A stretch of DNA of 64,000 nucleotides from positions 128,001 to 192,000 of the forward strand of contig VMGC01000002.1 in the NCBI GenBank assembly GCA_007376385.1, given 5' to 3'. The translations under genes were made by a program, and so were the position numbers. The first letter of the stretch is position 1. Each line of letters starts with the position of its first letter. The notes beneath the pieces were generated by a model. The model made no database searches and was not told the origin of the DNA. It saw only the letters and a program-made list of their open reading frames with translations. Below are positions 1 to 64,000 of this stretch, in pieces. The stretch comes from Parcubacteria group bacterium Gr01-1014_8 (lineage in GTDB: Bacteria; Patescibacteriota; Minisyncoccia; Phycocordibacterales; UBA2100).

Positions 1-239
1 ATCAAAGCATTCAATAAGCAGGAGTGGTATGCCGCAGGGGGAGTACTCGCAGTCGTCATAGGTGCGTATCTGTCCATTGTCGGTTTTGGGATGATGTAAG
101 GACTTACGCAAACGGCGCATTTCGTCGTCGCACCGCAAAAAATGTCGCTCACGGTACTTTCATATGTACCGCTTACTCCATTTTTCTTGTGCTTCTAGAA
201 CTGCATCCATCTGCGTAAGTCCTATGGTACCAGAGACTG

Positions 240-587
240 CTACCTGCTCTTCCCATCGTACGGAGTGAGCGTGAGTTCGGAAAGTTCGACGCCATCCAAA
301 CATCGGACGTTGATCGAAACGGTAGGGCCGTTCTTGCCAGCTCCTTTTCCGAATGCCTGCACGCCGCAGGTCTTGCAGAAAAGGTGGTCTATCAATTTTT
401 TATTGAATCGGTAACTTTGCAATTTGTTTTCTCCAGAGATCAGCTTGAATTGCGTTGCGGGTGAGAAGGTCAAGAGCAGTCCTTTTTTCTGACAGTGGGT
501 GCAGTTGCACTCAATTACTTTCGTCAGATCTGCTTCAACTTCAAATTGCACTGCCTTGCAATGGCAAGCACCTTTGTATTTTTTCAT
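240..587 (-). CDS. Gfa/CENP-V family zinc-binding protein (glutathione-dependent formaldehyde-activating enzyme-like)
   Basis: CxC...CxxC...CxxC cysteine pattern (ACHCKAV..CNCTHCQKKG..CKTCG). ATG at 585-587; the track's TTG start at 635 is less likely. About 115 aa, typical for the family. Confidence 0.6.
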   Translation of the reverse strand: MKKYKGACHCKAVQFEVEADLTKVIECNCTHCQKKGLLLTFSPATQFKLISGENKLQSYRFNKKLIDHLFCKTCGVQAFGKGAGKNGPTVSINVRCLDGVELSELTLTPYDGKSR

Positions 588-596
588 GAACCTCAG

Positions 597-704
597 TATA
601 CCCCATGAGATAAAGCATTTATCGTATCTCTCCAAATAATTTCCAGGCTAAAAGTCTATTAATCGGCTGAAATTGTAGATTTTTTTTATCTCACGGGGTA
701 TACC
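597..704. repeat. Palindromic-arm element copy 1 (arms TATACCCCATGAGATAA / TTATCTCACGGGGTATACC) in a divergent intergenic region
   Basis: 19-nt inverted arms separated by an AT-rich spacer of about 70 bp. The same arms occur at 36203-36310 and 61348-61452. The left arm lies 10 nt from the Gfa ATG on the minus strand. Confidence 0.6.
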
Positions 705-776
705 AATATGACCGTTTTGCGTAAGGTTATCTGAAAAGAAGAGCACATGTACTAAGGGGTGTGTTACAGTACCCCA

Positions 777-1205
777 ATGAAGAAGACGCTGGTTGTCGGC
801 GGGGCGATGCTATTAGCGGGCTTCGGCTTTTATCTCCACGACATTTCGAAGATGACAGAGGCGGCTCCCATCGTTTCTGGCGATGTTATATGGGTTATTG
901 AAGCCGCTGGGGAAGATCCAGAGTCTGCGGCGCCCCTTTCATCTGTAGCCATTAAGAGAGGAGCAAAAACGTATGAACTTGGCACATATGCTGGCTCTTG
1001 CTTTGAAATAGATAATGTATCGTGGAAACTATACGAAGGAGAGCTCACTGGGGTAATTTGCTGGTTTGCGGGAGGCGGCGAGGAATTGGGAGTCTTTGGC
1101 GAGGGAAGCTGGCTTGTCGTCAAGAGAGGACAGCTTGATGAAGGTTCAGCAGAAACACCCGGCGTTCGCGGCAACTTCAAGCAGATTCTTGTTCTCGGCG
1201 AATAG
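777..1205 (+). CDS. Hypothetical membrane-anchored or secreted protein
   Basis: ATG at 777 gives MKKTLVVGGAMLLAGFGFYL, an N-terminal hydrophobic segment. No recognisable domain. Confidence 0.4.
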   Translation: MKKTLVVGGAMLLAGFGFYLHDISKMTEAAPIVSGDVIWVIEAAGEDPESAAPLSSVAIKRGAKTYELGTYAGSCFEIDNVSWKLYEGELTGVICWFAGGGEELGVFGEGSWLVVKRGQLDEGSAETPGVRGNFKQILVLGE

Positions 1206-1214
1206 CCCTACGTC

Positions 1215-1952
1215 ATGTCAGTCCTGAACGTTCAAAACCTCACGAAGGTCTACAAAGATGTGATTGCCGTCGATGGCATTTCTTTTTCAGTATCGAAAGG
1301 AGAGATAGTCGGGTTGCTTGGCCCAAATGGCGCGGGAAAAACATCGACCATCAGCATGATTCTCGGCGTTTTGGAGCCAAGCGGAGGAAATGTTTTTATT
1401 GACGGCAAAGACATTGTAAAAAAAAGAAGCGAAGCGTTAGTACGGACGAATTTTGCGGCCGTGTATGCGCAGCTGCCGGGCAATCTAAGCGTATATCAAA
1501 ATTTGATGTTCTTCGGACTTCTCTACGATGTGCATGGTATTCGCGCGAGGATAGAGACGATGTTGGAAAAATTCGATCTGAAGCATTATAAGAATTCGAA
1601 AGTCGGTTTTCTTTCGTCCGGGGAGCAGACCAGGGTCGGACTCGCGAAAGCGATGCTGAATTCACCCGGCTTGCTCCTATTGGATGAACCCACTGCATCT
1701 CTTGACCCATCGACAGCACGAACTACTCGCGAGTCTATCAAGGAGTATGCTGCGGAAGGCAAGGGCGGAGTAGTATGGACCTCGCATAACATGCAAGAAG
1801 TAGAAGCTGTCTGCGATAGGGTTCTTTTTCTCTCGCACGGCAAAATACTTTTGGAGGGCAATCCAAAAACACTTGCAGCGCAGCACGGAAAAAAAGATCT
1901 GGAGGAATTATTTATTACAGTGGCGCGCGAGCCGCTCTCGCTTGATATCTGA
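1215..1952 (+). CDS. ABC transporter ATP-binding protein
   Basis: Walker A (GPNGAGKTS), ABC signature (LSSGEQTRV) and Walker B (LLLLDEP). Followed by a permease gene. Confidence 0.85.
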   Translation: MSVLNVQNLTKVYKDVIAVDGISFSVSKGEIVGLLGPNGAGKTSTISMILGVLEPSGGNVFIDGKDIVKKRSEALVRTNFAAVYAQLPGNLSVYQNLMFFGLLYDVHGIRARIETMLEKFDLKHYKNSKVGFLSSGEQTRVGLAKAMLNSPGLLLLDEPTASLDPSTARTTRESIKEYAAEGKGGVVWTSHNMQEVEAVCDRVLFLSHGKILLEGNPKTLAAQHGKKDLEELFITVAREPLSLDI

Positions 1953-2015
1953 CCCGAACACACGAAGAGCACAGGCAACGAGCAATATGATGAGCACTAT
2001 GGACAAACACAGAAT

Positions 2016-2195
2016 GAAAGGTTTCAACCTCCGGGGCAAGCCCTGGACTCTGGGAAACGAGCACCGCTCGTTTCCCAAATTCCGCGGCCTGTCTGCGTGC
2101 ATCGCACAGGCAGGCAAGCCGCGGGGTTTTGAACCTTTGCTGTCTGTGTCGCTTCCTCAGGCAAATGTACCTTTTCAGAGGAAGCCCAACCAGGT
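2016..2195 (+). repeat. Stop-codon-associated structured repeat, long variant (copy E)
   Basis: Begins TGAAAGGTTTCAACC. Shares more than 60 nt at near identity with 29920-30010, and a 3' module (GCAAGCCGCGGGGTTTTGAACC..GCTTCCTC) related to copies at 17242, 30611, 38291 and 59684. Contains perfect hairpins, for example GAAACGAGC-ACC-GCTCGTTTC. Confidence 0.6.
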
Positions 2196-2926
2196 ACGTA
2201 CAGCTTTTCGTATGGATAACTGTTGATATTGTTCTTTGGGGGTTCATCACCAAATATTTCACCGAGTCAGTAGGCGCAGAGTTCAGTTTTGTGACGACGC
2301 TTCTTGGCGCAGTCATTTTGTGGGACATATTAAGCAGAGCGCATCAAGGTACGACGATGCCTTTTTTGGAGGATGTGTGGTCGAGGAATTTTCTGAACAT
2401 TTTTGCGACTCCTCTCAAACTTCCGGAGTACTTGCTCGGCTTCATCATGACATCGCTTTTTACGACGGGCCTCGTTGTCGTTGCCATCTCGCTTTTTGCC
2501 GCGGTTGTTTTTGATTATTCGCTATTTTCGCTTGGAATATATCTCGCTCCGTTTCTCGGTATCTTGTTTTTGTTTGGCGCTGCGCTTGGTATTTTGGGCA
2601 TCGGGCTCGTGCTTCGATTCGGTCCTCCGGCCGAGTGGTTCACCTGGCCCCTTGCAGCCGTCCTTAGTCCTTTTGCGGGGGTGTTCTACCCTATCTCTAC
2701 GTTGCCTGACTGGATGCAGACAGTGGCATATCTGTTGCCGCCTGCCTATGTCTTTGAAGGCATGCGGGGAGTCATCTTGACAGGCGTTATCTCCGGCGGG
2801 TCGCTTGTGAAGGGTTTTGTACTAGCGTGTGTATACGTACTCCTCATGTATGCACTCTTCACGTATATGTATAGAATAGCTATACGAAATGGGCTTATTG
2901 CTCGGTACAGCGCCGAAGGGCCATAG
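2165..2926 (+). CDS. ABC-2 family transporter permease
   Basis: Six predicted TM segments downstream of the ABC ATPase. The start is uncertain because the track ORF start at 2129 lies inside a repeat; ATG 2165 was taken. Confidence 0.65.
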   Translation: MYLFRGSPTRYVQLFVWITVDIVLWGFITKYFTESVGAEFSFVTTLLGAVILWDILSRAHQGTTMPFLEDVWSRNFLNIFATPLKLPEYLLGFIMTSLFTTGLVVVAISLFAAVVFDYSLFSLGIYLAPFLGILFLFGAALGILGIGLVLRFGPPAEWFTWPLAAVLSPFAGVFYPISTLPDWMQTVAYLLPPAYVFEGMRGVILTGVISGGSLVKGFVLACVYVLLMYALFTYMYRIAIRNGLIARYSAEGP

Positions 2927-2969
2927 TTTCGACTGTAATCTTTATATGTATTCATCCGTCACACTAAAC

Positions 2970-4181
2970 ATGAGCACATTGCGGCATTTTTTATCCGTAC
3001 CCCGTGTGGCATTTTTGCTGCTTTTCTTTCTGTATGTGTTTTTGCCTCACGCCGCCTCTGCCGCGGTGATATCAAAACCGTTTGAAATATCAGGATGGAT
3101 ACCGTACTGGCGCACCGCAACAGGTACTGCGGACACGCTTGTGCACCTTGAGACATTCACCGAAGTTAATCCATTCGTCTACACGGTCACGAATACCGGC
3201 CGTTTGAATGATGCGGGGAGTCTCCTCACCGACGCTTCTTGGATACAATTGAAGCAAGAGGCGAAGCTAAAAGGGGTGCGGTTTATTCCAACAGTGATGT
3301 GGTCCAACCCTGACGCGATGCATGCAGTACTCAGCGATACGGCCACGCGGCAGCTCTTGGTGAGAATGATAGTGGATGAGGCTGTCGTCAACGAATACGA
3401 CGGCATTGATATCGATTTTGAGGGCAAGTATGCGAAGACCCGCCCGTATTTCTCAAAATTTCTTCAGGAGTTGTATAAGGGAATGGGGAACAAGTGGGTG
3501 CAATGTACCATCGAATCGCGCACGCCTATCGCAGACCGATATTTCGGGACAGAACCGCCTTCTGACGCGGGCGAGTATGCGAACGATTTTGCGGTCATCA
3601 ACAAAAACTGTGACCGCGTACGCTTCATGACGTATGACCAGCAGAATGTCGACCAAAAGCTCGCGTCGGAGACGACAGAGCCATACGGCCCAGTCGCCGA
3701 TACAGACTGGGTCGAGAAAGCAATTCGCGAAGCAATGAAAACAATTCCCAAGCGAAAGATAGTGCTTGGCATTGCCACCTATGGCTACGAGTGGGATGTA
3801 CGGACGTATGCTAACAACGAGCATGTGTATGACCTCTTGTGGACGTTCAATCCGAAATACGGTTTGGAGCTCGCGTCGAAATACAACATTACGCCCGGAA
3901 GAAACGCAGGCGGAGAACTAGGTTTTACATATTTTCCAGAGGGGGCAGCGATTTCTCTCCCTCGTCCCAGCATTCCGTGGCCGTACAACCTTATTGCTTC
4001 CGCCGCTTCCGCTCTTACAACGGCTAACAATTCAAACATGTCGTACAGAATGGTCACATGGAGCGATGCGGAGGCGATAGGAGATAAAGTGGACTTGGCA
4101 AAACGGCTCGGCATTCGGGGGGTAGCCATCTTCAAAATAGACGGAGGCGAGGACCCCGGCATGTGGGAGGCGTTAAAATAA
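2970..4181 (+). CDS. Glycoside hydrolase family 18 (chitinase-like), secreted
   Basis: DGIDIDFEG catalytic motif (DxxDxDxE), YGYEW, and a signal-peptide-like N-terminus after ATG 2970. Confidence 0.75.
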   Translation: MSTLRHFLSVPRVAFLLLFFLYVFLPHAASAAVISKPFEISGWIPYWRTATGTADTLVHLETFTEVNPFVYTVTNTGRLNDAGSLLTDASWIQLKQEAKLKGVRFIPTVMWSNPDAMHAVLSDTATRQLLVRMIVDEAVVNEYDGIDIDFEGKYAKTRPYFSKFLQELYKGMGNKWVQCTIESRTPIADRYFGTEPPSDAGEYANDFAVINKNCDRVRFMTYDQQNVDQKLASETTEPYGPVADTDWVEKAIREAMKTIPKRKIVLGIATYGYEWDVRTYANNEHVYDLLWTFNPKYGLELASKYNITPGRNAGGELGFTYFPEGAAISLPRPSIPWPYNLIASAASALTTANNSNMSYRMVTWSDAEAIGDKVDLAKRLGIRGVAIFKIDGGEDPGMWEALK

Positions 4182-4406
4182 TCGAATGTGGTATGCATTT
4201 GCGGAATCTCTTAAAATGTGTCGGCCTTGTTCTTTTGACTGCCGATCTCAACGAGCTAAGAGAGGTGTGCGCTGCAGTGTCTCGCAGGCTGACGAGCAAA
4301 GAGGCAGCGCTGCCGCAGTAGCGGCGGACAGCGACGGCAGCGCGCACCTGTCTAGCGAGTACCTTTTTTTGACAGGTGCGCGCTCGCGTGGTAGCGTCGA
4401 ACTTCC

Positions 4407-6866
4407 ATGTCTAGCGTACGCGTGCTGAAATTCGGCGGTACTTCTGTTGGTTCGCCGGACGCGATACGGCACATCGTAAAAATAGTTCAACAACGCGGGA
4501 AAACCCGCATTGCCGCTATCGTTGTTTCTGCTTTTTCCGGCGTTACTGACGAACTCATCGCGATAGGCAAACTCGCGGCGAAAAAGGACCAGTCATATAA
4601 AGGGTTTCTCGCTGCGCTAGAAGCACGGCACATCGACGCTGTGAAGGAGCTCATCAGCCGAAAGAATCAGGATGCCTCCATTGCGCAGGTTAAAGTTTTG
4701 TTTAGATTCCTCGAGGGTGCGGTGCAGGGCGTGTCCCTTATTCACGAGTTATCGTCCGGCGCGCTGGACTACATTATGTGTTACGGAGAGCGCCTGTCTG
4801 CGCACATCGTTGCGGACGTACTGAGAGATAAAGGCATTCGTACGGAGTATTTGAATGCACGTAACATCATATTCACCGATGAGAATTTCGGTTCTGCATC
4901 AGTCGATTTTCCAGAGACGAATAAAGCGATAAACGCGTACTTTAAGAAGCATCATTCCGTGCAAGTTGTCACCGGTTTTATTGCCTCTACGCCGGATGGA
5001 AAGACGACGACGCTCGGGCGGGGAGGAAGCGACTATACGGCATCTATTCTAGGGGCAGCGCTTGACGTAGATGTCATCGAGATATGGACTGATGTGAGCG
5101 GTGTGATGACTGCAGATCCGCGTACAGTAAAAGAAGCGTTTCCCATCAAGGAAATGAGCTATACGGAAGCGATCGAGGTATCGTATTTCGGGGCAAAGGT
5201 CATTCATCCGCCGACGATGCAGCCGGCCAGAGAGAAGAATATCCCGATACTCATAAAAAATACGTTCGAACCGGAAGCGCCCGGCACCATCATTAGTTCG
5301 AAGTCAGCGGATAATGGCGCGCTTGCGAAAAGTATTACATCGATCGGAAATGTCGCGCTCTTGAGAGTGCAGGGAAACGACATGCCGAAAATTCGGGGCG
5401 TGCTTTCGCGCTTATTCGGCGCCCTTTCAAAGCACGCGATAAATGTCATTGTCATCACGCAAGCATCTTCGCAGCATTCCATCACGATTGCCGTCCTCGG
5501 CGCGGATGCGGATACCGCGCGAAAGGCGATAGACGAAGAGTTCGAACTCGAACGGCGGACCCACCGGATGGATAGGACGATAGTGGAAACGAAATTGGCA
5601 GTCATTGCACTCGTTGGCGAAGGTATGCGCAACAAGCCCGGAGTCGCGGGCAGGCTTTTCCAGACATTGGGACGCAACGGCATCAACATCGTCGCTCTCG
5701 CGCAAGGTTCTTCAGAATTGAATATTTCGTTCATTGTGCGCGAGAGCGACACGACGAAAGCCCTGAATGCTATCCACACGTCGTTCTTCTATCCGCGCCG
5801 GCGGGATATCAACGTCTTTCTAACAGGCACCGGTCTTATTGGAGGCATGCTCTTGCAACAACTTCTGAAACAGCAGGAATTTCTTGAACGTGAGCGCGGC
5901 GTTCGAATTCGCGTCGCCGGCATCGGAAACCAGCGCACGATGGATCTGGTACAGGACGGCATCTCGCTTTCAACGTGGAAAAAGGACCTCGTGTCTTCAA
6001 AGAAGCGCATGAATATTCGCGCGTTCATACACGAGATGAAGAAGATGGAGCTCCCGAACAAGGTGTTCGTGGATTGCACCGCGAGCGACGATATTGCAGC
6101 CGCATATGGAGACATATTAGCTTCCGGCATATGGGTAGTGACGCCGAACAAAAAAGCGAATTCGGGCACCTATAAGTATTATGAGGAATTACAGCAGTAC
6201 GCGGCATTTCCCGGCGTACAGTTCTTTTACGAGACGAATGTCGGCGCCGGATTGCCTATCGTCAACACGTTGAACGATCTCAGAGACAGCGGCGACAAAC
6301 TTCTTAAAGTGGAAGCCGTATTATCGGGGACACTGAGCTATATCTTCAATAATTTCGTAGAAGGAACGCGGTTCAGCGACATCGTGCGGCAGGCGAAGGA
6401 AAAAGGCTTCACGGAACCGGACCCACGGAACGACCTCTCCGGCGAAGATGTGGCGCGAAAGATACTCATTCTCGCGAGAGAAGCAGGATACAAGTTGGAA
6501 CTGAAAGATGTAGCCTTGAAGGGGCTTCTCGGAAAAAGATTCAGATCTGCCGATACTCCTAAAAAATTCTTTGCGCTTTTGGAAAAAGAAAATACCGCAT
6601 TCGAGAAAATTCGGGCGCATGCGGCAAAAAAAGGCCTTAGACTCCGATATATTGCACGCCTTGAAAAAGGACGTGCGAGCGTATCGCTCGAGGCAGTCCC
6701 GAGCACACATCCGTTCTATGAACTCGCAGAAAGTGATAACATTGTTTCATTCACGACAGAGCGATATAAACGCACCCCGCTCGTTGTGAAAGGTCCCGGC
6801 GCTGGTGCGGAAGTTACGGCGGGAGGCGTCCTCGCGGATATTTTACGGATAGGGATGACGATTTAA
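4407..6866 (+). CDS. thrA: Bifunctional aspartokinase / homoserine dehydrogenase
   Basis: N-terminal LKFGGTSVGS kinase motif, tandem ACT region, and a C-terminal NAD-binding homoserine dehydrogenase domain (FLTGTGLIGG). 819 aa. Confidence 0.85.
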   Translation: MSSVRVLKFGGTSVGSPDAIRHIVKIVQQRGKTRIAAIVVSAFSGVTDELIAIGKLAAKKDQSYKGFLAALEARHIDAVKELISRKNQDASIAQVKVLFRFLEGAVQGVSLIHELSSGALDYIMCYGERLSAHIVADVLRDKGIRTEYLNARNIIFTDENFGSASVDFPETNKAINAYFKKHHSVQVVTGFIASTPDGKTTTLGRGGSDYTASILGAALDVDVIEIWTDVSGVMTADPRTVKEAFPIKEMSYTEAIEVSYFGAKVIHPPTMQPAREKNIPILIKNTFEPEAPGTIISSKSADNGALAKSITSIGNVALLRVQGNDMPKIRGVLSRLFGALSKHAINVIVITQASSQHSITIAVLGADADTARKAIDEEFELERRTHRMDRTIVETKLAVIALVGEGMRNKPGVAGRLFQTLGRNGINIVALAQGSSELNISFIVRESDTTKALNAIHTSFFYPRRRDINVFLTGTGLIGGMLLQQLLKQQEFLERERGVRIRVAGIGNQRTMDLVQDGISLSTWKKDLVSSKKRMNIRAFIHEMKKMELPNKVFVDCTASDDIAAAYGDILASGIWVVTPNKKANSGTYKYYEELQQYAAFPGVQFFYETNVGAGLPIVNTLNDLRDSGDKLLKVEAVLSGTLSYIFNNFVEGTRFSDIVRQAKEKGFTEPDPRNDLSGEDVARKILILAREAGYKLELKDVALKGLLGKRFRSADTPKKFFALLEKENTAFEKIRAHAAKKGLRLRYIARLEKGRASVSLEAVPSTHPFYELAESDNIVSFTTERYKRTPLVVKGPGAGAEVTAGGVLADILRIGMTI

Positions 6867-6877
6867 CCACAGAAGCT

Positions 6878-7975
6878 ATGAATAAAAAGATCCCCGTAGG
6901 GATTTTGGGAGCGACAGGCATGGTCGGACAGCAGTACGTTCACCTGTTAGAGGATCATCCATGGTTCGAGGTGGCGTATGTTGCCGCGTCGCCGCAGTCG
7001 GCAGGACACACATACAAAGACGCCCTAAAGAATGGATGGCAAGTTCACGGCGACATCCCAAAGAACGTCGGGAGCATGGTCGTTGAAGATGTTGCAAGTA
7101 TCGAAAAGGCAGTAAAGAAATGTACACTTGTATTTTCGGCATTTGAAATGCCGGACAAGGACGCTATTCGAACATATGAAGAAGAATATGCAAAGGCAGG
7201 TATGCCCGTATTTTCTAATGCCTCCGCTCACCGTCACACCAACGACGTCCCTATGCTTATTCCAGAAATAAATGCACATCATTTGGCTATAATTCCCGCA
7301 CAGCAAAAAAAGCGCGGGTGGAAAAAGGGATTCATTGTTGTGAAGCCGAATTGCAGTTTGCAGAGCTACCTCGCGCCTATTGTTGCGCTGCAACATGGAG
7401 GATACGAAATATCTGATGTGCTCGTTACCACACTGCAAGCGGTTTCCGGCGCAGGATATCCGGGGGTTGCGTCGCTTGATGTCATTGACAATGTCATTCC
7501 GTTCATTCCGGGTGAGGAAGAAAAAACCGAAGTCGAGCCCATCAAGATCTTGGGACATATAAAAGGCGGCACATTCGCGAATTTTAAGGGAATCAATATT
7601 TCGGCGCAGTGCATGCGTGTACCGGTTTCCGACGGGCACATGGCGTGTGTAAGCGTCAAATTCAGAAGGCAGAGGCCAACCATAGAACAAGTTCGGAGCA
7701 CGTGGATAAATTTCAAGAGCGAGCCGCAAGAGTTGAAGCTTCCATTCGCGCCCGAACAACCGATCATCTATCGCGACGAGCCGAATCGCCCGCAGCCAAA
7801 GCGCGATCGCGACAACGGTAAAGGAATGGCTGTGACCGTTGGCCGTCTTCGTCCGTGCAGCGTCTTTGACTACAAATTCGTTGCCCTTAGCCACAATACT
7901 GTGCGAGGCGCGGCGGGAGGGGGCATTTTGAACGCGGAACTTGCGTATAAAAAAGGTTATCTACAGAATGTGTGA
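6878..7975 (+). CDS. asd: Aspartate-semialdehyde dehydrogenase
   Basis: GILGATGMVGQQ Rossmann motif and the active-site region KPNCSLQS. Immediately downstream of thrA. Confidence 0.85.
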   Translation: MNKKIPVGILGATGMVGQQYVHLLEDHPWFEVAYVAASPQSAGHTYKDALKNGWQVHGDIPKNVGSMVVEDVASIEKAVKKCTLVFSAFEMPDKDAIRTYEEEYAKAGMPVFSNASAHRHTNDVPMLIPEINAHHLAIIPAQQKKRGWKKGFIVVKPNCSLQSYLAPIVALQHGGYEISDVLVTTLQAVSGAGYPGVASLDVIDNVIPFIPGEEEKTEVEPIKILGHIKGGTFANFKGINISAQCMRVPVSDGHMACVSVKFRRQRPTIEQVRSTWINFKSEPQELKLPFAPEQPIIYRDEPNRPQPKRDRDNGKGMAVTVGRLRPCSVFDYKFVALSHNTVRGAAGGGILNAELAYKKGYLQNV

Positions 7976-8012
7976 GCCTGTGAATCATGGGAGTTGAGGT
8001 ATCATATCTACC

Positions 8013-9458
8013 GTGACCCCGGCTCCAGAGACGAACATTCCGACGATACTGGTGGCCCTCGGAGGTACTGGAGACTTAATGAGGCGGAAAGTGATACCCG
8101 CCTTTTTTTATCTCTACAAACAAGGGGCGCTTCCGGACAAATTTCGGCTCGTCGGTTTTTCGAGACGAGATATGACGGATGAGCAGTTCCGTGAATATGT
8201 AAAAGAGGTTATCGTGGCACACGCGGGGGAGCTCATTTTTCCCGAGATGATAGATTCTTTTTTGAAGCTTTTTAAGTTTCAAAAGGGAGAATTCAGCGAC
8301 AAAAAAAGTTACCGCGACCTTAAAAAGACGATTGATGAGTGCGATAAAGAGTGGGGCGTATGCTCAAATAAATTATTTTACCTGGCTGTTGCGCCGGAGT
8401 TTTACGAAACAATATTTAAAAACCTATCTGATTCGAAGTTGTCGGAGCCATGTGATGAAGATGGCGGCTGGACACGCCTTATCATTGAGAAGCCCTTCGG
8501 TGTTGATCTGAAGACGGCTAAAAGCATTGAGCGGCTCCTTACCAAGCTTTTTCTGCCGGAACAGATATATCGTATTGACCATTATCTGGCCAAAGAAATG
8601 TTACAGAATATTCTTACGTTCCGCTTCTCGAATAATTTATTCGAGAAACACTGGGGACGGGACTCAATAGAACGCATTTACATAAAATCGCTTGAGGAGA
8701 TAGGCGTTGAAAAGCGCGGTGCATTCTATGATCCGGTGGGCGCATTTCGCGACGTGGGCCAAAATCACTTTTTGGCGATGATGGCTCTGGTCACCATGGA
8801 ACATCCGATAAGTTTCGATGCAAAGGCGATCCAAAGGAAACGAGCGGATGTGCTAAAGAAATTGAAAATTATCAAAAAAAACGAAATACCGAAAGCCACA
8901 TTTCGTGCGCAGCACGAGGGCTACAGAACCATCGCTGGTGTTGCGAAAAATTCCGCGACGGAAACATACTTCAAAATAAAAGCGGAAGTTGCAACGAAGC
9001 GATGGAAGGGAGTACCGATAATTCTTGAAGGCGGCAAGCGATTGGGGGCGCCAGAGAAGGAAGTCATCATTACCTTCAAGCATCCAAAACAGTGTCTTTG
9101 CCCGAAAGACGGACCACATCACAAGAATGAGATAATCATCCGTTTTGAACCCAGGGAAGAGATTCTCATCGAATTCTGGTCCAAAAAACCCGGCTTCACG
9201 ATGGATACTGCGCCGCGCATGCTCCACTATATTCTAAGGGAACCAAAAGCGCATATTCCGTACATCGAGGAATACGCGAAGCTCCTTTTGGATTGCATTC
9301 GTGGGGATCAGATGCTGTTCGTCTCCACGTCCGAGATACAGGCGATGTGGCGCTTCACCGATCCCATCCTTGACGCATGGAAGAAGGGTTTGGTACCGTT
9401 GCATTCGTACAAACCGGATACAAAAGAAATACTACAAACATCTAACTATATACAATAG
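8013..9458 (+). CDS. zwf: Glucose-6-phosphate 1-dehydrogenase
   Basis: GGTGDLMRRK NADP motif and the signature RIDHYLAKE. GTG start. Confidence 0.85.
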   Translation: MTPAPETNIPTILVALGGTGDLMRRKVIPAFFYLYKQGALPDKFRLVGFSRRDMTDEQFREYVKEVIVAHAGELIFPEMIDSFLKLFKFQKGEFSDKKSYRDLKKTIDECDKEWGVCSNKLFYLAVAPEFYETIFKNLSDSKLSEPCDEDGGWTRLIIEKPFGVDLKTAKSIERLLTKLFLPEQIYRIDHYLAKEMLQNILTFRFSNNLFEKHWGRDSIERIYIKSLEEIGVEKRGAFYDPVGAFRDVGQNHFLAMMALVTMEHPISFDAKAIQRKRADVLKKLKIIKKNEIPKATFRAQHEGYRTIAGVAKNSATETYFKIKAEVATKRWKGVPIILEGGKRLGAPEKEVIITFKHPKQCLCPKDGPHHKNEIIIRFEPREEILIEFWSKKPGFTMDTAPRMLHYILREPKAHIPYIEEYAKLLLDCIRGDQMLFVSTSEIQAMWRFTDPILDAWKKGLVPLHSYKPDTKEILQTSNYIQ

Positions 9459-9460
9459 AT

Positions 9461-10450
9461 ATGCAAAAAGAGATAGGAATGATCGGACTTGGAAAAATGG
9501 GAGGGAACATGGCGCGACAGCTCGTGGAAAAAGGATGGAATGTGCACGGTATGGATGCGGACCCTGCGACAACACAAAAACTCGGAAAGGAGGGTATACA
9601 AGGAGCGTACTCGATACACGAACTTGTCTCGAAACTGAAAGCCCCGCGTGTGGTATGGCTCATGGTACCCGCAGGGAAACCGGAAGACGATCTGCTGTTT
9701 GGCAATGACCGACATCATGACCGACATCGTAAGTCGAACACATTGACCGACTTACGATATCGGTCACGGTCATCCGTAAAAGATGCGGGGCTTGTACGTT
9801 TACTTTCACGGGGCGACGTTATCATTGATGGGGGTAATTCTTATTACAAAGATTCAATATCGCGCGCGAAGAAAGTCGCAACATTCGGCATCAAATTCAT
9901 TGACGTTGGATTTTCTGGCGGCCCCGCGGGGGCTCGAAACGGAGGCTGTCTCATGATCGGCGGGGATGAAAGCTCGTTCAAGCGGCTCGAACCGTTGTTC
10001 AAAGACCTTGCGCGCGACAATGGGTATCAATTCTTCAAAGGTGTTGGAGCGGGCCATTTTGTAAAGATGGTCCACAACGGCATCGAATACGGCATGATGC
10101 AGGCGTTGGGGGAAGGTTTTGCGATGTTAAAAAAGACACCGTTCAAACTGGATCTCACGCGTGTTGCGGATATATACAATAATGGAAGCGTTATCGAGTC
10201 GCGCTTGGTAGGATGGATGAAGAAAGCGTTTCAAGAACATGGAGAAGACTTGAAGCAGGTCTCAGGTTCGGTTGGGCACACTGGCGAGGGCGAATGGACG
10301 GCAAAGACTGCGCGAGAAATGAAAATTCCGGCAAAAATAATTGGGGAATCGTACAAGTTTCGCGTTCAGTCAAAGAAAAAGCCGTCGTTTACCGGCAAAG
10401 TCGTGTCCGCATTGCGTGGACAGTTCGGAGGACATAATATTAAAGAGTAA
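9461..10450 (+). CDS. gnd: 6-phosphogluconate dehydrogenase (short YqeC/Gnd-like form) carrying an 81-nt in-frame insertion
   Basis: GMIGLGKMGGNMA, DGGNSYYKD and GAGHFVKMVHNGIEYG motifs. 27 extra residues (LLFGNDRHHDRHRKSNTLTDLRYRSRS) lie between KPEDD and SVKDAG, relative to homologs. Confidence 0.75.
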   Translation: MQKEIGMIGLGKMGGNMARQLVEKGWNVHGMDADPATTQKLGKEGIQGAYSIHELVSKLKAPRVVWLMVPAGKPEDDLLFGNDRHHDRHRKSNTLTDLRYRSRSSVKDAGLVRLLSRGDVIIDGGNSYYKDSISRAKKVATFGIKFIDVGFSGGPAGARNGGCLMIGGDESSFKRLEPLFKDLARDNGYQFFKGVGAGHFVKMVHNGIEYGMMQALGEGFAMLKKTPFKLDLTRVADIYNNGSVIESRLVGWMKKAFQEHGEDLKQVSGSVGHTGEGEWTAKTAREMKIPAKIIGESYKFRVQSKKKPSFTGKVVSALRGQFGGHNIKE

Positions 10451-10452
10451 CT

Positions 10453-11400
10453 ATGAACAGAAACCTAGCGCTTGAATTTGTGCGAGTGACCGAGGCTGCG
10501 GCATACGCTGCAGCGAAGTGGGTCGGGAAAGGCGACAAAATTGCTGCGGATGGTGCGGCGGTAGACGCGATGCGAGAGCGTTTCAACGAGATAGAGTTCA
10601 GCGGGACCATCGTCATTGGCGAGGGAAGCAAGGACGAGGCGCCAGAATTATATACAGGCGAAAAAGTAGGGAAAGGCAAAGGGCCGGTGATGGACCTTGC
10701 GGTGGACCCATTGGAGTGCACCGACAGCGTTGCCTTTGGACGCTTCAATGCTCTAAGCGTTATTTCAGCAGGAGCTAAGGGAAGCCTTCTTTCAGCGCCT
10801 GATACCTATATGGAAAAGATCGCTGCAGGCCCCGGCGCGGGTAAAGTAATCGATATAGATGCACCTGTCGCAACAAATATTAAAAAGGTGGCAAAGGCGC
10901 TCGGGAAGGATGTCGGGGAGATCACCGTGGTGATTTTAGACAGGGACAGGCATATCGAACTCATCAATGATGTTCGGAAGGCAGGAGCGCGTGTTCGATT
11001 GATAACAGATGGAGATGTGGCAGGAGGTATTGCGCCGTGCATGCCAGAGAGCGGCATTGACCTATTGATGGGCATTGGCGCTTCCGCCGAGGCGGTGCTC
11101 GCGGCGACTGCGATAAAGATTATGGGGGGAGAGCTTCTCTGCCGGTTCAAACCAAAAGACGAGAAACATGCGAAATTGGTTTCGGATCACGGGCACACCA
11201 CGAAGAGGATATTCAAGACGAGCGACCTCGCCAAGGGGAACGAGCTAACGTTCACCGCGACCGGTGTTATTGACGGGCCGCTTCTCCAAGGAGTGAGGAT
11301 TCTAAGGGACATCGCGATAACACATTCCCTCGTCATACAGGGCGTCTCGGGGACACTTCGCTACATAACGACCCATCACAAACTCCCTGCGTATAAATAG
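10453..11400 (+). CDS. glpX: Fructose-1,6-bisphosphatase class II
   Basis: N-terminal LALEFVRVTEAAA..AAKWVGKGDK and overall GlpX-family similarity. Confidence 0.85.
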   Translation: MNRNLALEFVRVTEAAAYAAAKWVGKGDKIAADGAAVDAMRERFNEIEFSGTIVIGEGSKDEAPELYTGEKVGKGKGPVMDLAVDPLECTDSVAFGRFNALSVISAGAKGSLLSAPDTYMEKIAAGPGAGKVIDIDAPVATNIKKVAKALGKDVGEITVVILDRDRHIELINDVRKAGARVRLITDGDVAGGIAPCMPESGIDLLMGIGASAEAVLAATAIKIMGGELLCRFKPKDEKHAKLVSDHGHTTKRIFKTSDLAKGNELTFTATGVIDGPLLQGVRILRDIAITHSLVIQGVSGTLRYITTHHKLPAYK

Positions 11401-11449
11401 ATCTGCTACACTGCAAAAGTGACACTAATTATTTTATTAATATATCTTT

Positions 11450-12445
11450 ATGTCTTTACAATCAATCGCAAAGCAGATGGTCGCAAAGGGAAAGGGCATC
11501 CTCGCAGCGGACGAAAGTTCGGGAACGATAGAGAGGAAGTTTGCGAAAGTCGGACTGACTTCGACAGAAGATAATCGGCGGGCGTATCGCGGAATGCTTT
11601 TTACCTCGCCAGGTATTGGAAACTATATTTCGGGAGCCATCCTTTTTGATGAAACGATAAAGCAAAAGGCGCCCGACGGCCGCACAATGGTCTCCATTCT
11701 GGAAGCGGAAGGAATCCTGCCGGGCATAAAAGTCGACCAAGGTACGAAGGATATGGAGGGTTCGCCGGGCGAGAAGATCACCAAAGGGCTCGACGGACTT
11801 GGCGAACGTCTAAAAGAATATGCAACGTTGGGAGCAAAATTTGCGAAGTGGAGATCGGTCATTACGATAGGAAACGGTATCCCGACCGATGCAAACATCA
11901 AACAGCAAACAAAAGATTTGGCTGCGTACGCGCTGGAGTGCCAGAAAGCCGGCATTGTTCCGATGGTTGAGCCGGAAGTACTCATGGATGGCGGCCACAC
12001 GATTGAAAGATGTGTTGAGGCAAGTGAAAAGACGCTCACTGCACTTTTTGAAGAGCTGAAGGCAGCAGGGGTAGATATATCGGGGACTATTCTCAAGACG
12101 AACATGATGGTTCCCGGCAAGGAGAGCGGTACGAGGGCAACACCAGAACAAGTGGCGGATGCGACTGTCGCCGTATTCAAGAAAGTTCTTCCAAATGATC
12201 TGCCAGGTCAGGCATTCCTATCTGGCGGGCAGGAAGATGTGGAAGCGACAGAGAATTTGAATGCCATCAACAAAAAGGGACCTTTCCCCTGGAATCTTTC
12301 ATTCTCATATGGCCGCGCACTTCAAGATTCGGCGCTCAAGGCATGGAACGGAAAATCAGAAAATATCATCGCTGCGCAACAGGTGTTTCTCAAGCGGGCA
12401 AAAATGAATTCACTTGCGACGGAAGGCAAATATAAAGGAGAGTAG
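11450..12445 (+). CDS. fba: Fructose-bisphosphate aldolase, class I (eukaryote-like type)
   Basis: GKGILAADESSGTIERKF, the hallmark of class I (Schiff-base) aldolases. 331 aa. Confidence 0.75.
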   Translation: MSLQSIAKQMVAKGKGILAADESSGTIERKFAKVGLTSTEDNRRAYRGMLFTSPGIGNYISGAILFDETIKQKAPDGRTMVSILEAEGILPGIKVDQGTKDMEGSPGEKITKGLDGLGERLKEYATLGAKFAKWRSVITIGNGIPTDANIKQQTKDLAAYALECQKAGIVPMVEPEVLMDGGHTIERCVEASEKTLTALFEELKAAGVDISGTILKTNMMVPGKESGTRATPEQVADATVAVFKKVLPNDLPGQAFLSGGQEDVEATENLNAINKKGPFPWNLSFSYGRALQDSALKAWNGKSENIIAAQQVFLKRAKMNSLATEGKYKGE

Positions 12446-12483
12446 TCGCATTTGAAACCTAATTTTTCAGCAATATCGCATGA

Positions 12484-12527
12484 TACCTTAGGTGTGCCGA
12501 CCGGCACACCTAAGGTATTCAGGTTTT
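12484..12527. terminator. Bidirectional intrinsic terminator between convergent fba and HAD genes
   Basis: Perfect 36-nt palindrome ATACCTTAGGTGTGCCGA|CCGGCACACCTAAGGTAT, followed by a T-run. Confidence 0.7.
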
Positions 12528-12534
12528 TGGCGGA

Positions 12535-13182
12535 CTACAATAAAGAATGCCCGTGAAGGACGATAGGAAGAATATCTTCGATTGTGTACACGATGTGGTC
12601 CGGTTCGTACGCGACGAGATCAGCGTGGGGTCCGTATGAAATACCAATAGTCCCGACACCGGCGGCTTTTCCCGCTTGGATGTCGACTGGCGTATCGCCG
12701 ACAAACCACGCGTCTTTCGCCTCTACATCTACCGCTCGGAGGGCTGCAGACACGTGTTCCGGGTCTGGCTTGGCTCGAGTGACATCATCTTGAGACAGCA
12801 AGGCATCAAACATGCTCACTATTTTTACGTGTTGCATGGTGGCGATGGACGATTTTCTCATACGATTTGTCACTGTTGCCAGCTTGATGCCCTTGTCTTT
12901 AAGCGTCTGCAGCGTTTCTTTTACGTTTGGAAATATCATTACTAACTGAAGATTTTTTTCTTGAAAATCGCGATGCGCTTGCATAAGCCGCAGGGCATCT
13001 TTTTCCGGGAACAGCATTTCATAGTTCTCTCTCAGCGTTTTACCCTGGCTTGCGAGAAGCACTGCAGTTGCCCGTGAAATAGGCGCTCCTTCTTCAGTGG
13101 TAACATGCTCGTAAGCACGAATAATGTACTCGTACGTATCAAGCAGAGTCCCATCGACATCAAAAAGTACTGCTTTTGTCAC
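12535..13182 (-). CDS. HAD-IA family hydrolase (phosphatase / beta-phosphoglucomutase-like)
   Basis: Motif I LFDVDGTLLDT, then downstream motif II and a GDT..D motif. GTG start. Confidence 0.7.
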   Translation of the reverse strand: MTKAVLFDVDGTLLDTYEYIIRAYEHVTTEEGAPISRATAVLLASQGKTLRENYEMLFPEKDALRLMQAHRDFQEKNLQLVMIFPNVKETLQTLKDKGIKLATVTNRMRKSSIATMQHVKIVSMFDALLSQDDVTRAKPDPEHVSAALRAVDVEAKDAWFVGDTPVDIQAGKAAGVGTIGISYGPHADLVAYEPDHIVYTIEDILPIVLHGHSLL

Positions 13183-13296
13183 TGGAAGATTATACCTAAC
13201 TTCAGGAGAACTCGTATTTCTCTCACTTTGACAGGAGTCATATATCTCCGTATGATGTTTTTTTCGCCCCTATAATAAGGCACACTTCCTAGGCAC

Positions 13297-15522
13297 ATGA
13301 GGCATATATTCTTAATCGTGCTTGCTGTCGCTTTTGCTGTATCTCTTGCAGCTTCAGTTTTTACGTTGATGCAAGTGAACAAAGAGACAGATGAGTTGTC
13401 GAAGAAGCTCAGGGAGAGGACGCTGCTTCTTGCGGATGGTCTTGCAGAGTCCGCGGCTCCTGCGTACGCGCGATATGCCACGAGTACGCTGGAAAAGTTG
13501 GCGAACACCTTTACGAATCGCGAGCGTCTCATCGGCCTTGCATTTTATGACACGCGCGGTAATAAAATTGCCGGTTCGAGCGGCGTCACAGATGAAATGC
13601 TGAAAAATGCGCCGATTCTCGATACATTCAATAGCACCGAGCCTGACGACGCTTTTGCAATTACCGAAGGGACGAGAAAATATTATTTCGCGCAACCACT
13701 CCACTCTGACGATGCCTATATTGGCTCGCTTGTACTTGTGCAGGATGCCAGTGATATCGATGTGGCAATGAGCAGGATATGGCGAGACACATTTCTGAAA
13801 CTTTTCGTATATTTTCTCCTTTTTGCCGTCGCCATCGCAGCCCTTGTCTACTTTGTGCTTTTCAAACCGCTATCGAATTTAGCTGAATCTATCCGCCAGG
13901 CGCGAATGAATAAAGATGCGCGTGCTCCTCAACCCTCGCACCACAATTTTTTTCTGCAACCTCTTGCGATGGAAGTCTCGAAACTTGCGTCTTCACTCGC
14001 GCAGGCACGAACTGCTGCAAGCGAAGAGGCGCGTATGCGCCTTGAAAAGATTGACACCCCTTGGACGGAGGAGAGGCTAAAGGAATTCATAAAGGCGTAT
14101 CTCAAGGATAGGCCTATCTATGTCGTTTCGAATCGAGAGCCCTACATACACTCCAAGGATCGCGGAGAGGTCACCTACTCGGTGCCTGCGAGCGGCATGG
14201 TGACAGCGCTTGAGTCTGTCATGGCGGCCTGCGGAGGGGAATGGCTCGCTCATGGCAGCGGAAATGCTGACAAAGAAATGGTCGATGCGGAGAGCAAGAT
14301 CCGTGTCCCACCAGATGAGCCGAAATATACCTTGAAGCGTATTTGGCTGAATCCAAAAGAGGTCAAGGGCTATTATGTCGGTTTCTCGAACGAGGCTCTG
14401 TGGCCGCTGTGTCATATAGCGCATACGAGGCCGACCTTCAGAAAGGAAGACTGGCTGATGTACAAGCGCGTGAACGGCAAGTTTGCTGAGGCGCTTCTTG
14501 CGGAATTAAAAGGCGTCGAGCGCCCCATAGTGTTGATACAAGATTTTCATCTTTCTCTTTTGCCGCGGATGATAAAGGAGTCGCGTCCGGACGCACAGGT
14601 CGGTCTTTTTTGGCACATACCCTGGCCGTCCGCAGAAGGCTTCAGTATCTGTCCTTGGAGAAAAGAGATACTGCAGGGAATGCTCGGCGCGGATATAATC
14701 GGTTTTCATACGCAGCAGTTCTGCAATAATTTCCTCGAAACTGTCGGAAAAGAGATCGAATCGCTTATCGATCTGGAGCAATTTGCTGTTACGAGCGATG
14801 AGCACACATCATTCATCAAGCCATTTCCTATAAGTATTTCGTTCACTGACGCAATGGAGGGAAAGACGTCGATAGCGCCTGATCGCGCTGCTCTTGAAGC
14901 GATGGACATTCGAACAGAGTTCGTCGGACTTGGCGTGGACAGGCTCGACTATACGAAGGGAATTCTTGAGCGATTCAGAGGGATCGAATTTTTTCTTGAC
15001 GCTCATCCGGATTTTTATAAACGATTTACGTTCTTGCAGGTCGCACCTCCGAGCCGCGAGGAATCGGAAAAGTATCGGGATTATGCAGTTGCCGTCGAGG
15101 CAGAAGCAGCCCGAGTGAATGCAAAATTCAGAAAGAATGGATGGCAGCCCATTCGTTTTGAAAAAAGGCATTTTTCGCACTCGGAACTTGTGCCGCTCTA
15201 CCAAACAGCGAACTTTTGTCTTGTGACATCTCTGCACGACGGCATGAACTTGGTCGCCAAAGAATACGTGGCAGCAAGAGATGATGAAGCAGGAGCCCTC
15301 ATCTTGAGCAAATTCACCGGCGCTTCTCGCGATTTCAATCGCGGTGCGCTTATCGTCAATCCCTATAGCGCCGAAGAGGTCTCGGAAGCTATCCACCGTG
15401 CTCTCGTCATGCCCGCCACTGAGCAGCATCGTAGAATGAGATCCATGCGAACATCAATACGAGACTACAATGTGTATCGCTGGGCGGCTGAATTTATAAA
15501 AGCAGTTGCAGCGCTCCGATAA
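13297..15522 (+). CDS. otsA: Membrane sensor-like domain fused to trehalose-6-phosphate synthase (GT20, OtsA)
   Basis: C-terminal ~480 aa is a typical OtsA (YVVSNREPY..., GGLVTAL-like and HIPWP motifs). N-terminal ~250 aa has TM1, a ~140-aa extracytoplasmic segment, TM2 and a coiled linker. Confidence 0.8.
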   Translation: MRHIFLIVLAVAFAVSLAASVFTLMQVNKETDELSKKLRERTLLLADGLAESAAPAYARYATSTLEKLANTFTNRERLIGLAFYDTRGNKIAGSSGVTDEMLKNAPILDTFNSTEPDDAFAITEGTRKYYFAQPLHSDDAYIGSLVLVQDASDIDVAMSRIWRDTFLKLFVYFLLFAVAIAALVYFVLFKPLSNLAESIRQARMNKDARAPQPSHHNFFLQPLAMEVSKLASSLAQARTAASEEARMRLEKIDTPWTEERLKEFIKAYLKDRPIYVVSNREPYIHSKDRGEVTYSVPASGMVTALESVMAACGGEWLAHGSGNADKEMVDAESKIRVPPDEPKYTLKRIWLNPKEVKGYYVGFSNEALWPLCHIAHTRPTFRKEDWLMYKRVNGKFAEALLAELKGVERPIVLIQDFHLSLLPRMIKESRPDAQVGLFWHIPWPSAEGFSICPWRKEILQGMLGADIIGFHTQQFCNNFLETVGKEIESLIDLEQFAVTSDEHTSFIKPFPISISFTDAMEGKTSIAPDRAALEAMDIRTEFVGLGVDRLDYTKGILERFRGIEFFLDAHPDFYKRFTFLQVAPPSREESEKYRDYAVAVEAEAARVNAKFRKNGWQPIRFEKRHFSHSELVPLYQTANFCLVTSLHDGMNLVAKEYVAARDDEAGALILSKFTGASRDFNRGALIVNPYSAEEVSEAIHRALVMPATEQHRRMRSMRTSIRDYNVYRWAAEFIKAVAALR

Positions 15523-15523
15523 T

Positions 15524-16300
15524 ATGAGGTATTCCGAGTCGGTGCTTCCGGTGATGAGGGCGATCAGAGACATGCTTCTCCCAGAGTGGGGCGTCGCGAA
15601 AGCCGTCCATCAAAAAACAGCGTCCTCATGGAGCGTCGTTACGGCGCTCGATATCGAAATAGAAAAATTTGTGAGCGCCGAATTGGCGCATCTCCACCCT
15701 GATATTGAATTTGTCGGAGAAGAGCAAGGGGGGAATAGAAGTGCGAAGAAATTCTGGTTGATGGACCCGATAGACGGAACGGCTCACTTTATCCGCGGCC
15801 TGCCGTTCTGCACGTCGATGCTTGCATTGGTCGACAGAGGGCATGTCGTTTTTTCTGCCATATACGATTTTATACACGACGAAATGTATTTTGCTGATAA
15901 GGGGAAAGGAGCGTTCTGCAACGAAAAGAAGCTTTCAGTGAGTTCGCGAACGTTAAAAGATTCTTTCGTCTCGTTCGAGACGGATATTGCAATCGAGAAG
16001 AATGCTAATTTGCGACAAAAAATGCTCTCGCAAACGAACGTAATGACGACATTTTGTGCAGGCTGGGAATTTGCAATGGTCGCATCAGGAAAAATTGATG
16101 CGCGAATATGTCTCGACCCGTTTGGCCAAGATTATGATTTCGCTCCTGGTACGCTATTGGTAATGGAAGCAGGAGGCGTCGTCACGAACCTTGATTCGCA
16201 CGAATTTGACTATACGAATTTGGATCTCATCGCAGCAAATCCGCTTGTGTATAAAGACCTTACGGAGGGAGAATCAGCATTATTCCCTCTCGGGCGCTAG
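15524..16300 (+). CDS. Inositol monophosphatase family phosphatase
   Basis: WLMDPIDGT motif and EE..G metal-binding residues. The start is 1 nt after the otsA stop. Confidence 0.7.
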   Translation: MRYSESVLPVMRAIRDMLLPEWGVAKAVHQKTASSWSVVTALDIEIEKFVSAELAHLHPDIEFVGEEQGGNRSAKKFWLMDPIDGTAHFIRGLPFCTSMLALVDRGHVVFSAIYDFIHDEMYFADKGKGAFCNEKKLSVSSRTLKDSFVSFETDIAIEKNANLRQKMLSQTNVMTTFCAGWEFAMVASGKIDARICLDPFGQDYDFAPGTLLVMEAGGVVTNLDSHEFDYTNLDLIAANPLVYKDLTEGESALFPLGR

Positions 16301-16394
16301 CTATAGAGGGATGTGGACAATTGATTAACTTCTCTGCCTGCAGGGGACTATACTTGCAGGAAGGGTCGATTATACATATTCACTCTATTTTTAT

Positions 16395-16613
16395 ATGAAG
16401 TGGTTACACATGGTCTCCTATATCCTCGTATTTGCTGGAAGCTTGAACTGGCTGCTTTTGGCGCTTACTGGATGGGAAATAGGCTCTCTGTTCGGAGGTA
16501 TGACAGCTCCAATATCGCAGGTGGTCTATGTGCTAGTTGGACTTGCAGCCATCTATCTCATCGCGACCCATAGGAAATACTGCAAAGAGTGCGCAGCAGG
16601 TGCGCCAATGTGA
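16395..16613 (+). CDS. DUF378 family small membrane protein
   Basis: GSLNWLLLALTGWEIGSLFGG resembles the DUF378 NWGLIG core. Two TM helices, 72 aa. Confidence 0.55.
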   Translation: MKWLHMVSYILVFAGSLNWLLLALTGWEIGSLFGGMTAPISQVVYVLVGLAAIYLIATHRKYCKECAAGAPM

Positions 16614-16808
16614 AGCTAGCCACCGCCGTTCGCGACGGTGTACTGGGGCTGGCTTGCTGATAACGTGTCTCTCTGCCGACTTGAGATCAATCTTTGCCAC
16701 CTCACCGTAGTTTGGCGGCAATTCCAGATTATGAAGAGCGTGCGCGGTGGGCCCAAACCAAAACGCTCGAGGAAACTCGGGCGTTTTGCATGCTAAAGTT
16801 TCAAGAAT

Positions 16809-17243
16809 ATGGAAGACAGGCCCTTTGTCGGTATTGGCGTAACGATACTTAAAGATGGAAAAATTCTCCTCGGCAAAAGAGTATCAACGTATGGGACCGG
16901 AGAATATCAAACGCCTGGCGGACATCTTGAGCCTAAAGAAGCTTTTGAGGCATGTGCGCGGCGAGAAACCTTGGAGGAGTGCGGACTCGAAATAGGCTCA
17001 ATCCGTTTTCAATTTGTAGCAAATGCCGTAGGGTATGGTCTCGTGCATTACGTTCATATTGGTTTGATAACGGAATGGAAGGCAGGTGAACCTAAAAATC
17101 TTGAACCTACAAAATGCGAAGGATGGGATTGGTACTCTCTTGACGCATTGCCGGAGCCTCTTTTTGTATACACGAAATGGTCTATAGAGGCACATCAAAC
17201 AGGACTCAATTATTTCGATAGTGAGGCCCGACCAGCGAAATAA
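16809..17243 (+). CDS. NUDIX hydrolase
   Basis: Nudix box GGHLEPKEAFEACARRETLEECGL. Confidence 0.8.
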   Translation: MEDRPFVGIGVTILKDGKILLGKRVSTYGTGEYQTPGGHLEPKEAFEACARRETLEECGLEIGSIRFQFVANAVGYGLVHYVHIGLITEWKAGEPKNLEPTKCEGWDWYSLDALPEPLFVYTKWSIEAHQTGLNYFDSEARPAK

Positions 17244-17397
17244 AGGTTCCTCGGAGCTTGCTCCGAGGTATTATGGAGCTCGCTTCGCTCGCGCAGTCTC
17301 GCAGCAGAGCTGCGAGGTATTGAACCTGTGTTTGCTCCTCGGCACGGAAATGCAACAGAGTACTTTTGCATTTCTCTCGCAATGCTCGCAAATAAAA
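17242..17397 (+). repeat. Stop-codon-associated structured repeat (copy A)
   Basis: Starts at the NUDIX stop codon (TAAAGGTTCC). Contains a CCTCGGAGC-TT-GCTCCGAGG hairpin, then GAACCTGTGTTTGCTCCTCGGCACGGAAATG, and a terminal GAAATGCAA..TTGCATTTC hairpin. Reverse-complement match to 30611-30690. Confidence 0.65.
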
Positions 17398-17447
17398 TGT
17401 GAAGGCATCTTGACTCGATTTCGTGCACGGGTAGAGTATGGGGGTTC

Positions 17448-17642
17448 ATGAACGTCTCAAATAATGTACAGAAATTGCGTATGAATCGTGATCTCACGCA
17501 AGAAGCGCTGGCGGATAAGGTTGGTGTTTCGCGCCAAACGATTATTTCTATAGAGAAGGGGAATTACACACCCTCAGTCTTGCTTGCTTTGAAGATCGCA
17601 CGCATATTTAAAGTGCCTGTTGAGGACGTCTTTTACCTATGA
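17448..17642 (+). CDS. XRE-family helix-turn-helix transcriptional regulator
   Basis: LTQEALADKVGVSRQTIISIEKG HTH motif. Upstream TTGACT-17-TAGAGT promoter at 17410-17438. Confidence 0.8.
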   Translation: MNVSNNVQKLRMNRDLTQEALADKVGVSRQTIISIEKGNYTPSVLLALKIARIFKVPVEDVFYL

Positions 17643-18001
17643 ATTCACTTTTCATTCAGGTTGGTGTTGCTGTCGTTTTCATCGGGCTCCTCGTTGGACT
17701 TACCGATCCTTTTATGTACTGGATGCCCGATATGGCGGCATTAGTGGTACTCGTCGTCGCAGCTGCTCTTTCGGCGACGTGGGTAGGATTTGTTGCTCTT
17801 GAACAGAGGGGAGACGAACGTGAGGCGGGTCACCGACAATTTGCAGGACGTGCGGCGTACCTCTCAGGTATCGCGATACTAACGATCGCGTTGGTTGTTC
17901 AAGGCTTAGCGCACGTTATTGACTCCTGGATTTCGATGGCACTTGGTGCAATGGTTGTTGTGAAGCTTGTAGCTCGCTGGTTTGCGGATCGTTTTTACTA
18001 A
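17639..18001 (+). CDS. Hypothetical membrane protein, translationally coupled to the XRE regulator
   Basis: ATGA overlap with the XRE stop. Four hydrophobic segments. Confidence 0.45.
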   Translation: MNSLFIQVGVAVVFIGLLVGLTDPFMYWMPDMAALVVLVVAAALSATWVGFVALEQRGDEREAGHRQFAGRAAYLSGIAILTIALVVQGLAHVIDSWISMALGAMVVVKLVARWFADRFY

Positions 18002-18109
18002 ATTGGACACCGCGGCTATCCACATGTGCAATGTTAAGTGCACTTTACATATCACGATTTGTATATACACTATTCGTAATTAATCGAAATTCAGAAATAA
18101 CGTAACGTT

Positions 18110-18679
18110 ATGCAATACGGAATTATTGGTCTCATTGTGCTGGCAGTTCTTGGGGGAGGTTTCTATGTTTTTCTAGGCTCATCGCAGGATACGGCAATGG
18201 TGGAGAAAGAAAAGATGGAGAAGGATGCAATGATGCAGCAAGAGGTAATGGAAATGGAAAAGAAAGCTACGATGGAAAAGGAAGCAATGGAAAAAGAAGT
18301 AATGATGAAGGAAGAGGCGATGAAAAAAGATGACTCGATGATGGAGAAAGGTGATGCAATGATGGCGCACGGAGGCACCTATGAGGCGTATGCTCCTGAA
18401 AAGATCTCATGGGCAAAAGATGGTGACGTTGTTCTATTTTTCCGCGCATCGTGGTGCCCAACCTGCAGGGCAGTTGATGCGGACATTCGCTCGCATCTCT
18501 CCTCAATACCTAAGGATCTAACCATTCTCGACGTGAATTACGATAACTCGTCAGCACTGAAACAAAAATACGGCGTGACCTACCAGCACACCTTTGTGCA
18601 AGTGGATGCTTCGGGAAATCAGATCACGAAATGGAGTGGAAGCCCAACTCTTGCGGCACTTGTTTCTAATGTAAAATAG
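18110..18679 (+). CDS. Thioredoxin-fold protein with N-terminal TM anchor and a Met/Glu/Lys-rich low-complexity linker
   Basis: WCPTC redox motif. About 60 aa of M-rich repeats (MEKEAMEKEVMMKEEAMKKDDSMMEKGDAMM). A 15-nt perfect palindrome ATAACGTAACGTTAT overlaps the ATG. Confidence 0.7.
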   Translation: MQYGIIGLIVLAVLGGGFYVFLGSSQDTAMVEKEKMEKDAMMQQEVMEMEKKATMEKEAMEKEVMMKEEAMKKDDSMMEKGDAMMAHGGTYEAYAPEKISWAKDGDVVLFFRASWCPTCRAVDADIRSHLSSIPKDLTILDVNYDNSSALKQKYGVTYQHTFVQVDASGNQITKWSGSPTLAALVSNVK

Positions 18680-18683
18680 AAAC

Positions 18684-20450
18684 ATGGTTTTGCTCATCCT
18701 CTCGTTCGTAGCAGGTGTACTAACAGTACTTGCACCTTGTATACTTCCGCTTCTGCCCGTCATCATTGGCGGCTCACTTGATCCGATGCGACACGTGCGT
18801 TTAAAGCATGCCACAACGGTTGTGCTTTCGCTCGGTGTTTCCGTTATTGTCTTTACGTTTCTTTTGAAAGTGAGCACTGCTCTTATATCTGTCCCGCCGC
18901 AGGTTTGGACGTATCTTTCGGGAGGCATTGTCTTTTTTTTCGGATTGACCTTACTTTTTCCCGGACTCTGGGAACATGTGCCGTTCATCGCAAAACTTAG
19001 CAGCCGTTCGAACCGGCTGGTTTCGACTGGCTATCAGAGGAAGAGTTTTTGGGGAGACATTTTGATAGGCGCAGCACTCGGACCGGTATTTGCGACGTGT
19101 TCTCCCACATATTTCATAGTTCTCGCGACAGTATTGCCGCAAAGTCCTGTCCTCGGCTTTGTGTATGTATTGGCGTACGTTCTCGGACTTTGTCTGATGT
19201 TGCTTCTTATCGGTATCGTCGGCCAGCGTCTTGCGGATAGCCTCGGATTTGCTTCTGATCCGCACGGAAGTTTCAAGCGCATACTTGGCGTCATATTCAT
19301 GATAGTCGGGCTCGTGATCATTATGGGCTTCGATAAGAAATTTCAGATCAAGCTATTGGAGTGGGGTATATTCGATATTACCAAAGTGGAGCAGCGGCTG
19401 TTGCAACTCACTGATCCGAATGCAAAAGGACTTGTTCCGAGCCAATCCATTGCCATTTTGGATGAAGAAATGCGCATCGCGCAGAAAGAGAGGCTGTACG
19501 AACGAGCGCCAGAAATTCAAAATCCCGCTGGCTATGTGAACACTGGCGGCAGACCTGTCACCATCGGTGAATTCCGCGGGAAAAAAGTCGTGCTTCTCGA
19601 CATTTGGACCTACAGCTGCATAAATTGCCAGAGAACCATTCCCTACCTTAAGGCATGGCACGAGACGTACAATGATCAAGGATTACAGATAATCGGTATA
19701 CATACGCCGGAATTTGCGTTCGAGAAGGACGCAAAGAATGTCGAATGGGCAGTTCGGCAATTCGGGATCACGTATCCAAGTGTTCTGGATAACGATTATG
19801 AGACGTGGAAAGCACTCGGTAATAATTACTGGCCGCGAAAATATCTCGTGGACATCGATGGGTTCATTGTATACGACCATATTGGTGAGGGAAATTACGA
19901 GGAAACTGAAGCAGCGATCCAGAGGGCTCTGCAGGAGAGGGCGATGGTGGTGGGTAGTGAAATGCCTGGTAAAAAGATCGTCGCGGAAGAGATCCCTCAA
20001 GCTGATCTATCGGGAGTGCGTTCGCCGGAAACGTATTTTGGAGCTTTGCGAAACGAGAGTTTAGCCAATGGTGATCCGCAGACCATCGGTGTTGAAACGT
20101 ATATACTGCCAGAAAATATCATAGGAAATGCGCTCTATCTGGAAGGGATATGGGATTTGACCCCGGAATACGCGGGATCGAAGGGAAGGACAAAGATAGT
20201 CTACAAATATAATTCGCGGGATGTATACCTTGTGGCGAGTAGCGACAAAGGAGTGAAAATAACTGTCCTTCGAGATGGGAAGCCCGTTGGCGAATTTGCG
20301 GGTGCAGATATTGACCAGACAACAAGCACCGGGACGATCAAAGAAAACAAGCTGTACAAATTGGTGCATGACGATGAGCCAGGACAACATCTACTTGAAA
20401 TAGTCATAGAAGGCGAGGGGGTAAAGGCGTACGCGTTCACATTCGGTTGA
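18684..20450 (+). CDS. DipZ-like disulfide reductase: CcdA/DsbD transmembrane domain, thioredoxin-like (TlpA/ResA) domain and a C-terminal beta-rich domain
   Basis: TM region with APC and ATCSP cysteines, then LLDIWTYSCINCQ (CxxC redoxin), then a ~190-aa C-terminal domain. Confidence 0.75.
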   Translation: MVLLILSFVAGVLTVLAPCILPLLPVIIGGSLDPMRHVRLKHATTVVLSLGVSVIVFTFLLKVSTALISVPPQVWTYLSGGIVFFFGLTLLFPGLWEHVPFIAKLSSRSNRLVSTGYQRKSFWGDILIGAALGPVFATCSPTYFIVLATVLPQSPVLGFVYVLAYVLGLCLMLLLIGIVGQRLADSLGFASDPHGSFKRILGVIFMIVGLVIIMGFDKKFQIKLLEWGIFDITKVEQRLLQLTDPNAKGLVPSQSIAILDEEMRIAQKERLYERAPEIQNPAGYVNTGGRPVTIGEFRGKKVVLLDIWTYSCINCQRTIPYLKAWHETYNDQGLQIIGIHTPEFAFEKDAKNVEWAVRQFGITYPSVLDNDYETWKALGNNYWPRKYLVDIDGFIVYDHIGEGNYEETEAAIQRALQERAMVVGSEMPGKKIVAEEIPQADLSGVRSPETYFGALRNESLANGDPQTIGVETYILPENIIGNALYLEGIWDLTPEYAGSKGRTKIVYKYNSRDVYLVASSDKGVKITVLRDGKPVGEFAGADIDQTTSTGTIKENKLYKLVHDDEPGQHLLEIVIEGEGVKAYAFTFG

Positions 20451-20508
20451 AAAAGTCTGCAGCGCGATCGAAAAAGTGTCTAGTTGAATATTGCTATAAT
20501 GAGTTCAC

Positions 20509-22464
20509 ATGGAATCCGCACGAGCCGAGAAAATACAAAAATCACAAGATGCCGATCTGTCAACTCAACCTGCAGCGGAACCTAAGTCAGTCGGAGATGA
20601 TCAATCTGGCATAGATACGGCTCGAAATGAGGAGGAAAGGAATCGTGAAGAACGAGTTCAGCGAGCCGAGACAATGTCCAAGATGTTGGATGTGTACGTG
20701 GCGAACAGAACTCCATCGTTAGTAGAGGAGGCCCTTAAAGGGATGCCAGAAACAGAGGTCGCTGTAAGAGAGGCGCGTGCGCAAGAAGTCAAAGAGCAGT
20801 CCGAAAGAATAAAGCAATTTTTCGTCAGTGTTGACGCTGGGAAAAGAGAGGAAACGCCGCTAACAAGAATGGCTCAAATTTATGAGTATCTTGATGCTCC
20901 GGAAAATCCTAGCGAACAAGCTGAATTTGAGACTGCGATGTCAGCTCATATGCAAGAATTAGTGGAACGTGCGTTTGATCAGCACCTAGACAACCCTGAG
21001 CAGTATGTGTCTCATGGATTCGATCATTCCCTCAACGTTGCCGATTATGCCAAAAATATAATTGATTTGAATGATGTAATTGTCGACCAGACCGCCCAGA
21101 AATACGGCATAAGTGCGAAGGAGGCAAAATTTATGCTGGAAAATGTTGCACTTTTTCACGACTGCGGCTACCCTCATGTTGGCGCAAAGGCAAAAGCTGT
21201 GCACGGCATTGCCGGTGCAGATCTTATCTCGACCCCGAAAATGCAGGGAATATTTCGGAATCTCATTAGGACCCCGGAGGCTAATTTGGACCTGCTTAGC
21301 CACGATCTGAGGGATTCAATACTTTTCCATTCAGCGGATAAAGTTGAGAATCAATTTTCAGCAAAAATACGGACTACACGCGGGACCTTTTTGTCGGAAG
21401 GTAGGGACGTGTATACGGTCATATCAACTTTTAATGATCCCTCGGAGAATCCGGTTGGAGTTGCGCGAGATATTTTGGAGATTGAGGTTGCTGATGAAGA
21501 AACAAAATTGGACATCGAAGCGCAACTTGCATTGGCGGCCGCTGATACAGCAAGAAAAACAGGTCTGCCACCCGAATCAATTCCGGTTACTGTAGGAGGC
21601 TCCCGATTTAAGGGCAGATACACAGATCTTGCGAGGGCGAAGGATAATCGTTTGGGTTTGGAGTACTCAGAAATCGATGCTTTGCAGACACCATTGCATG
21701 CGATCATTCGATTGGCAGACAATATGGACATGCGCCGCAATCGATTTTCTGCTGTACAGAGGGAGCCAGCGTTTCGTGCAACCTATCAAGCGTTTAGCGA
21801 TGGGGGACAGACGAGCAGAGCCCTTGTAACTTTAGAGGCCGAAAGTAAATTATTCAAAGGTCGCTTGGCAAGTGCGGGTTCAGAGACAGAAAAAGCTCAG
21901 CTTCTGGCAGACTCACCGCAGCTCGTTCAGTCGCAGTTTCAAGCGCTACTGGCGGAAAATCAAAACCTTGTAACAGTCACAACGGAAGAAATAGCGTCGT
22001 TGCAGCAACCTTCAGACGCGGAGAAACTTTGGAGAAAAGGCATAGCGGAACGGATCATCAACAGCGAAGATCAGGTGTTATCGCCGGAGAATAAAAGAAA
22101 AATAATGAGCATGGCTCTTGCGCAAGATTCACAGGGAATGCGGCATTTTGGCGGTTGCGAAGCGGTAACAGATGTCCGAATGGAACGTTTCGGTGAGCGC
22201 GGAGCTGAAGTTTCAATTGTCGTTGTTACAGCAGATAGGGGGCAATTTGAACAGCTCAATCGCACGCGTGTTCAGGATTCAAGCCTCGATAAAGAGGGGA
22301 ACGTCAGCACTGTCGAGCTTGGCATAGGTGAGTATCAAATTTGGCGCGCGCGTGAGGCTTACAAAAGTATCTCGGTTGGTGGGAAAAAGATCGGCATAAG
22401 GGTTCAGGACGAGAATGGCTTGGAACTCCAAACGACTTTTGAACAATTTAGAGAGGAGAAATAG
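20509..22464 (+). CDS. Hypothetical 651-aa protein with an HD-like motif series
   Basis: Acidic, disordered N-terminus, then SHGFDHS..LFHDCGYPH..AVHGIAG..FHSADK (an H...HD...H...H..D spacing). No TM segment. TATAAT lies 8 nt before the ATG, suggesting a near-leaderless transcript. Confidence 0.4.
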   Translation: MESARAEKIQKSQDADLSTQPAAEPKSVGDDQSGIDTARNEEERNREERVQRAETMSKMLDVYVANRTPSLVEEALKGMPETEVAVREARAQEVKEQSERIKQFFVSVDAGKREETPLTRMAQIYEYLDAPENPSEQAEFETAMSAHMQELVERAFDQHLDNPEQYVSHGFDHSLNVADYAKNIIDLNDVIVDQTAQKYGISAKEAKFMLENVALFHDCGYPHVGAKAKAVHGIAGADLISTPKMQGIFRNLIRTPEANLDLLSHDLRDSILFHSADKVENQFSAKIRTTRGTFLSEGRDVYTVISTFNDPSENPVGVARDILEIEVADEETKLDIEAQLALAAADTARKTGLPPESIPVTVGGSRFKGRYTDLARAKDNRLGLEYSEIDALQTPLHAIIRLADNMDMRRNRFSAVQREPAFRATYQAFSDGGQTSRALVTLEAESKLFKGRLASAGSETEKAQLLADSPQLVQSQFQALLAENQNLVTVTTEEIASLQQPSDAEKLWRKGIAERIINSEDQVLSPENKRKIMSMALAQDSQGMRHFGGCEAVTDVRMERFGERGAEVSIVVVTADRGQFEQLNRTRVQDSSLDKEGNVSTVELGIGEYQIWRAREAYKSISVGGKKIGIRVQDENGLELQTTFEQFREEK

Positions 22465-22479
22465 CGTACGCATAAAAGC

Positions 22480-23184
22480 ATGACCAACGAAGCAGATCAA
22501 AGTGGAAAGCATCACATGTCGGAGACGCCTGATTCTGTGCGTTGGAAACAAAGTCTCGCAGGCAAATTGTGTTCACGATTGGAAAAAATTGCAAAAGACA
22601 CAGGTAAAACATTCCGAATGCTCGGGGCAGGGTCATCTGTCGAGGTGTTTGAGTTTGGCGGGGAACGAGCGGAGTTAGTAAAGCACATGGAGAACAGTAC
22701 TGTTGGGGACGTAGGCGGTTCTATACGAAATTACGTAGAATCGTGGGACTACAAACGATTGCCTTGGTGGCGAGACGCACTCATGAGTGAACAGGCACCG
22801 TATGAGTTACTCGACATTCCCGTATCTCGCGCGGCGAGAGATGCCGGGGTTGAGAGGTGGCGAGAGCTTTTTATTCCCGCACAAGTTGTCAATACCTTTG
22901 ATCTTGTTACGCCTGACAATTGGAGAGAAGTGGAGGCAATGAAGGAATGGGTTCGATCTTCGATTACGAACATTCTAGGTCGTATCGTTCGTCCTGATTA
23001 CTCCGTCACATTCTTTGAGAACTCTTTGAGACTCGCGCCTCTCACAGAGGGGGCAATTCTAAGTAAAACAGTCGATAATGAAACATATAGCAGTTTGCTA
23101 AAAAAGATCGAGATCATCGCACCCGCGTTCGAACTGGAATATGCGCGTAAACGTGACAAGCGAAGCAAAACATCTACATCTTGA
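22480..23184 (+). CDS. Hypothetical protein, co-oriented with the HD-like protein
   Basis: ORF with a 15-nt gap after the upstream gene. No recognisable motifs. Confidence 0.4.
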   Translation: MTNEADQSGKHHMSETPDSVRWKQSLAGKLCSRLEKIAKDTGKTFRMLGAGSSVEVFEFGGERAELVKHMENSTVGDVGGSIRNYVESWDYKRLPWWRDALMSEQAPYELLDIPVSRAARDAGVERWRELFIPAQVVNTFDLVTPDNWREVEAMKEWVRSSITNILGRIVRPDYSVTFFENSLRLAPLTEGAILSKTVDNETYSSLLKKIEIIAPAFELEYARKRDKRSKTSTS

Positions 23185-23336
23185 ATGGCAAAAGATCCTA
23201 CGTTCTGTCCGAGTTTGCCGTTGCGTAAAAAAAGTCGGCGTGTTAGCTTGGTGCAATGACGCACATAACAGTCTCAGCACGCCGTCGCGCTGCTTCTACC
23301 TTGAGGCTGTTTGTCAGCGCTTAAACCTTAAACACT

Positions 23337-23372
23337 GACACGCGGCCTTAAGGAAAAGGTCGCGTGTTTTTT
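23337..23372 (+). terminator. Rho-independent terminator
   Basis: ACACGCGGCC..GGTCGCGTGT stem, followed by TTTTTTAAT. Confidence 0.7.
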
Positions 23373-23403
23373 AATTTAATTAATAATTTTTACAATAATT
23401 GCC

Positions 23404-24675
23404 ATGAAAACAGATAATACGTATAAAAAGATCTCATCATATGAGATAGAGCCTGGCGACGTTGATACCGTGCTTCTCCTCTATTCAGGGGGACTTGATA
23501 CGTCGGTGATGTTGAAATGGATACAAGACCACTACAAAGCAGATCTTGTGACTCTTACCCTGGATATCGGCCAGCAAAAGGACGATCTTGAAGCGATACG
23601 AAAGAAAGCACTGCGCCTGGGCGCAAAAAAGGCGATTGTTCTCGATGCGAAAAAAGAATTTGCAGATGAATTTATCGCTAAAGGGATCAAGGCGAATGCG
23701 TCGTATCAGGGCGAGTATCATCTTTCAACTCCTATCGGCAGAGCCGTAACCGCAAAAAAGGGTGTGGAAGTCGCAAAGAAATTGGGGATTACGTGCATTG
23801 CGCATGGGTGCACCGGAAAAGGCAACGATCAAGTCCGGTTTGAAGGATACATCTTAGCCCACGACCCGAATATGAAGGTCATTGCACCGGTCAGAGAGTG
23901 GAACATGGATAGGAACGAGGAGATAGAATACGCGCGAAAAAATAATATCCCTGTCCCGGCCAAAAAAGATTTTCCTTACTCCGTGGATGACAACATGTGG
24001 GGCATGACATGGGAAGGCGGAGAAGTCGAAGATCCTGCATCAGTGCCGAAAGTCGAGAAATTCCTTACCACGTACACATTGCCTGAAAAGGCGCCAAGCA
24101 CTCCGGAAAAGATAACGCTTGCCTTCAAGAATGGTTTGCCGACAAAACTGAACGGCAAGGCCATGCGCTTGTCAGACCTCATCATTAAACTCAATTCCAT
24201 CGGAGGCAGGCACGGTGTCGGAATTGCGTACATGATCGAGGACAGAATGGTCGGCGTGAAAGACAGGGGCGTCTATGAGCAGCCGGGCGGGCACCTGATT
24301 ATCGAGGCCCACAAAGCACTTGAAAGGTACGTATCAACACGCGACTTGAACGAACTCAAGTCGTCGCTCGACATCAAGTGGGGGTACCTTTGCTATGGCG
24401 CAAAATGGTATGACCCTTCCATGGATGCTATCAACGCGTTCAATGATTCGGTGAATGAAAAAGTTGAAGGCACAGTGACCTTAAAGTTACATAAGGGTTC
24501 CGTAACCGTTATCGCACTCACCTCGCCGTTCGGTCTAAAACACGCGTCGTTCAACAACACAGAAGGGTACAACTTCAATGTGAATGCGAGTGCAGGCTTC
24601 ACGGAAATATATACATTGCAAATGAAGATCGCTAATGACTTGGCAAGAAAACATGCAAGTAAGAAAAAGAAGTAG
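23404..24675 (+). CDS. argG: Argininosuccinate synthase
   Basis: VLLLYSGGLDTSV PP-loop and overall ArgG architecture. Confidence 0.9.
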   Translation: MKTDNTYKKISSYEIEPGDVDTVLLLYSGGLDTSVMLKWIQDHYKADLVTLTLDIGQQKDDLEAIRKKALRLGAKKAIVLDAKKEFADEFIAKGIKANASYQGEYHLSTPIGRAVTAKKGVEVAKKLGITCIAHGCTGKGNDQVRFEGYILAHDPNMKVIAPVREWNMDRNEEIEYARKNNIPVPAKKDFPYSVDDNMWGMTWEGGEVEDPASVPKVEKFLTTYTLPEKAPSTPEKITLAFKNGLPTKLNGKAMRLSDLIIKLNSIGGRHGVGIAYMIEDRMVGVKDRGVYEQPGGHLIIEAHKALERYVSTRDLNELKSSLDIKWGYLCYGAKWYDPSMDAINAFNDSVNEKVEGTVTLKLHKGSVTVIALTSPFGLKHASFNNTEGYNFNVNASAGFTEIYTLQMKIANDLARKHASKKKK

Positions 24676-24677
24676 GT

Positions 24678-25967
24678 ATGGCAAAGTTATGGCAAAAATC
24701 CGGTAAAAAACTGCATCCACTTGTAGAGAAATATACTGTCGCAACCGACGATGTATTCGATGTGCTGTTGATGCCGTTCGATATCACGGTGTGCAAGACG
24801 CATGCAAAAGGATTGAAACAGATAGGCATTTTGACAGCGAGGGAGCTTAAAAGTCTGCTTGATGCACTCGCTCAACTCGAGCAAGATTGCAAAGAAGGCG
24901 CAGTGCGGATCACGAAAGCGGACGAAGACAGCCATACAGTCATTGAGAATTATCTTGTGAAGAAGCTCGGCGCCGTGGGGAAGAAGATCCATACAGGACG
25001 GAGCCGGAACGAAGTTATTGTCGCAATGCGGTTGTATATGAAGGATGCGCTTGGTCAGTCGAGAAAGCAGTGTCTCCATCTTGCAAGGGAATTTCTTGAC
25101 ATGGCGGATGAACACAAAAACATTCCTATGGCAGGATATTCGCACACGCAGCAGGCGATGCTTTCAAGTATCGGTCATTATTTTTCCGCTTTTGCGGAAA
25201 GTATGTTGGATGATTCAGACGTGCTTCATCTCGCGAAAATGCACCTCGATAAAAGTCCGCTTGGTTCGGCTGCCGGATTCGGTGTTTCTTTGCCGCTTGA
25301 TCGCGTCTATACGGCAAAAGAGCTAGGCTTTGGCAGTATCCAGATAAATTCACTGTATTGCCAAAACTCGCGCGGCAAGTTCGAGAGCCTGTACATGGAA
25401 GCTCTGGCGCAGGTCATGCTTACATTGGGAAGATTTGCAAACGATATGCTGCTCTTTACCTCGCAGGAATTCGATTTTTTCTTGATAGATGACTCGCTTG
25501 TGACAGGCTCAAGCATCATGCCGCATAAGCGAAATCTAGATGCCATGGAAATACTGCGAGGAAATGTGAGCGTGGTCATTGCAAATCAGCTCATGGTAAA
25601 AGATATCGCAAAAAACTTGCTATCCGGATACAACCGGGACGGACAGCTCATGAAAAAACCGATCTTTGAGTCAACACAGATAGTCTTGGACTCACTAAAG
25701 ATCGTAGAGCTCATATTGAAGGGGCTTACCCCAAAGACGGATCGTATCATCGCCAATATCCGCATGGGTATCTTTACCGCGGATATTGCGAATGACCTGG
25801 TTTCAAAAAAGGGTGTCCCATTTCGAGACGCGTATAGACAAGCTGCAGATACAGATGTCGGAAACATAAACCTCATGGCGAACATCGCCTCAAAAAAGAG
25901 CCTAGGTGCTCCAGGCAATCTTGGATTGAAACTGCTTCGAAAGCGAGTTAGTAAGTTATCGATATGA
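24678..25967 (+). CDS. argH: Argininosuccinate lyase
   Basis: Fumarate-lyase signature GSSIMPHKRNLD. Confidence 0.9.
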   Translation: MAKLWQKSGKKLHPLVEKYTVATDDVFDVLLMPFDITVCKTHAKGLKQIGILTARELKSLLDALAQLEQDCKEGAVRITKADEDSHTVIENYLVKKLGAVGKKIHTGRSRNEVIVAMRLYMKDALGQSRKQCLHLAREFLDMADEHKNIPMAGYSHTQQAMLSSIGHYFSAFAESMLDDSDVLHLAKMHLDKSPLGSAAGFGVSLPLDRVYTAKELGFGSIQINSLYCQNSRGKFESLYMEALAQVMLTLGRFANDMLLFTSQEFDFFLIDDSLVTGSSIMPHKRNLDAMEILRGNVSVVIANQLMVKDIAKNLLSGYNRDGQLMKKPIFESTQIVLDSLKIVELILKGLTPKTDRIIANIRMGIFTADIANDLVSKKGVPFRDAYRQAADTDVGNINLMANIASKKSLGAPGNLGLKLLRKRVSKLSI

Positions 25968-26890
25968 AGCACGTACTTTCAATTGCAGATCTAACATCCA
26001 AGGAAATTACAGAAATACTGAACCTCGCAAAGAAATTGAAGTCAGAGTTGAAGAAAAAGGGAGCAAATTCACCTCTGTTCAAGAATAAAACACTGGTCAT
26101 GATCTTCGAGAAGCCAAGTCTTCGTACACGGCTTTCGTTCGAGATAGGTATGACACAGCTGGGCGGGCATGCTGTCTATCTGGCTCCGAGCGATATCGGG
26201 CTAGGAAAACGCGAATCGATCGCCGATGCGTCGAAAGTCATATCTCGGATGGGTGACATCATCATGGCGCGTGTATTTTCGCATGAGAACGTGAGGGAAA
26301 TGGCCGCGCACTCCTCTGTGCCTGTGATAAACGCACTGTCTGACCTTGAACATCCATGCCAATCTCTCGCGGACGTAATGACGATGTGGGAACACAAGCG
26401 TTACCTCAAGGGGCTGAAAGTCGCATTCATCGGGGATGGTGAGAACAACGTCACGCACTCGCTGGCGCTCATCTCGGGGCTTCTTGGGATGCATTTTGTA
26501 ACCGCATCGCCCAAAGGGTATTGGATGAACAAGGGCATCGTTGCTCAGGCAAAAAAGTTTGCAGCAAAAAGTGGAGGTTCTATTTCTGAAACCACCAAGC
26601 CTGAAGTCGCAGCCAAAAATGCAGATGTGGTCTACACGGATACATGGGTGAGCATGGGAGACGAGGCAGGAAAGGAACAAAGACTTAAGATCTTTCGCCC
26701 ATATCGAGTGACTAAAAGGCTTATGAGTCTGGCAAAGAAGGATGCCCTCTTTATGCACGACCTCCCCGCGTACCGTGACAATGAAGTTGAGGCGGACGTT
26801 ATCGATGGTCCGAAGTCAGTTGTGTTCCAACAAGCGGAAAATAGGTTGCACGTCCAAAAGGCTATACTAGTGCGTTCATTGCAGAAATGA
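25964..26890 (+). CDS. argF: Ornithine carbamoyltransferase
   Basis: SLRTRLSFE carbamoyl-phosphate motif, HPCQSLAD, and a DxxxSMG-like region. Confidence 0.85.
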   Translation: MKHVLSIADLTSKEITEILNLAKKLKSELKKKGANSPLFKNKTLVMIFEKPSLRTRLSFEIGMTQLGGHAVYLAPSDIGLGKRESIADASKVISRMGDIIMARVFSHENVREMAAHSSVPVINALSDLEHPCQSLADVMTMWEHKRYLKGLKVAFIGDGENNVTHSLALISGLLGMHFVTASPKGYWMNKGIVAQAKKFAAKSGGSISETTKPEVAAKNADVVYTDTWVSMGDEAGKEQRLKIFRPYRVTKRLMSLAKKDALFMHDLPAYRDNEVEADVIDGPKSVVFQQAENRLHVQKAILVRSLQK

Positions 26891-26925
26891 CGCTTTGTCG
26901 TAATGCGCGATGATAGAATATCGGT

Positions 26926-27348
26926 ATGTCGAGCCAAGAAAAATCGCTTCGCGTTCAAAATATAGAGATCAGAAAAGAGTGGCTAGAAGATCCAAAAAAT
27001 CTTGCTACCCTACTGCAACGATGGCACAAAAAAGCGCTATCGGATGGCAATGAGGAGATGAAACGAGAACTTGAGCAAATACTCACAGTTATAAATGACA
27101 TGAAAAATCCCAGTTCGCACAACTACCCCATGTTTAGGCGATGGGAAGGCTGGGTGGGCGGGAAGCTTGGCATAGATGCTGATCCTGCAAGTCCGGCTGC
27201 TTTCATCGCAGCGGTGAAAGCGGCTGATGGCCGCCAACCCAACGCTTGGTCGTATATACCTGGTTTTGTTACTTCCACTCGAACTCTTTTGCAATCTATT
27301 TTCGAGCAAGAAGGCCTTCTCAACGCAAAGATTGATCTTAGAAAGTGA
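26926..27348 (+). CDS. Hypothetical protein
   Basis: ORF with no recognisable motifs. Confidence 0.3.
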   Translation: MSSQEKSLRVQNIEIRKEWLEDPKNLATLLQRWHKKALSDGNEEMKRELEQILTVINDMKNPSSHNYPMFRRWEGWVGGKLGIDADPASPAAFIAAVKAADGRQPNAWSYIPGFVTSTRTLLQSIFEQEGLLNAKIDLRK

Positions 27349-27388
27349 GTATTTGGAATGATCGAATGAGAGCCTCTCGACAAAAAAG

Positions 27389-28651
27389 GTGTTCACGGGT
27401 ACGCTAGCTCTCATGTCATACACACCGAACGGTACGATTCTCAAAAAATACGCGGACGTGATGGTCAATTTCGCGCTCGGCAAAGGAAAGGGGATCAAGA
27501 AAGGAGATGTGGTACGGCTCTCCGGCAGCGAATCGTGCAAGCCTCTCTTTATCGCGATACACAATGCCATCATTGATGCAGGCGGGCATGTCATTTCGCA
27601 TTACGGTCCTGATGAAGAAAAAGGCGACAGACGCCGCAACATCAATTTCAGCCGATATTTCTACGAGCACGCGACTGACGAACAGCTGAAGTTTTTTCCG
27701 AAGAATTATCTCAAAGGTGTTGTTGACGACATGGATCACTCGCTGTTCATTTTGGCGGAGAAAGACCCGCACGCGATGGACGGAGTAGACCCAAAGAAGA
27801 TACTGCTCCGCGGGAAGACGATGAAGCCGTTCATGGATTGGCGTCACGAGAAAGAATATAAAGGCAAATTGACCTGGTCCATCTGCATGTACGGAACTGC
27901 TGCGATGGCAAAGGAGGCAGGTCTATCGGAAAAAGAATATTGGAACCAGATAATCAAAGCGTGTTACCTCGATAAGAAAAACCCAATTGCAGTCTGGAAA
28001 AAATTATATCGGGAAATTGAGAGTTACCGGCGAAAACTCTCCGCGCTATCGCCGAAGATCGACCGCCTGCACGTTAAGGGGGTTGACGCTGACCTCTGGA
28101 TACGTTTGGGCGAAAAGCGCCAGTGGCTTGCCGGGCGAGGCTACAACATGCCGTCATTCGAGATATTCACGTCACCCGACTGGCGCGGAACGAACGGATG
28201 GATCCGCTTCAATCAGCCTTTGTATCGTTATGGAACAAAAATGACCGGCATTCAGTTATGGTTCAAAGATGGTCGGGTTATAAAAAGCAAAGCGAAGACG
28301 AACGAAAAATTCTTGAAGCAGATGATAGCCACAGAAAATGCCGATAAGATAGGCGAATACTCCTTGACGGACAGCCGCCACTCTCGCATCACAAAATTCA
28401 TGGCAGAGACTCTGTATGATGAGAACGTCGGTGGACCGCAAGGGAACACACACCTAGCGGTGGGTATGAGCTATCGCGACACATATTCGGGGAATGTTGC
28501 GAAGCTTACTGATGCACAGGCGAAGAAACTCGGATTCAACGATTCTTCTGTACACACGGACATCATCTCCACGACTCGCCGAATTGTAACGGCGCACCTA
28601 AGGAACGGCACACAAAAAGTCATCTACGAAGACGGGAAGTTCGTTTTATAG
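27389..28651 (+). CDS. M29-family aminopeptidase (AmpS/PepS-like)
   Basis: N-terminal LKKYADVMVNFAL..GKGIKKGDVVRL..AIHNAIIDAGGHV pattern and length. GTG start; alternative ATG at 27413. Confidence 0.5.
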   Translation: MFTGTLALMSYTPNGTILKKYADVMVNFALGKGKGIKKGDVVRLSGSESCKPLFIAIHNAIIDAGGHVISHYGPDEEKGDRRRNINFSRYFYEHATDEQLKFFPKNYLKGVVDDMDHSLFILAEKDPHAMDGVDPKKILLRGKTMKPFMDWRHEKEYKGKLTWSICMYGTAAMAKEAGLSEKEYWNQIIKACYLDKKNPIAVWKKLYREIESYRRKLSALSPKIDRLHVKGVDADLWIRLGEKRQWLAGRGYNMPSFEIFTSPDWRGTNGWIRFNQPLYRYGTKMTGIQLWFKDGRVIKSKAKTNEKFLKQMIATENADKIGEYSLTDSRHSRITKFMAETLYDENVGGPQGNTHLAVGMSYRDTYSGNVAKLTDAQAKKLGFNDSSVHTDIISTTRRIVTAHLRNGTQKVIYEDGKFVL

Positions 28652-28703
28652 AAGCTATGGTGGTACCAATGAGGAGCGAAAAACCATGAGATACTAGATC
28701 CTC

Positions 28704-29357
28704 ATGAAAACGATTTATTTTGTGAGGCACGGTGAGACTGAAGGGAATAAAGGTCATTTTTTTCAAGGACCGGATACTCCGCTTACTGATAAAGGCCGCG
28801 CGCAAGCGGCGTTTATTGCCGAACGCGTCTCGAAGCTTCCCATAGAGGTGATATTGTCGAGCGAAATGGAGCGTGCCAAAGATACAGCGGAACATATTTC
28901 CCGCAGCACTGGAAAGTTAGTCGAATTTTCCAAGTTTCTGTTTGAACGAAGAATTCCAAGTGTGCAGGTTGGATCACGGCATAATTCGGAAGAAATGAGG
29001 CATGTCTCGCGCGAGGTCATTGCAAATTTTGGGAAACCAGGCGGACGATATTCGGATGAAGAAAATTTTGACGATCTCAAAGAACGTGCCCGGGATGCTC
29101 TCAATGAACTCGCAGAGCGACCGGAGAACCATATTGTTGCCGTTACTCACGGATTTTTTCTCCGTGTCATTCTAGCGTATGCGCTTTTCGATGAGAAATT
29201 GACACCCGAAATATGCGTCGCATTCTTAAAGGGCGGGCGTGTTGCCAATACGGGACTTACCATTCTTAGATACAAGCATGAAGACCACGAATACTTTGGA
29301 AACTCAGAGAACGGATGGGAGTTTTGGGTCTGGAACGACCATGCGCATTTGGGATAA
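28704..29357 (+). CDS. Histidine phosphatase family protein (phosphoglycerate mutase-like)
   Basis: RHGETEGN motif at the N-terminus and a downstream H in VTHGFF. Confidence 0.7.
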   Translation: MKTIYFVRHGETEGNKGHFFQGPDTPLTDKGRAQAAFIAERVSKLPIEVILSSEMERAKDTAEHISRSTGKLVEFSKFLFERRIPSVQVGSRHNSEEMRHVSREVIANFGKPGGRYSDEENFDDLKERARDALNELAERPENHIVAVTHGFFLRVILAYALFDEKLTPEICVAFLKGGRVANTGLTILRYKHEDHEYFGNSENGWEFWVWNDHAHLG

Positions 29358-29390
29358 ATTGTATGCAAAAGTGTGCGATGATGAGCATGA

Positions 29391-29921
29391 ATGCGTCCTG
29401 ATACTATGGTTGTAGAAAAATACAGAGACGTCATGAAGCTTCCGCACGATATAGAAGCCGAGCTGGACGGTGCGCCTCTGTTTGAAAATTTGGAAGCTGC
29501 AATGGGGACACTTGAGCTCGAGCATAAACGCCGTCGCAACCTTTTAGAGCACGCTGGGAAGGCAGAACGTCTCAACTACCCTGATAAGGCAACTGCGATA
29601 AAAGCAGCGATAATGAATGGAAGGTCAGCAGCAAAAGAAACAGCTGCGTGGGAGGATTTTACGCAGTCGAATCCTTCTGCAGAACAGGCGGCAATAGTTC
29701 TAGCGCACGTCTCTCATTTTAGGTCCGCGAAACCGACGCTGCTCGATATGGCAATTGATTTCTTTCTTCTTCGTATTCAGGAGGTTACTGATGCGAAAAA
29801 ATCAAGAGAGATAGTGGCTCTCGCTGCAAATGCCATTCGCAGCAGGCATCTGGACGATCCCGAAAAAAAAGGATATTTACGGAGACTGCAACTCTTAAAT
29901 GGAGTGGGCGAGGAAAAATGA
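29391..29921 (+). CDS. Hypothetical protein
   Basis: ORF. Its stop is embedded at the start of repeat copy F. Confidence 0.35.
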   Translation: MRPDTMVVEKYRDVMKLPHDIEAELDGAPLFENLEAAMGTLELEHKRRRNLLEHAGKAERLNYPDKATAIKAAIMNGRSAAKETAAWEDFTQSNPSAEQAAIVLAHVSHFRSAKPTLLDMAIDFFLLRIQEVTDAKKSREIVALAANAIRSRHLDDPEKKGYLRRLQLLNGVGEEK

Positions 29922-30058
29922 AAGGTTTCAACCCCCAAGGCAAGCCCTGGACTCTGGAAAACGAGCACCGCTCGTTTCCCAAATTCCGCGGCCTGTCTGC
30001 GTGCATCGCACAGGTACACATATATCGGCGGCATTCACCGTGGTACACTGGCACTCCC
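29920..30058 (+). repeat. Stop-codon-associated structured repeat, long variant, truncated (copy F)
   Basis: TGAAAGGTTTCAACC..GCAAGCCCTGGACTCTGG..AAACGAGCACCGCTCGTTTCCCAAATTCCGCGGCCTGTCTGCGTGCATCGCACAGG, near-identical to 2016-2110. Confidence 0.6.
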
Positions 30059-30610
30059 ATGAACACAACGATTACGACAGGGTGGCTGAAGTTTGTCATA
30101 GGATGGACAGCTGTGTTCCTATTCCGCTTGATACCATTCAGACCGCCGAATTTTGAGCCAATGTTGGCGACGATCATGCCGTTCTCAAAGCGATACGGCG
30201 TTGTGGGGAGCTTTTTGTTCGGATTCCTCGGAATTGTTCTCTACGATGCAGTAACGTCCGGCTGGGGGATATGGACACTTGTAACGTCCGTCTGCTACGG
30301 CCTGTTGGGTGTCGGAGCATATTTTTTCTTTAAGAATCGTGAGGCAACGGCAACACATTTTGTGATGTTCGGCGTCCCGAGTACGGTATTGTACGACGCT
30401 GTAACGATGATGATAGGACCCCTCTTCAATGGACAATCTTTTGCTGCGGCGCTCATAGGGCAAATTCCATTCACCGTCATGCATCTTCTTGGAACCATTG
30501 TATTTGCAACACTTCTCAGTCCCGCTTTATACCGCTGGGTCGTTCAAAATGATGTTTTGGAATTTTCTGTTCTATGGATGCAGGTTCGCTCGTTGATCGG
30601 CACTCGTTGA
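30059..30610 (+). CDS. Small polytopic membrane protein, possibly an ECF/S-component-like transporter subunit
   Basis: Five hydrophobic helices, 183 aa. ATG at 30059 taken because the upstream part of the track ORF is repeat sequence. Confidence 0.4.
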   Translation: MNTTITTGWLKFVIGWTAVFLFRLIPFRPPNFEPMLATIMPFSKRYGVVGSFLFGFLGIVLYDAVTSGWGIWTLVTSVCYGLLGVGAYFFFKNREATATHFVMFGVPSTVLYDAVTMMIGPLFNGQSFAAALIGQIPFTVMHLLGTIVFATLLSPALYRWVVQNDVLEFSVLWMQVRSLIGTR

Positions 30611-30690
30611 AATTACTCCTGCTTTATTTCCGAGCCGAGGAGCAAACACAGGTTCAATACCTCGGAGCTTGCTCCGAAGAACCTTTATCT
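30611..30690 (-). repeat. Stop-codon-associated structured repeat (copy B, inverted)
   Basis: Reverse complement reads AAAGGTTCTTCGGAGCAAGCTCCGAGGTATTGAACCTGTGTTTGCTCCTCGGCTCGGAAAT. Confidence 0.65.
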
Positions 30691-31262
30691 TTGCGAGGGC
30701 GAATAAATACAAATATATCATTCGCCGAGTAGGTGTCATCGGAATTTGCTCGAAGCTCGAGTTGACGTTGTCCCGGAAGAAGAAATCGCATGGGACCAGC
30801 GATAGAAGAAAGTCCAAAAACATGAGACGTATGGGCGCTGACTGGAATAGCTTGCATACCAAGTACCAGGTGTTCGCCAGGAGGTTGATTACGATATTGG
30901 ATACGAAGCAATGGGCCTACTTGAGGTGGACATAATTCGAGCCCATGTGCCACAGCAATTTCACAAATATATTTGTAGAGTCCCGTGCCATGCTTTATTT
31001 TGTCGTAATCGAAACCCAGGCTTCGTGCTGACAGTGTCACTAATTCTACTTCTCTGCTTTTTGGCGCGTCTTGAAATGATGCGGTTTCAAGGAGTTGATG
31101 CGCGTCTTGAGTGATGTAACATCCAGCATCATTGAGCTTCTTCCGGAAAGACGATGCGGATTCCGAATGGGCAGGAAGCATGAGGCGCATGAGAACTGGC
31201 AATTTCTCTATTGATGTATCAGCATGAGCCGTATCCGTATTGGACTTGGGATAGTTTTTCAT
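30654..31262 (-). CDS. Hypothetical protein
   Basis: ORF with an ATG start. Contains Cys, His and Asp candidates but no confident family assignment. Confidence 0.35.
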   Translation of the reverse strand: MKNYPKSNTDTAHADTSIEKLPVLMRLMLPAHSESASSFRKKLNDAGCYITQDAHQLLETASFQDAPKSREVELVTLSARSLGFDYDKIKHGTGLYKYICEIAVAHGLELCPPQVGPLLRIQYRNQPPGEHLVLGMQAIPVSAHTSHVFGLSSIAGPMRFLLPGQRQLELRANSDDTYSANDIFVFIRPRKDKGSSEQAPRY

Positions 31263-31379
31263 TGTGCAAGTGTAAAGCTCCGTATACTTCGTGTCGACTG
31301 CCAGTTATGCTGAGACAGGACGTTGCGCTGGTTTCAACTTGATATATACTTCATTTTTAATGCTCCAACATCTCATCGA

Positions 31380-31437
31380 CCCCAGTACCACAAGCCCTTC
31401 GGGCTTGGCTACGGGGCGAGGTTCATTGCATGAATAT
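31380..31437 (+). promoter_or_regulatory. Conserved 5'-leader hairpin with UUCG tetraloop upstream of pyrB
   Basis: CCCCAGTACCACAAGCCCTTCGGGCTTGGCTACGGGG followed by CGAGGTTCATTGCAT. Near-identical to 61463-61544 upstream of uvrA. Confidence 0.5.
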
Positions 31438-31475
31438 ACTTGCGCGGGCGTGCAGTCCGTGGAGAAAATAATGTT

Positions 31476-32387
31476 ATGCAACATCTGATCGAAACCCAGC
31501 AGTTCGATAGAGAAGCTCTTAGCAAATTGTTTGCGCTTGCGACCACTCTTGAGGGGAAGCGCGAAGAATCACTCAAAGGCAAGATACTTGCCTCTCTTTT
31601 TTACGCACCGTCCACTCGAACGCGGCTTTCATTCGAATCAGCGATGATGCGGCTCGGAGGCAATGTTCTTTCGATGGAAAATGCAAGCGAATCATCGTCG
31701 GCAACAAAAGGCGAGACAATCGAAGACACGATACGCATCGTGGATGATTATGCCGACATTATCGTCCTCAGACACACGGAAGTCGGGACTGCGGCGAAGG
31801 CGGCAGCTGTCTCGGAAGTTCCCATTATCAATGCAGGAGATGGCATTGGACAACACCCGACGCAAGCGTTTCTCGATCTGTATACAATAGAGCGCGAAAT
31901 AGGGCGCACAGACGACTTCCACATTGCATTTGTGGGTAATCTTGCGTATTACCGGACCGCGCGTTCGCTTGCGTATCTTTTGGGAAAATACAATAAAGTA
32001 AAAATGACGTTTGTTTCTGCGCCGGAGCTCCGGATGAAAGATGATGTCAAGGATTATTTGAAGGAAAAAAATGTGCATTTTGAAGAAACGGAAGACTTGG
32101 AAAGCACGATGAAAGTAGCAGATGTGGTGTATCAAACGCGGGTAGCGGAAGAATGGATACCGAACGAGGAGGATTACAAAAAACTTCGCGACAAATACGT
32201 CATCACGCGCCCAATGACCGACGTAATGAAAGAGGGGGCCATCCTCATTCATCCTCTGCCCCGTGCCGGAGAAATAGCACCTGAAGTCGACGATTCGCCT
32301 CACGCTGTCTACTTCAAACAAGCGGGGTATGGTGTGCTTGTGCGCATGGCGCTATTGAAGCTCTTAGCCAATGGCGAGAAGGTGTAA
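31476..32387 (+). CDS. pyrB: Aspartate carbamoyltransferase catalytic subunit
   Basis: STRTRLSFE and HPTQAFLD motifs. GGAG lies 11 nt upstream of ATG 31476. Confidence 0.85.
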   Translation: MQHLIETQQFDREALSKLFALATTLEGKREESLKGKILASLFYAPSTRTRLSFESAMMRLGGNVLSMENASESSSATKGETIEDTIRIVDDYADIIVLRHTEVGTAAKAAAVSEVPIINAGDGIGQHPTQAFLDLYTIEREIGRTDDFHIAFVGNLAYYRTARSLAYLLGKYNKVKMTFVSAPELRMKDDVKDYLKEKNVHFEETEDLESTMKVADVVYQTRVAEEWIPNEEDYKKLRDKYVITRPMTDVMKEGAILIHPLPRAGEIAPEVDDSPHAVYFKQAGYGVLVRMALLKLLANGEKV

Positions 32388-32394
32388 TGCGCGT

Positions 32395-32802
32395 ATGCTT
32401 CGGACCGAAGAAGACTGGCAAAAAAAGCTGACTCCCGAGCAATATAAGATCTTACGCGAAAAGGGGACGGAAATGCCGTTCTCCGGAAAATTGCTGCATG
32501 AAGACCGCGACGGCATCTTTAAGTGTGCCGCTTGCGGCAATGCGCTCTTTGCCTCGGACGCAAAATTTGATTCAGGCACAGGCTGGCCAAGTTTTGACCA
32601 AGCGTTGCCTGGTGCTATCGAGCAGGTTCGCGATACGGCGCATCGGATGGAACGGACCGAGGTCGTATGCGCCCATTGCAAATCTCACTTGGGTCACGTA
32701 TTTGATGATGGTCCCACTAAAACGGGCAAACGGTATTGTTTGAACTCTGTGTGTCTGGGATTCGATACTACAGAAGCTCCATCAAACGGGGAACAAAAAT
32801 AA
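32395..32802 (+). CDS. msrB: Peptide-methionine (R)-S-oxide reductase
   Basis: Two CxxC pairs (CAACGN, CAHCKSH) and the catalytic RTEVVCAHC region. Typical MsrB start MLRTEEDWQKKLTPEQY. Confidence 0.85.
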   Translation: MLRTEEDWQKKLTPEQYKILREKGTEMPFSGKLLHEDRDGIFKCAACGNALFASDAKFDSGTGWPSFDQALPGAIEQVRDTAHRMERTEVVCAHCKSHLGHVFDDGPTKTGKRYCLNSVCLGFDTTEAPSNGEQK

Positions 32803-33178
32803 TTCCAAGAACGACTATCGCGCCGAGCCCGATGAGAGAAGCAGATGCCGCGCCGAGGTCTTTAATGAGACCTATCAAAGGGTCGTTAGACTTCTCGAAC
32901 ATATTGCCGATGCGTTCTATCGCTGTATTGATAAGTTCGACAGAGAGGACCCCCGACAGTGCGAGAATGAGCAGGGCCCACTCGATGGGCGAAATGCTCA
33001 CGTACAGTGCAAGACCAAGAAAAATGATAGAAACAGACACGTGGACGCGGAAGCTGGGCTCCTCATTCCACGTTATGTTGATCGCCTTTAAGGCGCATTT
33101 GAGGTTACGCAGTTTGCGCTCGAAAATCATGTTGGCATTATAGGGTAGGATACGTACTTCTGTTACTATACTGTTCAT
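32768..33178 (-). CDS. dgkA: Diacylglycerol kinase (prokaryotic DgkA family)
   Basis: Three TM helices and a conserved E..NTAIE motif. 136 aa. Confidence 0.7.
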   Translation of the reverse strand: MNSIVTEVRILPYNANMIFERKLRNLKCALKAINITWNEEPSFRVHVSVSIIFLGLALYVSISPIEWALLILALSGVLSVELINTAIERIGNMFEKSNDPLIGLIKDLGAASASLIGLGAIVVLGIIFVPRLMELL

Positions 33179-33302
33179 GCTTCAGCGAATGCCAGTAACG
33201 ATACTCGTAGTTGCGGTATTCACAACACTATTGTTTGGTTCCTTCCAACAGTTGTCTTGGTCTGCGGATAATGGCATAGTCGATGATCGCTATTGAATAG
33301 AT

Positions 33303-33872
33303 ATGCTCATCCTTACTCGCATGTTCTTCCTAGCTCCGCTTTTTGCTCTAACGTTGCTTCTTTTGCCCAGCGCGGTTTTAGCGCACGGCGGCGAATCGCT
33401 CACATTTACCAGCACGACGACAGAAGGATACGTTGTCGACGTTGACATTGAAGATGGATATCTTGAGGCTGACTCTTTTACCCGCATTGATTTCGGGCTC
33501 TTTAAGGATGCCGCGCGCTCCAAAAGCGCAGATTTCACTGATATGTGGGTTCGCATCGTGAAAAAAGACGGGAGCAAAGCCGGCCAGACGCTCTTTGCGG
33601 GCGCAATTGCTAAACAGCAGATCGGGGGCAACGGTTTCTCGTTCGTATTTCCAGAAGGAGGAGTCTATGCGCTCAGCGTTCGGTATAATGATGCAAGCAA
33701 GGAGAAGTATGGTGATATTGTTGGGGAGGCGGAATTCGAGTTTGAAGTTTTGCGCAGCCCTGACGAGAACGCATTCAATGTTGGCATGGAGTTTTGGGTC
33801 GGATTGATGATCGGGGCTTTTGCACTTGCAACCCTCTGTGTACCGCTGTTTCTCAGAAGGAAAGTACCCTGA
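33303..33872 (+). CDS. Secreted protein with C-terminal membrane anchor; possible YcnI/DUF1775-like copper-binding protein
   Basis: Signal peptide predicted to leave an N-terminal His (..AVLA|HGGES). Beta-rich body and a C-terminal TM, an architecture like YcnI. Confidence 0.3.
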   Translation: MLILTRMFFLAPLFALTLLLLPSAVLAHGGESLTFTSTTTEGYVVDVDIEDGYLEADSFTRIDFGLFKDAARSKSADFTDMWVRIVKKDGSKAGQTLFAGAIAKQQIGGNGFSFVFPEGGVYALSVRYNDASKEKYGDIVGEAEFEFEVLRSPDENAFNVGMEFWVGLMIGAFALATLCVPLFLRRKVP

Positions 33873-33931
33873 TCGCAGGCGAGGATGCTTCTTTCTGGTG
33901 CTCTTATCTGCCGTTTTCTGCACATAAACAT

Positions 33932-34360
33932 ATGCTGATCGAGCTGTTCGGACAGAGCATTCTTTGGGGAACGCTTCTGCTGTTCACGCTTGTGTGGAGA
34001 CCGATACATATGGTGGCCGTATGGGATGAGACCTCTGTAAAGAACATCGAACGAATATATTCGTTGCTTATATTTTTCGGCGTCACTACCGGCATACTTG
34101 GAAGTATCGCGACAGTGTCCTGGGGTGTGTTTCTGTTCTCACGTGAAAAAGGGTTTCCGTTCTACGAGGTTTTTGCACAATTCTTAAAGACTGACCTTGC
34201 CTCTATGGCAGTGTATCGCGCGCTTCTTCTTGCACTCCTATTCAGTATATTTATCGTCGGTTGGAAACATATTTTTGGAGCAAAGATCTTCTCTGTGTTT
34301 GAAGCATTGTTATTCGCATGTCTCTTTGCGTCGAGCTATGCGCTCTGGCTTTATTGGTAA
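33932..34360 (+). CDS. Small 4-TM membrane protein (CopD-like?)
   Basis: Hydrophobicity profile and genomic pairing with the upstream secreted protein. No confident family assignment. Confidence 0.3.
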   Translation: MLIELFGQSILWGTLLLFTLVWRPIHMVAVWDETSVKNIERIYSLLIFFGVTTGILGSIATVSWGVFLFSREKGFPFYEVFAQFLKTDLASMAVYRALLLALLFSIFIVGWKHIFGAKIFSVFEALLFACLFASSYALWLYW

Positions 34361-34375
34361 GCAAAGCGAGCTTGC

Positions 34376-35143
34376 CTAGAAGACAAAGAATAGAAAGATC
34401 AGCCCGAGTGCGATGCGATAGATACCGAACGAGATGAATGAGTGACTCTGCACGAAACGAAGGAGCCACATGATACTGGCGGCTGCAACAACAAACGACA
34501 GAACGAATCCGATGGAGAGAGACATTGCTTGGTCGCTCGAGAATGTAGAATAATTTTTCAGCAGGTCGAGGCCCGTTGCGGCAAGCATCGTAGGGACCGC
34601 AAGCAAGAATGAGAATTCGACGATGGTTTTCCGCTTAAGTCCCAGCGCGAGTCCTCCGATGATAGTCGCACCTGAGCGAGAAATGCCCGGGATCATTGCG
34701 ATAGATTGAAACAGGCCTATGAGAACTGACTGTGTGTAGGAAATTGCAGAAACGGCGCCTGTCGCGCTATCAGTTTCATGGTGGAAGTATTCAAACGCAA
34801 TGAGCGCAATACCGCCGAGAAGCAACGTCCACACAACTAACTGTTCGCTGCCCAAGAGATACGTTTTTATTGTGGAATACAGAAGGAGCCCAATAACTGC
34901 AGTCGGAATGAACGCGACAACAAGTCGTTTTAGTATCTCGACATCAAAAAATGACTTCCAATACAATGCGATAACTGCGGCAATTGCTCCCGACTGAATG
35001 ATTATTTCGAAACTTTTTAGAAATTCACTGTCAGGAAGGCCAAGAAGCGAGCTTGCCAGTATCAAGTGTCCGGTAGATGAAATTGGCAAGAACTCAGTCA
35101 GCCCCTCGACGACAGAGAGAATGACCGCATCAAATACGTTCAT
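34376..35143 (-). CDS. uppP: Undecaprenyl-diphosphate phosphatase
   Basis: MNVFDAVILSVVEGLTEFLPISSTGHL (BacA/UppP signature). ATG at 35143. Confidence 0.85.
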   Translation of the reverse strand: MNVFDAVILSVVEGLTEFLPISSTGHLILASSLLGLPDSEFLKSFEIIIQSGAIAAVIALYWKSFFDVEILKRLVVAFIPTAVIGLLLYSTIKTYLLGSEQLVVWTLLLGGIALIAFEYFHHETDSATGAVSAISYTQSVLIGLFQSIAMIPGISRSGATIIGGLALGLKRKTIVEFSFLLAVPTMLAATGLDLLKNYSTFSSDQAMSLSIGFVLSFVVAAASIMWLLRFVQSHSFISFGIYRIALGLIFLFFVF

Positions 35144-35159
35144 GGTAGTGATTCTATCA

Positions 35160-36191
35160 CTACCGCGCTCGCGGGATGCCTCCAGTGTCAACAGACTGCC
35201 CGTCAGTGGATAGAGCAGGCTCTGATACCGATGGTTCGCTCGCCGGCGTTCCGCCGGTTCCTTCTGCGCTGGTCGTCGTTGCTTCGACTATCGAAGGAGT
35301 ACCCACGGTAGAATTTGTGGATCGGTTTGCTTTTGGTGCAGCCTTTGAGGGCGCACTTGGCACTAGAGGCTCATTTATTTCAGGTAATTGCTCTGTCTCC
35401 TCCATCACACGGGATGGATCCATGGGCTCTTCCTCTGGGAGAGCAGTCTGGATGCCGAGCATCAGACCAGCACCGACGAGACCGGCAAGAATGTGCATAT
35501 ATGTGCCTCCGTTGCTCCGAACTGACGCGAGCGCGTGGGGCAAGAGGTCATGCAAGACAACAGACATAAATCCTCCGGCGGCTATACCAGAAAATAGTGC
35601 GACGATCCAAGTCACTGATGACAGTGTGCTTGCAAGGAAAAAGCCGATGAGAATGGTGGAGGAAACGAGAAAACTCCGGGTCAGGGCTCCTTTATTGGAA
35701 TATCCAGCCCCGCGTAGCACAAAGTACTCTGAGACCTCCTGCACCGTCTCATGGAGAACGACGCCGAGCGTTGCTGCAAGGCCGATGTACCAATTCGTCT
35801 CAAAAGCACCCACAAGCAGAATACCGTCCCCAATGTTATGCAGAGCGTCGCTAAAGAGCACGCTACGACCCTCTATGGGAGTGTGAGTGTGACTATTGTC
35901 AACGTCGTGGTGGTGGTGCTTTGTTGGAAAAATATAGTGAATTCCTTCCATAAGCGTTGCACCGATAAGTACCGATATGACAGCGACCACCCAGCCGCCT
36001 GCGCGTACGGCCTCCGATGCAAGGTCAAATGCGACAAGAACAAACACGCCAGCAGAAAAGGTTGCCAAATAGGTCAGATATCGTTGCATCCACTGTCCCA
36101 GTTTTCCTGCGGAAAAGATGACCCCAATAAGAGATATCAGCATGACAAGAAGCGATGCGAGAAAAGCAGCGCTCGCAGCTGAAAAGTCCAT
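35160..36191 (-). CDS. ZIP family metal (zinc) transporter with a long S/T/A/P-rich C-terminal tail
   Basis: His-rich loop HHHHDVDNSHTH and a HNIGDG..E motif in the TM core. About 90 aa of low-complexity C-terminal extension. Confidence 0.7.
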   Translation of the reverse strand: MDFSAASAAFLASLLVMLISLIGVIFSAGKLGQWMQRYLTYLATFSAGVFVLVAFDLASEAVRAGGWVVAVISVLIGATLMEGIHYIFPTKHHHHDVDNSHTHTPIEGRSVLFSDALHNIGDGILLVGAFETNWYIGLAATLGVVLHETVQEVSEYFVLRGAGYSNKGALTRSFLVSSTILIGFFLASTLSSVTWIVALFSGIAAGGFMSVVLHDLLPHALASVRSNGGTYMHILAGLVGAGLMLGIQTALPEEEPMDPSRVMEETEQLPEINEPLVPSAPSKAAPKANRSTNSTVGTPSIVEATTTSAEGTGGTPASEPSVSEPALSTDGQSVDTGGIPRAR

Positions 36192-36202
36192 AATGGGTGT
36201 GA

Positions 36203-36346
36203 GTGTACCCCATGAGATAAGGACCCGCTATAGGCTATTCACAGGAAGCTACTTTTTGAAAGAAGAATTACTCTAGCGAACGCCACCCGGTCTATCTCAC
36301 GGGGTGTACCCCAGAGAGTAAAGACTCGCTACCGGCTATTCACAGA
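36203..36346. repeat. Palindromic-arm element copy 2, with an internal 44-nt direct duplication
   Basis: Arms GTGTACCCCATGAGATAA (36203-36220) and TATCTCACGGGGTGTAC (36293-36309). The unit GTGTACCCCATGAGATAAGGACCCGCTATAGGCTATTCACAGGAAG is repeated at 36303-36346. The left arm lies 13 nt from the ZIP ATG. Confidence 0.6.
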
Positions 36347-36717
36347 AGATATGCTGACAACAAAGTATGCACATCATGCGGACCGTTTGCCTCTATCTAC
36401 TATTGACACAGGGCCGGGTATGTATCCGAGTATTTTCCTTAAAACTTGACGGAACAAGTGAAATGTCCGATAGGAATGTCCATGAGGATGTCTGATGGGA
36501 CAGGTTGATGATCAGAGCTGCCTTAGTAAGGGACAGACCGACAGAATGGACTGGATATAGGACGTCATGTATGCCGGAATTGACAGTCAGTAAAATTGTG
36601 TTGTTTCGGACATTTTATCGTCAACTTTCGTTGACAGGGATTGTACCGCGCGTACTGTTACGGACAGCGCTCTTTTAATTTACGCTATTACTAAAGATTA
36701 ATTATAAATACGAGCAT

Positions 36718-37977
36718 ATGACGTTGTTACGTTTGGCACGTGTGGGAGGTGTTGCGGCTTTTGCTGTTCTCTTGTTCACACTCGTTTCGTTTGTGGGAAA
36801 CCAGCGTCTTGCTTACGCAGATGAGGTGCCCGTTTCGGGCTCTGACATTGTGTGCGACACGTATCGTCAACTGCAGGAACAGGGATTGCCGATCCCTCCA
36901 GGACTCGATGTGAGCGGTTGTGAAGGAGGTGGGGGAGGCGGCGGTGGTGGCGAACCGCCACTACCAACGGTTACAGAGTGCATAGACGGTATTGATAACG
37001 ACGGAGATGGACGTACCGATTTTCTTCCGATATACGGCGACCCCGATTGTGATAACTTCTCTGATGATAGCGAGGCGGCGAGCGGAGGAGGCGGCGGTGG
37101 CGGTTCTACTCCAGCATGTGCCGATGGCATTGATAACGACGGCGATGGGCTCGTAGATAGTGTTGACCCGGGCTGCTCAGACACTTCCGATACTGACGAG
37201 GCCGATCCTACGGGGGGCGGCGTAGGAGGTGGTGGAGGTGGCGGAGGCGGAGGCCCCGCAGCGGCGTGCGAGGACAGCATAGACAATGACCTCGATGGTC
37301 TTAAAGACATGCAAGACCCAGGGTGTGAAAATGCTTCTGACAACGACGAAACCAACGGTTCTGGTGGAGGAGGAGGCGGCGGGGGAGGTGGCGAGGCAGC
37401 GACGACAACGGCACCAACTCCAGAAATTCTCGGCGCATCAACGCCAGCACAGGAACTTTCGTGCGACTCCTACCTGACGGCATTCATTCGCTTCGGCGGA
37501 AAGAATGATGCAGACCAGGTTATGCGCCTCCAGAAAGTACTCAAAGATTACGAGAAGGCGGATGTGAATGAAAATGGTACCTACGATGCTGCAACTCTCA
37601 AGGCAGTACATGCATTCCAAACAAAGTATGCCGATGAAATTCTTACACCATGGGGTATCAAGAGCTCGACAGGCTATGTGTATCTCACGACGCGAAAGAA
37701 AGTGAATGAAATTCGGTGCGAGAATAAGAAGACATTTCCGCTTTCGGAAGAAGAACAGAAGAAAGTCGAGGAAACACGGGTTTCTGCGGCAGTCAGGGAC
37801 ATCGGCACAGACGCATCTCCCGCAAAACCAGCGGAGCCAGCAAAACCTGCAGTAGTAAAAGCTAAAGATGTAACGGACAGGACCGCCGATTCATCGTCAA
37901 AAGACGAGACAGTGCAGGTGAGCGGATTGAAGAGGGTGTGGGATTTCCTCGGCAGAATGTTCAACAGAGCGCGCTAA
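36718..37977 (+). CDS. Secreted protein with poly-Gly spacers, three Ca-binding-like Cys-DxDNDGDG repeats and a C-terminal peptidoglycan-binding-like domain
   Basis: Signal peptide. Repeats CIDGIDNDGDGRTD..DPDC, CADGIDNDGDGLVD..DPGC and CEDSIDNDLDGLKD..DPGC. C-terminal LQKVL..NGTYDAATLKAVHAFQ resembles PG_binding_1. Confidence 0.5.
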   Translation: MTLLRLARVGGVAAFAVLLFTLVSFVGNQRLAYADEVPVSGSDIVCDTYRQLQEQGLPIPPGLDVSGCEGGGGGGGGGEPPLPTVTECIDGIDNDGDGRTDFLPIYGDPDCDNFSDDSEAASGGGGGGGSTPACADGIDNDGDGLVDSVDPGCSDTSDTDEADPTGGGVGGGGGGGGGGPAAACEDSIDNDLDGLKDMQDPGCENASDNDETNGSGGGGGGGGGGEAATTTAPTPEILGASTPAQELSCDSYLTAFIRFGGKNDADQVMRLQKVLKDYEKADVNENGTYDAATLKAVHAFQTKYADEILTPWGIKSSTGYVYLTTRKKVNEIRCENKKTFPLSEEEQKKVEETRVSAAVRDIGTDASPAKPAEPAKPAVVKAKDVTDRTADSSSKDETVQVSGLKRVWDFLGRMFNRAR

Positions 37978-38290
37978 ACGAAATCAAATCGTACAGAAAC
38001 GACGCCATATTCTGGCGTCTTTTTTGTCCTATACCAACTATGACACTCTGTCCTTAGTGGTGCGCATAGATTCTGCAGCGTTGACAATAATGGACGGACT
38101 TTGTACGATGCGCGCCGTTAGAGACAAACATCTCCCGTTCCTTGTCATTTTTTGTAGGAGGTCAGGGCGGGCCCAAAGCCGACAGCTTTCACGCTGGTTT
38201 CCCTAGGTTTTGGGCCCACCCAGGATTCCTACATGATCACGTAAAATATTATACAGGGAAGATAAAAAAGGCCGCGTTGAGCGGTTTTTT

Positions 38291-38404
38291 TATTGGCGAC
38301 GTAGAGCGAGTGAAATGAACGTGTACTCATGTTCATTTCCGAGCCGAGGAGCCAACATAGGGTCGAATGCCCCGCGGCTTGCCCGCGGAATGAATACCCT
38401 TTAT
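38291..38404 (-). repeat. Stop-codon-associated structured repeat (copy D, inverted, not gene-adjacent)
   Basis: Reverse complement reads AAAGGGTATTCATTCCGCGGGCAAGCCGCGGGGCATTCGACCCTATGTTGGCTCCTCGGCTCGGAAATGAAC..GTTCATTTCACTCGCTCTACGTCGCCAATAA. The tail matches copy C (CACTCGCTCTACGTCGC). Confidence 0.65.
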
Positions 38405-38829
38405 TGCAACTCATTATAAAAAAATATCAATGGTGTTTGACAACAAGCATGAATACGTATCGAAATACTTTTCCACATGGCTAATTCATTGACACTCCAC
38501 GAGAACGCGCGATAATTCGCCTACGTTTCGTCGCGTGCGCAAAATGCGATAAAGCGAGGGGAACCAGCGGACAATATGTCCGTTGAGAACATTTTTTTTA
38601 CTCACAGCTGTCTTTTTGAAATGAAGAGACGAGGCATCGCTGACCGTGATGCGTCGTTTTTTATTATGCAAATGGACGACTGAAGTCCATGGAGCGGCTT
38701 ATTTCCATGAAATGAGCCGCTCCGTGAACTGCAAGGTTCATGAGAAAGGTCGAGTTCTGCATTGCGCCGTCCGTACGGAGGCACAATGTCAGGTTTATCA
38801 AAACTTATCAACATGAAAAATTCAAAGAT

Positions 38830-39726
38830 ATGACTAAGACTATGAAAATCGGTGCAGTTCTTGCAACAAGCGCGATGGTTTTGTCGCAGTTCGCAGCAAT
38901 TCCTGCATACGCATGTGAGGACTGGTGCTGGGGCGAAGGAAGCTCTGACGACAACAGCGTCTACATAAAGGTTTCGAACTCAGGCACAATCTACAACGAA
39001 ACTAAAGCTAAGGCAGACACTGGCGACAACGATGCCGGCGGAAGCTACGGCGGCGACGGCGGCTCTGCTGGAGACGGTGGCGACGGCGGCGAAGCTGATG
39101 TGGAAGGCGGTGTTAATTGGTGCGGAGAGTGCAGCGACGGATCGGACAGCGAAGCAAACGGAGGCGACGGCGGCAACGGCGGCGACTCGAACGGCGGCGA
39201 TGCAGGTCCGGGTGGGCTCGTAGACACTGGGGATGCTGACGCAAACGCAGGAACAGTCAACACACTCAACACGACCGATATCGCAGTTGAGGGATGTGGC
39301 TGTGAGGATGACCAGGATGAGTGCGGATGCATTCCTCCATGGCTCCGACGCGACGTTGACAACAGCGTCCGCGTGAAGGTCCACAACGACGGCACGATCA
39401 ACAACGAAACTAAAGCTAAGGCAGACACTGGCGACAACGATGCCGGCGGAAGCTACGGCGGCGATGGTGGCGGCGATTGTCACTGTGACGGCGGTGGCGA
39501 CGGTGGCGACGGCGGTGACGCTGAAGTTGGCGACGACGAAGAGGGCTGTGGTTGTGAATGGGACATCGGTGGCGGCGGCACAGCAAACGGCGGCGACGGC
39601 GGCGACGGCGGAGACGCTGACGGCGGCGACGGCGACGTAGGAGGCACGATCCGAACGGGCGACGCTCGATCGGACGCTGGCACTGTGAACGTGATGAACA
39701 CGACTCTTGTTCGTGTAACTCGCTAG
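38830..39726 (+). CDS. Secreted Gly/Asp-rich repeat protein
   Basis: Signal peptide MTKTMKIGAVLATSAMVLSQFAAIPAYA. Two near-identical ~20-aa repeats (NETKAKADTGDNDAGGSYGGDGG) encoded by exact 60-bp DNA repeats. TGDADANAGTVN motifs shared with the next gene. Confidence 0.45.
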   Translation: MTKTMKIGAVLATSAMVLSQFAAIPAYACEDWCWGEGSSDDNSVYIKVSNSGTIYNETKAKADTGDNDAGGSYGGDGGSAGDGGDGGEADVEGGVNWCGECSDGSDSEANGGDGGNGGDSNGGDAGPGGLVDTGDADANAGTVNTLNTTDIAVEGCGCEDDQDECGCIPPWLRRDVDNSVRVKVHNDGTINNETKAKADTGDNDAGGSYGGDGGGDCHCDGGGDGGDGGDAEVGDDEEGCGCEWDIGGGGTANGGDGGDGGDADGGDGDVGGTIRTGDARSDAGTVNVMNTTLVRVTR

Positions 39727-39787
39727 TTCACGCATCTCTGGAGAGAGAACCTCTGTTCTCTCTCTGGGGTGGGTGGGAGGGAAGTCA

Positions 39788-42634
39788 ATGCTTCCCCCCT
39801 CTCATGAGATCTTGCAATTTAGCCGAGGTCTCATTAGGAGGGAACTAAAGCGTGGCTCTATGTATACATATAAAGATGTTGGAATAGTGTGGGTGACCGC
39901 GTTCGTACTTGCGGGCGTGATTATTTTAACTGGCGGAATGCCTGGAGTGTTGGCATTTGCACAGGAGGCGGAAGCACCGCCTGCATACGCAGAGGCGGCG
40001 TACTACGCCGAAGCGAGCTACTATGCGGAGGCCGCGTATGAGCCAGCGCCCGAGCCTACTCCGGAGGTGCAGGCGCAAACTCAAGAAACAATTAATCCTA
40101 ATGAGAACACAGGCTCGGAAGGAACTGATGGGCAGCCGGATGCTGCACCTCCTCAAGATGGGGAGAACGGCGACGATAGTACGCCGACAGATCCAGCGAC
40201 CGACGGAGAGCCAGGCCAGGACAACAATGCACCAGTGGATCCACCGGCAGCTGATGGAACGCCGACAACAATTAATACGGGTGATGCGTCTGCGGATTCA
40301 ACATCAACGGATGCAGGGAACCTGACAAACATAGACACACCTGCTCCGGACCCGAACACCTATCCGTATGGAAAACCACCAGCATGGTTCATCGCTGCAT
40401 GTGAAAAATATCCGCAACCCAAGTGCGAGAAATACATCGTTAAACCTCCTCCGACAACGGTTGTAGTGAGCGACGATATCGTGCTTGAGAATGGGGGGGA
40501 AGCAGTCGCAGAGACTGGAGAAAATACAGCAGTGGACCCTGAAGGCGTCTCTATCACGACAGGAAATTCTGATGCGTTCGGCTACCTCATCTCGCTCTTT
40601 AACGTTGTTGTGACGAATTCAACCGGCTCGATACTCTTCCTCAAGAACCCGCTTTCGAGCGCCCTCGACTTCACGCAGCGTATCATGGACATTTTCAACA
40701 ATCTTGCCGGAGGAGACGGCGACTGTACGCTCCTTGGCTGCTCAATTTCTGACGCGGTCTTCAATCTCATCACTGATGATACGGCGACAGTCTCGAATGA
40801 GCTTATTGTTCGAGCGGGGACCGGAGCGAACGCCGCGACGTCTACCGACGGCGTAGCAAGCATCGACACGGGAAATGCGAACGCGTTCGGAGGTATCGTG
40901 AACTTCGGCAACCTTCAGATAGTCGATTCGCGCTACATGATAATCCTCATGACCAACCAGGGCGACCTGTCAGGGAACATCGTTCTTCCTGAAGCTGAAT
41001 TTTTCAGGCAGCTCTCCACGGGAGCGAAATTCGGAAGCGCGAGCTCGTTCGATACGACGAACGGCGCTGATGTGACGAACGATGGAACGGCGAATGCGGA
41101 TACGGGAGACAACGCCGCAGTTGCATCCTCAACTGAGGAGATAGCGCAGATACACACCGGAGAGGCGGATGCTGATGCCTCCACGATAAACTTTGTGAAC
41201 CAGATAGGCGCTCCTATCTGCTTTATCGTGAACGTAGGCGGCAGGTGGCGCGGAGATGTAAAGCGTCTCCCAGAAGGCTTCTCTCGCGAGCAGACTGAAT
41301 TCGGCGAGATAATCTGTGGAGCGGGAACAAACACAGATAGACCTGGCGCGCGTGACAACTTCCACGCGACAACGACAAACTATGCAAAAGTATTGAACAA
41401 GGCGATCGTCGAAGCAACGACAGGGGCGAATGCAGCAGCAGGCGCGGCGGCGCGGATCAACACAGGCGACGCTGATGCGTTCGTGCAGATCCTCAACGTC
41501 TTGAACCAGAGCATCATCGGACAAGACTGGATATTCGCTCTTTTCACCGTAACAGGCGATTGGAACGGCAACCTCATATTCGGCGCAGACCCGGCAGTGC
41601 CTGGCAGCGGCGGCGGGGATGTCCTCACGCAGATCGCAGCATCAATGCTCGCAGGCGCAGGCGGCGGCCTGCCTGGTGGATACACATCTGACCCGAAATT
41701 GTCTGTCACAAAAACAGCGAATGTAACGAGCGCAAAGGCTCCTGCGAAAGTCGATTACACGGTCGTGGTGAAGAATGACAAGGGGGGAGGCGCAGCATAC
41801 CGCGCAGTGCTCTCGGATATTCTCGTTGAACCTTCGAAGGGCTCACGGATCTCTACACGCTGGTGGAATCTTGGAACCGTGAAAGAGGGCGAGGAAATAA
41901 CGCTCACCTACACCATCGAGTACAACGAAGAGATACCGTACGGTGTGTATGAAAACACTGCGACTGTCTCGGGCTACAAAAACAGCTCGATCTATGTCGC
42001 GCCAAATCCATTCGACCAAATTTCTGCGACGGCAAGCGTCGAGATAAGCGGAGGAGAGATATTGGGAGTGCAGACAACGAACTCGTGCAAACCTCTTCTC
42101 AAGGGCTTTGTCAAGGTTGGGCAGAAGAATTCTCCTGAGGATGTGCGTAACCTGCAGACATTCCTCTTGGTTTCTGAAGGCGACCAGATAGGGGCTTCGG
42201 GTGTGTACGACCAGAAAACAATAAATGCCGTAAAAAAGTTCCAGCAGAAATATGCCGAGTACATCTTGACGCCATGGGGAGTAACAGAGCCGACAGGAAA
42301 TGTGTACTACACGACACAACACACCATCAACAATATGTACTGCCGAGGTTCGGGCGCGTTCTCGCTCTCCGCGGATCAAGTGAGTGAAATAAACGGGTTC
42401 AAGGCAAAGTACACGAATCCGCTTCCGAATGTTCCTAAGCCGGACCCTATCATCGAGGGAGTGGGACAAATACAGAAAAAGATGAAGCCTCCGGTGACAC
42501 TCGAGCTCCCGAAAATAGTCCCCGCGTCGGCGCTCCTAAAGTCGTTCGCTCCGACTTCTAATGCAGGAAGATCGAATGGGCTTGGCAAGTGGATGAAATC
42601 AATGATGCCGTTCGTCGAGGCGGGAGAAGAATAG
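39788..42634 (+). CDS. Large (about 950 aa) secreted/cell-surface repeat protein with a DUF11-like domain and a C-terminal peptidoglycan-binding-like domain
   Basis: GGGAGG lies 7 nt before ATG 39788 (alternative ATG 39860). N-terminal TM/signal. Repeated I-x-TG-[DN]-A-x-A ... N..N motifs. TVVVKNDKGGGAAYRAVLSD..EGEEITLTYTIEY (DUF11-like). C-terminal LQTFL..GVYDQKTINAVKKFQQKYAEYILTPWG matches the tail of the 36718 protein. Confidence 0.5.
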   Translation: MLPPSHEILQFSRGLIRRELKRGSMYTYKDVGIVWVTAFVLAGVIILTGGMPGVLAFAQEAEAPPAYAEAAYYAEASYYAEAAYEPAPEPTPEVQAQTQETINPNENTGSEGTDGQPDAAPPQDGENGDDSTPTDPATDGEPGQDNNAPVDPPAADGTPTTINTGDASADSTSTDAGNLTNIDTPAPDPNTYPYGKPPAWFIAACEKYPQPKCEKYIVKPPPTTVVVSDDIVLENGGEAVAETGENTAVDPEGVSITTGNSDAFGYLISLFNVVVTNSTGSILFLKNPLSSALDFTQRIMDIFNNLAGGDGDCTLLGCSISDAVFNLITDDTATVSNELIVRAGTGANAATSTDGVASIDTGNANAFGGIVNFGNLQIVDSRYMIILMTNQGDLSGNIVLPEAEFFRQLSTGAKFGSASSFDTTNGADVTNDGTANADTGDNAAVASSTEEIAQIHTGEADADASTINFVNQIGAPICFIVNVGGRWRGDVKRLPEGFSREQTEFGEIICGAGTNTDRPGARDNFHATTTNYAKVLNKAIVEATTGANAAAGAAARINTGDADAFVQILNVLNQSIIGQDWIFALFTVTGDWNGNLIFGADPAVPGSGGGDVLTQIAASMLAGAGGGLPGGYTSDPKLSVTKTANVTSAKAPAKVDYTVVVKNDKGGGAAYRAVLSDILVEPSKGSRISTRWWNLGTVKEGEEITLTYTIEYNEEIPYGVYENTATVSGYKNSSIYVAPNPFDQISATASVEISGGEILGVQTTNSCKPLLKGFVKVGQKNSPEDVRNLQTFLLVSEGDQIGASGVYDQKTINAVKKFQQKYAEYILTPWGVTEPTGNVYYTTQHTINNMYCRGSGAFSLSADQVSEINGFKAKYTNPLPNVPKPDPIIEGVGQIQKKMKPPVTLELPKIVPASALLKSFAPTSNAGRSNGLGKWMKSMMPFVEAGEE

Positions 42635-42670
42635 AGCACCGAGGCGCTTTCAGCGCCCAGTTGTAGTAGA

Positions 42671-43318
42671 ATGCCACCCTATATGAAGTATGTTCTCACA
42701 TCCCTCGTTCTACTCCTCGTTCCAGGCGTCTCGTTTGGGGCGGGGCTTGCGGCGAGTACCGATGGCATCATCTACAGGCAGGCGAGCGTTACTGTCTCCA
42801 ATAGCCTGCCTGCCGCGTCGAGTGCGGCGCAGGCAGGCGGCTCCATCAATAGCAACACAAGTTCGTCGGCATCGAGCGGGGGAAATTCAGTAGGAAGCGG
42901 CCTGCCCGGCCAGGGTGGCTCTGTAACCACCGGAAATGCAAGCGCATCTGCTTCGACTGAAGTTACCAGCGATGGCAGCGGTGGCAGTGTAAAAGTGAAA
43001 GTGGAGACAGACAGTGGAGATGGGAAAAAAGTCGAGGAGTATCAGAAAGACCTAAAGGCTGGGGAATCAATTGATGTAAGCGTCGAAGCGACGTCGAAAA
43101 GCGGAGGAGGGACGTCCGAAAGCAGTGTCAAAGTAACAGCGAACGGCTCCGAGGTCGCAACGTCAAGCGCAACGTCCACTGATGCCGCAACTCCCATGGC
43201 GGAGGCTGTCGCAATGGAAGCTTCGGCCTCGTCCAGTCTAGGTAAGATAACATTCACCAACATATTTGCAGGTATTAAGAGCGCATTCCACGGATTCTTG
43301 AACTTCTTTGGTTTCTAA
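42671..43318 (+). CDS. Secreted Ser/Gly-rich low-complexity protein
   Basis: Signal peptide (MKYVLTSLVLLLVPGVSFGA), then S/G/T-rich sequence. Confidence 0.4.
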   Translation: MPPYMKYVLTSLVLLLVPGVSFGAGLAASTDGIIYRQASVTVSNSLPAASSAAQAGGSINSNTSSSASSGGNSVGSGLPGQGGSVTTGNASASASTEVTSDGSGGSVKVKVETDSGDGKKVEEYQKDLKAGESIDVSVEATSKSGGGTSESSVKVTANGSEVATSSATSTDAATPMAEAVAMEASASSSLGKITFTNIFAGIKSAFHGFLNFFGF

Positions 43319-43337
43319 GCAGGTTACAATAGGGTAC

Positions 43338-44330
43338 ATGGCGCGACCGAGCGTTGAGCGAGGAAGTACTGAGCGTAGCAACGCGAATGTGCGCCCAAAG
43401 CGCAAGAGCCGAAATAAGATATCGCATGTGATCTTGCCGTTGCCGGAAAACGGCCACCATCCGCATCTTCTTCGCGGCCCCACCGTGATGACGGTGCTGG
43501 CCGTTGTGAGCGTTCTCCAAATAGGGTTCTTCGCTTACCAATTCACATTCCTTTCATCGAGCGTGAACATAGCGAGCGTGCTACCGGGGGCCATCGCACT
43601 TCTCTCAAATACTGCGCGTGCAGAAGCAGATAGTTTGCCTCTCGAGATCAGTCCCGTTTTAGCCGGAGCTGCGCAAAAAAAAGCCGAGGATATGGCGCAA
43701 AAAGGCTATTTTGCACACAAAGAGCCCAATGGCGACATGCCATGGCATTGGTTCACAGAGGCCGGATACAACTATGTATACGCAGGCGAGAACTTGGCGG
43801 TGAATTTTTCTGACACGAAACAGCTTGTTGATGCATGGCTAGCGTCTCCGGCGCATCGCGACAATATTTTGAAACCGCAATACACCGAGATAGGCATCGG
43901 CATGGCGACTGGTACATACAAGGGAAAAGAAGCAATATTCGTAGTCCAATTTTTTGGAGCAGAACAAGATTCACGTTATGCAGTTTCAAATACAGATACA
44001 GTTGAAGACGTGGCAAAAATAGATGCCGCAACTTCATCCGTTCTCGGGGAACAGGTCAGCAACGCGAGCTCTGCTGGTTCGCTTTTGGACAATGTGAGAA
44101 TTTCTCCGCGGACGTATGCCATCCGCACGCTGATGTCGCTTATCGCGCTGTTCGCAGCGTTGCTCGCGTTCAGTCTGATGCCCGCGTTCCGTGCGCATCC
44201 TCGGGCGGTTATGAATGGTTTCCTGGTCATTACGGTCCTTGTTTTCTTTTACGCATTCCAAGACGGATTTTTTGGAAGGACAGTGCTCTCGGATGAGGCG
44301 CAAGCAGCAACGGTAGCGTCAGTGTTATGA
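43338..44330 (+). CDS. CAP/SCP (PR-1-like) domain membrane protein
   Basis: YFAHKEPNGDMPWHWFTEAGYNYVYAGENLAVNF..WLASPAHRDNIL (CAP signature). Flanking TM helices. ATG at 43338, after the stop of the Ser-rich gene. Confidence 0.65.
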   Translation: MARPSVERGSTERSNANVRPKRKSRNKISHVILPLPENGHHPHLLRGPTVMTVLAVVSVLQIGFFAYQFTFLSSSVNIASVLPGAIALLSNTARAEADSLPLEISPVLAGAAQKKAEDMAQKGYFAHKEPNGDMPWHWFTEAGYNYVYAGENLAVNFSDTKQLVDAWLASPAHRDNILKPQYTEIGIGMATGTYKGKEAIFVVQFFGAEQDSRYAVSNTDTVEDVAKIDAATSSVLGEQVSNASSAGSLLDNVRISPRTYAIRTLMSLIALFAALLAFSLMPAFRAHPRAVMNGFLVITVLVFFYAFQDGFFGRTVLSDEAQAATVASVL

Positions 44331-45823
44331 TGACCGGCATGAGAGATGAGGGCTTATCGAGCGGCGAGTCTATCCGTGCGGAGCGATTGAAAAAGTTGCA
44401 GGTTCTAAAGGAGACAGGGATGGATGCGTATCCGTCGCATAGTTCGCGCGATACATCGATAGCAGAGTTCGCGGCTGGCTTTGAGGAGAGAATGAAAAGC
44501 GGGAAAGCAGCGACAGTTGCAGGCCGCCTCATGTCGCTTCGCGGGCAAGGGGGCATTATGTTCGCGGATATCTTTGACGGTACAGCTCGCACACAGATAG
44601 TTCTTCAGAAAGCTGAGATGGATGGATCTCTGTTCGATCTATTTGCTGAGACCGTTGACGTGGGCGATTTTGTAGAAGCGACTGGCGTTGCATTCAAAAC
44701 AAAACGAGGCGAGAACTCACTTAAAGTTTCGAAATGGAGAATGCTTGCGAAGTCGTTGATGCCGATACCGAGCGAATGGTACGGAGTAAAGGATGAAGAA
44801 TTGAAGTTGCGCCAGAGATATCTCGACATACTACTGAATGAAGATATCCGCGCGATGTTTGAGCGTCGTGCCAAATTTTGGAAGGCCGCGAGGGATTTTT
44901 ATCTGTCGCGAGGATTCTTGGAAGTCGAGACACCGGTACTCGAGACAACTCCGGGGGGCGCAGACGCGCGTCCATTCATCACGCACCACAATGCGCTCAA
45001 TATGGATGTGTATCTGCGCATCTCATGCGGCGAGTTGTGGCAAAAGAAACTTCTCATGGCCGGATATCCGAAGGTTTTTGAAATAGGCAGGATATTTCGA
45101 AATGAAGGCCAGTCGCGCGAACACTTGCAGGATTACACTCAACTGGAATCGTACGAGGCATATGCTGATGCGGCGTCGGGCATGAAATTTGTTCAGGAGC
45201 TGTATCGGCATGTTGTGAAAGAAACGTACGGACAATACACATTCACGATTGGCGAACACACAGTTGATTTTGCGGAAGTCTGGCCGACAGTGGATTTTTC
45301 AGACGCGATACAAAACAAATTTGGTATCAATCCAATTGCCTGCTCCGACGCCGAAGCGATACACACCGCGCGGAGTGCAGGAATCCAATTCAACATTGTG
45401 GAATCGCCAAACAAAGCGAGGGCGGTAGACCACTTGTGGAAGCTTGTGCGAAAAAGTATCTCTGGGCCGGCATTTTTGGTGGGTGTACCGGTCTTTCTTG
45501 AGCCGCTTGCAAAGAGAAAGTCAGATAATATGGATGTGGTTGACCGCATACAGGTATTGATAGCAGGCAGCGAGATAGGGAAAGGATACAGCGAGCTCAA
45601 TGATCCCTTGGACCAGTACTCACGATTCGAAGAGCAGCAGAAAATGCGCGATGCGGGAGACCCTGAAGCACAGCGGCTGGACAAAGAATACGTCCAAGCT
45701 ATGGAGTACGGCATGCCGCCCGCGTTCGGTTTCGGCGTGTCGGAGCGCCTCTTTGCGTTCCTTGAGAATAGACCAGCGCATGAGACGCAATTGTTTCCAT
45801 TGTTAAGACCGAAGGTAGATTAA
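44327..45823 (+). CDS. lysS: Lysine--tRNA ligase (class II)
   Basis: N-terminal OB anticodon-binding region and class II motifs (FRNEG, GMPPAFGFGVSERL). 498 aa. Confidence 0.9.
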   Translation: MMTGMRDEGLSSGESIRAERLKKLQVLKETGMDAYPSHSSRDTSIAEFAAGFEERMKSGKAATVAGRLMSLRGQGGIMFADIFDGTARTQIVLQKAEMDGSLFDLFAETVDVGDFVEATGVAFKTKRGENSLKVSKWRMLAKSLMPIPSEWYGVKDEELKLRQRYLDILLNEDIRAMFERRAKFWKAARDFYLSRGFLEVETPVLETTPGGADARPFITHHNALNMDVYLRISCGELWQKKLLMAGYPKVFEIGRIFRNEGQSREHLQDYTQLESYEAYADAASGMKFVQELYRHVVKETYGQYTFTIGEHTVDFAEVWPTVDFSDAIQNKFGINPIACSDAEAIHTARSAGIQFNIVESPNKARAVDHLWKLVRKSISGPAFLVGVPVFLEPLAKRKSDNMDVVDRIQVLIAGSEIGKGYSELNDPLDQYSRFEEQQKMRDAGDPEAQRLDKEYVQAMEYGMPPAFGFGVSERLFAFLENRPAHETQLFPLLRPKVD

Positions 45824-45894
45824 TGCATGCAATTTTTTGTCCTGTTCTGACATTCGTCGCCATATAGTGCAGGAGAGAACATTTGCTATACTGT

Positions 45895-46068
45895 CACCAC
45901 TCCTTCGGGGTTGGGTGAAAGTCCCAATCGGCGGTATAGCCCGCGAGTTCTTAGGGACACGATTTGGTGAGATTCCAAAGCCGACCGTACAGTCGGGATG
46001 AAAGAAGGAAGCGAGGCACCCTTGTTGGATGCTTGCGTGGTAACCCCGATGGATCGGGGTTTTTTATT
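45895..46068 (+). ncRNA. FMN riboswitch (RFN element) with an SD-sequestering/terminator hairpin
   Basis: TCCTTCGGGGTTGGGTGAAAGTCCCAATCGGCGGTATAGCCCGCGAG...GGTGAGATTCCAAAGCCGACCGTACAGTCGGGATGAAAGAAGG matches the RFN core. Followed by CCCCGATGGATCGGGGTTTTTT, directly upstream of ribE. Confidence 0.85.
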
Positions 46069-46071
46069 TAT

Positions 46072-46659
46072 ATGTTTACAGGAATTATCACACATACCGG
46101 GACTATCTCTCGTACATCTCCATCAAAGATTGCGATTCGTGCAGATCGCGATTTTGTGCAAAAGTTGGGTTACGGCACCAGCGTTAGTGTGGGCGGAGTA
46201 TGTCTCACCGTTATCTCAAAAAATAGCGATTCGTTTTCGGCGGACATTATGCCGGAAACCGCACGGCGTACTACCTTGGGAAGTCTTCATCGCGGTGACT
46301 TGGTAAATTTAGAGCATCCGGCAACCCCCTTGTCGTTCCTTTCGGGTCACATAGTGCAAGGTCATATCGATGGTATAGGGACATTACGGCAGATCCGTGC
46401 GCACAAGATGGGTTGGATCGTGTCGATCGCCTCTCCGGCAGCTCTCCTGCGCTACATCGTCGCGAAGGGATCGATAGCGGTAAATGGCATTTCACTTACG
46501 GTCATCGGAAGGGGCCGCTCATACTTCACGGTAGGTATAATCCCTCACACATGGAAAACCACGACGTTCCATGAACTCGCGCAGGGGAGCAGTGTCAACA
46601 TTGAAGTGGATGTCCTCGCAAAGTATGTCGAGACATTTGTTCGGGATCGCCGCATATGA
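46072..46659 (+). CDS. ribE: Riboflavin synthase alpha subunit
   Basis: MFTGIITHTGTI N-terminus and an internal repeat of the lumazine-binding half. Confidence 0.85.
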   Translation: MFTGIITHTGTISRTSPSKIAIRADRDFVQKLGYGTSVSVGGVCLTVISKNSDSFSADIMPETARRTTLGSLHRGDLVNLEHPATPLSFLSGHIVQGHIDGIGTLRQIRAHKMGWIVSIASPAALLRYIVAKGSIAVNGISLTVIGRGRSYFTVGIIPHTWKTTTFHELAQGSSVNIEVDVLAKYVETFVRDRRI

Positions 46660-47099
46660 AAAAGATCGGCGATATACGGATCGGCATCATCGGAAGCTCT
46701 TTCCGAGAGAATATCACTGCAGAACTTGAAAAACGTTGCGTGAAAACACTTCGAGTACGAGGGATATCAAAAGAACACATTCACCTTGTACGTGTTCCTG
46801 GTGCCTTCGAGATACCGCTTGTTGCAAAAAAAATGGCAATGCAGAGAACATACGACGCGCTCATAACATTTGGTGCGATCCTTAAAGGAAAAACGTACCA
46901 CTTCGAACAAATAGCGAATGAGTGTGCGCGCGGCTGTGCCGAGGTGTCGCGTGCGTACGATATTCCTATTATCTTCGAGGTGCTCGCGGTCTACGATCTG
47001 AGGGATGCGCTCGAACGCGCAACACGACCACATGAAAACAAAGGCGTCGAAGCGGCTGAATCTGCTTTAGCCATGATCAAGCTCATGTCGTCGCTATGA
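46656..47099 (+). CDS. ribH: 6,7-dimethyl-8-ribityllumazine synthase
   Basis: IGIIGSSFRE..VPGAFEIP..GAILKG motifs. Confidence 0.85.
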   Translation: MKKIGDIRIGIIGSSFRENITAELEKRCVKTLRVRGISKEHIHLVRVPGAFEIPLVAKKMAMQRTYDALITFGAILKGKTYHFEQIANECARGCAEVSRAYDIPIIFEVLAVYDLRDALERATRPHENKGVEAAESALAMIKLMSSL

Positions 47100-48322
47100 A
47101 TCACTTTTCCACCATACCGGAGGCGATCGCTGAAATAAAGAAAGGAAAGCTCCTCATCGTTGCTGATAGTCCAAAGCGGGAGAATGAAGCCGATTTTTTT
47201 ATTCCAGCTGGGGGAGTAACGCCCACAGCCATCACAACCATGGTTACGTACGGCGGCGGCCTTGTCTGTGTTGCTATTACGAGCGCACAAGCCAGGCGTT
47301 TGCACGTACCTCTCATGGTTTCGCCCGGCGAGAATACTGAAAAAACGGGCGTAAATTTTACGGTGTCGGTCAATGCAAGACGAGGTATCACAACGGGAAT
47401 TTCTGCATTCGATCGAGCGAAAACGATCCGCATTCTCGCTGATCCGCACTCGAATGAACAGGACATAGTAAAGCCTGGGCATGTCTTCGGTCTCGTTGCT
47501 CGTGACGGCGGTGTGCTCGAACGGGAGGGACATACTGAAGCTGCAGTCGATCTCTCGCGCCTTGCGGGGAAAATGTCTGCCGGCGTCTTGTGCGAAATTG
47601 TTGGAAGAAACGGACACATGGCGAAACGAGACGAACTCATCCGGCTGTCGCGGAAGCTTGATATAAAGATGATAACAATACGCGACCTTGCGCGCTACCT
47701 TCGTGCACATCCTCTGCCGTTGCTCCCCAAACATCATGGTCTCGTGCGCGTCTCCTCTGCCGCGCTGCCGACCGCATACGGCACGTTTACTGTCGTCGCT
47801 TACAGATCTATTTTGGATAATCGAGAGCATGCAGCTCTCATTCTTGGGGAACCGCGGGGAAACGCCTTGGTGCGCATTCATTCCGGATGTCTTACGGGTG
47901 ATGCTCTGTTTTCACTCCGTTGCGACTGCGGCTCGCAGCTGGCGAAAGCCATGCGAATGGTGCAAAAAGCGAAGCAAGGTGTCATTGTGTATCTAAATCA
48001 GGAAGGCAGGGGGATCGGTCTTGGGAACAAGATCAAAGCATACGCGCTGCAGGATGAGGGATACGATACGGTAGAGGCGAATCACAAGCTGGGGCTGCCT
48101 GCCGATCCGCGCAGCTATGAGGCGGCGGCGGATATTCTCAAAGATCTCGGCATACGCGATGTGCGCCTTCTCACGAATAACCCCGAAAAGGAGAAGCAGC
48201 TTTCACATTTCGGCATAAGAATTACGCAGCGCATTCCGCTCGAGATCCCGCCGAATGGTGTGAATGCAGCATATCTCAAGACGAAGAAGCAGAAACTAGG
48301 GCATACGCTCTCCAATGTGTAG
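47096..48322 (+). CDS. ribBA: Bifunctional 3,4-dihydroxy-2-butanone-4-phosphate synthase / GTP cyclohydrolase II
   Basis: RENEADFF (RibB) in the N-terminus and CDCGSQL..GRGIGL (RibA) in the C-terminus. Confidence 0.9.
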   Translation: MNHFSTIPEAIAEIKKGKLLIVADSPKRENEADFFIPAGGVTPTAITTMVTYGGGLVCVAITSAQARRLHVPLMVSPGENTEKTGVNFTVSVNARRGITTGISAFDRAKTIRILADPHSNEQDIVKPGHVFGLVARDGGVLEREGHTEAAVDLSRLAGKMSAGVLCEIVGRNGHMAKRDELIRLSRKLDIKMITIRDLARYLRAHPLPLLPKHHGLVRVSSAALPTAYGTFTVVAYRSILDNREHAALILGEPRGNALVRIHSGCLTGDALFSLRCDCGSQLAKAMRMVQKAKQGVIVYLNQEGRGIGLGNKIKAYALQDEGYDTVEANHKLGLPADPRSYEAAADILKDLGIRDVRLLTNNPEKEKQLSHFGIRITQRIPLEIPPNGVNAAYLKTKKQKLGHTLSNV

Positions 48323-48325
48323 CGT

Positions 48326-49417
48326 ATGCGCACATCCTCTACCGACTCTACCGACGAACGATTTATGCGCGAGACATTTCGACTCGCAAAGAAAGGCGTC
48401 GGTTGGACAAACCCCAATCCGATGGTTGGCGCCGTGATTGTGAAGAATAGGAAAATAGTAGGAAAGGGTTACCACAGAAAGCTCGGTTTGCCGCATGCAG
48501 AAGTCGAAGCCTTGAGTGACGCGGGTACGGCGGCAAGGGGCGCCGTGCTCTATACGAATCTTGAACCGTGCAGTCATTTTGGCAGAACACCGCCGTGTGC
48601 GAACGCGATCATTCAAGCGGGCATCCGTCGGGTCGTTTGTGCCACGCGGGATCCGAATGCGTTCGCTCGCGGCGGTGTCGAGAAATTGCGGCAAGCTGGT
48701 ATTAAGGTCTCGACTGGTATTCTTGAGAAAGAGGCGCGTGACCTAAATGAGGCATTTTTCACATTCCATGAAAAGCAGCGACCATTCGTGGCTCTCAAAT
48801 TTGCAGCAAGTCTTGACGGAAAATTGGCGACACGGAGAGGAGATTCGAAATGGATCACAAATGAACGTGCTCGCGCGCATGCTCGACGCTTGCGCGGTGC
48901 GTATCAAGCCGTTCTTATCGGGATCGAGACAGTTATTGCGGACGACCCGCATCTTGGTGTACGCACGAGAGGTCTGAGAGATCCGCTTCGTATTGTTCTT
49001 GATTCGGATCTTCGAATTTCACTTTCTGCGCGCGTGCTGCGTGATTCGCATGTCGTCATTGCAACAACAAAGAATGCCTCGGCGCGAAAAAGGAAACAAC
49101 TTACGCATCGTGGCATCCGCGTGCTGACATTCAGCGGCGGCCGCATTTCACCCGAGGCGCTTTTCGCGGCGCTCCGGAAGATGAACGTTATTAGCGTGCT
49201 CGTCGAAGGTGGCGGCGCAGTGTTGGGGAGCATTATTGACGCCGATAGTGCAGACAGGATTTATGTCTTTTATGCTCCTATCCTCATTGGTGGAAAACGC
49301 GCCGTCGTGATCGGCGGGCGGGGAGCTGACCGCATTTCGAATGCGCTTCGCGTTGCACAGGTCTCTGTCCATCATTTTGGTGACAATATTCTCGTGACGG
49401 GGTCTACCCGGTCTTGA
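48326..49417 (+). CDS. ribD: Riboflavin biosynthesis deaminase/reductase
   Basis: HAEVEAL..PCSHFGRTPPCA zinc deaminase motif and a C-terminal reductase domain. Confidence 0.85.
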   Translation: MRTSSTDSTDERFMRETFRLAKKGVGWTNPNPMVGAVIVKNRKIVGKGYHRKLGLPHAEVEALSDAGTAARGAVLYTNLEPCSHFGRTPPCANAIIQAGIRRVVCATRDPNAFARGGVEKLRQAGIKVSTGILEKEARDLNEAFFTFHEKQRPFVALKFAASLDGKLATRRGDSKWITNERARAHARRLRGAYQAVLIGIETVIADDPHLGVRTRGLRDPLRIVLDSDLRISLSARVLRDSHVVIATTKNASARKRKQLTHRGIRVLTFSGGRISPEALFAALRKMNVISVLVEGGGAVLGSIIDADSADRIYVFYAPILIGGKRAVVIGGRGADRISNALRVAQVSVHHFGDNILVTGSTRS

Positions 49418-49448
49418 ATCGCTCGTCGGATCCAATCTAGTCGGAATA

Positions 49449-49946
49449 TTACGGCGTAACTGTAAACGTACCCTTCATTCCCATTGCGCGGTGGTTGCCG
49501 ACGGAGCAGTAGAATTCAAAGGTGCCTTCTTTGTCCGCTGTGAATTCGATCGATTGGGACATGCCGTTTTGCAATACCTCTGTGCCGATGTTGTAGACCT
49601 CGATACGGAAATCGTGCGTGCCGCCTCCGTTTTTGAAGGTTATCTTTACTTTGTCGCCCTTTTTGACGGATATATTTTTTGGGTTGAACGTAAATCCCTG
49701 ATTTGTGACGTTGAACTCCTTCACCACGGCTACGTCGCCGCCGGCTTGGACTCCGATGTTAACAGTTGCGCCGGGCGATGCAGTGCCATTCGTTGACGTG
49801 TTGGCGGCCGGCTCTTCTGGCGGAATAAGGCCGTCTGTTTGAGTTGGATCCGCCCCAAGCATGTTGTTGCTCGAATTCTTGCTCCAATACATATACCCTC
49901 CGCCGATAAGGACGAGAGCGATGAGAATGATAAGTAGTGTTCGCAT
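49449..49946 (-). CDS. Membrane-anchored cupredoxin (type-1 blue copper protein)
   Basis: N-terminal TM. C-terminal ligand set H..C..H..M in THDFRIE..YCSVGNHRAMGM. Confidence 0.65.
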   Translation of the reverse strand: MRTLLIILIALVLIGGGYMYWSKNSSNNMLGADPTQTDGLIPPEEPAANTSTNGTASPGATVNIGVQAGGDVAVVKEFNVTNQGFTFNPKNISVKKGDKVKITFKNGGGTHDFRIEVYNIGTEVLQNGMSQSIEFTADKEGTFEFYCSVGNHRAMGMKGTFTVTP

Positions 49947-50196
49947 GTGTGATAAATGTTAACTCTTATAACGAAGCATTAGGATACCATATGCGAAAGG
50001 GGAAATTGTGAAGAAGTATAGCAACGTTGACAGATTATTCAGAATCTGTTAAAGTGCAGCCATCAACCTTCTCTTTGGTTTTTTGTCTTGAGAGCTTCTC
50101 GGGGCCCGCATGTAGGGATTTGTGCGGAAAACACTCTCGAGACGCGTTGACTTAATAAAAGCCGGAGGGAATCTCTCTGTTTTCAACTTGTCCTGC

Positions 50197-51480
50197 ATGT
50201 ATAGTCGAAACCCACACACATCACGTTCTTCGTCGCATTCCGGACCTTCGCGGTCAGGACAGCGCTCTTCGAGCAGACGACCTTTTCGCAGTTCGTATGG
50301 CCGCTCCTCTCACGGCTACGGAGGCAATCGTCGCGTTTCAAGCGGACGAACTTCACAGGCGGATCGCGGGCGCGGTGCTCACATCCCGCATTCAAAGTTC
50401 ATCAGTAAGGCCGTAGAACCGGAGTCGGTGGAAGTATTTGTGCCGAAGCACACATTTGCTAACTTCGCTATCGATGAACGATTGAAAAAGAACATCGTCA
50501 AGAAAGGATACACGACGCCAACACCAATTCAGGATGCAGCAATTCCTCTTGCCTTGCACGGCCGCGATGTCGTCGGGCTTGCAGAAACAGGGACCGGTAA
50601 AACTGGTGCATTCCTCATTCCTCTTATCGACAAAGTGCTTAAGAATGACAGCGAAAGCGTCCTCATCATGGCGCCGACGCGCGAACTTGCGGTGCAAATA
50701 GACGAGGAATTCCGGGGCTTTGCATCAGGGCTTCCGCTTCGCTCCGCGCTCGTCATAGGCGGCGCCAACATCAATTCGCAAATTCGAAGCCTACGCTACG
50801 GTCCGCAATTCGTCATCGGAACTCCCGGCCGCATCATGGACCTAATGGGCCAGAATGAACTCCGGCTTGCGAAATGCGCAAACGTCGTACTCGATGAGGC
50901 TGATCGTATGCTCGACATGGGGTTCATCGAGAGCGTAAAAAAGATCCTCGCCACAATGCCTGCAAAAAGGCACACGTTGTTTTTTTCTGCGACGCTGGGG
51001 CGGGAGATAGAGCAACTTATTGGTGACTTCCTTACTGAACCTGAACGTATATCCGTCAAAACACAAGACACATCAAAAAATGTTGACCAGGATATTGTAC
51101 GGATTCAGTCTGGAAGGACAAAACTCGACCATCTCTCGGAACTTCTTAAAGACAACAATTTTACAAAAGTGCTCGTCTTTGGACGCACAAAGCACGGCGT
51201 GGAGAAGCTTTCAAAACTTTTGAAACAGACTGGATTCAGCGTCGAATCGATCCATGGGAATAAATCGCACAGCCAGCGCCAGCGGGCACTCCAACTTTTC
51301 AAAGATGAAAAAGTGCAGGTTCTTGTAGCGACGGATGTCGCGGCGCGCGGTTTGGACATTCCGAAGGTATCGCATGTCATCAACTTCGATGTTCCGGGAA
51401 CGTATGACGACTACGTGCACCGCATAGGGCGAACGGGCCGGGCAGGAGAAAGAGGGAAGGCGCTGACGTTTATTGAATAA
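50197..51480 (+). CDS. DEAD-box ATP-dependent RNA helicase with an Arg/Ser-rich N-terminal extension
   Basis: Q motif (TPTPIQ), AETGTGKT, DEAD, SAT and HRIGRTGRAG. The track start is GTG 50122; the first in-frame ATG is 50197. Confidence 0.85.
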   Translation: MYSRNPHTSRSSSHSGPSRSGQRSSSRRPFRSSYGRSSHGYGGNRRVSSGRTSQADRGRGAHIPHSKFISKAVEPESVEVFVPKHTFANFAIDERLKKNIVKKGYTTPTPIQDAAIPLALHGRDVVGLAETGTGKTGAFLIPLIDKVLKNDSESVLIMAPTRELAVQIDEEFRGFASGLPLRSALVIGGANINSQIRSLRYGPQFVIGTPGRIMDLMGQNELRLAKCANVVLDEADRMLDMGFIESVKKILATMPAKRHTLFFSATLGREIEQLIGDFLTEPERISVKTQDTSKNVDQDIVRIQSGRTKLDHLSELLKDNNFTKVLVFGRTKHGVEKLSKLLKQTGFSVESIHGNKSHSQRQRALQLFKDEKVQVLVATDVAARGLDIPKVSHVINFDVPGTYDDYVHRIGRTGRAGERGKALTFIE

Positions 51481-51482
51481 TA

Positions 51483-51644
51483 TGGCAAAAGAAGCGAATA
51501 AAACATCGGTAAGGACAACACCACGAGGCGTGTATGTCTACAAACCGATCAAGAGTGTCATCGTACTCTGCGAGTGCGGCAATAAATACGTCAAAACGCG
51601 GTTGAGACAGGTTGTGTGTATCCGCTGTATCAACGATCGGTAAA
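51483..51644 (+). CDS. Small zinc-ribbon protein (53 aa), absent from the ORF track
   Basis: ATG..TAA ORF MAKEANKTSVRTTPRGVYVYKPIKSVIVLCECGNKYVKTRLRQVVCIRCINDR with CxC...CxxC. Begins 3 nt after the helicase stop. Confidence 0.3.
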
Positions 51645-51770
51645 AACGGGTTTTCCGTCGATCCCCGATGCACGCATCGGGGCATTCTCGGCGTCCGCCC
51701 AGTAAAATACCAACACACTTTGAGTACTCTGGCAAGTTGCGCATAAAACGACTGGAGGTACCATGGGGGC

Positions 51771-52559
51771 ATGAAAACTGCCTTGAGAGTGGGCTTATTG
51801 GTAGCTGCAGGTGTACTGTTTTTTGGCTCATTTGCAGAGGCAGACCATGCATGGGCACCGTATCACTGGGCACGTACAGCGAACCCATTTACGATCCAGT
51901 TGGGCGATAACCTCACATCTGCATGGGATCCATACCTCGTTACCGCGGCCTCTGATTGGAGTATTTCATCGGTTCTCGATGTGACGATTGTCGCGAGTGG
52001 AAAGAACCCTAAGACGTGCCGGCCGACTGCAGGCCGTGGTGAAGTGTGCAACGCGAAATACGGTTCAAACGGCTGGCTCGGTATCGCGCAAATTTGGATA
52101 ATGGGCGACCATATCACGCAGGGCGTCGTCAAATTGAACGATACGTACTTTACGAGGGCAACGTACAATACTGCCGCATGGAAAAATCTCGTCATGTGCC
52201 AAGAGGTTGGTCACGTGTTCGGCCTTGACCACCAAGACGAAAATATGACGAATCCGAACCTGGATACATGCATGGATTACACCAATAACCCTGAATCTAA
52301 TCAGCACCCGAATGCGCACGACTACGAAATGCTTGAAACTATTTATGCACATCTCGATCCAACAACGACGTTAAGCCAATCGGCAGCAGCGAAAGCGCAG
52401 GCGCCCGAGAGTGTGGATGAAGTTCGAGAATGGGGCCGTGAGATACGACGTTCTGCAGACGGTCGCGCATCGCTTTTCGAGCGCGACTTTGGAGGACAGA
52501 AAGTGTTCACGCACGTGTTCTGGGCGGAAGAGGATGGCCGCTTTACGCGCGAACGCTAG
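51771..52559 (+). CDS. Secreted metzincin-like protein with a degenerate zinc motif
   Basis: Signal peptide. QEVGHVFGLDH carries Q in place of the first His of the metzincin motif HExxHxxGxxH. GGAGGT RBS. Confidence 0.45.
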   Translation: MKTALRVGLLVAAGVLFFGSFAEADHAWAPYHWARTANPFTIQLGDNLTSAWDPYLVTAASDWSISSVLDVTIVASGKNPKTCRPTAGRGEVCNAKYGSNGWLGIAQIWIMGDHITQGVVKLNDTYFTRATYNTAAWKNLVMCQEVGHVFGLDHQDENMTNPNLDTCMDYTNNPESNQHPNAHDYEMLETIYAHLDPTTTLSQSAAAKAQAPESVDEVREWGREIRRSADGRASLFERDFGGQKVFTHVFWAEEDGRFTRER

Positions 52560-52567
52560 AGTCGCAC

Positions 52568-52909
52568 ATGACCATTAGTTACGAGGATTTTACGAAAGTC
52601 GATATTCGTGTCGGCAAGATACTAGAAGTATCTGATTTTCCTGAAGCCAGAAAGCCAGCGTTCAAGCTGAAGATAGACTTCGGATTTGAAATCGGCATTA
52701 AGCAATCAAGCGTGCAGGCAGTGGGCGCTCACACGAAAGAGGAACTGCTAGGAATGCTCGTATGCTGTGTTGTGAATTTTCCTCCGAAAAAAGTCGCTGA
52801 CTTTACATCAGAAGTACTGACGCTCGGATTCAAGAATACGGCGGATATCGGCTGGGTTCTCATTACGCCGGGGAAAGACAGCGTGGAGTTAGGGAGTAAA
52901 CTTGCATAG
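52568..52909 (+). CDS. csaA: tRNA-binding (CsaA / EMAP-like OB-fold) protein
   Basis: FTKVDIRVGKILEV..FKLKIDFG pattern typical of the Myf/CsaA tRNA-binding domain. 113 aa. Confidence 0.65.
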   Translation: MTISYEDFTKVDIRVGKILEVSDFPEARKPAFKLKIDFGFEIGIKQSSVQAVGAHTKEELLGMLVCCVVNFPPKKVADFTSEVLTLGFKNTADIGWVLITPGKDSVELGSKLA

Positions 52910-52988
52910 GCAGAGGTTGGATTTTTGACGATTTTGATATACTATGGTGCAACTTGCCTCGCAAGCGAGGCATTTTTCATTCAAGCCT

Positions 52989-54788
52989 ATGGAAATCCGT
53001 AATATCGCAATTATTGCCCATGTTGACCACGGGAAAACGACTCTGACGGATGCAATTTTGCGTCAGACTGGAGCGGCGGAAGCCGGTGTTTCGATGGACT
53101 CCAACAAACTCGAACAGGAGCGAGGTATCACCATCTATGCAAAAAATGCTTCTGTTCAATACAAAGGAACAAAGATAAACATCGTCGATACTCCTGGGCA
53201 CGCGGATTTCGGCTCTGAGGTCGAGCGCGTGCTTCGTTCTATTGATTCGGTCTTGCTCGTCGTTGATGCGCAAGAAGGCCCGATGCCTCAAACCCGATTC
53301 GTTTTGAAAAAGTCTCTTGAACTCGGCCTCAGACCAATAGTCGTCATCAATAAGATAGACAAGCCTGCGGCAGACCCGGCAAAAGCGGAGGAGGGTGTTT
53401 TAGAGCTTTTCCTTGAACTCGGTGCATCTGATGAGCAATCGAATTTTCCCGTCGTCTACGCGATCGGCAAGCAGGGAAGGGCAATGTTGAAATTGGGTGA
53501 TAATTCGACCGATTTAAGGCCGCTTCTGGATGTCATCCTGGAAAAGGTGCCTGTTGCGTCAAATGTTGATGCAAGCAAGCCCCTTCGCGCCCAACCGTTC
53601 AATCTTGCGTATGACAATTTTCTCGGACGTATGGGTATCGCGCGTGTGTATGAAGGGTCACTCAGGGCGGGCTCAAATGTGTTCATAAAGACTCCAACCG
53701 GGGAATCGCGACAAGGAAAAATAACGAAGATGTTCACATTCAACGGCTTGAAGCGTGTCGAAGCTACAGAAGTAGGAGCCGGGGACATCGTGCTCATTGC
53801 TGGTATTCCCGACATCGAAATTGGAGAAACAATTTCGACAAGCGTTGATGTGGATGCACTTCCGGCAATAGCCGTTGATGAGCCTACGATCTCATTGAAT
53901 TTCTTGGTGAACAATTCACCAGTCGGAGGACGCGAAGGAAAGTTTGTCACGTCACGCCAACTTCGAGAGCGGCTCGAACGTGAGCTCGAAGTGAATGTCG
54001 GTCTCCGCGTCGAATTCTCATACGAGGGTGGAGCAGAAGGCATGTTCAAAGTGTCAGGTCGCGGCGAGCTTCACATTGCGATACTTCTCGAGAATATGCG
54101 GCGCGAAGGGTACGAAATGCAGGTATCGCAGCCGAGCGTCATTGTGCATGAGGAGAACGGCGTGAAAACGGAACCGTTCGAAGAGGTTGTGATAGACACG
54201 CCAACAATATACCAGGGCGCCATTATCGAACGCTTAGGGCAGCGCGGATTCGTGATGACGAACCTGCTTCCGCACAGCGAGAGCGTACGCCTGATTTTTG
54301 AAGGTCCGACGAGAGGACTTCTCGGATACCGCAATCAATTTGTGATAGATACAAAAGGCGAGGGTATCATAGCAGCACGGGTGATAGGCTTCAGGCATTT
54401 TGGAGGAGAAATTCGAAAGCGTACGACCGGTTCGATGATATCGATGGCGTCCGGCAAGGCGCTCGGATATTCGCTGTGGAATTTGCAGGATAGGGGAACG
54501 CTGTACATAGGACCAGGAACAGAAGTGTACGAAGGCATGGTGCTTGGCGATACATCCAAAGGCGAAGAAATGGAAGTGAACCCGACGAAGAACAAGAATC
54601 TTACGAACGTGCGTGCTTCGGCTTTGGATGAGGCAATTAACCTTGTGCCGCCGTACACACTCACGATTGAGCGCGGGCTCGAAGTTATGGCGAAGGATGA
54701 ATATTTGGAAGTGACCCCACAGAATGTGCGCCTCCGAAAACAGAAACTTTTGGCGAGTGAGCGTTCCAAAGTGCGGCGGCAGAACTAA
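52989..54788 (+). CDS. typA: Translational GTPase TypA/BipA
   Basis: [18 protein letters not shown]1 motif, [12 protein letters not shown] and EF-G-like C-terminal domains. Confidence 0.9.
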
Positions 54789-54863
54789 AGGGTAATGGCT
54801 CTCCTCCAGCCGGCGGATAGCGCTATGTGAGCTGTTGAATGGTTCAAATGCTATTATTCCGGC

Positions 54864-55400
54864 ATGAAAACGGCTGTGTTTGGCGGCGGATGCTTTTGGT
54901 GCACTGAAGCGGTATTTCAAATGCTGAAGGGGGTAAACAAAGTCGAATCAGGCTATGCGGGTGGGTCAGTCGCGAACCCCTCGTACGAACGGGTTTCAAT
55001 GGGGAATACGGGCCATGCCGAGGTCATACGAGTAACCTATGACCCGGCTGTCATCACGTACGAGGACCTTCTGACGGTTTTTTTCGGTTCGCATGACCCG
55101 ACAACGCCGAATCGGCAGGGGAATGACGTTGGTGAGCAGTATCGTTCAGTGATTTTGTACCAAACGGACGACGAGAAAAATGTCGCAGAACGAGTTGCAA
55201 AAGAAATACAGGAGTCCTTGAAAGATAGTACGCGAGTCATTACGCAAATCAGTCCGCTGAAAGAATTTTATCCTGCGGAGGAATATCACAAGAATTACTA
55301 CAAACAAAATTCCTCCGCGCCGTATTGCATGCTCATCATCGAGCCGAAAGTCGAGAAAGTCCGGAAGCGATTTGCGCAGCTAGTTAACCCAGGCGCATAA
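54864..55400 (+). CDS. msrA: Peptide methionine sulfoxide reductase
   Basis: GGGCFWC active-site motif. Confidence 0.9.
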   Translation: MKTAVFGGGCFWCTEAVFQMLKGVNKVESGYAGGSVANPSYERVSMGNTGHAEVIRVTYDPAVITYEDLLTVFFGSHDPTTPNRQGNDVGEQYRSVILYQTDDEKNVAERVAKEIQESLKDSTRVITQISPLKEFYPAEEYHKNYYKQNSSAPYCMLIIEPKVEKVRKRFAQLVNPGA

Positions 55401-55810
55401 TGCCAGCGATGAAAAGAGAAGACTTTGAAAAATTGGCCGGAGAAGGGTTCGAGCGCCTGCCTGAATGGGTGCGGTTGAAAATTAAGAATGTAGCGCTCTT
55501 GGTGGAAGATGAGCCATCTGACGAGGTGAGAGCGCGAGAAGGACTCTCGCATGAGGAAACACTTCTCGGGTATTACCAGGGGATTCCTCTCTCTGTGAGA
55601 GGCGAAAACTACGGTGTTGGTGCAACAATGCCGGACACGATCACGTTGTACCAGCATCCTATCGAAGATGCTGCAGTCGAAGATGGAATGGACGTTCGCG
55701 ATGTTGTTGCGGATACAATATGGCACGAATTCGCACATCATTTTGGAATGGATGAGCACGAAGTGCGAGAGAGGGAAAAGAATAGAACTGAATCCCATCC
55801 TACGGATTGA
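55400..55810 (+). CDS. Zincin-like metallopeptidase-family protein (DUF1025-like)
   Basis: WHEFAHHFG HExxH-type motif in a ~135-aa protein. ATAATG overlap with msrA. Confidence 0.55.
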   Translation: MPAMKREDFEKLAGEGFERLPEWVRLKIKNVALLVEDEPSDEVRAREGLSHEETLLGYYQGIPLSVRGENYGVGATMPDTITLYQHPIEDAAVEDGMDVRDVVADTIWHEFAHHFGMDEHEVREREKNRTESHPTD

Positions 55811-55882
55811 TCAATAAAAAATGGATTGCAGCCTCTACTTGGTCTGATACACTCACCCTATTAATCCCAACTCAATTGAAAT

Positions 55883-56107
55883 ATGGGCACATTTGGCAAA
55901 GGAGAAGCACCTTCCGATGAAAGTAAATGGTCTCAAGGAATGTTAGATGAGTTCGAAAAGGAATATTGGATTCTATTAGGGAAGGGGCAAAAAAATGAGC
56001 TAAATGACGTAGATGCTAGGCGAAGGGATTATCTGTACGATCAATTTGGGGAAAAAGAGCGAAGAAAAAGAGAGATACCGACTCGAGTCATCAAGCCAAG
56101 AGGGTGA
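55883..56107 (+). CDS. Hypothetical small charged protein
   Basis: ORF only. Confidence 0.3.
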   Translation: MGTFGKGEAPSDESKWSQGMLDEFEKEYWILLGKGQKNELNDVDARRRDYLYDQFGEKERRKREIPTRVIKPRG

Positions 56108-56173
56108 TTTGCAGTCCCAGAAAGGATTAAACGGGAACCGTGAATGATGCACATTTTGTGCTATATTTTTCGT

Positions 56174-57433
56174 ATGACATCGCTTTCAGAAACGCTCCGC
56201 GAACGAGGATATGTATACCAACACTCGTCCGAAAAGCTTGAGGAAATAACTGATGATGATGCAAAGCGCACGCTGTATCTCGGCGTAGACCCGACGGCTG
56301 ATTCGATGCATGTCGGACAGTTGCAAGGAATGTTGGTGTTGCGCAGATTCGTAGAGAACGGCCACAAACTCATCATAATTGTCGGAGGAGGTACAGGCAT
56401 GATAGGAGACCCGGGAGGCAGAAGCGCTGAAAGGAATTTGCTGGACGATGCGACAATAGACAAAAATACTGAAGCGCTTCGCAAGCAATTTAAACAGCTT
56501 CTCGGTGGTGTGGATTTCAAGATGGTCAACAATGCGGAATGGCTTCGCGAACTGAACTTGATGGAATTTTTGCGCGACGTGGGGAAGCATTTTACCGTGA
56601 ACGAAATGATAAAACGTGACAGCGTAAAGCCTCGACTCGAGACGCCCGACGCGAGCATCTCATTTACAGAATTCTCGTACATGCTTCTTCAGGCATACGA
56701 CTATTTGCAATTGCACAAAAAGTATAACTGTGATTTGCAGGTCGGCGGCTCTGACCAGTGGGGAAATATTCTCTCCGGCGTAGAACTTATTCGACGAACG
56801 ACGGGTGATACAGTCTATGCATTTTCGTGGCCGCTTCTCGTTGATAAAGCGACGGGCAAAAAATTCGGCAAAAGCGAAGGGGGTGCAGTGTGGCTGGATG
56901 CAGAGAAGACGTCGCCGTTCAAATTCTACCAATTCTGGCTCAATACGAGCGATGAAGCTGTGGAAGAGTTGTTTTTAAAAATGACGCTTTTACCCAAGGC
57001 GGAAATCAATAAGTGGATGAAAGACCACAAAACGCATCCAGAACAGCGGAATGCTCAACGCGCTCTCGCACATCATGTTACAGAATTGGTACATGGATTG
57101 GAGACTGCGGTCAAAGTCGGGAAAATTTCATCAGTTTTGTTTGTAGGCACTGACAATGCTTTAAAGGAATTAAGTGAAGCGGATACAACACTTTTAAAAC
57201 AGGAAGCTCCTTCATGCTCGGTTTCTTCGGGCACCGCTATTGTAGATGCACTCGTTGGCTCTGGGCTTGCCAGTTCAAAACGAGAAGCCAAGCAGTTTCT
57301 TGCGGACGGCGCTGTGCAATTGAACGGGCAAAGTGTGGATGAAAACAAGGTTGTCGAGAACACAGACTTTTCGAATGGTATTGCGCTCTTAAAACGAGGT
57401 AAAAGAAATGTTTCGGTTATGATACTCTCATAG
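56174..57433 (+). CDS. tyrS: Tyrosine--tRNA ligase
   Basis: Class I HIGH-like region (DPTADSMHVGQL), KFGKSEG (KMSKS) and a C-terminal S4-like domain. Confidence 0.9.
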   Translation: MTSLSETLRERGYVYQHSSEKLEEITDDDAKRTLYLGVDPTADSMHVGQLQGMLVLRRFVENGHKLIIIVGGGTGMIGDPGGRSAERNLLDDATIDKNTEALRKQFKQLLGGVDFKMVNNAEWLRELNLMEFLRDVGKHFTVNEMIKRDSVKPRLETPDASISFTEFSYMLLQAYDYLQLHKKYNCDLQVGGSDQWGNILSGVELIRRTTGDTVYAFSWPLLVDKATGKKFGKSEGGAVWLDAEKTSPFKFYQFWLNTSDEAVEELFLKMTLLPKAEINKWMKDHKTHPEQRNAQRALAHHVTELVHGLETAVKVGKISSVLFVGTDNALKELSEADTTLLKQEAPSCSVSSGTAIVDALVGSGLASSKREAKQFLADGAVQLNGQSVDENKVVENTDFSNGIALLKRGKRNVSVMILS

Positions 57434-57669
57434 GTATGGATAAGCCGGAACAAAAAGGGGGGATTGGCGGATATCCGCATACGAGGGGAACGCCGCCTCG
57501 AGTTCCTGCTCGCATGGAAGGAAAGGTTCGACAAAAAGGGATACGGCCAGTGAAAAAGAAGAAAAGAGACAATAAAGGGTAACCGGAAATACGCTGCCCT
57601 TCTGAGCCATCCAGTCGGCGGGTGTTTCCTTTGGATGGCAGTAACAGTGTATATTGTAGTTTCTTAAGT

Positions 57670-59685
57670 ATGGCAACATTCAAACTCGAATCATCATATA
57701 AGCCTGCTGGGGACCAACCGCAGGCAATACAAGCCCTGTACGATGGGCTGAAAAAAGGTAAGCGGGATCAGACGCTTCTTGGCGTAACTGGGTCCGGCAA
57801 GACGTATACGATGGCGAGTATCATCGAAAAAATCGGCAAGCCAACGCTTGTCATTGCGCACAATAAGACGCTTGCGGCGCAGCTCGCATCCGAATATCGC
57901 GAGTTCTTTCCCACGCATGCGGTCCACTATTTCGTCTCATACTACGACTTCTATCAGCCGGAAGCATATGTGGCAGTTTCCGATACGTACATAGAGAAGG
58001 AAGCGCAGGTAAACGAGGATATCGAACGTTTGCGCCATGCTGCTACGCAGGCACTCTTAACGCGAAAGGACGTTATCGTCGTCGCTTCTGTTTCTTGCAT
58101 TTACGGTCTTGGAAGCCCCATTGAATATGAAAAAGTTAATTTGAAATTGCAGAAGGGAGAAACAATGACGCGGACAGGACTTACAAGAAAACTCGTATCA
58201 ATGCATTTTGAGCGAACCCCTGGGGATCTGTCTCCGGGAACATTTCGGCCACTCGGAGCAGCCGTTGAGATAATGCCGGCGAATGAGCGAGTCATTTATC
58301 GCATCGGCCTCTCGAGCGGAAAAATCGCGAACATCGAGGACATTGACCCGATTACACGTGTTATTAAAGGCGAAGAAGAAGCTGTATTTATTTTTCCCGC
58401 ACGCCACTATGTTACGCCGGAGAATGTCGTGGAAGCGGCGCTTGCGGACATTGAGGCTGAACTCGAGGCACAATTGAAGCATTTGAACGACGGCGGAAAA
58501 ATACTTGAAGCGGAACGTTTGAAGCGGCGCACACGGCAAGATCTCACGATGATACGAGAGTTTGGATTTTGCAGCGGCATCGAGAACTACTCGCGTCATT
58601 TTGATAGGCGAAAACCAGGAGAGCCACCTTACACGTTGCTTTCGTACTTCCCGAAAAAGGCGGACGGTACTCCGGATTTTCTTACGGTCATAGACGAGTC
58701 GCACGTGACGGTGCCGCAGATAGGAGCGATGTATGCAGGGGATAGGGCGAGAAAATTGACCCTTATCGAGCATGGGTTCAGACTTCCCAGCGCAGTAGAT
58801 AATCGTCCGCTTAAATTCGAGGAGTTTTTGGAAAATACCGGACAGACGCTGTATACGAGCGCTACGCCATCTCTGTATGAATTGAATAAAAGCGGGAAGC
58901 CAGTCGAAATGATAGTAAGACCGACTGGCCTCTTGGACCCAGAGATACTAGTGAGACCGATAATAGGGAGAGGAGACTACGAAGGCCAAGTCCGCGATTT
59001 CATCAAAGAAGCAGAGGCGGTAACAAAACGAGGCGCGCGGTCGCTAGTGACCGTCCTCACCAAGAAAATGGCAGAAGACCTTGCGCAATTTCTCGTAGAA
59101 CGCGGAATAAAAGCGCGCTATGTGCATAGCGACGTCCTTACTATCGAGCGCATTGAGATTCTCACAGATTTTAGGAAAGGTGTGTTCGACGTCTTGGTAG
59201 GTGTGAACTTGCTTCGTGAAGGATTGGACCTCCCTGAAGTTGAGCTGGTGGGAATTTTAGATGCTGATAAAGAAGGATTTCTTCGCTCGGAAACCTCACT
59301 TATACAGACCATGGGTCGCGCCGCACGAAATGTGAATGGACGTGTGCTTCTATACGCAGACAATATTACTGGCTCAATGGAGCGGGCAATAGGCGAGACG
59401 AATCGCCGCAGAGGGGTACAGGCAGAGTACAACAAAAAACACGGCATTACGCCGAAAACGATAGAAAAAAAGATACGAGATATCACGGGCGATATTGCGA
59501 GGGTGCGAGAACGCGCAATTAAGGAGCTAGCGGACATGGATACTGCTGCGTACGGCGGCGATAAGAGGAAAATGATAAAGGATAAACGCCGCCAGATGCA
59601 TGAAGCGGCCGATAGATTGGATTTCGAGACGGCGGCACTGCTGCGCGATGAGATACGCATCCTTGAACACGGCGTTTCAAAATAA
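57670..59685 (+). CDS. uvrB: Excinuclease ABC subunit B
   Basis: GVTGSGKT, helicase motifs, beta-hairpin region and a C-terminal UVR domain (DFETAALLRDEI). Confidence 0.95.
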   Translation: MATFKLESSYKPAGDQPQAIQALYDGLKKGKRDQTLLGVTGSGKTYTMASIIEKIGKPTLVIAHNKTLAAQLASEYREFFPTHAVHYFVSYYDFYQPEAYVAVSDTYIEKEAQVNEDIERLRHAATQALLTRKDVIVVASVSCIYGLGSPIEYEKVNLKLQKGETMTRTGLTRKLVSMHFERTPGDLSPGTFRPLGAAVEIMPANERVIYRIGLSSGKIANIEDIDPITRVIKGEEEAVFIFPARHYVTPENVVEAALADIEAELEAQLKHLNDGGKILEAERLKRRTRQDLTMIREFGFCSGIENYSRHFDRRKPGEPPYTLLSYFPKKADGTPDFLTVIDESHVTVPQIGAMYAGDRARKLTLIEHGFRLPSAVDNRPLKFEEFLENTGQTLYTSATPSLYELNKSGKPVEMIVRPTGLLDPEILVRPIIGRGDYEGQVRDFIKEAEAVTKRGARSLVTVLTKKMAEDLAQFLVERGIKARYVHSDVLTIERIEILTDFRKGVFDVLVGVNLLREGLDLPEVELVGILDADKEGFLRSETSLIQTMGRAARNVNGRVLLYADNITGSMERAIGETNRRRGVQAEYNKKHGITPKTIEKKIRDITGDIARVRERAIKELADMDTAAYGGDKRKMIKDKRRQMHEAADRLDFETAALLRDEIRILEHGVSK

Positions 59686-59790
59686 AGGTTCCTTGAAGCA
59701 AGCTCCGAGAGCTCGAACTCGTGTTTGTTCCTCGGCTCGGACATGCATATAAGTACACATGCATATCACTCGCTCTACGTCGCAAATAAG
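59684..59790 (+). repeat. Stop-codon-associated structured repeat (copy C)
   Basis: The uvrB TAA is embedded in TAAAGGTTCCTTGAAGCAAGCTCCGAGAGCTCGAACTCGTGTTTGTTCCTCGGCTCGGACATG..CACTCGCTCTACGTCGCAAATAA. Confidence 0.65.
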
Positions 59791-59821
59791 GCATAATGAA
59801 AAGCAATTTAATACTGGTGCC

Positions 59822-60745
59822 ATGCTTACGATAAAAGAAAACGTGCCGCTCGCCGAACTCTCGACATTCGAGATAGGTGGAAAGGCGAGGTATTTTGTGT
59901 CAGTGAAGACGGAAGAAGATATCAAAGAAGCGCTAGGGTGGGCGAGGGAACATGGCCACCGTTTTATCGTTATGGCCGGTGGGAGCAACGTTGTTGTGCC
60001 GGACGAAGGGCTTGATGCACTCATTATTAAGATATCTGGCGTGAATTTCAGCATCATCGATTCAACCATTGAAATAGACGCTGGCTGTGTTCTTTTACAT
60101 GTGATAAAAGCGGCGGCTGACGAAGGCTTAGGCGGTTGGGAAAAGTTGGCCGGGATACCGGGCACGGTTGGCGGTGCAGTTCGCGGCAACGCTGGTGCTT
60201 TTGGCAACGAAATAAAAGATGTCATCACATGGGTGAGAGCCATCAACACAAAAACGGGAGAAGGCCATGAGTTCGCGAACCCGGAATGTGAATTCGCATA
60301 TCGTATGAGCTATTTTAAGAAGAATCCAGAGTGGATAATCACACGTGTTCATATTTCCCTACAAAAAACCGATGCAATCGAAAGCCAAAGACTGATAACC
60401 GAAACAATAAAGGAGCGCGAAAGGCGGCACATTCAAGACGTTCGCGCAGCCGGCTCATATTTTATAAATCCCGTCGCACCTACTGATATTCGCGAGATGT
60501 ATGAGAAAGAAAAGAAAGCTCAGTCACGCGAGGGAAGAGTACCCGCGGGGTGGCTTATTGAAAAAGCGGGACTGAAGGGCAGGCGCGTCGGCGGCGCAGA
60601 AGCCAGCATGCAACATCCGAATTATATTGTGAATACAGGGAACGCGACCGCATCCGATGTTCGGAGATTAGCCGAACTCATAAAGCGCATCGTGAAGGAA
60701 AAATTTGGAGTTGAACTGCAAGAAGAGGCGGTGGTTTGGAAATGA
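59822..60745 (+). CDS. murB: UDP-N-acetylenolpyruvoylglucosamine reductase
   Basis: FAD-binding N-terminus (LSTFEIGGKARYF..MAGGSNVV) and a MurB C-terminal domain. Confidence 0.85.
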   Translation: MLTIKENVPLAELSTFEIGGKARYFVSVKTEEDIKEALGWAREHGHRFIVMAGGSNVVVPDEGLDALIIKISGVNFSIIDSTIEIDAGCVLLHVIKAAADEGLGGWEKLAGIPGTVGGAVRGNAGAFGNEIKDVITWVRAINTKTGEGHEFANPECEFAYRMSYFKKNPEWIITRVHISLQKTDAIESQRLITETIKERERRHIQDVRAAGSYFINPVAPTDIREMYEKEKKAQSREGRVPAGWLIEKAGLKGRRVGGAEASMQHPNYIVNTGNATASDVRRLAELIKRIVKEKFGVELQEEAVVWK

Positions 60746-60763
60746 GTCAGCGATTGGAGTGAT

Positions 60764-60955
60764 CTACTCCCGGTCAAAGACCCACACGTACAGTACAAAC
60801 CAGCCGATGATGGTCCATGCGATGGCAAGATTGGTAAATATGACGCCGCCAGCGTTCGGATGGCGCCGTATCAAAGCCAGTATTCCGGGGAAAAAATACA
60901 CGTATGTAGCCATAGCCACGTAGAGATAAACCATGAAATGCAAAAAAAGCAACAT
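60764..60955 (-). CDS. Superinfection-immunity-like small membrane protein (Imm_superinfect family), paralog 1
   Basis: YFFPGILALIRRHPNAGGVIFTNLAIAWTIIGWFVLYVWVF matches the YxLPxIIAxxRxH...N...GWTxIGW pattern. Confidence 0.55.
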   Translation of the reverse strand: MLLFLHFMVYLYVAMATYVYFFPGILALIRRHPNAGGVIFTNLAIAWTIIGWFVLYVWVFDRE

Positions 60956-61080
60956 GTTAACGAGTGCCCTGTTCCACGTAGGTCAATGAGGGCAAACGAA
61001 CGTGTTACTGATCTGTAAGCGGATTCTACCAGTCCACCCGGGCAAAGGCAATTTTTTCGGTTGCCCATGAAAAAAATCGG

Positions 61081-61260
61081 CTAATTAGTACTTTGTCTGT
61101 CAAATACCCACGCGAACAAGACAAACCATCCAATGATGGTCCAGCCGATGGCGATGTTCGTAAAGAAAATACCGCCGGGACTAGAATGGCGCAGAATGAC
61201 AGCCAATATTGTGGGGAAGAAATACACGAACAACCCTCCCGCAACGTATGCGTATATCAT
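61081..61260 (-). CDS. Superinfection-immunity-like small membrane protein, paralog 2 (tandem duplicate)
   Basis: YFFPTILAVILRHSSPGGIFFTNIAIGWTIIGWFVLFAWVF. DNA is about 75% identical to paralog 1. Confidence 0.55.
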   Translation of the reverse strand: MIYAYVAGGLFVYFFPTILAVILRHSSPGGIFFTNIAIGWTIIGWFVLFAWVFDRQSTN

Positions 61261-61347
61261 GAGCAATTGTAACCACAAAGTCGAAGGTATCAAATAGACC
61301 ACTGTGAATTAGGGCGAATGGTTGGCTCTTTCGGCAGATACGAGAAA

Positions 61348-61452
61348 TGGTATACCCCGTGAGATAAAAAGGTCTCAAAATTATGCGGCAAGCGCACATG
61401 TACTCAAAATTCCTTTTTTTGCCTATAGTCACGGGCTATCTCATGGGGTATA
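61348..61452. repeat. Palindromic-arm element copy 3
   Basis: Arms GGTATACCCCGTGAGATAAAAAG and CTATCTCATGGGGTATAC flank a ~65-bp spacer. Lies between divergent immunity-like and uvrA genes. Confidence 0.6.
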
Positions 61453-61462
61453 CTCGTCCGTG

Positions 61463-61544
61463 TCCCCGGTACCACAAGTCCTTCGGACTTGACTACGGGG
61501 CAGGTAACCCCTCGGACAAGACGAGGGGCGAGGCTATTTGCATC
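61463..61544 (+). promoter_or_regulatory. Conserved 5'-leader hairpin with UUCG tetraloop upstream of uvrA
   Basis: CCCCGGTACCACAAGTCCTTCGGACTTGACTACGGGG, an extra CCCCTCG..CGAGGGG hairpin, then CGAGGCTATTTGCAT. Paralogous to 31380-31437. Confidence 0.5.
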
Positions 61545-64000
61545 ATGATAGAATCATCAAAAAATTCAGAAGGGCCAGGCAAGATCATCGTAAAGGGGGC
61601 GAGGACGCATAACTTAAAAAATATCAGCGTCGAGATACCTCGTAATAAAATGGTCGTCTTTACGGGGCTCTCGGGAAGCGGGAAATCGTCGCTGGCATTC
61701 GACACAATTTTTGCTGAAGGCCAGCGTAAGTACGTGGAATCGCTTTCCGCTTACGCGAGGCAGTTCTTACGTCAAATGCAAAAGCCCGATGTTGACGAGA
61801 TCAGCGGTCTTTCTCCTGCCATCTCTATCGACCAAAAAAGCCGCTCAAATAATCCGCGCTCTACCGTTGCGACGATAACGGAAATTTACGATTACCTGCG
61901 CGTACTGTACTCGCGTGTCGGACATCCCCACTGTCCCGTCTGCGGCCGAATAGTAAAAAAAATGTCGAATGAGGAAATTCTTGAGACCGTTTTGAAGGTA
62001 GTCGATGCAGCAAAAGCTTCAAAAAATGTCCCCAAGGGTAAGCACACGAAGGGAGTAACGGACGCAAAGGTACGCATAACCGCTCCGGTTGTCGTCGGAC
62101 GAAAGGGTGAATATTACCAGCTTCTGTACGACATGTTGAACAAGGGTTTTGAGAAAGTCATCATCGATGGTGAGGAGAAATCACTACGTGAGCGCATTGA
62201 GCTAAAAAAACATTTCAAGCACGATATAGATGTCGTTGTTGATGAGATATTCGTGAGCGAGTTCAAGGATGATGCGAAAGGCTCTCGCGAACGAGCAAGT
62301 GAATCCATCGAGCGCGCGCTCCATGAAGCCGAGGGTCTCGTAAAAATAATCGATCCTGAGGGCGGTGCGCATATCGTATCCGCAAAATTCATGTGTCCGT
62401 ATGATGGCTTTTCATTTCCCGAAGTTGAACCTCGGCTTTTTTCGTTCAATTCTCCATACGGAGCCTGTCCCACGTGCAATGGCTTAGGAACCAAATATTT
62501 TTTTGGAGATGAGCAGTGCGATACATGTCAGGGCGCACGTCTCCGAAGCGAAGCGTTGCATGTGTTTCTTGGGAGCGAAAAAAAGGAAGGCGCGCGGCAG
62601 AATATCGTGCAAGTAACAAGCATGTCTATAGCGAATGCTCGTAAATTCTTCGACGAGCTGGTATTAACGGAAAAGGAAAAAGAAATATCAAAAGTCGTCA
62701 TAAAAGAAATAGTAAACCGGCTCCAATTCATGCTTGACGTCGGTATCGAATATCTGACGCTTGATAGACGGGCAAATACACTCTCTGGCGGCGAAGCGCA
62801 ACGGATCCGCCTTGCTTCACAGCTTGGGAGCGGGCTTGTGGGTGCGCTCTATGTCCTCGATGAGCCGACCATCGGTCTTCACCAAAAAGATAACGACAGG
62901 CTTATTGAGACGCTTAAACATCTCCGCGAACTGGGAAATACTGTGCTTGTCGTAGAACATGACGAGGATACGATATTTGCCGCCGATTACATTGTTGATC
63001 TGGGACCCGGCGCCGGCACGCACGGCGGGGAAATAGTCGTAGCAGGCTGGCTTGAAGAACTCTTGACCGCCAAGACGAATAAGTCGGGCTCTAGGACCTT
63101 GGCGTATCTTCGCGACGAAACTCGGATCGAAATGCCGGAAAAACGACGTACGAACGACAAGGGAAAAATAAAAATTCGCGGAGCATCAAAATTCAATCTT
63201 GAAAAAGTGAATGTAGACGTGCCGCTTGGAAAATTAGTTGTTATCACCGGCGTTTCCGGTAGCGGGAAATCAACTTTTTTGTACGAAATCATGCATCGGA
63301 ATTTACTCGCCAGATTCGATAAACGATTTCGAAATGCAAAAACCTACAACGCAGCAGAGTTTACTGGAACGGAATACCTGGGCCGTTCGATACTCATTGA
63401 CCAGTCGCCGATAGGCAGGACGCCGCGCTCAAATCCCGCGACCTATACGGGGGCGTTCACGCATATTCGAGACATGTTCGCGATGAGCGAAGAGGCGCGT
63501 GCGCGCGGATGGGGGCCAGGCAGGTTCAGTTTTAACCGCAAGGGCGGGCGATGCGAAGCGTGCGAAGGGAACGGCATGGTCGCCGTTGAGATGCACTTTT
63601 TGCCGACGGTGTATGTCACGTGCGATGTGTGCGCAGGAAGACGTTTTATGAAGGAAACGCTTGAGGTGAAATTCAAGAAAAAAAGCATACACGATATTTT
63701 GAAGATGACCGTCGAGGAAGCGCTTACGTTTTTTACTGACATTCCAGCCATATCAGACCGCCTTAAAACGTTGAGCAATGTTGGACTTGGTTATCTTCAA
63801 TTGGGGCAGAGCGCAACGACACTCTCCGGCGGCGAAGCGCAACGCGTAAAAATAGCGTCGGAGTTGTATCGTCCGCATCAGACAAAAACGATGTACCTCT
63901 TGGACGAACCAACCGTCGGACTTCACTATGACGATGTGCAGAAGCTCATCGAAATTCTCCAACGACTCGTTGAGAGAGGGAACTCGGTAGTCGTTATCGA
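61545..64000 (+). CDS. uvrA: Excinuclease ABC subunit A (5' part; continues beyond the window)
   Basis: GLSGSGKSSLAFDTIFAEGQRKYVESLSAYARQFL, zinc-finger CxxC pairs and a second ABC module (GVSGSGKST). No stop before the window end. Confidence 0.95.
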   Translation, partial: MIESSKNSEGPGKIIVKGARTHNLKNISVEIPRNKMVVFTGLSGSGKSSLAFDTIFAEGQRKYVESLSAYARQFLRQMQKPDVDEISGLSPAISIDQKSRSNNPRSTVATITEIYDYLRVLYSRVGHPHCPVCGRIVKKMSNEEILETVLKVVDAAKASKNVPKGKHTKGVTDAKVRITAPVVVGRKGEYYQLLYDMLNKGFEKVIIDGEEKSLRERIELKKHFKHDIDVVVDEIFVSEFKDDAKGSRERASESIERALHEAEGLVKIIDPEGGAHIVSAKFMCPYDGFSFPEVEPRLFSFNSPYGACPTCNGLGTKYFFGDEQCDTCQGARLRSEALHVFLGSEKKEGARQNIVQVTSMSIANARKFFDELVLTEKEKEISKVVIKEIVNRLQFMLDVGIEYLTLDRRANTLSGGEAQRIRLASQLGSGLVGALYVLDEPTIGLHQKDNDRLIETLKHLRELGNTVLVVEHDEDTIFAADYIVDLGPGAGTHGGEIVVAGWLEELLTAKTNKSGSRTLAYLRDETRIEMPEKRRTNDKGKIKIRGASKFNLEKVNVDVPLGKLVVITGVSGSGKSTFLYEIMHRNLLARFDKRFRNAKTYNAAEFTGTEYLGRSILIDQSPIGRTPRSNPATYTGAFTHIRDMFAMSEEARARGWGPGRFSFNRKGGRCEACEGNGMVAVEMHFLPTVYVTCDVCAGRRFMKETLEVKFKKKSIHDILKMTVEEALTFFTDIPAISDRLKTLSNVGLGYLQLGQSATTLSGGEAQRVKIASELYRPHQTKTMYLLDEPTVGLHYDDVQKLIEILQRLVERGNSVVVI

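What the first reader, a model, noticed from the sequence alone, without database searches (positions are those of the whole stretch)
597..704. Shared 19-nt palindromic arm motif in three divergent promoter regions, abutting the start codons of Zn-related genes
GGTATACCCCRTGAGATAA and its reverse complement TTATCTCAYGGGGTRTAC occur as facing arms about 65-90 bp apart at 597-704, 36203-36310 and 61348-61452. Each pair lies between divergently transcribed genes. The spacers are unrelated in sequence but AT-rich, with a T-run next to the right arm.

Read outward, each gene's leader begins UUAUCUCAYGGGGUAYAC. The GGGG can serve as a Shine-Dalgarno sequence and lies 10-13 nt before the ATG of the Gfa-family Zn-protein gene (587) and of the ZIP Zn-importer gene (36191). 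The other arms precede a small secreted protein, the Ca-repeat secreted protein operon, an immunity-like minigene and uvrA.

Copy 2 also carries a 44-nt direct duplication that includes an arm. Candidate explanations are a palindromic operator for an unidentified regulator (possibly metal-responsive), a MITE with terminal inverted repeats, or an RNA hairpin with 19-bp arms.
Basis: partly seen in the sequence, partly recalled or inferred. Interest (0 to 1): 0.7.

Follow-up and report, generated by a model that had tools for sequence, protein, structure and literature searches.

The report
Tiny transposon inside promoter -10 boxes
The repeated 19-base arms are the ends of a ~100-bp mobile DNA element that inserted into the TATA core of three promoters in a Parcubacteria (CPR) genome and rebuilt the -10 box each time; its likely parent is an unusually small element that encodes only an 80-residue GIY-YIG nuclease.

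Summary
There are six arms in three facing pairs, where chance predicts none.

The metal-operator and Shine-Dalgarno readings are not supported. Each pair has 12-bp terminal inverted repeats, CCCCRTGAGATA ... TATCTCAYGGGG. These enclose 70-74 bp of unconserved DNA and are flanked by a duplicated TATA. The element sits inside the -10 hexamer of an extended -10 promoter, giving TGn-TATA|element|TATA-CT.

Orthologous promoters in relatives are empty, with a plain TGnTATACT. This holds for uvrA (the window's own copy 3), for uvrC, and for 80 VirD4-like loci.

Across about 60 Parcubacteria-type assemblies, the arm that regenerates TATAnT is followed 6-9 nt later by a start codon in 54 of 94 cases. 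That is leaderless-promoter geometry. The downstream genes are functionally diverse.

The same repeats and TATA flanks also bound an 80-86 aa GIY-YIG nuclease gene (UPF0213/SLX1-like). I saw this in five loci, including the window's own genome and a 41%-GC Lloydbacteria genome. In addition, 15 of 120 homologue clusters end in a peptide read from the repeat itself.

Best reading: these are MITE-like derivatives of a minimal GIY-YIG element that targets -10 boxes. Mobilisation by the nuclease is inferred, not shown. No description of this element was found in the searchable literature.

The parts
597..702 (.). Copy 1, whole insertion. TATA (597-600), left repeat CCCCATGAGATA (601-612), 74-bp interior (613-686), right repeat TATCTCACGGGG (687-698), TATA (699-702).
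   Evidence: The reconstructed pre-insertion site on the - strand is atatTGgTATACTgaggttcATG.
595..600 (-). Regenerated -10 hexamer TATACT for the GFA-family gene. The start codon is at 587..585, 7 nt downstream, which is leaderless geometry.
   Evidence: A homologue, L209, has TGcTACAAT-N6-ATG with no arms.
243..587 (-). GFA-family gene (PF04828) served by the copy-1 promoter arm.
703..705 (-). Relic of the original extended -10. It reads TGG on the - strand, immediately upstream of the displaced TATA.
   Evidence: The flank outside the non-promoter arm is enriched for T and G at -15/-14.
36204..36308 (.). Copy 2, whole insertion. TGTA (36204-36207), CCCCATGAGATA (36208-36219), 73-bp interior, TATCTCACGGGG (36293-36304), TGTA (36305-36308). 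The flanking 4-mer is a direct repeat, TACA on the - strand.
36202..36207 (-). -10 hexamer TACACT for the ZIP transporter gene (35160-36191, - strand). The ATG lies 10 nt downstream.
36309..36349 (+). Degenerate duplicate of the copy-2 left end (CCCCAGAGAGTAAAG...), a remnant of a tandem partial copy.
   Evidence: Intact tandem dimers of the same kind occur in L022 and L068.
61351..61452 (.). Copy 3, whole insertion. TATA (61351-61354), CCCCGTGAGATA (61355-61366), 70-bp interior, TATCTCATGGGG (61437-61448), TATA (61449-61452). As single-stranded DNA the arms fold into a 17-bp stem.
   Evidence: Syntenic relatives have this site empty.
61348..61350 (+). TGg of the original extended -10 of the uvrA promoter, now separated from its T(-7) by the insertion.
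   Evidence: L200 has ctgTGgTATACTcgcgcc at the same position.
61449..61454 (+). Regenerated -10 hexamer TATACT of the uvrA promoter, followed by an ~85-nt leader and the uvrA ATG at 61545.

Best explanation
The arms are the 12-bp terminal inverted repeats of a non-coding, MITE-like mobile element: 5'-CCCCRTGAGATA ... TATCTCAYGGGG-3'. The element inserts into the TATA of -10 promoter boxes of the type TGnTATA(C)T and duplicates that TATA. The data equally allow a 2-bp AT duplication with 13-bp repeats.

One junction then reads GGGG-TATA-CT. That is a complete -10 hexamer which still has G at -14, so the downstream gene keeps its promoter. These genes are usually leaderless, with the ATG 6-9 nt after the hexamer. 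The other junction keeps the old TGn-TATA but is followed by C, which makes it a dead -10.

The window belongs to Parcubacteria group bacterium Gr01-1014_8, a relative of Kaiserbacteria. It holds three such insertions, at the promoters of a GFA gene, a ZIP gene and uvrA.

The probable autonomous partner is a 280-340 bp element with the same repeats and the same TATA flanks. Its only gene encodes an 80-86 aa GIY-YIG nuclease of the UPF0213/SLX1-like type. One copy lies elsewhere in the same genome.

Shown here: the repeats, the duplicated TATA, empty versus filled orthologous sites, the promoter geometry, and the nuclease gene sitting between the repeats.

Inferred: that the promoters still fire, that the nuclease mobilises the elements, and how it would do so. 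My working idea is structure-specific cutting at the foot of the hairpin or cruciform formed by the repeats, followed by rejoining at TATA.
For: 1. Anatomy. 153 of 190 arms in 85 CPR-labelled loci (plus 5 unlabelled loci and the window) lie in facing pairs. The conserved block ends sharply, and complementarity does not extend beyond it in either direction.

2. The flanking 4-mer is a direct repeat. It is identical in 65 of 76 pairs. The variants co-vary directly (TACA/TACA 9 pairs, TGTA/TGTA 3 pairs) and never as reverse complements. The fifth base is always C on the non-promoter side, where it belongs to the repeat. On the promoter side it varies (C, G, A or T), as expected for position -8 of a -10 hexamer.

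3. Empty sites.
- All 80 metagenomic orthologues of the VirD4-like gene have a plain tTGnTATACT/TATAAT-N7-9-ATG. L013, L075 and L102 carry the insertion.
- In a neighbour-joining tree those three filled loci are scattered among the empty ones.
- The window's uvrA copy is absent from six syntenic relatives whose UvrA is 81-90% identical. They keep TGgTATACT plus the same leader hairpin.
- uvrC is filled in L202 and empty in L199, L200 and L203.

4. Promoter geometry. Arms followed by T have an ORF-opening ATG 6-9 nt after the hexamer in 54 of 94 cases. Arms followed by another base do so in 1 of 79. Unoccupied genes in the window use TAnnnT-N6-8-ATG. The FMN riboswitch starts just after a TGCTATACT.

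5. Inherited polarity. The R/Y position occurs as G..T in either orientation (28 and 28 pairs) or as G..C (20 pairs), and never as A..T. Length class and repeat type are specific to each genome.

6. Dispersal. One assembly has the same 73-bp interior (about 90% identity) at two loci with unrelated flanks.

7. Autonomous partner. The GIY-YIG ORF lies between the same repeats with TATA-type flanks in L084, L089 and L116, in the window's own genome at L212, and in a 41%-GC Lloydbacteria genome, L214-L221. 15 of 120 homologue clusters end in LSHGV, ISRGI or YLTG, which is a read-through of the repeat. The catalytic GIY/YIG motifs, Arg and Glu are invariant. The closest solved relatives are UPF0213 proteins and SLX1.
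Against: - Interiors of copies are unrelated even within one genome, while the repeats are nearly perfect. The partner repeat has either 0-2 mismatches or is absent altogether. That is unusual for a MITE family. It needs either long-lived element lineages kept intact by continued mobility, or selection on the repeats.
- Three discrete interior lengths (about 8-12, 33-39 and 67-77 bp) remain unexplained.
- Some short-class hairpins with the same repeats are not flanked by TATA and do not sit in a -10 box: L126, L196, L199.
- The flanking 4-mers of three nuclease-bearing copies differ by one base or one indel.
- An 80-aa nuclease has no evident strand-transfer or DNA-binding module, and no transposition has been observed.
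- All promoter activity is inferred from sequence geometry.
Confidence: 0.8

Rival explanations
1. The arms are a co-opted cis-regulatory module. They are mobile in origin, but a host or element-encoded protein now binds both repeats. One repeat overlaps positions -24..-13 of the promoter, so binding would repress or tune about 50 promoters per genome. This would be a regulon wired by a transposon.
For: - The repeats are almost invariant while interiors are saturated with change, and the partner arm is either intact or gone.
- The interior length class is genome-specific, as if matched to a protein's geometry.
- A weak -35-like T..GAAT appears at 17-bp spacing inside mid-class interiors.
- rpoD and a DeoR-like HTH gene are among the genes downstream of arms.
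Against: - Occupancy is not conserved between related element-bearing genomes. The window and L202 share synteny but no filled promoter.
- Orthologous promoters work without the element in most relatives.
- The downstream genes have no functional theme.
- The element inserts in both orientations equally often.
- Repeat conservation can also be explained by selection at the level of the element, since only intact copies can move.
Confidence: 0.18
2. The elements are mobile but moved by a different enzyme. Candidates are a tyrosine or serine site-specific recombinase acting on a 28-bp arm-core-arm site with TATA(C) as the crossover core, a DDE transposase of the piggyBac/IS1380 type, or an HUH (RAYT-like) enzyme acting on hairpins. 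On this view the GIY-YIG gene is cargo, or a homing-endonuclease gene nested in the element.
For: - Full palindromic junctions, TATCTCAYGGGG-TAYAC-CCCRTGAGATA, occur in tandem arrays and have the 11+6+11 layout of Xer/Cre-type sites.
- CCC-initial repeats, a 4-bp AT-only palindromic duplication and seamless empty sites resemble piggyBac, whose bacterial outgroup is IS1380 (PMC10813416).
- A Y1_Tnp-like gene exists in the window's genome.
- A bare GIY-YIG domain is not known to carry out strand transfer.
Against: - tblastn with the ISEcp1 (IS1380) transposase found nothing with an E-value below 3.7 in 1.48 Mb of fetched sequence.
- The Y1_Tnp-like gene is flanked by a different palindrome, not by these arms.
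- No pair of arms 0.7-3 kb apart encloses a recombinase or transposase in any locus.
- The only ORF repeatedly found between the repeats is the GIY-YIG gene. This was seen in five loci across distant lineages, and 15 more homologue clusters are inferred from their repeat-encoded C-termini.
Confidence: 0.25
3. The arms are a palindromic operator for a metal-responsive (Zur/Fur/MerR-like) or other dedicated regulator.
For: Two of the three window copies precede a GFA (Zn-binding fold) gene and a ZIP gene. The arms overlap core promoters.
Against: - Downstream genes across 61 loci fall into 75 Pfam families with no metal enrichment.
- The spacing between arms ranges from 6 to 80 bp.
- Each arm is a half of an inverted pair, not a compact dyad.
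- Orthologous promoters in relatives lack the arms.
- In L202, a related genome, a Fur gene sits next to a ZIP gene and no arms lie there.
Confidence: 0.02
4. The arms act as RNA: a 17-19 bp hairpin in transcripts working as a terminator, processing site or translational element, with GGGG as the Shine-Dalgarno sequence.
For: - The arms can pair. As single-stranded DNA they give -22 kcal/mol with a z-score of -5.4.
- The pair often fills the gap between co-directional genes.
- One variant pair shows a change that keeps the arms complementary, CCCCATTAGATA / TATCTAACGGGG.
Against: - The sequence itself is conserved, not just the pairing.
- The central 4-mer co-varies as a direct repeat, which breaks pairing.
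- An A.C mismatch on the sense strand is as common as G.U.
- Complementarity does not extend beyond the arms and the interiors are unstructured.
- Canonical terminators sit outside the arms in several loci.
- T at the position after TATAC is explained by a -10 hexamer and not by pairing.
- No Rfam family reached its gathering score there.
Confidence: 0.03

Closest known systems
Bacterial MITEs that touch promoters, for example Correia/NEMIS elements of Neisseria (from my own knowledge, not tested here)
   Same: Short, non-coding and bounded by terminal inverted repeats. They have a short AT-only target duplication, are dispersed in intergenic regions, show presence/absence between relatives, and form -10-like boxes at the element-target junction.
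   Different: - Much smaller: 32-101 bp between the duplicated TATAs.
- Interiors are unrelated between copies.
- The target is the -10 hexamer itself, and the insertion rebuilds it.
- The presumed partner encodes a GIY-YIG nuclease rather than a DDE transposase.
piggyBac superfamily and its bacterial relatives, the IS1380 family (ISEcp1)
   Same: Repeats starting CCC... and ending ...GGG. A 4-bp AT-only palindromic target (TTAA there, TATA here). Empty sites that look seamless (PMC10813416). The ISEcp1 ends CCTAGATTCTACGT / ACGTGGAATTTAGG were read directly.
   Different: No piggyBac/IS1380-type DDE transposase was found in 1.48 Mb of fetched sequence. The only ORF between the repeats is an 80-aa GIY-YIG protein.
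REP/REPIN elements with their RAYT transposases (from my own knowledge)
   Same: Inverted doublets of a short conserved motif that can form hairpins. Discrete spacer lengths per family, tens of copies per genome, and long persistence.
   Different: REPINs keep their spacer sequence within a genome, lie mostly after genes and go with a Y1 HUH gene flanked by REPs. Here the Y1_Tnp-like gene of the same genome is flanked by an unrelated palindrome. A TATA duplication and -10 targeting are also present here.
Free-standing GIY-YIG homing endonucleases (T4 Seg proteins, I-TevI) and small UPF0213 / SLX1 structure-specific nucleases
   Same: GIY-YIG catalytic core with invariant Tyr, Gly, Arg and Glu. 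Best solved matches are UPF0213 BH0048 (E 8e-9), EF2693 and SLX1. There is a weak, sub-threshold match to group I intron endonuclease TIGR01453. All are selfish intergenic genes.
   Different: Homing endonucleases carry a DNA-binding domain, have no terminal inverted repeats or target duplication, and spread only between alleles. This gene is a bare 80-aa domain bounded by 12-bp repeats, and it has non-coding derivatives at many non-allelic sites.

Membership tests
MITE / non-autonomous TIR transposon | Terminal inverted repeats at both ends | tested here: met
   The 12-bp repeats CCCCRTGAGATA / TATCTCAYGGGG have 0-1 mismatches in most pairs.
MITE / non-autonomous TIR transposon | Target-site duplication flanking the repeats | tested here: met
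   TATA (or TACA, TGTA) is directly repeated and identical in 65 of 76 pairs. Filled sites differ from empty sites by the element plus one TATA.
MITE / non-autonomous TIR transposon | Presence/absence at orthologous sites in related genomes | tested here: met
   VirD4-like gene: 3 filled loci against 80 empty. uvrA: the window is filled and six syntenic relatives are empty. uvrC: 1 filled against 3 empty.
MITE / non-autonomous TIR transposon | Multiple dispersed copies, too short to encode a protein | tested here: met
   Three copies in 64 kb, several per assembly in about 60 assemblies, interiors of 6-80 bp.
MITE / non-autonomous TIR transposon | A coding element with the same termini in the same genome | tested here: met
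   In L212, from the same sample and organism as the window, a GIY-YIG ORF lies between CCCCGTGAGATA and TATCTCACGGGG.
MITE / non-autonomous TIR transposon | Copies of a family share internal sequence | tested here: not met
   Interiors are no more alike within a genome than between genomes. The only exceptions are one assembly and orthologous loci.
piggyBac / IS1380 family | DDE/DDD transposase of that family | tested here: not met
   tblastn with the ISEcp1 transposase against 1.48 Mb gave no hit with an E-value below 3.7. Only about 1% of each genome was sampled, so absence is not proven.
piggyBac / IS1380 family | CC(C)-initial repeats and a 4-5 bp AT-rich duplication | tested here: met
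   CCCC... repeats with a TATA duplication. Comparison data come from PMC10813416 and the ISEcp1 ends.
REPIN / RAYT system | A Y1 HUH (RAYT) gene flanked by the same repeats | tested here: not met
   The Y1_Tnp-like gene at L212 16970-17677 is flanked by CCATCAAGGCGWCGCCTTGATGG, not by the arms.
Transcription-factor operator (Zur, Fur, MerR or other regulon) | Functionally coherent target genes, and sites conserved at orthologous promoters | tested here: not met
   75 Pfam families among 61 downstream genes. Orthologous promoters are empty in relatives.
Transcription-factor operator (Zur, Fur, MerR or other regulon) | A protein that binds the motif | not testable with these tools
   Needs EMSA, pull-down or DAP-seq.
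Sigma-70-type leaderless promoter (for the arm followed by T) | A TAnnnT hexamer 6-8 nt upstream of the start site, which is the start codon; often with an extended -10 | tested here: met
   54 of 94 arms followed by T have the ATG 6-9 nt after TATAnT, against 1 of 79 for other arms. Empty orthologues show TGnTATACT-N7-9-ATG. Start sites themselves were not measured.
GIY-YIG nuclease superfamily (the ORF of the long form) | GIY and YIG motifs with catalytic Arg and Glu | tested here: met
   PF01541 is precomputed for all listed homologues. Y3, V4, Y5, Y14, G16, R24, H28 and E48 are invariant. The best match among solved structures is the UPF0213 protein 1zg2.
GIY-YIG homing endonuclease (I-TevI / Seg type) | Catalytic domain joined to a DNA-binding domain; allele-to-allele homing without inverted repeats or target duplication | tested here: not met
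   The protein is only 80 aa, a bare catalytic domain. TIGR01453 scores 20-25 bits against a cut-off of 56. The element has inverted repeats, a TATA duplication and copies at non-allelic sites.

The most novel reading that the evidence does not exclude
The 280-340 bp form is a new class of prokaryotic transposable element, and the ~100-bp copies in the window are its non-autonomous offspring. It consists of a 12-bp inverted repeat, an 80-aa UPF0213/SLX1-like GIY-YIG gene and a second 12-bp inverted repeat. Its only enzyme is a bare structure-specific GIY-YIG nuclease, with no DDE, HUH, serine or tyrosine enzyme. It cuts at the foot of the repeat hairpin or cruciform and at TATA, so the element moves by seamless cut-and-rejoin into -10 promoter boxes. 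With more than 1,600 protein clusters in Parcubacteria, it would be one of the commonest mobile elements of that group and the smallest autonomous transposon known.
Probability: 0.4. Interest if true: 0.85.

Novelty: new variant of a known kind. Interest (0 to 1): 0.62.

Why it matters
1. It gives a sequence-level picture of promoters in an uncultured group, Kaiserbacteria-like Parcubacteria. The promoter is an extended -10, TGnTATACT, placed 6-9 nt before the start codon, so many genes appear leaderless. This is directly useful for gene calling and for building genetic tools.

2. It shows a mobile element whose target is the -10 box itself and whose end rebuilds that box. This is a way for a transposon to live in a streamlined genome of about 1 Mb with almost no neutral DNA. 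It is also a natural experiment on how much upstream promoter DNA these promoters need.

3. The repeat-bounded 80-aa GIY-YIG gene makes a testable proposal for the function of part of the widespread UPF0213-type small GIY-YIG family. It may also represent a new kind of transposition enzyme.

4. Practically, these arms should be masked in motif-discovery scans of CPR genomes. Otherwise they will be mistaken for regulons, as happened here.

Tried and rejected
- Shine-Dalgarno role for GGGG: rejected on geometry.
- Special sigma-factor or phage-type contiguous promoter: rejected, because orthologous promoters lack the 12-mer.
- Regulon by function: no enrichment.
- LexA, RDRM, CIRCE, NrdR and DnaA-box resemblances recalled from memory: none fits the sequence or the spacing.
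- DNA uptake sequence: the density and placement are wrong.
- CRISPR-like array: the flanks are part-repeats, and the units in tandem arrays are identical copies.
- RNA structure: no Rfam family reached its gathering score at the arms, interiors are unstructured, and the pairing does not extend.
- Phage origin: five solitary hits in 2.9 million viral contigs, none with a partner arm nearby.
- Insertion at the centre of TATA with 14-bp repeats and no duplication: rejected, because the TACA/TACA variants would then have to be reverse complements.
- IS1380/piggyBac transposase: no homologue found.
- Arms 0.7-3 kb apart enclosing a transposase: none found.
- The 1.5-kb inverted AATCTCACGGGGGAATTCA pair in L199: it is part of a ~130-bp inverted repeat around a serine-recombinase island next to a tRNA, and the resemblance is chance.
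- First metagenome scan with the ZIP protein: found nothing.
- Literature: ten searches found no description of the motif or the element.
Full report
THE OBSERVATION

The motif is present as described. Six copies of GGTATACCCCRTGAGATAA (at most 2 mismatches) lie at 595-613, 686-704, 36202-36220, 36292-36310, 61349-61367 and 61436-61454. None was found in 100 dinucleotide-preserving shuffles. They form three facing pairs with inner spacers of 74, 73 and 70 bp. The partial direct duplication after the right arm of copy 2 is also real, at about 80% identity over roughly 44 nt.

WHERE ELSE IT OCCURS

- 85 loci come from assemblies labelled Kaiserbacteria, Adlerbacteria, Campbellbacteria, Nomurabacteria, Paceibacterota, Parcubacteria, Patescibacteria, Komeilibacteria or 'Saccharibacteria'.
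- 5 come from unlabelled bacteria.
- 26 come from unrelated phyla. Those 26 are solitary arms with no partner and look like chance matches.

The labels should not be read as phylum-wide breadth. Orthologous proteins between motif-bearing loci are 40-72% identical. One 'Parcubacteria' locus and one 'Saccharibacteria' locus even share intergenic sequence. The element-bearing set is therefore best described as a broad group of Parcubacteria-type CPR lineages.

The window's UvrA is 100% identical to that of Parcubacteria group bacterium Gr01-1014_8. Its nearest relatives are Kaiserbacteria at 84-87%.

ANATOMY ACROSS LOCI

The conserved block is sharply bounded: 17 nt, plus a T at the next position in 76 of 111 exact arms. 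There is no fixed -35.

Arms followed by T complete a TATAnT hexamer. In 54 of 94 such arms an ATG that opens an ORF of at least 50 aa lies exactly 6-9 nt further on, with a mode of 6. Among arms followed by another base this happens in 1 of 79. This is the geometry of a sigma-70-type -10 box driving a leaderless mRNA.

The window itself shows the same architecture at genes without the motif, for example TATAAT-N6-GTG, TAGAAT-N6-ATG and TATTAT-N6-ATG. A TGCTATACT also sits just upstream of the 5' end of the FMN riboswitch.

On this reading GGGG occupies -16..-13, upstream of the predicted start site, so it cannot act as a ribosome-binding site in that transcript.

The 61 proteins encoded downstream of such arms fall into 75 Pfam families. 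They include DNA polymerase III alpha and tau, RecG, RpoD, PheS, HisS, Ddl, RNase H and HII, SecG, MscL and pyrophosphatase. There is no metal theme.

THE PAIRS ARE ASYMMETRIC UNITS

- 153 of 190 arms lie in facing pairs.
- 62 of 79 pairs have one arm followed by T and one not, the latter mostly followed by C.
- Inner spacers cluster at about 8-12, 33-39 and 67-77 bp.
- The non-T arm lies just after the 3' end of a co-directional gene in 44 cases and before a divergent gene in 35. It is therefore usually not a promoter.
- Its conserved core is CCCCRTGAGATA. The flank outside it is enriched for T and G at the positions of an extended -10, giving TGnTATA.
- The 4-mer next to each repeat is a direct repeat, not an inverted one. 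It is identical in 65 of 76 pairs, and the variants co-vary directly: TACA/TACA in 9 pairs and TGTA/TGTA in 3.
- The following base is always C on the non-promoter side, where it is the first C of the repeat. On the promoter side it varies (C, G, A or T), as position -8 of a -10 hexamer should.

So the structure is TGn-TATA | CCCCRTGAGATA - N - TATCTCAYGGGG | TATA - CT. That is inverted termini flanked by a duplicated target. The data equally allow 13-bp termini with a 2-bp AT duplication. They exclude insertion at the centre of TATA without any duplication.

EMPTY SITES

Three independent comparisons show that the element is an insertion.

(a) A VirD4/TrwB-like gene carries the pair in L013, L075 and L102. 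80 metagenomic orthologues, 57-88% identical, were fetched. None has the arms. All have tTGnTATACT or TATAAT, then 7-9 nt, then ATG. In a neighbour-joining tree the three filled loci are scattered among empty ones. The 419 kb of those 80 loci contain only two short-class pairs.

(b) The window's own copy 3. Six relatives with UvrA 81-90% identical keep uvrA downstream of uvrB and murB, as in the window. They have ...TGgTATACT or TATAGT followed by the same leader hairpin, and no arms. Removing the element and one TATA from the window gives gaaaTGgTATACTcgtccg.

(c) uvrC is filled by a short-class element in L202. It is empty in L199, L200 and L203.

In addition, the nearest GFA homologue, L209, has TGcTACAAT-N6-ATGAAAAAATAC where the window has copy 1. 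The window and L202 are both element-bearing and share synteny, yet they share no filled promoter. Occupancy is therefore lineage-specific.

SIGNS OF INHERITANCE AS AN ELEMENT

The variable R/Y position occurs as G..T or as its flipped form A..C in 28 pairs each, as G..C in 20 pairs, and never as A..T. This is explained if the element has an intrinsic G..T polarity and inserts in either orientation relative to the promoter, with a second, symmetric G..C subfamily alongside.

Repeat type and length class go together and are genome-specific. All three window copies are long and of G..T type.

One assembly has the same 73-bp interior, about 90% identical, as tandem dimers at two loci with unrelated flanks.

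Otherwise interiors are unrelated even within a genome and unstructured. Complementarity stops exactly at the arms. The partner repeat has either 0-2 mismatches or is missing entirely.

My interpretation is inference. The copies are old lineages whose termini are kept intact because only intact copies keep moving, while interiors drift to saturation. Neutral DNA is already unalignable between genomes whose proteins are 90% identical, as in L006 versus L054. Selection by the host on the termini is the alternative explanation.

THE LIKELY PARENT

Three 'wide' pairs, 256-287 bp apart, each enclose one ORF: an 80-86 aa GIY-YIG protein, with TATA-type flanks outside the repeats.
- A homology search found 1,671 clusters, all with PF01541. 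Every organism named in the source annotations is a Patescibacteria-type lineage (Lloydbacteria, Zambryskibacteria, Kaiserbacteria, Parcubacteria, Patescibacteria group). One of them is from Gr01-1014_8 itself.
- Fetching that gene showed ...catTATA|CCCCGTGAGATAattaggtacATG ... TAAc|TATCTCACGGGG|TTATAG. It sits in the TATAAT -10 box of a leaderless 2,389-aa gene.
- A 78%-identical homologue in a 41%-GC Lloydbacteria genome is bounded by TATA|CCCCGTGAGATA ... TATCTCATGGGG|TATA-CT.
- Independently, 15 of 120 homologue clusters carry a C-terminal LSHGV, ISRGI or YLTG, which is the translation of the right repeat.
- The catalytic Tyr, Gly, Arg and Glu positions are invariant.
- The nearest solved proteins are the UPF0213 proteins BH0048 and EF2693, and then SLX1, a structure-specific nuclease. 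The NCBIfam match to group I intron endonuclease is far below its cut-off.
- In two copies the inner part of the repeat, TGAGATAAT, lies 7-8 nt before the nuclease ATG. This would make it an inward-facing extended -10. That is inference.
- As single-stranded DNA the arms fold into a 17-bp stem of -22 kcal/mol with a z-score of -5.4. That is the kind of substrate an SLX1-like enzyme would recognise.

That this nuclease mobilises both forms is an inference from architecture, namely a single ORF between conserved termini in distant lineages. No strand-transfer activity is known for such a domain.

ALTERNATIVES CHECKED

- No IS1380/piggyBac-type transposase was found in 1.48 Mb of fetched DNA. The termini (CCC...GGG), the AT-only palindromic 4-bp target and the seamless empty sites do resemble that superfamily (PMC10813416).
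- A Y1_Tnp-like gene in the same genome is flanked by a different palindrome.
- No viral link was found.
- No Rfam family reached its gathering score at the arms.
- Ten literature searches found no description of the motif, of MITEs in this group, or of a repeat-bounded GIY-YIG element.

UNEXPLAINED

- Why there are three discrete interior lengths.
- Why interiors share nothing, even within a genome.
- Short-class hairpins with the same repeats but without TATA flanks, outside -10 boxes, in L126, L196 and L199.
- Solitary arms that still act as promoter arms.

VERDICT

The metal-operator and Shine-Dalgarno readings are not supported.

The arms are the termini of a MITE-like element inserted into, and regenerating, the -10 boxes of three promoters. 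I put my confidence in this at about 0.8. The proposal that a minimal GIY-YIG element is its autonomous parent has good architectural support, at about 0.6. The narrower reading in the novel case, a new transposon class with the specific mechanism given there, I rate at about 0.4. None of this has been tested biochemically.

Noticed in passing
window 45884-46013: An FMN riboswitch (RF00050, 104 bits) at 45897-46013 is preceded by an unoccupied extended -10, TTTGCTATACT, at 45884-45894. This independently suggests that TGnTATACT is the working promoter type in this organism.
   Followed up: partly
window 61455-61544; L198-L203 upstream of uvrA: The uvrA leader carries a conserved hairpin, CCCCTCG-N7-CGAGGGG, a few nt before the start codon in the window and its relatives. 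It may occlude the GAGGGG ribosome-binding site. The window has an extra ~45-nt hairpin-forming insert (ccccggtaccacaagtccttcggacttgactacgggg) that the relatives lack. Nothing in the window but the FMN riboswitch reached an Rfam gathering score.
   Followed up: partly
window, many gene starts (for example 8013, 12535-13182 on the - strand, 20509, 23404, 26926, 54864): Many genes have TAnnnT 6-8 nt before ATG or GTG, and few of the upstream regions I read show a clear Shine-Dalgarno sequence. The organism therefore appears to use leaderless mRNAs widely.
   Followed up: partly
L212 16780-17800 (same organism as the window): A 235-aa gene with a weak Y1_Tnp (HUH transposase, RAYT-like) match is flanked on both sides by a different palindrome, CCATCAAGGCGWCGCCTTGATGG. 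It may be a separate REP/RAYT-like or IS200-like system.
   Followed up: no
L199 19560-21704; L202 19612-20433: A large serine recombinase gene (516-aa ORF in L199) lies next to a tRNA gene and between ~130-bp inverted repeats. It is probably an integrated element. Its AATCTCACGGGGGAATTCA stretch resembles the arm only by chance.
   Followed up: partly
L126 5211-5245; L196 2117-2151; L199 1229-1267: Short hairpins with the same repeats and a conserved loop (CCCCGTGAGATG-gcggcttcgcc-TATCTCACGGGG) occur without TATA flanks and outside -10 boxes in otherwise element-poor genomes. L199 has a variant in which both arms changed so that they stay complementary (CCCCATTAGATA / TATCTAACGGGG). The family is therefore broader than the exact pattern I searched.
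   Followed up: partly
L118-L142, upstream of the small membrane-protein gene next to the VirD4-like gene: The stop codon TGA of the upstream gene supplies the TG of the next gene's extended -10 (cccTGAtATACT-N6-7-ATG). This is very tight packing of gene end, promoter and leaderless start.
   Followed up: no
L001 1972-2040; L101 4127-4193: Pairs in which both arms are followed by T and a leaderless ATG imply that, before insertion, two divergent leaderless genes shared one palindromic -10 box (AGTATACT), with start codons only about 22 bp apart.
   Followed up: no
L059 6278-6544: A solitary promoter-type arm drives a more distant GIY-YIG gene (37% identical to the repeat-bounded family) that lies outside the arm rather than between two arms.
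   Followed up: no
window 36388-36430: About 64 nt beyond the degenerate second left end of copy 2 there is a possible decayed right end, TATCTActattgacacaGGGccGGGTATGTAT. This suggests an older tandem copy that has eroded.
   Followed up: no

Follow-up and report, generated by a model that had tools for sequence, protein, structure and literature searches.

Incomplete copies of a hairpin-rich Patescibacteria repeat upstream of two membrane-protein genes of Parcubacteria group bacterium Gr01-1014_8

Long copies E and F and the adjacent genes

The window analysed here is a stretch of 64,000 nucleotides from contig VMGC01000002.1 of Parcubacteria group bacterium Gr01-1014_8. It contains six copies of a repeat family, two of the long form (E and F) and four of the short form. 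Copy E (2014..2153, forward strand) is the 5' 140 nt of a long-subfamily element and lies between an ABC ATPase gene (stop codon 1950-1952) and an ABC-2 permease gene. Copy F (29918..30014, forward strand) is the 5' 97 nt of such an element, stopping in the loop of its third hairpin, and lies between a gene encoding a 176-aa protein (ORF 29391..29921) and the gene of an ECF transporter S-component (30059-30610).

Repeat comparison within the window yields a 98-nt direct repeat (family label D5) at 2013-2110 and 29917-30014, with 94 of the 98 bases identical (96%). A 50-mer from this repeat occurs at these two sites only, the chance expectation being 0.00, and the near-identity of the two copies proposed in the first-pass annotation is thus confirmed. 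The four substitutions, the same as those quoted in the first-pass annotation, fall in CTCCGGGG/CCCCAAGG and GGGAAAC/GGAAAAC. Both perfect hairpins proposed for the element are present in copy E, GAAACGAGC-ACC-GCTCGTTTC at 2055-2075 and GTGC-ATC-GCAC at 2097-2107. The segment 2010-2150 folds into a closing stem with three hairpins at -78.5 kcal/mol (z = -7.9, none of 200 shuffled sequences being as good), and its reverse strand has z = -7.3. In copy E the closing stem P1 is formed by 2017-2024 and 2131-2138, and encloses hairpin 1 (2030-2047), hairpin 2 (2051-2077) and hairpin 3 (2082-2124). The conserved core described below begins at 2139, and its first 15 nt (2139-2153) are retained. Scans for promoter and terminator signals found none in E or F. 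In particular there is no intrinsic terminator in either copy, the core hairpin being followed by CUCGCUCUACGUC and not by a run of Us.

The copies are shorter than first supposed. Copy E had been assigned to 2016-2195, but its repeat-derived part stops at 2153, and 2154-2195 is native permease coding sequence. Similarly, copy F had been extended to 30058, but the repeat stops at 30014, and 30015-30058 is the native upstream region of the ECF S-component gene. An overlap with the stop codon of the upstream gene had been proposed for both copies and holds for one of them. The TGA of copy F (29919-29921) is the stop codon of the 176-aa gene. The 5' end of copy E is ATGAAAGG, which contains ATG and TGA, but this TGA (2015-2017) closes no gene, the ATPase gene ending at 1952, 64 nt upstream. 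The spacer between the ATPase gene and copy E (1953..2013) is missing at the orthologous loci. As had been noted, the open reading frames 2129..2926 and 29918..30610 both pass through repeat sequence.

Long copies with intact 3' parts are found in sibling assemblies of the same strain. Copy E is 100% identical to L001:10800-10939, and contig L001 runs on into the full core. Contigs L001 and L073 overlap at this locus by exactly their k-mer length; the element is complete here, and a 62-nt spacer separates it from the native permease start ATGAGTTTTCGAAGAATATACGCCATCTTCCTCAGGCAAATG. A Logan contig from another run contains the intact right side of the locus. Compared with the sibling assemblies, the window lacks 145 nt (L073 positions 85-229) at the junction 2153..2154, namely the rest of the core, the 62-nt spacer, permease codons 1-9 and part of codon 10. 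The endpoints share a 2-nt microhomology, CT, and the flanks contain no mismatches in 2153 + 5028 nt (7181 nt).

The permease orthologs are 266-267 aa long and begin with MNLKRIYAIFLRQM, and in the sibling assemblies the native start MSFRRIYAIFLRQM... is 13 codons before ATG 2165. The latter codon, proposed earlier as the true start, corresponds to the second methionine of MNLKRIYAIFLRQM (Met13) and hence cannot be retained in that role. The nine codons for RIYAIFLRQ differ among species only synonymously, and thus are translated. The window has no native start codon because the 145 nt are absent: their loss removed it together with the first nine codons, so that the six-frame open reading frame begins within the repeat, at TTG 2129. 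The resulting frame (2129..2926) encodes 265 aa compared to the native 266. Positions 2129-2152 (TTG, then NLCCLCR) are repeat-derived, and native sequence begins at 2153/2154 with FLRQ, followed by M13 at ATG 2165. The N-terminus of the permease has been lost or overwritten in the window, which is more than a spurious extension, and its annotation falls back on Met13. A junction through an 'MNL' microhomology, pairing TTG-AAC-CTT of the repeat with ATG-AAC-CTT of L003, was considered and rejected, since the bases that follow are repeat-derived and the intact allele starts with MSF.

The situation at copy F is simpler, as only non-coding DNA has been lost. The window lacks 123 nt (L075 positions 1172-1294) at the junction 30014..30015, that is, the 3' half of the element and 25 nt of spacer. 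Contig L075 contains the full-length element and the 25-nt spacer, followed by a conserved promoter-like region; the flanks differ from it by one mismatch in 1767 nt. This region (30041..30061) consists of the extended -10-like motif TGGTACACT, a 9-nt spacer and ATG 30059. The motif is retained in L068, L070 and L071, and the arrangement TGGTAYACT-N7-CCCATG directly upstream of the start is conserved in four lineages. Most orthologs of the S-component are 172-184 aa long and start at a methionine aligned with ATG 30059. The aligned methionine, the conserved upstream motif and the statistics of gene starts given below show that ATG 30059 is the real start, as the first-pass annotation had it. 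The extension to 29918 is an artefact of ORF calling, arising because the element begins with an ATG, which becomes the opening codon, and the frame through it is open. The mRNA of this gene is probably leaderless or nearly so.

The latter feature may be common in this genome. A Shine-Dalgarno-like motif precedes 4 of 29 gene starts in the window, and a TAnnnT hexamer is found 4-12 nt upstream of 15 of 31 gene starts compared to 8% of all ATGs. This suggests widespread leaderless or very-short-leader mRNAs among the genes of the window. The scarcity of Shine-Dalgarno motifs and the position of the hexamers fit the reported absence of the anti-Shine-Dalgarno motif in about half of Parcubacteria (PMC9297842).

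The 145-nt and 123-nt gaps are probably due either to deletion or to an error in the assembly of this metagenome-assembled genome (MAG). The 100% identity of the flanks to intact sibling assemblies favours an artefact or a very recent event. On the other hand, the junctions share only 0-2 nt of homology, and thus a mis-join of k-mers in a de Bruijn graph is hard to picture. One possibility, to which we give somewhat less than an even chance, is that both truncations are genuine, the permease being translated from ATG 2165, or from TTG 2129 with the surrogate N-terminus (M)NLCCLCR, or being inactivated. Hairpin-rich DNA is prone to deletion. Microhomology of 0-2 nt is what illegitimate or slippage deletion of such DNA leaves, and the frame is open from TTG 2129 at near-native length (265 versus 266 aa). 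However, this would require two independent events at the only two long copies of the window, whereas three other assemblies with 100% identical flanks contain the intact sequence. Moreover, TTG 2129 lies inside the strong P1 stem, and purifying selection in relatives maintains both the lost RIYAI and the retained FLRQ. If the deletion is true, initiation at ATG 2165 would produce a protein lacking 13 conserved residues, and initiation at TTG 2129 would begin with NLCCLCR and be buried in the P1 stem.

Architecture and distribution of the repeat family

The four short copies have the following positions. S17 (17238..17398, forward strand, 79.8 bits) consists of a three-hairpin P1 domain and the core, and the NUDIX gene upstream of it ends at its TAA (17241-17243). 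S59 (59680..59791, forward strand, 78.2 bits) lies between uvrB and murB, and its TAA (59683-59685) is the uvrB stop codon. S30 (30592..30691, reverse strand, 26.4 bits) has a degenerate core and is located within a strain-specific insertion of approximately 866 nt between the ECF S-component and OTCase genes. S38 (38288..38406, reverse strand, 96.3 bits) is antisense to both neighbouring genes, and its 3' end adjoins the T-tract of a terminator-like hairpin at 38270-38296. The six-frame murB open reading frame (59759..60745) is extended through S59, the same artefact as had been described for E and F; the murB start is likely ATG 59822, the first in-frame ATG outside the repeat.

Family units are 85-195 nt long, the full long element being approximately 194 nt. 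The 5' end is AATAAAGG in the short form and ATGAAAGG in the long form, and carries a stop codon. It is followed by the P1 stem, AAAGGTTC.../...GAACCTKT, with zero to three hairpins inside. The core of approximately 74 nt is one long imperfect hairpin (P2, conserved internal loops, P3) that ends with ..AATAAA and has the layout GTTAGC-TCCTCGGCTCGG-[P3 hairpin]-CTCGCTCTACGTC-GCTAAT-AAA. Under the best-supported reading, the long form represents a subfamily specific to this lineage, with three copies of recent origin.

In an alignment of 32 core sequences, 93% of the cells in P2 and P3 are paired and 11 of 18 base pairs have double changes, a result equalled by none of 500 shuffles. Control structures slid by one to three columns have 41-48% paired cells (about 43%). 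Covariation in P2 is represented by GUUAGC/GCUAAU, GUUGGC/GCCAAU and GUUUGC/GCAAAU, and by CUGUC/GACAG in the long subfamily. Unpaired nucleotides of the core are nearly invariant across CPR classes. The covariance model R1 built from this alignment finds four copies in the window and 44 copies in 290 kb of fetched loci, and scores the long-variant core at 57-58 bits. The wobble test for the transcribed strand gave 9 G-U against 22 A-C, counts inflated by related copies, and revealed no strand preference; thus the hairpins could function in a transcript of either strand or in single-stranded DNA. An invariant outer G-U pair had been considered as a marker of the RNA strand and was dropped in view of the same counts.

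The element has no match in Rfam 15, neither at the gathering score in the window and four CPR loci nor at E-values up to 10 with E, S17 and a minimal copy; the matches elsewhere in those scans are an FMN riboswitch and tRNAs only. Literal core sequences had no match in the literature, and a search for CPR together with MITE or REP returned nothing relevant.

A search of the species-representative genome collection with an 18-base core pattern yielded 62 loci, approximately 40 of them true copies. The latter come from MAGs labelled Paceibacterota, Kaiserbacteria, Komeilibacteria, Taylorbacteria, Zambryskibacteria, Saccharibacteria and other Parcubacteria or Patescibacteria. The remaining loci (L006-L008, L015, L026, L040, L047, L054, L059-L061) represent one conserved coding context in high-G+C MAGs of Solirubrobacterales and other Actinobacteria. 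Their flanks are unrelated to the repeat, and they were taken as chance or coding matches. The viral contigs and the phage and plasmid collections contain no match to the element. Metagenome scans with long-variant strings gave 0 matches, these patterns being too specific.

The proteins encoded in the window point to Gr01-1014_8 as the source, with relatives in Candidatus Kaiserbacteria. In three relatives the junction of the ATPase and permease genes contains no element, and the two genes overlap or are at most 22 nt apart. The ECF S-component locus is empty in two relatives, and in another one it contains a different, reverse-oriented family member. This copy (L068/L069:2458-2560), situated upstream of the orthologous gene, forms the predicted N-terminus (MFTSEPRSQKTEP...) of P0125 and P0127, two protein calls of 229-230 aa. 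The same intergenic spot has been struck independently in different lineages.

The three long copies are at least 96% identical and occupy unrelated loci. At least eight copies are present in one Paceibacterota MAG, where the full-length copies that were compared share 96-98% identity and have unrelated flanks. Genomes differ strongly in copy number, and some contain bursts of near-identical copies. Contigs L001, L002, L073 and L075 break off within the repeat or next to it. The upstream gene is closed by the stop codon of the element at S17, S59 and F, and the same holds for 5-6 of 20 copies outside the window. The orientation relative to neighbouring genes is mixed, several copies facing divergent genes. 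All-against-all comparison of open reading frames within 3.5 kb of 33 copies revealed no recurrent neighbour family. Among the copies examined there was no transposase neighbour or autonomous copy, and no TnpA or TnpB gene was seen adjoining any copy.

The ends have no terminal inverted repeats, as the 5' (T/A)AAAGGTTCC has no complement in the 3' ...CTACGTCGCYAATAAA of short or long copies. No variable target-site duplication was found in the near-identical copies of one MAG or in the three long copies, and only the invariant AATAAA-type termini recur. There is no clean pair of filled and empty sites for a short copy, and therefore the ends assigned to the element are provisional, as would be any target. 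The idea of AATAAA as a target motif is weakened by ATGAAAGG at all three independent long-subfamily loci. Since the left octamer differs by subfamily and is constant in these three copies, it is part of the element and not a target motif.

Nature of the element

CPR genomes are small and are usually thought to be repeat-poor. We consider it likely that E and F are long-subfamily copies of a dispersed, non-autonomous, hairpin-rich selfish repeat family of Patescibacteria (CPR), and that the gap at E accounts for the 5' end of the permease open reading frame. The element behaves like selfish DNA: it is multi-copy, breaks short-read assemblies, has near-identical copies at unrelated loci and is missing from orthologous sites of relatives. 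It lies between genes, often supplying the upstream stop codon, and in the population both long copies would be full length and lie cleanly in intergenic spacers. The lack of terminal inverted repeats and of a variable target duplication, together with the covarying hairpins at both ends, would make a structure-dependent single-strand mechanism (HUH/Y1-like or similar) more plausible than cut-and-paste by a DDE transposase.

It is uncommon for a selfish repeat to keep a conserved core in CPR classes this distant from each other, and such conservation would be in line with a functional RNA or with a conserved protein-binding site. It may be that the element is primarily a functional RNA, either structured in 3'-UTRs and intergenic regions or a multi-copy small RNA, spread by selection for its function, with the conserved internal loops UCCUCGGCUC and CUCGCUCUACGUC binding a conserved CPR factor. 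Strong covariation in P2 and P3 and the near-invariance of the unpaired core nucleotides between classes are what such a role would produce. In addition, the element often starts exactly at the stop codon of the co-directional upstream gene, and the co-directional contexts of E and F pointed out in the first-pass annotation are consistent with it. However, we regard this explanation as unlikely. S38 is antisense to both its neighbours, several copies face divergent genes, the copies are not associated with any particular gene, no promoter- or terminator-like signal was found in E or F, and the wobble test shows no strand preference. Besides, the copy number is very variable between genomes, with near-identical bursts, and copies are dispensable at orthologous sites. 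The mixed orientations and unrelated neighbour genes also differ from what is characteristic of a cis-regulatory leader or riboswitch. The first-pass annotation had suggested that the element may be transcribed as a leader or sRNA.

The preferred reading, a selfish repeat, places the element among the non-autonomous repeats of bacteria, but it has the defining features of none of the ERIC, REP, BOX or IS200/IS605-type families. Similar to ERIC/IRU and REP/BIME of enterobacteria, it is approximately 100-200 nt long, multi-copy and intergenic, with imperfect palindromes folding as long hairpins; its presence varies at orthologous sites, and it would often be co-transcribed at gene ends. However, it has no sequence similarity to them and no GTAG-type REP head, no RAYT partner was identified, and it consists of two domains (the variable branched P1 and the conserved core) and occurs throughout a superphylum and not in one family. 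In particular, REP and BIME are defined by 20-40-nt palindromes, the GTAG head and RAYT, whereas the units here are 85-195 nt long. The BOX element of Streptococcus pneumoniae is likewise modular, with conserved end modules and variable internal hairpins, non-autonomous and without a known transposase. Its sequence is unrelated, and its modules are in tandem, whereas the variable modules of the CPR element are nested in the closing stem, forming a cloverleaf-like junction.

The IS200/IS605-derived PATEs (HUH/Y1) share with the element the lack of terminal inverted repeats and variable target-site duplications, covarying subterminal hairpins near both ends and a short conserved A/T-rich motif at both boundaries. 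However, the end hairpins of PATEs are similar to each other and are served by a Y1 transposase, whereas here the left (P1) and right (P2/P3) hairpins are dissimilar, the octamer varies by subfamily (AATAAAGG versus ATGAAAGG), and no recurrent neighbouring protein was found. Like a classical MITE, the element is small, multi-copy and non-coding, with presence/absence polymorphism, but lacks the terminal inverted repeats and the target-site duplication.

The Rickettsia palindromic elements (RPEs) and the Neisseria Correia elements are also selfish palindromic repeats that lie in or abut open reading frames and change predicted protein ends, ORF callers reading through them. However, RPEs insert in frame within genes and remain there as peptide segments, whereas the CPR element overlaps coding sequence only through the stop codon that it supplies, or as a consequence of deletion or artefact. 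Correia elements, unlike this one, have terminal inverted repeats and a TA duplication. Finally, the integron attC site resembles the element as a structured site of single-strand type immediately after an ORF stop codon, with a conserved stem and variable terminal structure. Instead of RYYYAAC...GTTRRRY, the element has 5'-GTTAGC...GCTAAT-3' with reversed order of the boxes, there is no integrase or cassette array, and the neighbours are housekeeping genes (uvrB, murB, NUDIX, ABC transporter).

We think it quite doubtful that the core serves for recognition or catalysis in an undescribed CPR-specific mobility system or functional RNA class, the 3' loss at both long copies then being real instability or excision associated with the element and not a fault of the assembly.

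The last alternative is that the repeat-encoded peptide KGFNxxGKPWTLxNEHRSFPKFRGLSACIAQ is a real N-terminal domain shared by the two membrane proteins. A search of 1.84 billion representative proteins yielded one true match only, an 87-aa open reading frame called across another long copy of this organism, the third one, which is full length and lies between a cupredoxin-domain gene and secA. The four substitutions between E and F cause three amino-acid changes, and three of three are non-synonymous at the codon level. Although no stop codon interrupts the peptide within the repeat, and at F it is read in phase with the ECF S-component gene, a shared domain is extremely improbable: the peptide is missing from all orthologs of both genes, its only database match is another repeat copy, at E it is out of frame with the permease, its substitutions are those just described, and at F a conserved promoter-like motif separates the repeat from ATG 30059. 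This agrees with the first-pass annotation, in which the peptide was not a conserved domain. The spurious N-terminal extensions are ordinary, and the original claim concerning them was largely right.

The repeat breaks short-read CPR assemblies and misleads gene callers, creating false N-terminal extensions and false small open reading frames. The permease considered here is annotated without its conserved first 13 residues, and users of the deposited MAG should check the gaps against reads. A family with a core common to CPR classes, absent from Rfam and without a match in the literature, is a useful marker, and may provide a handle on DNA exchange and rearrangement in CPR or on an unrecognised RNA.

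Other features of the window

An FMN riboswitch (45897-46013, forward strand, 104 bits) is situated upstream of a riboflavin synthase-like gene encoding two Lum_binding domains. The open reading frame 45964..46659 thus carries a further spurious 5' extension, its start, TTG 45964, lying inside the riboswitch. The scans of the window revealed no tRNA.

The insertion containing S30 (30611-31475) separates the ECF S-component and OTCase genes, which are adjacent in L070 and L071. It contains an open reading frame of 202 aa (30654..31262, reverse strand) that abuts S30, its last 10 codons running into the repeat; this protein has no homolog but itself and no Pfam match. A 31-nt piece of the insertion, 31349-31379 (CTTCATTTTTAATGCTCCAACATCTCATCGA), is identical to L071:3057-3087, the start region of OTCase in a different species, and lies approximately 100 nt upstream of the OTCase start in the window (ATG 31476, ATGCAACATCTGATCGAA). 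Recombination with a relative may have left it behind. Between this duplicated fragment and the real start, at 31380-31414, there is a long hairpin with a UUCG loop, CCCCAGTACCACAAGCCC-TTCG-GGCTTGGCTACGGGG.

Several further repeats occur in the window. A 42-nt direct repeat (36203-36244 and 36304-36345, 79% identity, 101 nt apart) lies in the intergenic region before a divergent ZIP transporter gene, upstream of it. The genes 36718-37977 and 38740-39726 contain Gly/Asp-rich internal tandem repeats of the GGDGG type (families D1, D2 and D4), and a 148-nt unit is repeated at 38950 and 39358. A 130-nt direct repeat (family D3) is found at 60773-60902 and 61099-61228, the copies being 75% identical and 326 nt apart.

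Follow-up and report, generated by a model that had tools for sequence, protein, structure and literature searches.

An in-frame hairpin insert in a Parcubacteria 6-phosphogluconate dehydrogenase gene as a probable REPIN-like doublet linked to a RAYT-like transposase family

A palindromic segment found in frame within the 6-phosphogluconate dehydrogenase (6PGDH) gene of Parcubacteria group bacterium Gr01-1014_8 is, with high probability, a REPIN-like inverted doublet of a short REP-type unit, whose family also flanks a RAYT-like Y1 transposase gene in the same genome, and which is presumably translated as a disordered loop of the enzyme. The in-frame hairpin of a core metabolic enzyme is now tied to a repeat family and to a candidate enzyme of the same genome. 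The initial annotation of this DNA had likened the insert to the mobile palindromic elements of Rickettsia (RPEs); a dispersed, in-frame repeat placed in a loop was indeed found, but the closest known system is REP/REPIN-RAYT and not the RPEs alone.

According to the mechanism proposed here, the Y1 enzyme would move the hairpin as single-stranded DNA, and the doublet would come to occupy an indel-tolerant loop in the Rossmann domain of 6PGDH, where it would be transcribed and translated as a disordered loop of roughly 23 residues. The doublet would persist there because it was placed in its only stop-free reading frame. Movement of a hairpin as single-stranded DNA has been proposed for REP/RAYT systems and shown for IS200/IS605 elements.

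The palindromic insert and its host protein

The 6PGDH gene lies in a zwf-gnd-glpX-fba row of the 64-kb window (the whole stretch of DNA that was analysed), and its neighbours were assigned by Pfam as G6PD, GlpX FBPase and class-I aldolase. The predicted protein was identified as a short-form 6PGDH by matches to the NAD_binding_2 domain (1.7e-41, in two stretches) and the 6PGD C-terminal domain (6.5e-21) and by its conserved GGNS and GAGHFVKMVHNGIEYG motifs; the exact protein is present in the database as 6PGDH of Parcubacteria group bacterium Gr01-1014_8. Compared with 19 aligned homologues that do not carry the insert, the gene has a surplus of 26 codons, the placement of the gap being arbitrary within a few residues (Table 1). 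When the protein was compared with the solved short-form 6PGDH 4e21, query residues 74-111 were found to lie opposite chain residues 94-101 only (8 residues).

These alignments upheld the presence of an extra segment but shifted its placement and size to R84-A109. The 27 extra codons counted initially were reduced to 26, the LLFG sequence which had been included in the insert proved to be part of the native LLFG(N/K)(D/N), conserved in the alignment, and the codon frame begins at 9692 and not at 9691. The reading frame is kept, as had been claimed, with an intact ORF and Pfam domains on both sides of the insert (the latter is also the case in the other host genes described below). The loop appears to tolerate insertions, since at this location other 6PGDH homologues are longer by 4-8 residues.

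Table 1. Position and composition of the insert within the 6PGDH gene (window coordinates)
Feature	Position	Strand	Basis
6PGDH host gene, short-form decarboxylating, 329 aa	9461..10450	+	ORF list and Pfam
Surplus 26 codons, R84-A109, RHHDRHRKSNTLTDLRYRSRSSVKDA	9710..9787	+	Protein and codon alignments, 4e21
Whole palindromic composite, 69 nt (partial unit, unit 1, CAT spacer, inverted unit 2, duplicated CGGTCA and T)	9705..9773	.	Sequence, fold
Partial unit ATGACCGACATC, first copy of the 12-nt direct repeat	9705..9716	+	Repeat search, codon alignment
REP unit 1, A-TGACCGAC-ATCGTAA-GTCGAACA-C, inner arm being the GTCGAACA variant	9717..9741	+	Covariance model 37.8 bits, E = 3e-11
REP unit 2, inverted relative to unit 1, plus strand TGACCGAC-TTACGAT-ATCGGTCA	9743..9767	-	Covariance model 38.1 bits, E = 2.3e-11
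Extra CGGTCA (copy of 9761-9766) and closing T	9767..9773	+	Sequence, fold, codon alignment

The 23-nt cores of the two units are located at 9718-9740 (unit 1) and 9744-9766 (inverted unit 2). Within them, the inverted arms at 9718-9736 (TGACCGACATCGTAAGTCG) and 9748-9766 (CGACTTACGATATCGGTCA), each of 19 nt and 11 nt apart, are complementary at 18 of 19 positions (95%), while the sequence ATGACCGACATC occurs in tandem at 9705-9716 and 9717-9728; both the near-perfect hairpin and the short direct repeat were therefore found as first described. The single-stranded DNA fold of positions 9685-9780 had a predicted energy of -26.5 kcal/mol (z = -6.8), with none of 200 shuffled sequences folding as well, and positions 9767-9773 pair with ATGACCG at 9705-9711 in the predicted fold. 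In the codon alignment with the two other carriers of the insert (see below), the partial unit corresponds to four additional codons and the CGGTCA duplication at the far end of the composite to two, such that the indels among the three carriers measure 12 and 6 nt and preserve the frame. No evidence of a target-site duplication was found at the flanks of the 6PGDH doublet, where there was at most a weak resemblance (GGC AAT GAC versus GTA AAA GAT).

The protein was modelled with AlphaFold from a 22-sequence alignment (mean pLDDT 84.9, pTM 0.82). Residues 84-106 were modelled as coil without secondary structure at a pLDDT below 50, with flanks at 89-97; strand 64-67 and helix 73-80 precede them, and helix 111-114 and strand 120-123 follow. 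The surface loop which had been anticipated is thus modelled as a disordered loop between confidently predicted elements.

Only one of the six reading frames of the window composite is free of stop codons, and this is the frame in use. The singlet consensus has a TGA stop in one of three frames on either strand, leaving two open, whereas the doublet leaves a single frame open; every intragenic copy observed uses an open frame and the doublets use their only one. The uniformity of the element peptide can be explained if only frame-compatible insertions survive. As the frame is intact, the indels are multiples of three and the insert occupies a loop, we infer that it is translated and that, going by the structural model, it is roughly neutral or harmless for the enzyme.

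The repeat unit, its dispersed copies and a flanking Y1 transposase gene

The repeat unit was drawn from the palindromic insert DNA of the two other carriers (P0005 and P0002, see below) and was therefore set at 23 nt. In general form it is (A)TGACCGAC-N7-GTCGGTCA(T), with a length of 23-25 nt, stems of 8-9 bp and a 7-nt centre; the loop is conserved around TTCGTAA/TTACGAA, and the 23-nt core is usually bracketed by A...T.

A total of 185,579 species-representative genomes were scanned for TGACCGACTTACGANNTCGNTCA, and matches were found on 6 contigs, all of which belong to the metagenome-assembled genome (MAG) CAYJVW01. This MAG contains 9 exact matches to the unit, and 12 matches when up to 3 mismatches are allowed. 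Singlets were identified in PurD, PurH and PurL and doublets in 6PGDH and LeuRS, each in frame inside a long ORF, and all copies sampled in CAYJVW01 away from the transposase gene are intragenic. Intragenic units always read (N/Y/H)DR[LH][TR][KM]SV, to which doublets add (M/V)TDLR[SC]RS. Inverted doublets with perfect 24-nt arms were present at loci L003 and L006 (compared with 18/19 bp in the window), L008 and L010 also carry doublets, and the doublet at L002 is in direct order and not inverted. A scan of metagenomes revealed an in-frame unit in a NifS-like ORF (L011), three copies of the unit on L012 and further copies on a marine-sediment contig (L013), while no copy was found in the viral contigs scanned.

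Insertion as such is demonstrated for 6PGDH only. The NifS-like gene of L011 probably also carries an insertion, because deletion of 30 nt restores a sequence in which GPMN is directly followed by RLPN. In the PurH protein of the related MAG, compared with structures in the PDB, the region containing the element peptide varies in length, so that remote homologues are uninformative on whether the insertion is clean; no orthologues of the other host genes were present in the window or the fetched loci. The element-encoded peptide (DRHRKSVKMTDLRCRS and variants), searched as a 51-column tandem profile, matched none of 480 candidates at E <= 10, the peptide being too short for a search of 5.8 billion sequences. 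In the Ga0066639 copies the palindrome was observed to extend 7-9 nt into the flanks, a feature absent from most intragenic copies; at L011 the extension measures 7 nt and looks like an inverted copy of flanking sequence.

No second copy was detected within the 64-kb window, where the next-best covariance-model hit had an E value of 0.8 with filters off. Other copies of the palindrome do occur elsewhere, however: the unit is dispersed in the related MAG, and in the genome to which the window belongs it occurs around a transposase gene, three unit loci having been found in about 84 kb of sampled sequence of this genome. Copy number in this genome is taken to be low, given these three loci and a window with a single locus and no transposase homologue.

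In CAYJVW01 (locus L010) a 223-aa ORF is bracketed by the unit, with one copy providing the stop codon of the ORF and a doublet positioned at its start. The ORF scored 29.1 bits against the Pfam model Y1_Tnp (PF01797), which is above the cut-off of 23, and 35.4 bits against the NCBIfam model REP_Tyr_transpos, which is below the cut-off of 80. Because the first cut-off is reached and the second is missed, the enzyme is classed, on domain scores, as a putative Y1 transposase belonging to a divergent clade of RAYT-like enzymes. The transposase alignment shows the motifs HxH (NHYHLLL) and Tyr (YIHLNP). A search with the L010 protein returned 2,755 relatives at E <= 1e-5, the top hits being 60-81% identical, and the source names of these top hits were all Kaiserbacteria, Parcubacteria, Patescibacteria or unclassified 'bacterium'.

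One homologue (P0124, 77% identical and named as a transposase) comes from Parcubacteria group bacterium Gr01-1014_8, to which the window also belongs. It is encoded at locus L014, on a different contig of the same MAG and from the same sequencing run; no transposase homologue is encoded within the 64-kb window itself. The gene is flanked by perfectly complementary inverted 25-nt units (ATGACCGACATCGTATGTCGGTCAT and ATGACCGACATACGATGTCGGTCAT) which are 659 nt apart. Farther upstream of the gene, at L014 9882-9918, the sequence TGACCGACATC-TAG-TGACCGACATCGTAAGTCGAACA consists of a partial unit followed by a unit of the GTCGAACA variant and matches window positions 9706-9740. The 23-nt core of window unit 1 recurs without a mismatch at L014 9896-9918 and, as its reverse complement, at L010 5347-5369.

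A transposase homologue of 46% identity on L012, from an unrelated metagenome, is likewise flanked by the unit, which brings to three the number of genomes in which the unit flanks the transposase gene (L014, L010 and L012). In other CPR genomes, homologues on L016 and L018 and a paralogue on L005 have flanking hairpins with the same loop (TTCGTAA/TTACGAA or ATCGTAT) and different stems; judged from these sequences, a constant loop with differing stems would be the covariation expected of cognate enzyme-hairpin pairs. The transposase genes themselves contain a REP-like hairpin, in frame and at a conserved position, and it covaries with the flanking REPs. A GTAG tag was not conserved next to the roughly 20 units whose flanks were compared, being adjacent to the unit only at L012 184-206 and near it at L014 9879, and the conserved flanks consist of just A...T.

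Occupancy of the 6PGDH site among relatives

Of the 70 top-scoring full-length hits that were inspected, only two besides the window protein carry the insert, namely P0002 (GCA_030697485.1) and P0005 (from Logan ERR4904392, and the same gene as that of MAG CAYJVW01); in both, the homologous insert has 20 aa and its position coincides exactly with that in the window. The initial annotation had raised the case of close relatives sharing the segment with non-palindromic DNA; here the DNA of both relatives is palindromic, that of P0005 forming a perfect hairpin with 24-nt arms (ATGACCGACATCGTAAGTCGGTCA-AGA-TGACCGACTTACGATGTCGGTCAT) and that of P0002 consisting of two self-palindromic units in direct order. 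Two equally close homologues, P0003 and P0004, are without the insert.

The three carriers share 73-79% amino-acid identity with each other and with the nearest non-carrier, and the fraction of identical four-fold degenerate sites in the codon alignment was only 0.33-0.46 overall and 0.35-0.46 for the carrier genes, indicating saturation. Despite this saturation of silent sites, the element units are about 93-100% identical among the carriers. A neighbour-joining tree, of modest resolution, grouped the window protein with the non-carriers P0003 and P0004; in 200 bootstrap replicates the carriers were monophyletic in 2% and P0002 and P0005 were joined in 79%. The neighbouring genes zwf, glpX and fba were uninformative on species relationships because all four genomes are roughly equidistant in this comparison.

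Owing to the combination of saturated silent sites, near-identical units and non-monophyletic carriers, the sequences would seem to require one of two histories: the insertion is old and was precisely lost from some lineages, or the same site received insertions repeatedly. In either case the sequences point to the element having been recently copied or converted from other copies in each genome; the 6PGDH copy of CAYJVW01 is identical to the other copies of that MAG. Occupancy of the same site across diverged lineages is not accounted for by simple random transposition, and the presence of fresh-looking copies at the same codon position in diverged lineages is the most interesting point of this analysis.

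It is conceivable, although we put it forward only tentatively, that REPs residing at fixed, orthologous positions inside genes do not decay but are overwritten or inserted anew time after time by homing or conversion through the RAYT-like enzyme, and so track the transposase-flanking REP of their own genome. This would concern two sites, the loop of 6PGDH and the conserved in-frame position within the transposase gene. A hint in this direction is that the window 6PGDH copy and the upstream copy on L014 share a genome-specific composite (the partial unit plus the GTCGAACA unit). The saturated silent sites, the 2% carrier monophyly and the covariation of the transposase-internal hairpins with flanking REPs may be set beside it. 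If homing with precise loss in sister lineages were true, this would be a vertically inherited, gene-resident REP-RAYT system and not a random hopper.

Alternative explanations and comparison with known systems

The alternative that survives best, though we regard it as unlikely, is that the hairpin, whatever its origin, is kept chiefly as a functional cis element for its DNA or RNA structure, for example as a fold in the mRNA by which translation is slowed or the stability of the transcript is set within the zwf-gnd-glpX-fba row, or as a domesticated binding site of the Y1 protein. Such a role would fit the conservation of the nucleotide sequence far above that of silent sites, the strong RNA fold of the insert (-37.4 kcal/mol) and the REP-like hairpin at a conserved, covarying site within transposase genes. 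However, equally close relatives manage without the hairpin, other copies lie in unrelated host genes, and recent copying or conversion from other copies explains the conservation equally well. Furthermore, no Rfam family was matched (the best hits were to miRNA models at approximately 21 bits, against cut-offs of 90-105).

It is very improbable that the segment is an ancient lineage-specific loop kept for its peptide, with the palindromic nature of the DNA being incidental (as could result, for example, from mirrored D-R-L-T-K-S-V codons). Its presence at the same position in three relatives and the 4-8 extra residues of other homologues at this indel-tolerant site are compatible with such a loop, but five unrelated genes contain the same DNA, as do the surroundings of the transposase gene in three genomes; the equally close P0003 and P0004 lack it, and the peptide is predicted to be disordered. 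We attach an equally small probability to a de novo local event in which hairpin-primed template switching or slippage duplicated and inverted 6PGDH sequence without any mobile element, which had been offered initially as the other possible origin. Small secondary duplications (12 nt, and the 6-nt CGGTCA) are present, as is the extension of the L011 palindrome into its flank; the core, however, is not derived from 6PGDH and has identical counterparts elsewhere, among them the 23-nt unit beside the transposase gene of the same genome. Slippage plausibly accounts for the 12- and 6-nt secondary duplications only.

Removal of the segment from the mRNA, or its bypass by the ribosome (as in the hop in phage T4 gene 60), would yield a protein without the extra loop and might be favoured by the very stable mRNA hairpin and its short direct repeats, but this is scarcely credible: the frame is open in 3/3 carriers, whose lengths differ by multiples of three, and all copies in five other genes occupy a stop-free frame, as predicted by selection on translated inserts, whereas a spliced or bypassed segment would not need such frames. 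Finally, although library or assembly errors can yield palindromes, the chance that the hairpin is an assembler's artefact or chimeric join is negligible, since the independent Logan assembly of SRR8863434 (L001) is identical to the window across 6,990 bp, two MAGs of other projects have homologous inserts and the reading frame is intact.

The preferred reading, a REPIN-like doublet of a transposase-linked REP family, was compared with systems already described. REP/REPIN-RAYT systems comprise repetitive extragenic palindromes, hairpin-forming doublets of these and REP-associated tyrosine transposases (Bertels & Rainey 2011, PMC3116915). The present family resembles them in its short imperfect palindrome (of the ~20-40 bp class, here 23-25 nt) occurring as singlets and inverted hairpin doublets, in the inverted copies on both sides of a Y1 HUH transposase gene, in the possession by each transposase paralogue or orthologue of its own cognate hairpin, and in a conserved (60-81% identity among top hits) and widespread transposase family. 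It differs in that copies remote from the transposase gene lie in frame inside genes (6PGDH, PurD, PurH, PurL, LeuRS and the NifS-like ORF), and in that a genome appears, from the sequence sampled, to hold a handful of copies compared with tens to hundreds. There is no conserved GTAG/CGTC tag, but instead a conserved loop (TTCGTAA/TTACGAA) with variable stems; the transposase falls under the NCBIfam RAYT cut-off and its gene has an in-frame internal copy; and the hosts are CPR/Patescibacteria.

Intragenic in-frame REPs are already known, as are the RPEs (PMC3733652). REPs with a GTAG or CGTC tag have been described from Proteobacteria, Opitutus, Rickettsia and others; they are mostly intergenic, but singlets or dimers also occur inside genes of known proteins, tRNA synthetases among them, with dimers encoding about 20-30 amino acids, and the authors regarded these insertions, placed in loops or linkers, as neutral (Di Nocera et al. 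2013, PMC3733652). The copies described here similarly occur as singlets and dimers in genes of known proteins, including a tRNA synthetase, but are without a tag, and those of CAYJVW01 away from the transposase gene are all intragenic. RPEs are found in frame in ORFs whose function is kept and are thought to lie on protein surfaces (PMC3733652). The likeness to the present insert is one of anatomy: a palindromic repeat in frame in housekeeping ORFs which still encode recognisable proteins, placed in a loop region (residues 84-106, coil in the AlphaFold model). Unit length and host phylum differ. RPE-1 is much longer, at about 100-150 bp, and to our knowledge no dedicated transposase has been assigned to RPEs.

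In full-text literature searches, no paper was found that ties palindromic elements or RAYTs to CPR bacteria. The findings place REP/RAYT-type elements in the small, gene-dense genomes of CPR/Patescibacteria, where the sampled copies lie mostly inside essential genes as disordered, presumably translated loops. For annotation, this means that such inserts should not be taken for frameshifts, pseudogenes or misassemblies. The recognition and copying of hairpins by a RAYT-like enzyme is testable in this setting, which offers an apparently low copy number, a conserved loop with covarying stems, a transposase-internal copy and same-site occupancy across diverged lineages.

With IS200/IS605 elements and their miniature, hairpin-bearing derivatives the family shares a Y1 HUH transposase (PF01797) with HxH and Tyr motifs and the presence of hairpins at both ends of the gene. 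The flanking hairpins are, however, a single palindrome in inverted orientation and not distinct left and right ends, short hairpins also occur alone at distant sites, and the transposase gene is situated in a fixed neighbourhood between housekeeping genes.

Hairpins within and beside the transposase genes

Every RAYT-like transposase gene (IS200-like Y1 transposases flanked by REP-type hairpins), at L014 on another contig of Gr01-1014_8, at L010 in MAG CAYJVW01 and at L016 and L018 in other CPR genomes, was found to carry a REP-like hairpin in frame at a conserved position, bordered by EFND..PA on one side and IVDIHGWCLMKNHYH on the other (see table for coordinates). The stems of this internal hairpin are those of the flanking REP of the same genome, and its loop is constant (TTCGTAA/TTACGAA).

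The hairpins flanking the transposase homologues of other CPR genomes have different stems (GGGAGAT, ATGATTGATT, ATAACGAC and TATAAGGTTT among L016, L018 and the paralogue locus L005), while the central motif is the same; on the basis of these sequences, this suggests that enzyme and hairpin are co-evolving. MAG CAYJVW01 contains two transposase paralogues (58% identical), with a separate hairpin for each.

Hairpins and inverted repeats by locus
Locus	Position	Feature
L014	10143-10165	In-frame, within transposase gene
L010	5145-5169	In-frame, within transposase gene
L018	10148-10172	In-frame, within transposase gene
L016	about 10140-10175	In-frame, within transposase gene; doublet form
L016	9931-9950	Flanking transposase homologue
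L016	10654-10740	Flanking transposase homologue
L018	10659-10712	Flanking transposase homologue
L005	about 5190-5262	Flanking transposase homologue
L011	1304-1340	Palindrome extended beyond core
L012	909-949	Palindrome extended beyond core
L012	2476-2512	Palindrome extended beyond core
Window	2037-2091	Imperfect inverted repeat; 26-nt arms, 81%
Window	4334-4389	Imperfect inverted repeat; 19-nt arms, 89%

Extended palindromes in metagenome Ga0066639

In the copies from metagenome Ga0066639 (contigs L011 and L012) the palindrome reaches 7-9 nt past the conserved core, and the sequence of this extension differs from site to site. Taking 30 nt out of L011, made up of the core and a further 7 nt, gives back a plausible ..GPMN|RLPN.., as if one of the flanks had been duplicated in inverted orientation during insertion.

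Other inverted repeats and neighbouring genes

A perfect hairpin at window 12483-12518 (17-nt arms ATACCTTAGGTGTGCCG / CGGCACACCTAAGGTAT, 2-nt loop), about 40 nt 3' of the aldolase gene, has no sequence relation to the REP unit and is probably a terminator. The two imperfect repeats of the window lie upstream of asd, in a region which the gene calls of L001, a matching Logan assembly, place inside an aspartokinase/homoserine dehydrogenase gene.

The LeuRS of MAG CAYJVW01 (L008 2-2857, minus strand) has an extra domain at residues 255-415, an alpha/beta-hydrolase (Ser_hydrolase PF06821, 2.4e-07) inserted between the catalytic and editing parts, and also a REP doublet near residue 833. Adjoining the L018 transposase locus, a gyrase A/topoisomerase IV subunit gene (12263-14810), apparently in several separate calls, gave a faint intein-splicing match.

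Among the CPR 6PGDH homologues, P0077, P0093, P0098 and P0112 (529-572 aa) have an additional G6PD_C domain, which reflects either a fusion of zwf with gnd or gene calls that run the two together. A second indel hot spot of CPR 6PGDH lies directly behind the VPA motif, in columns about 111-131 of the protein alignment (A1), which correspond to residues about 70-73 of the window protein; here P0028, P0051, P0062, P0076, P0078 and P0081 carry 4-21 additional residues.
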